From Acaryochloridaceae cyanobacterium VAR_48_metabat_390 (GTDB taxonomy: Bacteria > Cyanobacteriota > Cyanobacteriia > Thermosynechococcales > Thermosynechococcaceae): DNA of 17,221 nucleotides. The stretch's first letter is position 1. Each line of letters starts with the position of its first letter. Under the pieces are notes generated by a model, which had not been told where the DNA came from, did no database searches, and saw nothing but the letters and a program-made list of their open reading frames with translations. The stretch lies in assembly GCA_031422435.1 (NCBI GenBank), contig JANPLU010000092.1:1-17221 (forward strand), given 5' to 3'. Shown here piece after piece: positions 1 to 17,221 of the stretch. The translations under genes were made by a program, and so were the position numbers.

Positions 1-122
1 CGCAGGATAATTTTGGCTCTCATGGCTATTTGTTGAGCGGTGCTCGAACGCCTTAATAGTTTCTCTAAATCTGCTGTCTCGGACTCACTTAGATTGATGG
101 GCAATGCTGACAGTCTCGGCAT
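1..122 (-). CDS. IS630-family transposase, N-terminal HTH region (partial; not in ORF track)
   Basis: ATG at 122 preceded by GAGG; translates MPRLSALPINLSESETADLEKLLRRSSTAQQIAMRAKIIL, matching the LS..E...LE.L.R..S..Q.IA.RA.IIL start of IS630 transposases. Confidence 0.8.
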   Translation of the reverse strand, partial: MPRLSALPINLSESETADLEKLLRRSSTAQQIAMRAKIIL

Positions 123-184
123 CGCTTTGAAACCTCTTTTCTTCTACCTCTCAATAGTAGTTCTACTTTAGCCAAGCTGTACTA
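1..184 (-). mobile_element. IS630-family insertion sequence, left end (runs off window)
   Basis: Minus strand reads (C)TAGTACAGCTTGGC..., the TA-targeting end style I associate with cyanobacterial IS630 elements, ~60 nt before a transposase-like start codon. The other end is outside the window. Confidence 0.7.
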
Positions 185-2014
185 GGATAAATAGCTTTTA
201 GCTAATACCGAAAAATTTACACTCTTTAGTTGAATATAGCCGTCCATAAAGATAGCTCCATCCTCCAATAAATCTAAATCATTAGGTCTATAGCTTGGAA
301 TCCAAAAGCTACTACGAATGCTCGAATTACTAAATTGATTATTGGTTCTCTCTAATTTTTTTTGAAGCAAATGTTCATAGACAAATTGCTTGCGAACACT
401 TCTATATTTAATGTCTTCCATTTTACTAGAATCAGTAAAATACTCAGAAGTTAGATACTTTATATCAATAATTTCAAAAAATTCTTTCCATTGAAGAAAT
501 ACTCTCTCAATGAATAGATTAAATTTTTTAGCTACAGATTCTTGTGTAGAACCTCGAAAAAGGGAGTGCGTAAAAACATTTGCTCTTGAATCGTCGTGAC
601 TTAAGCCAAAAATTACACCTAAAGGTTGAAGGATTTCTTTGTAAAATTCATCCCAATGCATGATTCTTCTTTCCAATGCAAGATAGAACAAGTGATTAAA
701 GTATCTCATTTTACAAATGTAATCAGAGTCAATTTGATCAGGAATATCCCAGAAAGAATAGAAAAGCCTAGGTAATCGAGAATTTATAACTATACTCCAA
801 CTTTCTTTTTTATAAAATTCTTTAATTTTCTCAAACGTGTGAATACTTGTTAATTGATTGACATAGCCTATCTTTGCTTCGTCAATACCAAGACCTGAAA
901 TAATAGTATGATATCCATAATCATTCCAATTAGAACGAACATATATTCTGTAAATTTTCTCGTCTTTAGTCTGACTGATGAGTGATGAAAATCTGACCGC
1001 GTCAGGAACTAATTGTGAGCCATTAACCTGGAATATGCTCGATAAATCCAAGGTTTTAGTTGATAAGTTATATTTTGCCAATATCTGAGTATTGATATAA
1101 CAAAAATCTACGTGCAAAAGTTCGGAAGAATCGACATTTTTGACTAAGTAAGTTAGGCACATTGACTCCCAAACACTATGAAATTCTTTAATACCCCAAA
1201 TTTCACCATTGTCTGCTTGATGCCAATCACCATACAAAAATAATTCAATTGATTCAAAATATTGCCAGTAATCAAAATCTTTAATTGGAGTATTATTATC
1301 AATCCTTTCTAATGCATCTTTAAGAGTACTCAAGATTTGCTCATGACTTTGCTCATCAAACAAGCTGTCTTGAGATCCAAGATAATGTTGTCGAAAACGT
1401 TCTGCCAATGCCGTGATTTCGCCACTTACATTTTCCTGAAGCTGTAGCTTAATTTCGCAGAACAAATAGCAGTACATCATAACAATATCTGCTGATTCAA
1501 ACTGTACTACTGGACGTGGGAGTACTATTTGATCAACATAAGCAGCATGATTAGGCAAATATACTGCCTGATGCAAATATTTATGAATCTGACTAATATC
1601 AAACTTTTCACACTTTCCAAGTCTATAGGCAAGAGCCAAAATTTTTGGTTCATCATACGCATTTAATAATTGACCAATAATATCTAGTTTTGAGTAAAAA
1701 ATATTTTCGGAGTTATCTTCACTATTTTGAATTTCAGAGCCACTACTATTTTTGATAACCCCATCACGATCCTGTACCCCAAACTTAGAGGTTTCATCTA
1801 AATAGCCTTTTTCTACAAGAACCTCTTTGAATGTGTTAAAGATTCTATATAACAAGAAAAATAAGTCTCGTTTACTTGCAAACGTATTAAGCTGAAGAAT
1901 ATTGTCAGCAAATCCTTTAGGCAAGCAAAAATAAAGTGCATTTCCCTGCTTCTCAATACCAACAAATGAGTAATTATTTTTAACCACTAATTCTAAAGAA
2001 TTAAAATCAATCAT
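182..2014 (-). CDS. LlaJI-type / McrC-like PD-(D/E)xK restriction nuclease subunit
   Basis: N-terminal FVG...LPKG, central F..VWE.M, VPD, and C-terminal IIDIKY...KQFVYE; 12 nt downstream of an McrB-like GTPase gene. Confidence 0.7.
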   Translation of the reverse strand: MIDFNSLELVVKNNYSFVGIEKQGNALYFCLPKGFADNILQLNTFASKRDLFFLLYRIFNTFKEVLVEKGYLDETSKFGVQDRDGVIKNSSGSEIQNSEDNSENIFYSKLDIIGQLLNAYDEPKILALAYRLGKCEKFDISQIHKYLHQAVYLPNHAAYVDQIVLPRPVVQFESADIVMMYCYLFCEIKLQLQENVSGEITALAERFRQHYLGSQDSLFDEQSHEQILSTLKDALERIDNNTPIKDFDYWQYFESIELFLYGDWHQADNGEIWGIKEFHSVWESMCLTYLVKNVDSSELLHVDFCYINTQILAKYNLSTKTLDLSSIFQVNGSQLVPDAVRFSSLISQTKDEKIYRIYVRSNWNDYGYHTIISGLGIDEAKIGYVNQLTSIHTFEKIKEFYKKESWSIVINSRLPRLFYSFWDIPDQIDSDYICKMRYFNHLFYLALERRIMHWDEFYKEILQPLGVIFGLSHDDSRANVFTHSLFRGSTQESVAKKFNLFIERVFLQWKEFFEIIDIKYLTSEYFTDSSKMEDIKYRSVRKQFVYEHLLQKKLERTNNQFSNSSIRSSFWIPSYRPNDLDLLEDGAIFMDGYIQLKSVNFSVLAKSYLS

Positions 2015-2026
2015 AATCAGTAAATT

Positions 2027-3136
2027 CTAGAAATCTACATATTTAGATTTGCCAAGTCCATATACTTTTTCCATGAAGTCATTTGTCATAGCTATGAAAT
2101 CTGAATAAAGAGCTAACTCCACAGGCTTATTTTTAGACAACAACTGTTCTAATGGACGTTTATCTCTTGCAAATACACTATCCCAAAGATAGAACATCAA
2201 TTTATCTTTTACTTGGCGAAGCTCTACCATGTTATCTTCAGGCTTAATAAACCACCAGCCAATCTGCTTATCTTCAATTCGTCGAATTGTTTTGTAATTT
2301 GATTTAATGAATTCGTTTATTCCAACGATGTAATGTGACCATTCTCCCTTCACTTCATCCCCGCTCATTAGCTTTACATTTCGCAATTCTTCTGGAACGT
2401 CATCAGGCCAAAATTCTCCTATAGGAGCCTTAACATATTCCCAGTCCCAACGTCGTTTAAAAGCGCTATCGAGATAATAAATTGATTCATCTGAAGTATT
2501 AATTGTAGCAATGATAGATAAATTTTCTGGAATACTTATCCGACGTAGTTTCAAGAGGTTAAATACCCATGCTCCAGCAGGATTTTCTGTCTTGAGTTTA
2601 TCTGCTTTTAGTTGACAAAAATCTCTGTAAGATCTTTTTGTCTTATCATCTTGGATCTCAATTCCTCCATCGTGGACAATTGGCTTTATGTGCATTTCCT
2701 CTAGTAGTCCTACCAATTCCATATCTGAAATATCTACTTCATAGCTTGATCGCCCATTAACTTCGCGATCAAGTAATTGAAATACTGTTCCAAAAATTGC
2801 AGCCGCATTACCTCGATTCAATTCATCAATCACAAGTAGATAATGCTCTTGATTCCCTTCAATCAAACTTTTATATGCCATTCCTAAAACACGAATAAAA
2901 TGTCCTGGATAGAACTTATAAATGATTGAATTTCCCTGCGTTAAGGGTAATAATTTACCCATAAAGTCAGCATAGGTATATTCTGGATGAAAAACTGTCT
3001 TTACAACAGAATTAGTAAGCATTTGAATATCGTCATCGAAAGAAATTCCTAATTCTTTCGTGGCAATAGTCCGAATTTGGTAGCTTTTGCCAGTGCCTGG
3101 ACTGCCAAAAATAATTCTCTGGATTGGTTTGATGTA
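2027..3136 (-). CDS. McrB-like AAA+ GTPase (true start unresolved; possibly inactivated by TAA at 3137-3139)
   Basis: Frame stays open upstream of the ORF-track ATG (3022) to 3136 and encodes YIKPIQRIIFGSPGTGKSYQ (Walker A). Downstream motifs: FHPEYTYADF, Walker B LVIDELNRGN, NxxD (INTSD) and LDSAFKRRW. Confidence 0.85.
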   Translation of the reverse strand, partial: YIKPIQRIIFGSPGTGKSYQIRTIATKELGISFDDDIQMLTNSVVKTVFHPEYTYADFMGKLLPLTQGNSIIYKFYPGHFIRVLGMAYKSLIEGNQEHYLLVIDELNRGNAAAIFGTVFQLLDREVNGRSSYEVDISDMELVGLLEEMHIKPIVHDGGIEIQDDKTKRSYRDFCQLKADKLKTENPAGAWVFNLLKLRRISIPENLSIIATINTSDESIYYLDSAFKRRWDWEYVKAPIGEFWPDDVPEELRNVKLMSGDEVKGEWSHYIVGINEFIKSNYKTIRRIEDKQIGWWFIKPEDNMVELRQVKDKLMFYLWDSVFARDKRPLEQLLSKNKPVELALYSDFIAMTNDFMEKVYGLGKSKYVDF

Positions 3137-3619
3137 TTAAGACATATTTAAATTAAACAAATGTTTATTGATTGGAATTGGAACAAAGCTAAAGACCGGA
3201 CGACCAGAAATTTGACTTGATTCAAAAATTTGCCAGCCATCTGGCGCTAGGAATTTATTGTAAGACTCCATCAACATCTGAGTTTCCACAATATCTGAGC
3301 GAACTACTGGATGAAGTGTTTCGCAAAGGAACTTTAGTAGAAATTGATCATCGTCCTCATTGCCGAGTTTGAAACGTTCATCAAAGAATATCCAGTCCTC
3401 TTCCCAGTCACTATTGATAACGCGATGTTGCCAAATGTCGCTTTCGGCATTATCAAATCTACCGTCGTTAGAAGATATTTCGTCAAGGTCGTATAGCCTC
3501 GAAAGAAATTCAGTCTCTTCTAGTCGTCCATACCAGGAAATATCTTTTGCAGAGAAAATTTCAGTGATGTCTCTCCTCGTTACTTCTGAGATTCTTTTCG
3601 TCCGTCCAATTATCGCCAT
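3137..3619 (-). CDS. AbiJ N-terminal domain 3 (AbiJ_NTD3)-like protein with no effector domain before the stop
   Basis: ISEVTRRDI...W.GRL.E.EFLSRLYDL...S.D.RF..AE.DIWQH...N.DW..DWIF.D.RF...FL.E.LHPVVR...N..L..DGW...ISGRPVF pattern typical of AbiJ_NTD3. Confidence 0.75.
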   Translation of the reverse strand: MAIIGRTKRISEVTRRDITEIFSAKDISWYGRLEETEFLSRLYDLDEISSNDGRFDNAESDIWQHRVINSDWEEDWIFFDERFKLGNEDDDQFLLKFLCETLHPVVRSDIVETQMLMESYNKFLAPDGWQIFESSQISGRPVFSFVPIPINKHLFNLNMS

Positions 3620-3779
3620 TTCCTACACTTATAGTTTACTTTGATATCTGTATTGCTAGCATCGGTAAGCGGCTTATGTAAGACTATTGATAAAAAATAG
3701 CGCTGAATGTCTCTTCATTACATAAGCTTCAAAACACGACATCAATTCAAGGTTAAAGCGCAGCCATGAATATGATCGC

Positions 3780-4244
3780 CTATCTGTCTTCATCTGCCTC
3801 AGCATAAATTGGATCGTCTGCTGGTGGATGCCGACCAATTACTTTGTCAGCTTCGCGGATATTTATCACCCGCTCTCGATTTAAGGCTAACGTTGTGATC
3901 GTTGCACGTCCCACAGCCGTCAACCCAAGAATTAAAAGCCCATCTGTAGACCAGATAAAATGTTCATTCCAAACTTGAAATCGAGGATTGAACAATGGAA
4001 TTTCCATATTAGATTGAGGATCAACCGCCGTCAGTCGATTTGTCTTTCTTCGATTACAGTGAAAGCAAGCCAAAGCCAGATTCTCTAAATCATCCATTCC
4101 GCCTAGAGATAGCGGCATAACATGATCCACCGTAAACCTTACGTACTGCCATTCTTCAGAAGCATGGCAATATTCACATAAATAGCTCGCCCGTTGACGA
4201 ACCTGCACCAGAACCGATTCAGAAATCTTGCTACGAGACGACAC
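3780..4244 (-). CDS. HNH endonuclease (zinc-binding CxxC...DH...CxxCN type)
   Basis: CEYC, VDHVMPLSLGG.D..ENLALACFHCN, LFNPR, W.EHF.W and G.T..GRAT motifs. Confidence 0.9.
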   Translation of the reverse strand: MSSRSKISESVLVQVRQRASYLCEYCHASEEWQYVRFTVDHVMPLSLGGMDDLENLALACFHCNRRKTNRLTAVDPQSNMEIPLFNPRFQVWNEHFIWSTDGLLILGLTAVGRATITTLALNRERVINIREADKVIGRHPPADDPIYAEADEDR

Positions 4245-4246
4245 AA

Positions 4247-4525
4247 CTACGATGCTTGCTCAATTTGGGCAAGTGCCAGATTGCGGAGCGTTCGATTCAC
4301 AAAACTCAAATAGTCATCAATTTCTTCATAGCAATCTAGCTCCTTCTCCTCTTCTGAATTCAATAGAGCAGTTTGTTGCTTTGCCAATAATTCTTCAATA
4401 TGATTTTGAACCGTGCTGGATGCCCGAAATATTGGAATTCCTTCTACCAAATCAATTCGGACTGCACCTTCAATAGGCAGGCTCGTTGGCAGATGTTGGA
4501 GTTTCGTCGGTAGAGACGGCGGCAT
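4247..4525 (-). CDS. Small hypothetical protein, putative partner/antitoxin of the HNH nuclease
   Basis: 92 aa with acidic helical C-terminus (EEEKELDCYEEIDDYLSFVNR); stop is 2 nt before the HNH start. Confidence 0.7.
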   Translation of the reverse strand: MPPSLPTKLQHLPTSLPIEGAVRIDLVEGIPIFRASSTVQNHIEELLAKQQTALLNSEEEKELDCYEEIDDYLSFVNRTLRNLALAQIEQAS

Positions 4526-4612
4526 GATGATTCAGACAGTCGCTATCAGGGTGAGTTCATTATAACTAAAGGCTTAACTTGGAAAACGAAGGTTAAGTTC
4601 CTCGACTGCTTA

Positions 4613-4705
4613 ACTAACGACTCAGCATACGACGAAGCAATGCAGCTCGGTTGGCAATACCGTGAATCCCTACATCCACAGGCAGAATCAACCTCTGCAA
4701 CCTAA
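4613..4705 (+). pseudogene. C-terminal fragment of a small antitoxin-like protein
   Basis: Reads TNDSAYDEAMQLGWQYRESLHPQAESTSAT*, resembling from memory the D..YDEAM.LG..YRESL tail of small cyanobacterial TA-associated proteins; no in-frame ATG upstream in the intergenic space. Confidence 0.45.
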
Positions 4706-4977
4706 GATGTAATGCAAGCCTCAAACGCGCAAAATATCTCTAAGAAAGTTCAAGCCTCCACAAAGGCTGCTAAAGGTTCTGCCCAAGCCGAGCAGATTAG
4801 GGCGATCGCCTACAGCTTTTTCTGAATGACTGGTCGATTCTCCTAGCCCTTTCGCGGCAGCTTTGCCAGCGGAGACATAGGGTGATCGCAACAGTGACGT
4901 GCCTCCAAAATCATAGGCGAGAACAGTTTTGAGCGGGTGCGATCGCCAGATATCCAAACAGAAAACCATCCCTGTAA

Positions 4978-5154
4978 CTAATGCGTCTCATTCCTCTGAG
5001 GAATCTGATCTGCACCTAGAATTACAACCTTCCCGTCCTTCCAAACCGCGATCGCCTCCCCCAGCTTACGATGGCGTTCAAGCGCTTCAGCAATAGCCAC
5101 CTTTCCTCCCTCAGCAATCTTTTGATGCAGCGCCCTCATCTCATCTTCTGTCAT
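4978..5154 (-). CDS. 58-aa hypothetical protein (putative partner of a zeta-toxin-like ATPase); missed by ORF track
   Basis: MTEDEMRALHQKIAEGGKVAIAEALERHRKLGEAIAVWKDGKVVILGADQIPQRNETH*; the AIAEALERHRKLG..IAVW.DGKVV motif is familiar from small genes following zeta-toxin-like ATPases. Confidence 0.7.
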   Translation of the reverse strand: MTEDEMRALHQKIAEGGKVAIAEALERHRKLGEAIAVWKDGKVVILGADQIPQRNETH

Positions 5155-5158
5155 AACA

Positions 5159-5302
5159 TCACCCTAAAATACGATTCCAATCTTCTTGGTTATAGATAAT
5201 AGGCTGTTGAGTGATAATGCGTTCAGCAATTATTTGGGAGAGTCTAGCTAAGTGGTCAAAAATCATCCATCGGTCAGATATCGGCAAATAAGGTTCGACT
5301 AA
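5159..5302 (-). pseudogene. 3' remnant of a zeta-toxin-like / AAA-family ATPase gene
   Basis: Reads LVEPYLPISDRWMIFDHLARLSQIIAERIITQQPIIYNQEDWNRILG*, stopping 4 nt before the 58-aa gene; YLP..D.W..FD is the C-terminal signature. No room for the P-loop part before tex. Confidence 0.5.
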
Positions 5303-5363
5303 ACAAGCCACCAGAATACTTAGCGATATCCTAGAGGGTGTGTACCGTCTTGGTTGAGTTGGA

Positions 5364-7514
5364 ATGTTGAATGTTGCTCAGGTTTTAGCGCTAGAGCTGT
5401 CTCTCAAAATAGCTCAGGTGCAGAGTGCGCTGGAACTATTTGCAGAAGGAGCCACCGTGCCCTTTATTGCGCGCTACCGCAAAGAGCGCACGGGCGAAAT
5501 GGACGAAACCCAACTGCGACGAGTCTCTGAGCGCTATGCCTACCTAACCGAACTCGAAGACCGAAAAGCCACCATTTTGGCTGAAATTGAGCAGCAGGGA
5601 AAACTCACGGACGCGCGTAGGCAAAAAATTGAAGCCTGTGTTCTGAAAACAGAACTAGAAGATCTCTATTTGCCCTACAAGCCCAAGCGCCGTACCAGAG
5701 CTGCGATCGCCCGTGAAAAAGGCTTAGAACCCCTGGCAATCTTCATCCAAACTCTCAACCAACCGAAAGCTCAGCCCCAATCTCTAGAAACCGAAGCAGC
5801 CAAATATATCAGCTTAGAGGTTGCAACCCCTGCCGATGCCCTCAAAGGTGCCGCCGATATTTTGGCAGAGGCGATCTCAGACAAGCCAGAACTGCGCGCC
5901 TATCTCCGCAAGCAGATTTTTGGGACGGGTTTATTTACCTCTCGCATCAAAGGCGACCACCCTGAAGGTTCTACAAAATACGAAATGTACCGTGGTTTTC
6001 AGGCCAAGATTTCTCAGATTGCCTCCCATAACCTGCTAGCGCTATATCGGGGTGAAGCAGAAGGGATTTTGCAGATGGATATTGAGTTTGAAGGCGATCG
6101 CCTCCTTTCTGATATGGCAGAGGGCGAAATTTACACGCGCGTTGCTGAAGTGCGCAGCTTTTATCTAGACGTGCTCAAAGATGCGTTTAATCGCCTGATT
6201 AAGCCCTCCCTGCTCAACGACATTCGCAGCGAGTGCAAACAGCGCGCCGATTTAGCCTCCATTGAAACCTTTGAAGAAAACCTTCGGCATCTGCTGCTCT
6301 CTAGCCCAGCCGGAATGAAGCCGACCTTAGGGGTAGATCCTGGCTTCCGCACGGGCTGTAAGGTTGCCGCCCTCGACCCCACAGGCAAGTTTTTAGAGTA
6401 TCAGGCCGTTTTTCCGCACCAGTCTGCAGCTCAGCGCGAGACTGCTGGTCGCACCCTCAAACGCATGATTGAGCAGCACAACATCGAGCTAATCGCCATT
6501 GGCAATGGTACCGCCAGCCGCGAAACCGATGTATTTGTAGGGGAAGTGCTAAAAACCCTAGACCGTAAACCCATCAAGGTAATTGTGAGTGAGGCAGGGG
6601 CTTCGGTGTATTCTGCTAGCGAAGTGGCGATCGCCGAGTTCCCAGACCTAGACGTGACGGTGCGCGGAGCCATTAGCATTGCGCGACGGCTGCAAGACCC
6701 GCTGGCAGAACTGGTCAAAATTGACCCCAAATCCATTGGCGTGGGGCAATATCAGCATGATGTTGATCAAAAGCTGCTGAAGCGCAAGCTAGAAGATACT
6801 GTCGAAAGCTGCGTGAATTTTGTGGGAGTAGACCTGAACACCGCCTCTAAAGAACTGCTGACCTTTGTGTCTGGCATTACAGGGGCGATCGCCAACAATA
6901 TTGTGGCCTACCGCAATGAAAACGGCGCATTCAAACAGCGCAAAGAGCTGCTGAAGGTGGCAAAGCTAGGGCCAAAAGCCTTTGAGCAAGCGGCAGGATT
7001 CTTACGCATCCGTGATAGCAAAAACCCGCTCGACAATACCGCTGTCCACCCAGAAAGCTACGCCATTGTCGAAAAAATGGCAAAGGATCTGAGCGTTCCT
7101 TTAGTGCAGATTGCCCAAATTCCTGACCAAATTAAAGGGAAACCGCTCCAGCTCTACACCACCGCAACCGTAGGGGAACCTACCCTCAGAGACATCCTTG
7201 CAGAACTCGAAAAACCAGGCCGCGACCCCAGAGAAGAGTTTAAGTACGCCACCTTTCAAGACGACATTACGGACATGAAGGATCTTCAGGTGGGCATGAG
7301 TCTAGAGGGGGTTGTCACTAATGTTGCTAACTTTGGCGCTTTTGTCGATGTTGGCGTCCATCAAGATGGATTGGTGCATATCTCTCAACTGGCAGACCAA
7401 TTTGTCTCGGATCCGAAGCAATTTGTGAAGGTAGGTCAGGTGGTGAAGGTAACGGTGCTGGAAGTGAATGTGGCACTTAAGCGAGTGAGTTTATCAATGC
7501 GGACGGGGAAGTAG
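5364..7514 (+). CDS. tex: Tex family RNA-binding transcriptional accessory protein
   Basis: GATVPFIARYRKERTG, YqgF-like GVDPGFRTGCK, IAIGNGTASRET, DPKSIGVGQYQHDV, HhH motifs and C-terminal S1 domain (FGAFVDVGVHQDGLVHIS). Confidence 0.97.
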   Translation: MLNVAQVLALELSLKIAQVQSALELFAEGATVPFIARYRKERTGEMDETQLRRVSERYAYLTELEDRKATILAEIEQQGKLTDARRQKIEACVLKTELEDLYLPYKPKRRTRAAIAREKGLEPLAIFIQTLNQPKAQPQSLETEAAKYISLEVATPADALKGAADILAEAISDKPELRAYLRKQIFGTGLFTSRIKGDHPEGSTKYEMYRGFQAKISQIASHNLLALYRGEAEGILQMDIEFEGDRLLSDMAEGEIYTRVAEVRSFYLDVLKDAFNRLIKPSLLNDIRSECKQRADLASIETFEENLRHLLLSSPAGMKPTLGVDPGFRTGCKVAALDPTGKFLEYQAVFPHQSAAQRETAGRTLKRMIEQHNIELIAIGNGTASRETDVFVGEVLKTLDRKPIKVIVSEAGASVYSASEVAIAEFPDLDVTVRGAISIARRLQDPLAELVKIDPKSIGVGQYQHDVDQKLLKRKLEDTVESCVNFVGVDLNTASKELLTFVSGITGAIANNIVAYRNENGAFKQRKELLKVAKLGPKAFEQAAGFLRIRDSKNPLDNTAVHPESYAIVEKMAKDLSVPLVQIAQIPDQIKGKPLQLYTTATVGEPTLRDILAELEKPGRDPREEFKYATFQDDITDMKDLQVGMSLEGVVTNVANFGAFVDVGVHQDGLVHISQLADQFVSDPKQFVKVGQVVKVTVLEVNVALKRVSLSMRTGK

Positions 7515-7546
7515 AAGGGGCGATCGCTCCATACCAAAAGTCCGTA

Positions 7547-8023
7547 CTAATTCCCTCCCTTTTCTCGACGACGCTGGGCAAACCAGTCCTGAAGCTGCTG
7601 CCGACAGTCTGTTTCTAAAATACCGCCCAAGACTGTGAGCCGATGGAAAGATGCCGCACTGTCTGGGATATTTAAAACCGTCCGCACAGCACCCGCTTTG
7701 GGGTCATCAGCTCCGTAGATAAGAGTGCCCAGTCGTGCCTGTACAATTGCGCCTGCACACATGGGGCATGGCTCTAAAGTCACATAAAGGGTACAGTCCT
7801 GAAGCTGCCATCTTTGCAAATGTTGGGCGGCCTGCTGTAGCACCAAAATTTCGGCATGGGCGGTGGGGTCGTGGTGTCGTTCACGCTGGTTACCAGCGGC
7901 TGCAATGCAGTCGCCTTCTGGCCCTACGATGATTGCTCCGACTGGAACTTCCCCAGCGGTACCCGCCTCGGTGGCAAGGGCGATCGCCTGGGCCATCCAC
8001 TCACGATGCTGTTCATACTCCAT
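7547..8023 (-). CDS. tadA: tRNA adenosine(34) deaminase TadA
   Basis: GEVPVGA, DPTAHAE, LYVTLEPCPMCAGA, DPKAGA and L..F...R motifs. Confidence 0.93.
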   Translation of the reverse strand: MEYEQHREWMAQAIALATEAGTAGEVPVGAIIVGPEGDCIAAAGNQRERHHDPTAHAEILVLQQAAQHLQRWQLQDCTLYVTLEPCPMCAGAIVQARLGTLIYGADDPKAGAVRTVLNIPDSAASFHRLTVLGGILETDCRQQLQDWFAQRRREKGGN

Positions 8024-8050
8024 GATGAGACACTCAACGATCCACAGCTA

Positions 8051-10750
8051 TTACTTTTGGAGATTAAGTTCTTGATAGGCTTCAGAGGTCTGATTGAATT
8101 CAATGATATTGGGCTGCGCTGGAGTTCCATTAATGCTGAGGGAGTACGCTCCGGCTTGGAGGCGTTCTAGATAATAAACACCTGCACCATTGGTGATAGA
8201 AAAAACCCGTTGTCCAGAGGATTGTGAAAGAGCTTCGACTTTGGCACCCCCAACAGGCTGGCCTTCTCGATTTTTTACAATCCCCGAAACAATGTACGAG
8301 CGACGGAGGGGAATCTTAACGACTGTGTAGCTGCCAGCACTCACCTCAACTGCATAGGCATCTTCTTCGGGCTGCCAATCTAACGGGAAACCCGCAGGGT
8401 CAAGGTCAAGACGATAGGTGCCTGGTAATAAACGGAGGGTAATTTGGCTTGGCTTGAGGTCTGCACTGTAAAACTGAAGTGTCTTGTTATTAATCATGAC
8501 AAGGTTTGGATCTGTATAGGTCTTCTCATTTCCCTCTCGCTGGTGATTATGATTGTTGTCAAAAAAGGGCTGAATTACGATTCCTCCCTGAGTTCGGAAA
8601 TAGTCAGCGCGGCGATCGCCTGGATGAACCCCGCCCTGAAACTCTAAACTAGAGACTAATTCGAGCCGAAAAGTTGCCTCCCGTGCCGTGGTAGACGCTC
8701 CGCTATAGCTTCCTCGAATCAGCACACCCGGAACAATCGACGTTTGGAGGGATGCAAGCACACCCGAACCTTGTGAACCGATGGCATAGCCGAAGGAAAT
8801 GTCCCAACGATAGCCGCCATCCTGGGCTTGTTGGGGCGATCGATATCGCCAACCCACCTGAGCCAAGTTACCGTGAGGCTCCAGATTAACGGATTCATAG
8901 CCCAAAAATAACGAATGCCCCGTCGTGAGATCCTGTGCGGAAGAAAGGGCGTAGCTGAGGCTTGCATTCAAGCCCGTTTCGTTGCCAAATCCGCTGAGTT
9001 CCAATCGATTTAGGCGTTGATAAAGGTTCCAGCGTAGATTTTTGTTTAGGTCTATCGTTGCGCCTACCGCCGTAAAAGAATGGCTTCCGCCAAAGCTCAA
9101 CTGCGCTCCAACTGCCGCTGGGGCGGTAGAGTCAAGATTGCCCATCAGGGCCATATTCTGCGTCACGCGCCAATTAAGGTCAACCCGACTGGAAAATTCA
9201 TCTGTACTCAAAATGGCGGTCAAATTTGACCAGGGCTTTAGCTGTATATTGCCATTGATGGAAAAGGGAAGCCCCTTTTTTCCGGTTAACACCGAAAGGG
9301 CAGCGGTCATGGGAATGCCAGAGGGCTGATAGAAAAGTTCTGCCAACCCTCTGGGCGCTTCGTCGTATACAGCGCCTAAGCCTAGGGTCAAATCGTCTGA
9401 TACACCCCAGCGTCTAGCCAGCCCACCCCGAATATCTGAAAACGTTCCTAGAAAACTAGGAGGGGTAGACCCTGAGAGCTGCCGATTAAGACCTACTGAA
9501 GCGATTAGTGCTGATGCACCAGCAGGCAGTTGACCAGTAATGGGGGTGAAGGTGACTTCGCGGATTTGGGGTGTGGCGGTGAGTCTTCCTAGGGGATAGA
9601 GAAATAGGCGATAGTTGCCATACTGAAATTGGGTGTCAATTTTGATGTGATCAAAGCGATAAATGCCAGAAGAATCGACCAGTTGCTCTGCAATGACGCG
9701 ATCGCCAAACCCCTGTTTTAACTGCACGAGGGTTCCTGGCGCTGCTCGCCCTGAAATGGTTCGACCCAGTTGGGTGGCGGCTAGGCGCTGCCGGAGATCG
9801 GGCGGTCCATCATAGAATTGCTGAGGAGGGCTAAAGTTATAGCGCTGAATTGTTGTAAACCCCACATAGTCGCCGCTGCTATTCCCCAACCAAAAGGGTT
9901 GTTGAGACCCCAAAAGATAGTCTGCTGTATTCGTCTGCCGCAACAACTGGGCATTGGCAAGCGACCAACTGGCTGGGTTAGCTAAATCCTGCTGATTCAT
10001 CTTCACAAACCAGCTCCCGCCAAACAGATGCCCCACCGCCGTTAGGTCGCCCTGATAGCTAGGCACCTCGCGCTGAGAACCGCTGATATTAACCTGTTGC
10101 TGAAGGGTGCTGAGGGTTGCCCTAGAAGGTTTAATCTGGGGTAAGCCTTCTAATTGTAGGGGGAGAGTCGTGAGTTCAAAGGATTGTCCGGGTTGATTCA
10201 CCCAGGGAACCTGTAGCTCAATCGCATAGTTAATCAGGTCAAATTTAGCCTCAACTCCAAAGCGGCTTTTAAGATCCTGAATCGAAAAGACAAGTCCTAA
10301 CTCCGGGTCTGTGAGGAGTGTTTTGAGATCGATCCGAGTGACAACTCCAGGAGAGCGCATCTCCACCTGACCCTCTGGCAAGGTCTTAACATCCAGGTTT
10401 AAAACCTGAATCACCGTGTCGTAGGGCACCAGCCAATGGTCAAAATCAAGTGCTTTCGTTCCATCTTCGCGTCCTCGCACCAAAACACTAGGAATCACAT
10501 TCCGGTTATTAACGTTGATGCCCACCGGAAACGTGCTGGGCTGATTAGAACCGTTGGTTGTCGCAGAATTTGTTGTAGCGCTGGGCGAAGCCGTTGGCAG
10601 AGACGCTGGAGCGCTGGGGAGTGCCCAACAGGAAGGAGTTGCCATCCAGCAGCCCAGCATTGCAAACCCATAGATGGCTCCTTGTCTCAATCCGGTAGCA
10701 TCCGTTCGCCTGACCGTTATGGAGGGCATGGTTTTCGTTAGTCTGGGCAC
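8051..10750 (-). CDS. Fimbrial usher-like outer-membrane protein with C-terminal Ig/carboxypeptidase-regulatory-like domains
   Basis: Signal-like N-terminus; beta-rich body; plug-like TISGRAAPGTLVQL...VDSSGIYRF, QLPAG..SVG and WGVSDDLTLGLG echo PapC/FimD motifs; C-terminal F.D.N.N...EG.E and VSG.V...G.PV.GA.V...TNGAGVYY. Adjacent to a PapD-like gene. Start may be GTG 10750 or the ATG 7 codons later. Confidence 0.7.
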   Translation of the reverse strand: MPRLTKTMPSITVRRTDATGLRQGAIYGFAMLGCWMATPSCWALPSAPASLPTASPSATTNSATTNGSNQPSTFPVGINVNNRNVIPSVLVRGREDGTKALDFDHWLVPYDTVIQVLNLDVKTLPEGQVEMRSPGVVTRIDLKTLLTDPELGLVFSIQDLKSRFGVEAKFDLINYAIELQVPWVNQPGQSFELTTLPLQLEGLPQIKPSRATLSTLQQQVNISGSQREVPSYQGDLTAVGHLFGGSWFVKMNQQDLANPASWSLANAQLLRQTNTADYLLGSQQPFWLGNSSGDYVGFTTIQRYNFSPPQQFYDGPPDLRQRLAATQLGRTISGRAAPGTLVQLKQGFGDRVIAEQLVDSSGIYRFDHIKIDTQFQYGNYRLFLYPLGRLTATPQIREVTFTPITGQLPAGASALIASVGLNRQLSGSTPPSFLGTFSDIRGGLARRWGVSDDLTLGLGAVYDEAPRGLAELFYQPSGIPMTAALSVLTGKKGLPFSINGNIQLKPWSNLTAILSTDEFSSRVDLNWRVTQNMALMGNLDSTAPAAVGAQLSFGGSHSFTAVGATIDLNKNLRWNLYQRLNRLELSGFGNETGLNASLSYALSSAQDLTTGHSLFLGYESVNLEPHGNLAQVGWRYRSPQQAQDGGYRWDISFGYAIGSQGSGVLASLQTSIVPGVLIRGSYSGASTTAREATFRLELVSSLEFQGGVHPGDRRADYFRTQGGIVIQPFFDNNHNHQREGNEKTYTDPNLVMINNKTLQFYSADLKPSQITLRLLPGTYRLDLDPAGFPLDWQPEEDAYAVEVSAGSYTVVKIPLRRSYIVSGIVKNREGQPVGGAKVEALSQSSGQRVFSITNGAGVYYLERLQAGAYSLSINGTPAQPNIIEFNQTSEAYQELNLQK

Positions 10751-10773
10751 CCCTCAGATAAGATGCTCATCTA

Positions 10774-11634
10774 TTAAGGCAACCCACCGACGGGCTGGGT
10801 CGGCACTATAACGCTGAGGGTAAACGGCAACCGATTCTGATTGCTCTCTTCACCCCCCCAAGAGAGTTGTCCGGTGAGTTGATAGGTGCCAGGTGAAAGT
10901 CTTGGCTGGTTTGCAGCCGAATATTCTAGCCCCAAGAGTCGCTGACTGCCAGCAATGATGGTGGTAGCAGGAAGCGTCCCCTGGGTTACAACGGTCTCGC
11001 CCTGCTTTAAAGTCCAGGACATTTGAGGACGGGCAGAAGCTTGACCTGTATTTTTAATAAACAACTGAATTTGATTGTGCTGACCCTTAAAACGAGCATT
11101 CTCAACGACCAAATTTGCTGAGACAGCTCCCTTGCGGACATAAACCGCCGTACCAACACGAGTACCGACCTGAATTTTGACGCCCTCGGTGTTGATAAAA
11201 GGAGTTTCCGTCAAGTTTTCTGTAAAAATAGCCGTTCGATATTCCCCATCCGGGAGGCTGGGTGGAAACCGGACAAACACCCGAACGAGCCGACTGGTCT
11301 TGGGCGGTACCGCTAACTCTCGCGGCGAGAACTGCAAATAGGGTGCAAGATCGTTGGGGCTGGCGGTCAAGGTTTGAAAGCCTTGCTCTGGATGGTAGGT
11401 AAAGGGCTGGGGGTAAACCCGTGCTCGAAACGTCTGATCACTGACATTATCAATGGAGATAACGGCCTGAGCTTGACCCCGTTCCGCCTGGAGTTCGAGC
11501 ACGAGAGGGGTCAGGCCAACCTGGGCTTGAGCTATGTTGCCGCAACATAAAATAGCCGGCAAAACAAAGCTACTGCAATAAATGGCTGCACGAATCATTG
11601 GAAAATAACTTAACACGATCACCCTGCTGGGCAT
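10774..11634 (-). CDS. PapD-like periplasmic pilus assembly chaperone
   Basis: Signal peptide ending AQA; VGLTPL.LEL, LQFSPREL.VPP...R.VRV, LPDGEYR and second Ig-like domain (KNTG.AS). True start may be the ATG near 11598 (MIRAA). Confidence 0.8.
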   Translation of the reverse strand: MPSRVIVLSYFPMIRAAIYCSSFVLPAILCCGNIAQAQVGLTPLVLELQAERGQAQAVISIDNVSDQTFRARVYPQPFTYHPEQGFQTLTASPNDLAPYLQFSPRELAVPPKTSRLVRVFVRFPPSLPDGEYRTAIFTENLTETPFINTEGVKIQVGTRVGTAVYVRKGAVSANLVVENARFKGQHNQIQLFIKNTGQASARPQMSWTLKQGETVVTQGTLPATTIIAGSQRLLGLEYSAANQPRLSPGTYQLTGQLSWGGEESNQNRLPFTLSVIVPTQPVGGLP

Positions 11635-11662
11635 CTCCTATTCTTGAGCTGTAAGAGATGCC
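11630..11662 (-). promoter_or_regulatory. Stem-loop between pilin and chaperone genes
   Basis: mRNA GGCAUCUCUUA-11 nt-UAGGAGAUGCC gives an 11-bp stem with one G-U pair; no U tract. Confidence 0.5.
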
Positions 11663-11682
11663 AAAATATCCCGACGTTTCTA

Positions 11683-12174
11683 TTACAGAGGAGTTGCAGT
11701 GAGTGTGGTCTTGAATCCATAGGCTCCAGCAGGTGCAGCATTAGGACCCGTGACGCTGATTCCAATGCTTAAAAAGCGTGTTTGAGAGGTAAACGACGAG
11801 GTCACGTTAGCAGTACAGCTACCGTTAAGTATCGTGGAAGTGAGACCTGTCACAGAAACTTGACAAACTGTAGCAGTTGATTTGAAGGTGGTCGCCGCTG
11901 TAGTTGTACCAATTGGAGGGGATACCGTTAACGTAAAGTTACTGTTGCAGGTGAGAGCAACACCACCGTTAATTCCATCGGACGTAGACAGCCTTTTGTT
12001 ATCAGAAGTCCGGCCTAAAATCCCGTTAGCAGGGGTACCAAACACACATTGCGGTGCAATAAGAGTGCCAGCACCTACATCAGATGAGACGGGAGCAGCA
12101 TGAACAGAAGGTGCAAATGCCACTACTCCAGCAGCGACTAGAATAGAACTCAAGCAATATAAACGAATTATCAC
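11683..12174 (-). CDS. Secreted pilin-like subunit (Csu/spore-coat-U-like fold likely)
   Basis: GTG start after AGGAGG; signal peptide ending VHA; T/S/G/A-rich mature chain with four Cys; C-terminal AGAYGFKTTLTATP alternating beta-strand as in chaperone-usher pilins. Confidence 0.7.
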   Translation of the reverse strand: MIIRLYCLSSILVAAGVVAFAPSVHAAPVSSDVGAGTLIAPQCVFGTPANGILGRTSDNKRLSTSDGINGGVALTCNSNFTLTVSPPIGTTTAATTFKSTATVCQVSVTGLTSTILNGSCTANVTSSFTSQTRFLSIGISVTGPNAAPAGAYGFKTTLTATPL

Positions 12175-12535
12175 AAAACCTCCTAGAACGATAAGAGAAA
12201 TTTAGCCTAATGGCGATAGAGTTACAATAATTTTGTTCTGAGAGGAAAACACGTTAATGGAGCTTTAATATTTAGGATTGTCGATCAAACAACCGATAGA
12301 ACTATTTAGAAGCGATGTCCTTTTAACTCCCTCATTACTTTGCACTCTCTTCTAACGTAGGAGCGGGTGATAGGTAGTGAGGTTATTTAACCTGATAATC
12401 TCTGGTATTTAAGCTCTCGAAATATCATACCTTGTTGATGCACCTATTGTTTCACCACAGAATTTAACGTCGATTTATTCAGCTTTAGAACACGAAAATT
12501 TGCATCGTGAAAATCTGTGGGAATAGTCTACCTTT

Positions 12536-12565
12536 GAAGCTGAGCGCCTGATTACGCTCAGCTTC
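12536..12565. terminator. Perfect 11-bp hairpin downstream of the glycosyltransferase gene (possible terminator)
   Basis: GAAGCTGAGCG-cctgatta-CGCTCAGCTTC; no clear U tract on either strand. Confidence 0.4.
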
Positions 12566-12706
12566 CAGAGCCACAAGGCATAACAGGCGACGTCTCCGGT
12601 GCGGTGCGATCGCGGGCTGAAGGATGGCGAGTAAATTGAGATGGTTCTGGTGGGCGACAGATGGTATTTTTCAAAACGGGCATCAGATCTCTACAGGCGC
12701 TGGTGC

Positions 12707-13708
12707 CTATTTTTGCTTCAGTAGCTTAGCTTTTGCCTTTTGGAGAAAAGTTTGCGATCGCAGTTGCCAAACCCGCCAACCCGTGAGGGGTGCAATAATG
12801 CCCTGGCAGTTTTCCCGTTCATCAAAAAATGCGTTGAGGTCTTGGAGAATCACCTCTAGACGTTGAACAATATTAGAGCGGCGATACTCTTCTATAAAGT
12901 TGCCATCAATGGGTTTAGCCTCGTCATACACACAGCTTAAAATGCGCTTGAGATCGTAGCTAACGGCGTAGCCTGCAATTTTGTGACAGTTAAAACCTGG
13001 GTCAAGATAGTCTGAAAGCCCGCCATTAATGCTCGAAAAGACCTGACACCCAGAGGCGATCGCCTCCAGGGGCTGTAGCCCAAACCCTTCACTCACGCCC
13101 TGAAGCGCCCAATACTCTGCTGAGTCGTAGAGATAGACCTTGGCGCGGTTAAACAGCGCCGCAAAGTCGTCAATAAAACCGCGAATCACAAATACATTGC
13201 ACTGCTGCTCTAAAGCCGGAATGAGTTCTTGTAGTAAATACTGTGATGACTTACGTGCATGAACCAACACATCAATATCGCGGGGCTGATGGTGATTGGT
13301 AAACGAGGTCGAAATTTCATTGGGCAGATAGTACAGCAGCGCGTGGGGTGAATGCTGCCCCCAATAGCCTAGGGTATTGCGGCTGACCGTAATAATGGGC
13401 ACCTGAGCTGGCAAGCTAAACCCGTAGCCAGAGCTATGAGCGTGGTAAACCGTATGAAACGCCTTAAGCCGAGGCGCAAGCTTAGCCACATCAAACCCCC
13501 AGCTCATGATAAAAATCGCGTCTTGGAGCGTTTGAGGCGCTTTAAGGAGGTCGTCTAGAAAGAGCGTGTCTGGCTCTCGTTGACGATAGGTTACAACCTG
13601 AGCAGTGCAAACTTCTTGTGCTAACGCCAGGGTTTTTAGCTCTGCCCAGAGTCCCCCACAGGCAAATCTTGGGCTGGTGCCTGGTAACAGAAAATAAAGC
13701 TGCCGCAT
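12707..13708 (-). CDS. Glycosyltransferase, GT-B fold (GT4-like)
   Basis: N-terminal GG motif, TVSRN, and EGFGLQPLEAIASGC (E-x7-E) followed by SS.NGGL.D. Confidence 0.85.
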   Translation of the reverse strand: MRQLYFLLPGTSPRFACGGLWAELKTLALAQEVCTAQVVTYRQREPDTLFLDDLLKAPQTLQDAIFIMSWGFDVAKLAPRLKAFHTVYHAHSSGYGFSLPAQVPIITVSRNTLGYWGQHSPHALLYYLPNEISTSFTNHHQPRDIDVLVHARKSSQYLLQELIPALEQQCNVFVIRGFIDDFAALFNRAKVYLYDSAEYWALQGVSEGFGLQPLEAIASGCQVFSSINGGLSDYLDPGFNCHKIAGYAVSYDLKRILSCVYDEAKPIDGNFIEEYRRSNIVQRLEVILQDLNAFFDERENCQGIIAPLTGWRVWQLRSQTFLQKAKAKLLKQK

Positions 13709-13841
13709 GGAAACATGAGATGGAGGGGCACTTCTTACCCTACTCGAAATGGGTGTGTACTGCGAGGCGTTTGTGCGGTGTCCCGCTTCGTGTGAGGATG
13801 GTTAAAGTTAAGGTTTCTAGTTACCAGCAGAACGGAGCATC

Positions 13842-14189
13842 ATGGCAGAGATTCAATTTGTCCGAGGCGAAAATGAAACCGTTATTCCTGATGTGCGGCT
13901 AACGCGAGCCAAGGACGGCACCAACGGTCGAGCCTATTTTTACTTTGAAAACCCTAAAATCCTAGAAGGAAATTTGGAAATTTTGGGGATGTATATGGTG
14001 GATGAGGAAGGAGAACTCATCAGCCGTGATGTCAACGCCAAATTTATTAACGGTCAGGCACGGGCGATCGAAGTGGGCTACACCCTAAAAAGCGCAGATG
14101 AATGGGATCGCTTTATCCGGTTTATGGATCGGTATGCTCAGAGCCACGGATTGGTTCAAAATAAGTCTGAGGAAGAGTCTGAATCGTAG
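13842..14189 (+). CDS. psb28: Photosystem II assembly factor Psb28
   Basis: MAEIQF.RG..E.V.PDVRLTR..DG..G.A.F.F..P...GMY..DEEGE...R.VNAKF.NG...EWDRF.RFM.RYA..HGL. Confidence 0.97.
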
Positions 14190-14225
14190 TCACACGGGCA
14201 TTTTTTTGCTAGGCTGAGGCTTACA

Positions 14226-14792
14226 ATGACTCATCGCCCCCATGCCGATCTGCATCCTGTCTCAGTCGCTTGCGCTGTCATCACGGTGAGCGATTCTCGT
14301 TGGCAAAGCCTTAGCCGTTCAGAAGTGCCTGATGCAGACAAAAGCGGGGACGTGATCCAGGCAGGGCTTCTGTCTGCTGGGCATGGGGTAAAGCACTATT
14401 ACATTTTGCCCGATGAGCCAGAGGCGGTGCGCGCGGCAATTCAGCAGTTGGAAAAAGACGGCGCGGTACAGGCCATCATCCTCAATGGAGGGACTGGCAT
14501 CGCGCCTCGAGACACCACCTACGATGCCGTAGTCGGGCTGCTCCAGAAGGAGCTATACGGCTTTGGAGAAATTTTTCGGGCGCTGAGCTACCAAGCGATT
14601 GGGTCACGGGCGATCGCCTCTCGGGCAACGGCAGGCATTTATGGTCAGGTTGTGATCTTTTCGCTACCAGGCTCAACGGCGGCGGTTGCGTTGGGCATGG
14701 AGAAATTGATCTTGCTAGAGCTGGTGCATCTAACGCGTTTGCTCAGAACCGTGCCTAACATTAAACCTAACAAAACAGAGGGACAGGTTTAG
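14226..14792 (+). CDS. moaB: Molybdenum cofactor biosynthesis protein (MoaB/MogA family)
   Basis: VITVSD, DKSG, PDE, GGTG.APRD.T, GFGE.FR.LSY, SRA.AG and LPGS motifs. Confidence 0.9.
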   Translation: MTHRPHADLHPVSVACAVITVSDSRWQSLSRSEVPDADKSGDVIQAGLLSAGHGVKHYYILPDEPEAVRAAIQQLEKDGAVQAIILNGGTGIAPRDTTYDAVVGLLQKELYGFGEIFRALSYQAIGSRAIASRATAGIYGQVVIFSLPGSTAAVALGMEKLILLELVHLTRLLRTVPNIKPNKTEGQV

Positions 14793-14805
14793 CTGAACCT
14801 GTCCC
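14780..14805 (-). terminator. Intrinsic terminator for ctpB, overlapping the moaB stop
   Basis: GGGACAGGTT-tagctg-AACCTGTCCC 10-bp stem; followed on the minus strand by TCTGTTTTG. Confidence 0.65.
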
Positions 14806-14824
14806 CCTAAAGTGATGAGATGGG

Positions 14825-16171
14825 TTACTTGATGGCCTGGGTCGGCGGCGTCTCTACTCCGTTGAGGGTGACAGAAGGGCGATCGCCAGGCCGATAAGCG
14901 CGTATAAGCCGAGTGGCACTGCGAACCGCCTGAACATACTGTGGGTCTGCCTTGGTTGCCATCAGATCGGGTTTGGCGTTAAGTTGGGCAACCTGCTCAG
15001 CAGACAAGTCTGTCTGAATATCTGGAATGATGCCCTTATGGCTAATATCAGTCCCGTTGGGGGTGTAGTAGTGGGCGATTGTAACTGCCATACCAGATCC
15101 ATCAGAAAGCTGGTGGACAGACTGCACTAGCGCCTTACCAAAGGTTTTGCTACCCACAACCGTGGCGCGTCCATTATCTTTGAGTGCGCCCGTCAAAATT
15201 TCGCTAGAGCTGGCGGAATTGCCATCCACTAAAACCACCAAGGGCAGTGGAGAGAGTGCCGTTTGGTTTGCCAGGATGGACTCATCTTGACCAACGCGAT
15301 CTACGGTTCGTACAATCATGCCTTGGTTGAGCCACATCCGCGCAATGTCAATGCTGGCGTTGAGTAATCCCCCTGGGTTGCCACGCAGGTCAAGGATATA
15401 GGCATTCACCTGCTGCTTGCTCAGATCTTTGATGGCCTTTTGGATTTGGCTAGCGGCGTGGGAGCTAAATTCACCCAATCGAATGTAGCCGATGGTGTTT
15501 TCACCCTCTTTTTTAACAGCCGAGGTCACGGTTGACAGCTCAATAAGCTGACGATTAATGGCAACATTAAAGTTTTGGGTGCCCTCACGGTTGACAAGTA
15601 GCCTTACCGTAGTGCCCACTTTGCCGCGAATGAGTGCAGAAGCAGCCTCTACGTCCATTGTGCGGGTGGTCTTACCGTCAATCGCCAAGATTTGATCGCC
15701 GGATTTAATGCCTGCTTTGAACGCGGGGGAGCCTGCCATTGGCTCTACGACGGTCAAAATTTTAGTGACCTTATTTTTTTCGAGCCGAATCCCTACGCCA
15801 GAGAGTTCTCCAGAGGTTTGGGTGGTGAGTGCTGTAAACTGCTCAGGATCCATAAAGCGGGTGTACGGATCTTGCAGTTTTTTGAGGGCATTACGCAGGG
15901 CGGCGTAGGCGTGGTCTTTTGAGCTATAGGAAGGCTTGAGGAGATCGCTGCGAATGGCCTGCCAGTCGTTTTTATTAAAGGTGTTGTCAACGTAGTACTG
16001 GTTTACGAGCTGCCATGCCTCGTCCAACACAACCTTGGGGCTGTCGGTGAGGGTAACGCCATCGGTGCGGCTATCGGCAGATCGAACAGGAAGAAACGCA
16101 GTAGCGCTAGCAAGAACTCCGCCAAAGACAAACGCGCGGAGTATTGAAGCGGAAAAAGAACCTTTTTTCAT
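14825..16171 (-). CDS. ctpB: Carboxyl-terminal processing protease (S41A), CtpB-like
   Basis: Signal sequence, DPYTRF, PDZ (GVGIRL), DLRGNPGG, SASSSEIL, TFGK; DEAWQ.VN and F.ALT.QTSGELSG favour the CtpB paralogue over CtpA/CtpC. Confidence 0.85.
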   Translation of the reverse strand: MKKGSFSASILRAFVFGGVLASATAFLPVRSADSRTDGVTLTDSPKVVLDEAWQLVNQYYVDNTFNKNDWQAIRSDLLKPSYSSKDHAYAALRNALKKLQDPYTRFMDPEQFTALTTQTSGELSGVGIRLEKNKVTKILTVVEPMAGSPAFKAGIKSGDQILAIDGKTTRTMDVEAASALIRGKVGTTVRLLVNREGTQNFNVAINRQLIELSTVTSAVKKEGENTIGYIRLGEFSSHAASQIQKAIKDLSKQQVNAYILDLRGNPGGLLNASIDIARMWLNQGMIVRTVDRVGQDESILANQTALSPLPLVVLVDGNSASSSEILTGALKDNGRATVVGSKTFGKALVQSVHQLSDGSGMAVTIAHYYTPNGTDISHKGIIPDIQTDLSAEQVAQLNAKPDLMATKADPQYVQAVRSATRLIRAYRPGDRPSVTLNGVETPPTQAIK

Positions 16172-16606
16172 AGGTAGGGTGCCATCGCAGGTGAAGAATG
16201 AGGAGCGATCTTCGTTGAAAAACGAATGCGAAGCATGGATTGAGCCTGAATACGCCCTAGATCCTGATCTTGTATCAAGATGAGTTCGATTCAGCTTTGT
16301 CTATTTCTAAGATAAACCAAAGTATTTTAAGCGTGCCGCTAAAGATGTGACAGTTTATGCGTTTGGGTTGTGTCCGATGCCCACAACCCTCTCAATTTAT
16401 GGCAATTCGGCGGTTTAAATCGAGAAGATAAAACTTATGCTTTCCTCTATGCTGCGATCTTTTAGGGCAGTGGAGAGGGTACAACGCAACAGACTTTTTG
16501 AATGCGTGATGGCAACTAACCCTATGCACTCAGCCGAAATGTCAGGATCTCCAAACATTTCAAGAGCATGGGCAAATCCCCAACTAGAGCCTTTCTAAGA
16601 TCAGCA

Positions 16607-16620
16607 GTATCACTGATTAC
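16607..16620. promoter_or_regulatory. NtcA-like site GTA-N8-TAC
   Basis: GTATCACTGATTAC(A) in the divergent intergenic region; no -10 box at the canonical spacing, so could be chance. Confidence 0.25.
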
Positions 16621-16896
16621 AAATTGAAATGGCGTTGAATACATTAGGTGACGTACAGCCAATCCAGAGCTTTCTACCAAAAAAATTGTTAGATGTCTGA
16701 TTTATGGGCCTACTTGTCCACACTACGTTCAGTTACGCCATTCCCAGCAAAGAATCTCCGGAGTTTTAAGGGTTAAGGTTCCAATCGCCAAATTGATCCC
16801 TTTCCCTGCTCCTAAATCAATCTCGTGGCCTAGATTCTGCCGCTGACCCAAACCTATCGCACCCAATTCATCGCTCACAAGGGGAACTTTTAATTC

Positions 16897-17221
16897 ATGT
16901 CTAGTCTCAAGAAGAAGCGAAGAGATCGCGCTCGTGTAGGGTACCGCCCCCTAGCGATCGCAGCCCTAGTGATGGGCGGCACCATCCAATTTATTGCTCC
17001 TGCACTCGCTGGCAGTCTTGATATTGTTAACAAAGCTACTGCCACCTATGGCGATGGCACGACAACCTTTAACGCTACTTCTAATACCGTTACCATTACA
17101 GTCGCAGAAAAAGCTGGCATTACAATCGTGCCTTCTGCACCCAGCAACACAGCTCCCAAGGCAGGCGATACCCTTTATGTTGACTTCACCATTACCAACG
17201 ATGGTGGCGATCCCACACAAC
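16897..17221 (+). CDS. Secreted beta-rich surface protein, DUF11-like Ig domains (partial; not in ORF track)
   Basis: MSSLKKKRRDRARVGYRPLAIAALVMGGTIQFIAPALA|GSLDIVNKATATYGDGTTTFNATSNTVTITVAEKAGITI...GDTLYVDFTITNDGGDPTQ; open to window end; N.ATATY, SNTVT and F.ITN.G motifs. Confidence 0.8.
   Translation, partial: MSSLKKKRRDRARVGYRPLAIAALVMGGTIQFIAPALAGSLDIVNKATATYGDGTTTFNATSNTVTITVAEKAGITIVPSAPSNTAPKAGDTLYVDFTITNDGGDPTQ

Follow-up and report, generated by a model that had tools for sequence, protein, structure and literature searches.

In Escherichia coli K-12, two genes specify McrBC, one for a motor and one for a PD-(D/E)xK nuclease, and the motor subunit, McrB, carries an N-terminal domain of about 150-160 residues in front of its AAA+ region. 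A short form, McrB-S, is made from an in-frame internal start; it is without the first 161 residues and is described as modulating activity (PMC3874153, PMC2993543). The McrBC census gives N-x-x-D as the signature loop of McrB motors (PMC10542128). The motors of LlaI and BsuMI are bare, DNA binding falls to a separate subunit, R1, and three restriction genes are present together with methyltransferases; LlaI.R2 and BsuMI.R2 hydrolyse several NTPs and have no GTP preference, and the same work proposes that N-terminal domains were gained by fusion onto bare ancestral McrB motors (10.64898/2026.08.31.748284). A further domain, AbiJ-NTD3, is found at the N-terminus of defence enzymes and has been proposed to be a sensor or a regulator of a toxic effector; its partners, as named in the accessible part of that study, are the AbiJ HEPN domain, an ABC ATPase, a DUF2726 REase, TIR and a kinase, a list from which McrB is absent (PMC3710099). 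No mechanism is known for AbiJ itself, and phage escape maps to ssDNA-annealing proteins, according to PMC13064643.

The window, the whole stretch of 17,221 nucleotides analysed here (Acaryochloridaceae cyanobacterium VAR_48_metabat_390, contig JANPLU010000092.1), contains a minus-strand pair that resembles each of these systems in part. As in E. coli K-12, there are two genes, for a motor and a PD-(D/E)xK nuclease, and as in E. coli McrB a domain precedes the AAA+ region; that domain is, however, a different one, and the signature loop, although it has N-x-x-D, matches the fuller consensus MNT[A/S]D[R/K]S in part only (INTSDES). By fold, both subunits match BsuMI best (B. subtilis YdiS/YdjA; entry 9a5m, which is an integrative model). 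Since the R2 proteins of BsuMI and LlaI, the nearest relatives in structure, use several NTPs, the first-pass annotation's label of GTPase is provisional. The basal members of the family are, like BsuMI and LlaI R2, bare motors without an N-terminal domain. Unlike BsuMI and LlaI, the system consists of two genes as far as seen in the window, where neither a separate R1 nor a methyltransferase was found beside the pair; the nuclease of the family is longer and has an inserted domain, and one branch has AbiJ_NTD3 on the motor. As in AbiJ-NTD3 proteins, the domain is N-terminal, but its partner is a motor: the HEPN domain of AbiJ abortive-infection proteins is absent, and the C-terminal part is AAA+. 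The pair is neither E. coli-type McrB (by score) nor an AbiJ protein. The features are as follows.

3140 to 3619, minus strand: 5' part of a broken fusion gene, AbiJ_NTD3 plus linker, with a 160-aa product if translated (PF18860, E 1e-52)
3143 to 3145, minus strand: junction ATG, the start position of bare motors (87 of 120 listed starts) and a candidate internal start in fusions (Met in 22 of 22)
3137 to 3139, minus strand: premature TAA, where relatives have CAA, Gln (runs X3, X4 and X7 differ at 3139; Gln in fusions)
2027 to 3136, minus strand: McrB-like AAA+ motor region, still open (motifs, phmmer and fold matches)
3106 to 3083, minus strand: Walker A, GSPGTGKS, followed by an aromatic Y (motif)
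2836 to 2822, minus strand: Walker B, LVIDE (motif)
2503 to 2483, minus strand: N-x-x-D loop, INTSDES (NTSD) (motif)
2458 to 2447, minus strand: arginine pair, KRRW (motif)
182 to 2014, minus strand: intact 610-aa McrC-like PD-(D/E)xK nuclease, with PD at about 1006-1001 and D-x-K within 472-455 (alignment of 24 partners and fold matches)

The AbiJ_NTD3-motor fusion and its relatives

The open reading frame list cuts this frame in two, a 160-aa ORF (3619-3137) and a 331-aa ORF (3022-2027). Read as one, the frame from 3619 to 2027 has 530 codons and a sole stop, TAA at codon 161, which bears out the first-pass annotation's description of a single frame split at 3139-3137. The same annotation was right that the 331-aa ORF is without a P-loop, because Walker A (3106-3083) lies 5' of ATG 3022, where that ORF begins. 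In annotation terms, this gene call is a pseudogene fragment rather than a P-loop-less protein. G+C content here is 31-38%, while most of the window is at about 50%.

Residues 9-148 of the 160-aa ORF match PF18860, AbiJ_NTD3, with 178.3 bits against the Pfam cut-off of 32.5, covering profile positions 1-138 of 167. The second part of the frame matches AAA_5 weakly; its scores with the NCBIfam model for E. coli-type McrB, PRK11331, were 41.5 and 42.9 bits, short of the equivalog cut-off of 637.

The closest homologues of the window gene are continuous fusions of 520-550 aa; for fusions as a whole, the sources named are Trichocoleus, Geminocystis and Cyanobacterium. Among the 120 listed matches to the motor part, 18 have at least 110 residues before Walker A, and all 18 carry PF18860. 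The first-pass annotation had asked whether homologues of the joined translation are continuous fusions; the matches to the motor part include such fusions, and the outcome that would have spoken against fusion, homologues always starting just before KPIQ with no AbiJ domain, was not what we found. No break at the joint is present in P0121, the best match among the 120 listed, whose 90% cluster also contains P0241 and the 331-aa call of the window; with P0241 as the query, three further entries with AbiJ came up. P0241 is a continuous 525-aa fusion, 89% identical to the window gene. When the window frame was read with X at the stop, it aligned to P0241 at 89.3% identity over 523 columns with one gap opening, so the frame common to both parts is not a matter of chance. 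Gln occupies the place of the stop in 11 of the 15 fusions that have Met at the same site as the window, and all 15 have a residue there. The two genes also differ at their 5' ends: window codon 3599-3601 (minus strand) is ACG where P0241 and most fusions have their start Met, and the window ATG at 3619 gives six extra residues relative to that aligned Met. The ACG is possibly a second lesion, or else a shifted start.

In the predicted structure of P0241 (pLDDT 82.7), AbiJ_NTD3 folds whole, with pLDDT over 90, and ends near residue 141; residues 146-155 have pLDDT below 50, Met154 lies within this linker, and the AAA+ fold runs from residue 162. The top fold match was the motor chain of BsuMI 9a5m (E 1e-12), McrB coming next, and phmmer with P0241 found the solved motors of Thermococcus gammatolerans and E. 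coli McrB at E 4e-12 to 2e-9. For the AbiJ_NTD3 fold, the Foldseek matches listed for the fusion model were all AAA+, and ESM Atlas gave no usable match.

The fusion is sparsely distributed. Matches to the query occur in 29 of 401 cyanobacterial genomes, at full length only in G000 and G228, and the G228 fusion has a stop elsewhere, late in the motor. In the family f34 the fusion is present in 4 of 20 genomes, in 3 of them stop-free. A DNA search of 60 related genomes gave no match beyond the window's own genome, a protein search of the order matched that genome alone (0 of 47 others), and no second copy was found in it. This absence from related genomes fits a horizontally acquired cassette. 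Plasmid records gave 29 matches, none over 80% of the fusion. Damage is common across the family: the motor or the nuclease is broken by a stop, frameshift or truncation in 13 of 57 loci (a count that leaves out L032, a false flag), and some of these may be assembly errors.

The intact fusion family appears to be undescribed so far and to be a variation on known McrBC-like pairs. The word 'AbiJ' does not occur in the text or in four supplement files of the McrBC census (PMC10542128), and searches for an AbiJ-McrB fusion, AbiJ_NTD3 and cyanobacterial McrB returned no description in the literature covered, which lay outside subscription papers; supplements to the bioRxiv LlaI work may list such proteins.

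The TAA codon at the junction

From 3145, the minus strand reads ATG (3145-3143) TCT TAA (3139-3137) TAC ATC AAA CCA ATC CAG. Eleven sequencing runs, none of them of RNA, were listed for the region, and we compared the window with seven, all as assembled contigs. The TAA is present in contigs of two samples of one study, X1, which may be the source of the window, and X2, at depths of 9.5 and 6.5. Plus-strand G at 3139, which gives CAA and hence Gln, was found in X3 and X4 (study P2) and in X7 (study P3). In X4, one contig covers 3051-3204 with 4 differences and without a gap, which leaves the frame open across the joint; X7 also has no gap, its contig ending 11 bases beyond 3158. Apart from 3139, X7 and X4 have 8 differences listed for the motor part, and all 8 are synonymous, which suggests that the frame was under selection until lately. 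Runs X9 and X10 had no contig matching 2960-3330, and the junction DNA pattern had 0 matches in metagenome contigs.

These comparisons bear on whether the TAA exists at all. The first-pass annotation had noted that a sense codon in the reads would make it an assembly error. Depth is low (9.5 and 6.5) and the evidence comes from contigs, yet the second sample, X2, has the same base and shows 0 differences from the window over the 436 bases of 2976-3411; we consider a sequencing or assembly error extremely unlikely. On the contig evidence, the TAA is a real, lineage-specific nonsense change, and probably a recent one. In our view, the gene was very probably split by a simple nonsense change, with CAA turned into TAA at codon 161. 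One of the three readings offered in the first-pass annotation, a broken or read-through fusion, thus stands in its nonsense form, with continuous fusions as the closest homologues and CAA in relatives.

The read-through form of that reading found no support. Programmed or suppressor readthrough would yield the full fusion, and both parts do share one frame with only the TAA between them. Against this, no relative has a stop at the position: all three informative outside runs and all 15 fusions have a residue there. No TTA-anticodon tRNA was among the 39 tRNAs found, an incomplete set from which Ile and Tyr tRNAs are also missing. TAA is moreover the commonest stop of the genome (683 of 1465 long ORFs), and termination is strong where a T follows TAA. 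We give readthrough next to no probability.

A different way to rescue the motor would be for ribosomes stopping at the TAA to re-initiate at ATC 3133-3131, or at a later ATC or ATT, and make a working short motor. The ATC stands 8 residues ahead of the Walker A strand, a position at which Met occurs in 8 of 22 fusions and in some bare motors; apart from the stop, motor frame and nuclease are intact. ATC and ATT are, however, very weak start codons, and an intact downstream frame is expected anyway after a recent mutation. Nor did the ATC arise as an adaptation to the stop, for the CAA-bearing X4 and X7 have no change listed there. The non-canonical restart suggested in the first-pass annotation found no support here, and we regard it as very unlikely.

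The remaining suggestion was of two separate genes, a truncated AbiJ gene abutting a short McrB, sharing a frame by chance. Within the flanks fetched, AbiJ_NTD3 was found near the motor in 0 of 57 genome loci (best E 0.37), and AbiJ and motor lie in different frames in X3 and in L127 (P0002). X3 lacks one base at 3158, a frameshift in the linker, but it also has a stop at codon 246, inside the motor; it is thus an independently decayed allele and no proof of a working split form, and we rejected its deletion as such an allele. The shift in L127, one extra T in a T run, may be an error. P0241, P0121 and X4, on the other hand, are continuous over the joint, and P0241 and X4 refute separate genes for the window lineage, leaving this reading a negligible probability. 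The idea that an indel brought separate genes into frame gives way to the continuous fusions, the 90% cluster shared with P0241 and the open X4. A truncated AbiJ neighbour with an intergenic linker can likewise be set aside, the domain being whole in the P0241 model and the linker coding in P0241, P0121 and X4; what survives of the earlier proposal is ATG 3145 as a start position, at which 87 of the 120 listed matches begin exactly. L127 is of note in its own right: its AbiJ ORF and motor lie in different frames, with the extra T just before the junction ATG and the motor frame open as far as the contig end, so that either a split allele occurring in nature or an error may lie behind it.

Under the nonsense reading, the window allele could yield no more than a free 160-aa AbiJ_NTD3 and a nuclease that has no motor. 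Because the TAA lies two codons after the junction Met, a long and a short form of the motor would both be lost, and the McrBC-like defence pair of this strain is likely to be inactive. The stop itself carries little weight, being one more inactivated defence gene.

The junction methionine and the history of the family

The position of the junction ATG is shared well beyond the window. Among the 120 listed matches, 95 have their start 8-15 residues ahead of the Walker A strand; for 87 of these the distance is exactly 12, which corresponds to ATG 3145. All 22 fusions examined have a Met 5-12 residues before that strand: 14 at -12, 7 only at -8 and 1 at -5. The background chance of a Met within 8 residues is 0.13, and control AbiJ_NTD3 proteins with other effectors have Met in a like window in 6 of 49 cases.

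Two explanations of this Met seem to us evenly balanced. It may be a working internal start in the intact fusions, so that long and short motors would both be made. Or it may be a relic start codon, or a residue kept for a protein reason, with no short form, and to this we assign the same even chance. A relic is plausible in that a single fusion origin is possible, so that the 22 cases are not independent, and in that nearby linker columns also hold ancestry, such as F in 12 of 22 four residues upstream. In P0167, the Met is only 5 residues before the Walker A strand, inside a conserved stretch. Set against a relic, the Met is the best-kept residue of a variable linker (14 of 22 at -12, the others at -8 or -5), it sits in a linker modelled as disordered, the controls have so few, and bare motors nested among fusions start at it. 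Predicted RNA folding points the same way: of the in-frame ATGs, the one at the junction has the least structure in all 7 loci for which there is DNA (93rd-100th percentile), 4 of these loci being kin; the test is a weak one because the true starts of 51 bare motors reach a median of only the 64th percentile. Databases also register the ambiguity: P0232 and P0233 are one gene, on a 21,220-base contig, recorded with both starts (526 and 368 aa), which implies that gene callers disagree at the junction.

A tree of the motors (91 rows, by a quick method) suggests how the two starts are related. Its basal branches are all bare motors. Of 23 fusions, 22 fall into one branch of 50 rows (support 100), together with 13 bare genome loci and 15 short proteins; one fusion, P0230, lies outside it, and at least 4 label changes fall on starred branches. 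In a tree of the AbiJ domain, 24 fusion or split rows are in one branch of 27 of the 68 rows (support 95). The ancestral gene was probably a bare motor, to which AbiJ_NTD3 was added in front, probably once, with the old start Met kept. One gain on a bare motor, then losses and some recombination, would be the simplest reading of the trees.

Such losses might have left remnants. In 92 stretches upstream of bare motors, resemblance to the AbiJ linker reached p 0.007 in L008, 0.027 in L108 and 0.047 in L099, and these three have F-R/C-E-I in register; since none survives correction for 92 tests, they are a lead only. The DNA motif for F-R/C-E-I lies about 45-50 bases upstream of the motor ATG in the Pseudanabaena-like bare motors L008, L108, L099, L007 and L022, in frame in three of these loci and out of frame in two. 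This motif is either left over from an AbiJ domain that was deleted or belongs to a promoter element that the loci share.

How might an intact member work? From its motifs and folds, we would expect the motor to assemble into a hexamer, driven by NTP, and to engage the McrC-like nuclease of 610 aa in the manner of McrBC and BsuMI. AbiJ_NTD3 would stand in place of the McrB recognition domain and would probably sense some component of a phage, or nucleic acid. If the junction Met is used, long, sensor-bearing and short, sensor-less subunits would be produced, the short one adjusting activity in the way that McrB-S does. This putative short form would begin 12 residues ahead of the Walker A strand, whereas E. 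coli residues 162-197 precede the matched stretch; with that start, it would be without the guanine-reading linker. The combined proposal, that intact members are AbiJ_NTD3 grafted onto a bare BsuMI-type motor, with the old start in use and mixed sensor-bearing and sensor-less hexamers, is one we advance tentatively, at somewhat less than an even chance. If true, it would mean that the McrB-L/McrB-S arrangement arose independently here, would reveal how such short forms come about and would link a domain that senses phage to a motor that cuts DNA. The intact family is in any case a compact test bed for what AbiJ_NTD3 senses and for how McrB motors gain N-terminal domains, and nature offers bare, fused and broken alleles, 60-90% identical, for direct comparison.

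The nuclease partner and its surroundings

The 610-aa gene follows the motor gene here and in most loci with enough flank. Its product matched nothing in Pfam, NCBIfam or PADLOC, and a PDB sequence search had a best E of 0.34; across 24 partners, Pfam returned no restriction family, only stray matches in 1-2 members. PD and D-x-K are nevertheless invariant in all 24 aligned partners. The nuclease model (pLDDT 81.7) has BsuMI YdjA-YdiS 9a5m as its top fold match (E 9e-7), then McrC. Pairwise comparison gave Z 14.7 with 9a5m (rmsd 12.2, 327 aligned), Z 8.6 with TgMcrC, and Z 6.7 with the EcMcrC nuclease (rmsd 4.2, 123 aligned).

Between PD and D-x-K lies an inserted beta-rich domain with W-x-D-Y/F-x-Y-x-T, at residues about 352-425 (window 740-961, minus strand). 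A profile of the insert also matches L087, an unrelated AbiJ_NTD3-ABC-ATPase-like protein (E 5e-5), as well as an ORF that stands apart, downstream, in L045; beyond the loci of the family, the next match has E 0.47. The inserted domain may be the recognition module of the bare-motor systems.

No third gene was found beside the pair in the window, where the contig ends 181 bases past the nuclease, and inspection of 60 loci by eye revealed no constant neighbour. A promoter scan of 2900-4700 found 4 sites, against 4.2 expected, with 0 on the coding strand. Two ORFs lie upstream on the same strand (3780-4525, minus), a 92-aa unknown and a 154-aa HNH gene, no methyltransferase being seen beside the pair. 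Many other contigs of the compared runs cover the HNH region, which implies that these two genes are probably a common multi-copy cyanobacterial pair outside the system. Further away, at 8051-12174 (minus strand), genes of 163, 286 and 899 aa resemble what we take to be a chaperone-usher-type cluster, with pilin-like, chaperone-like and outer-membrane usher-like members.
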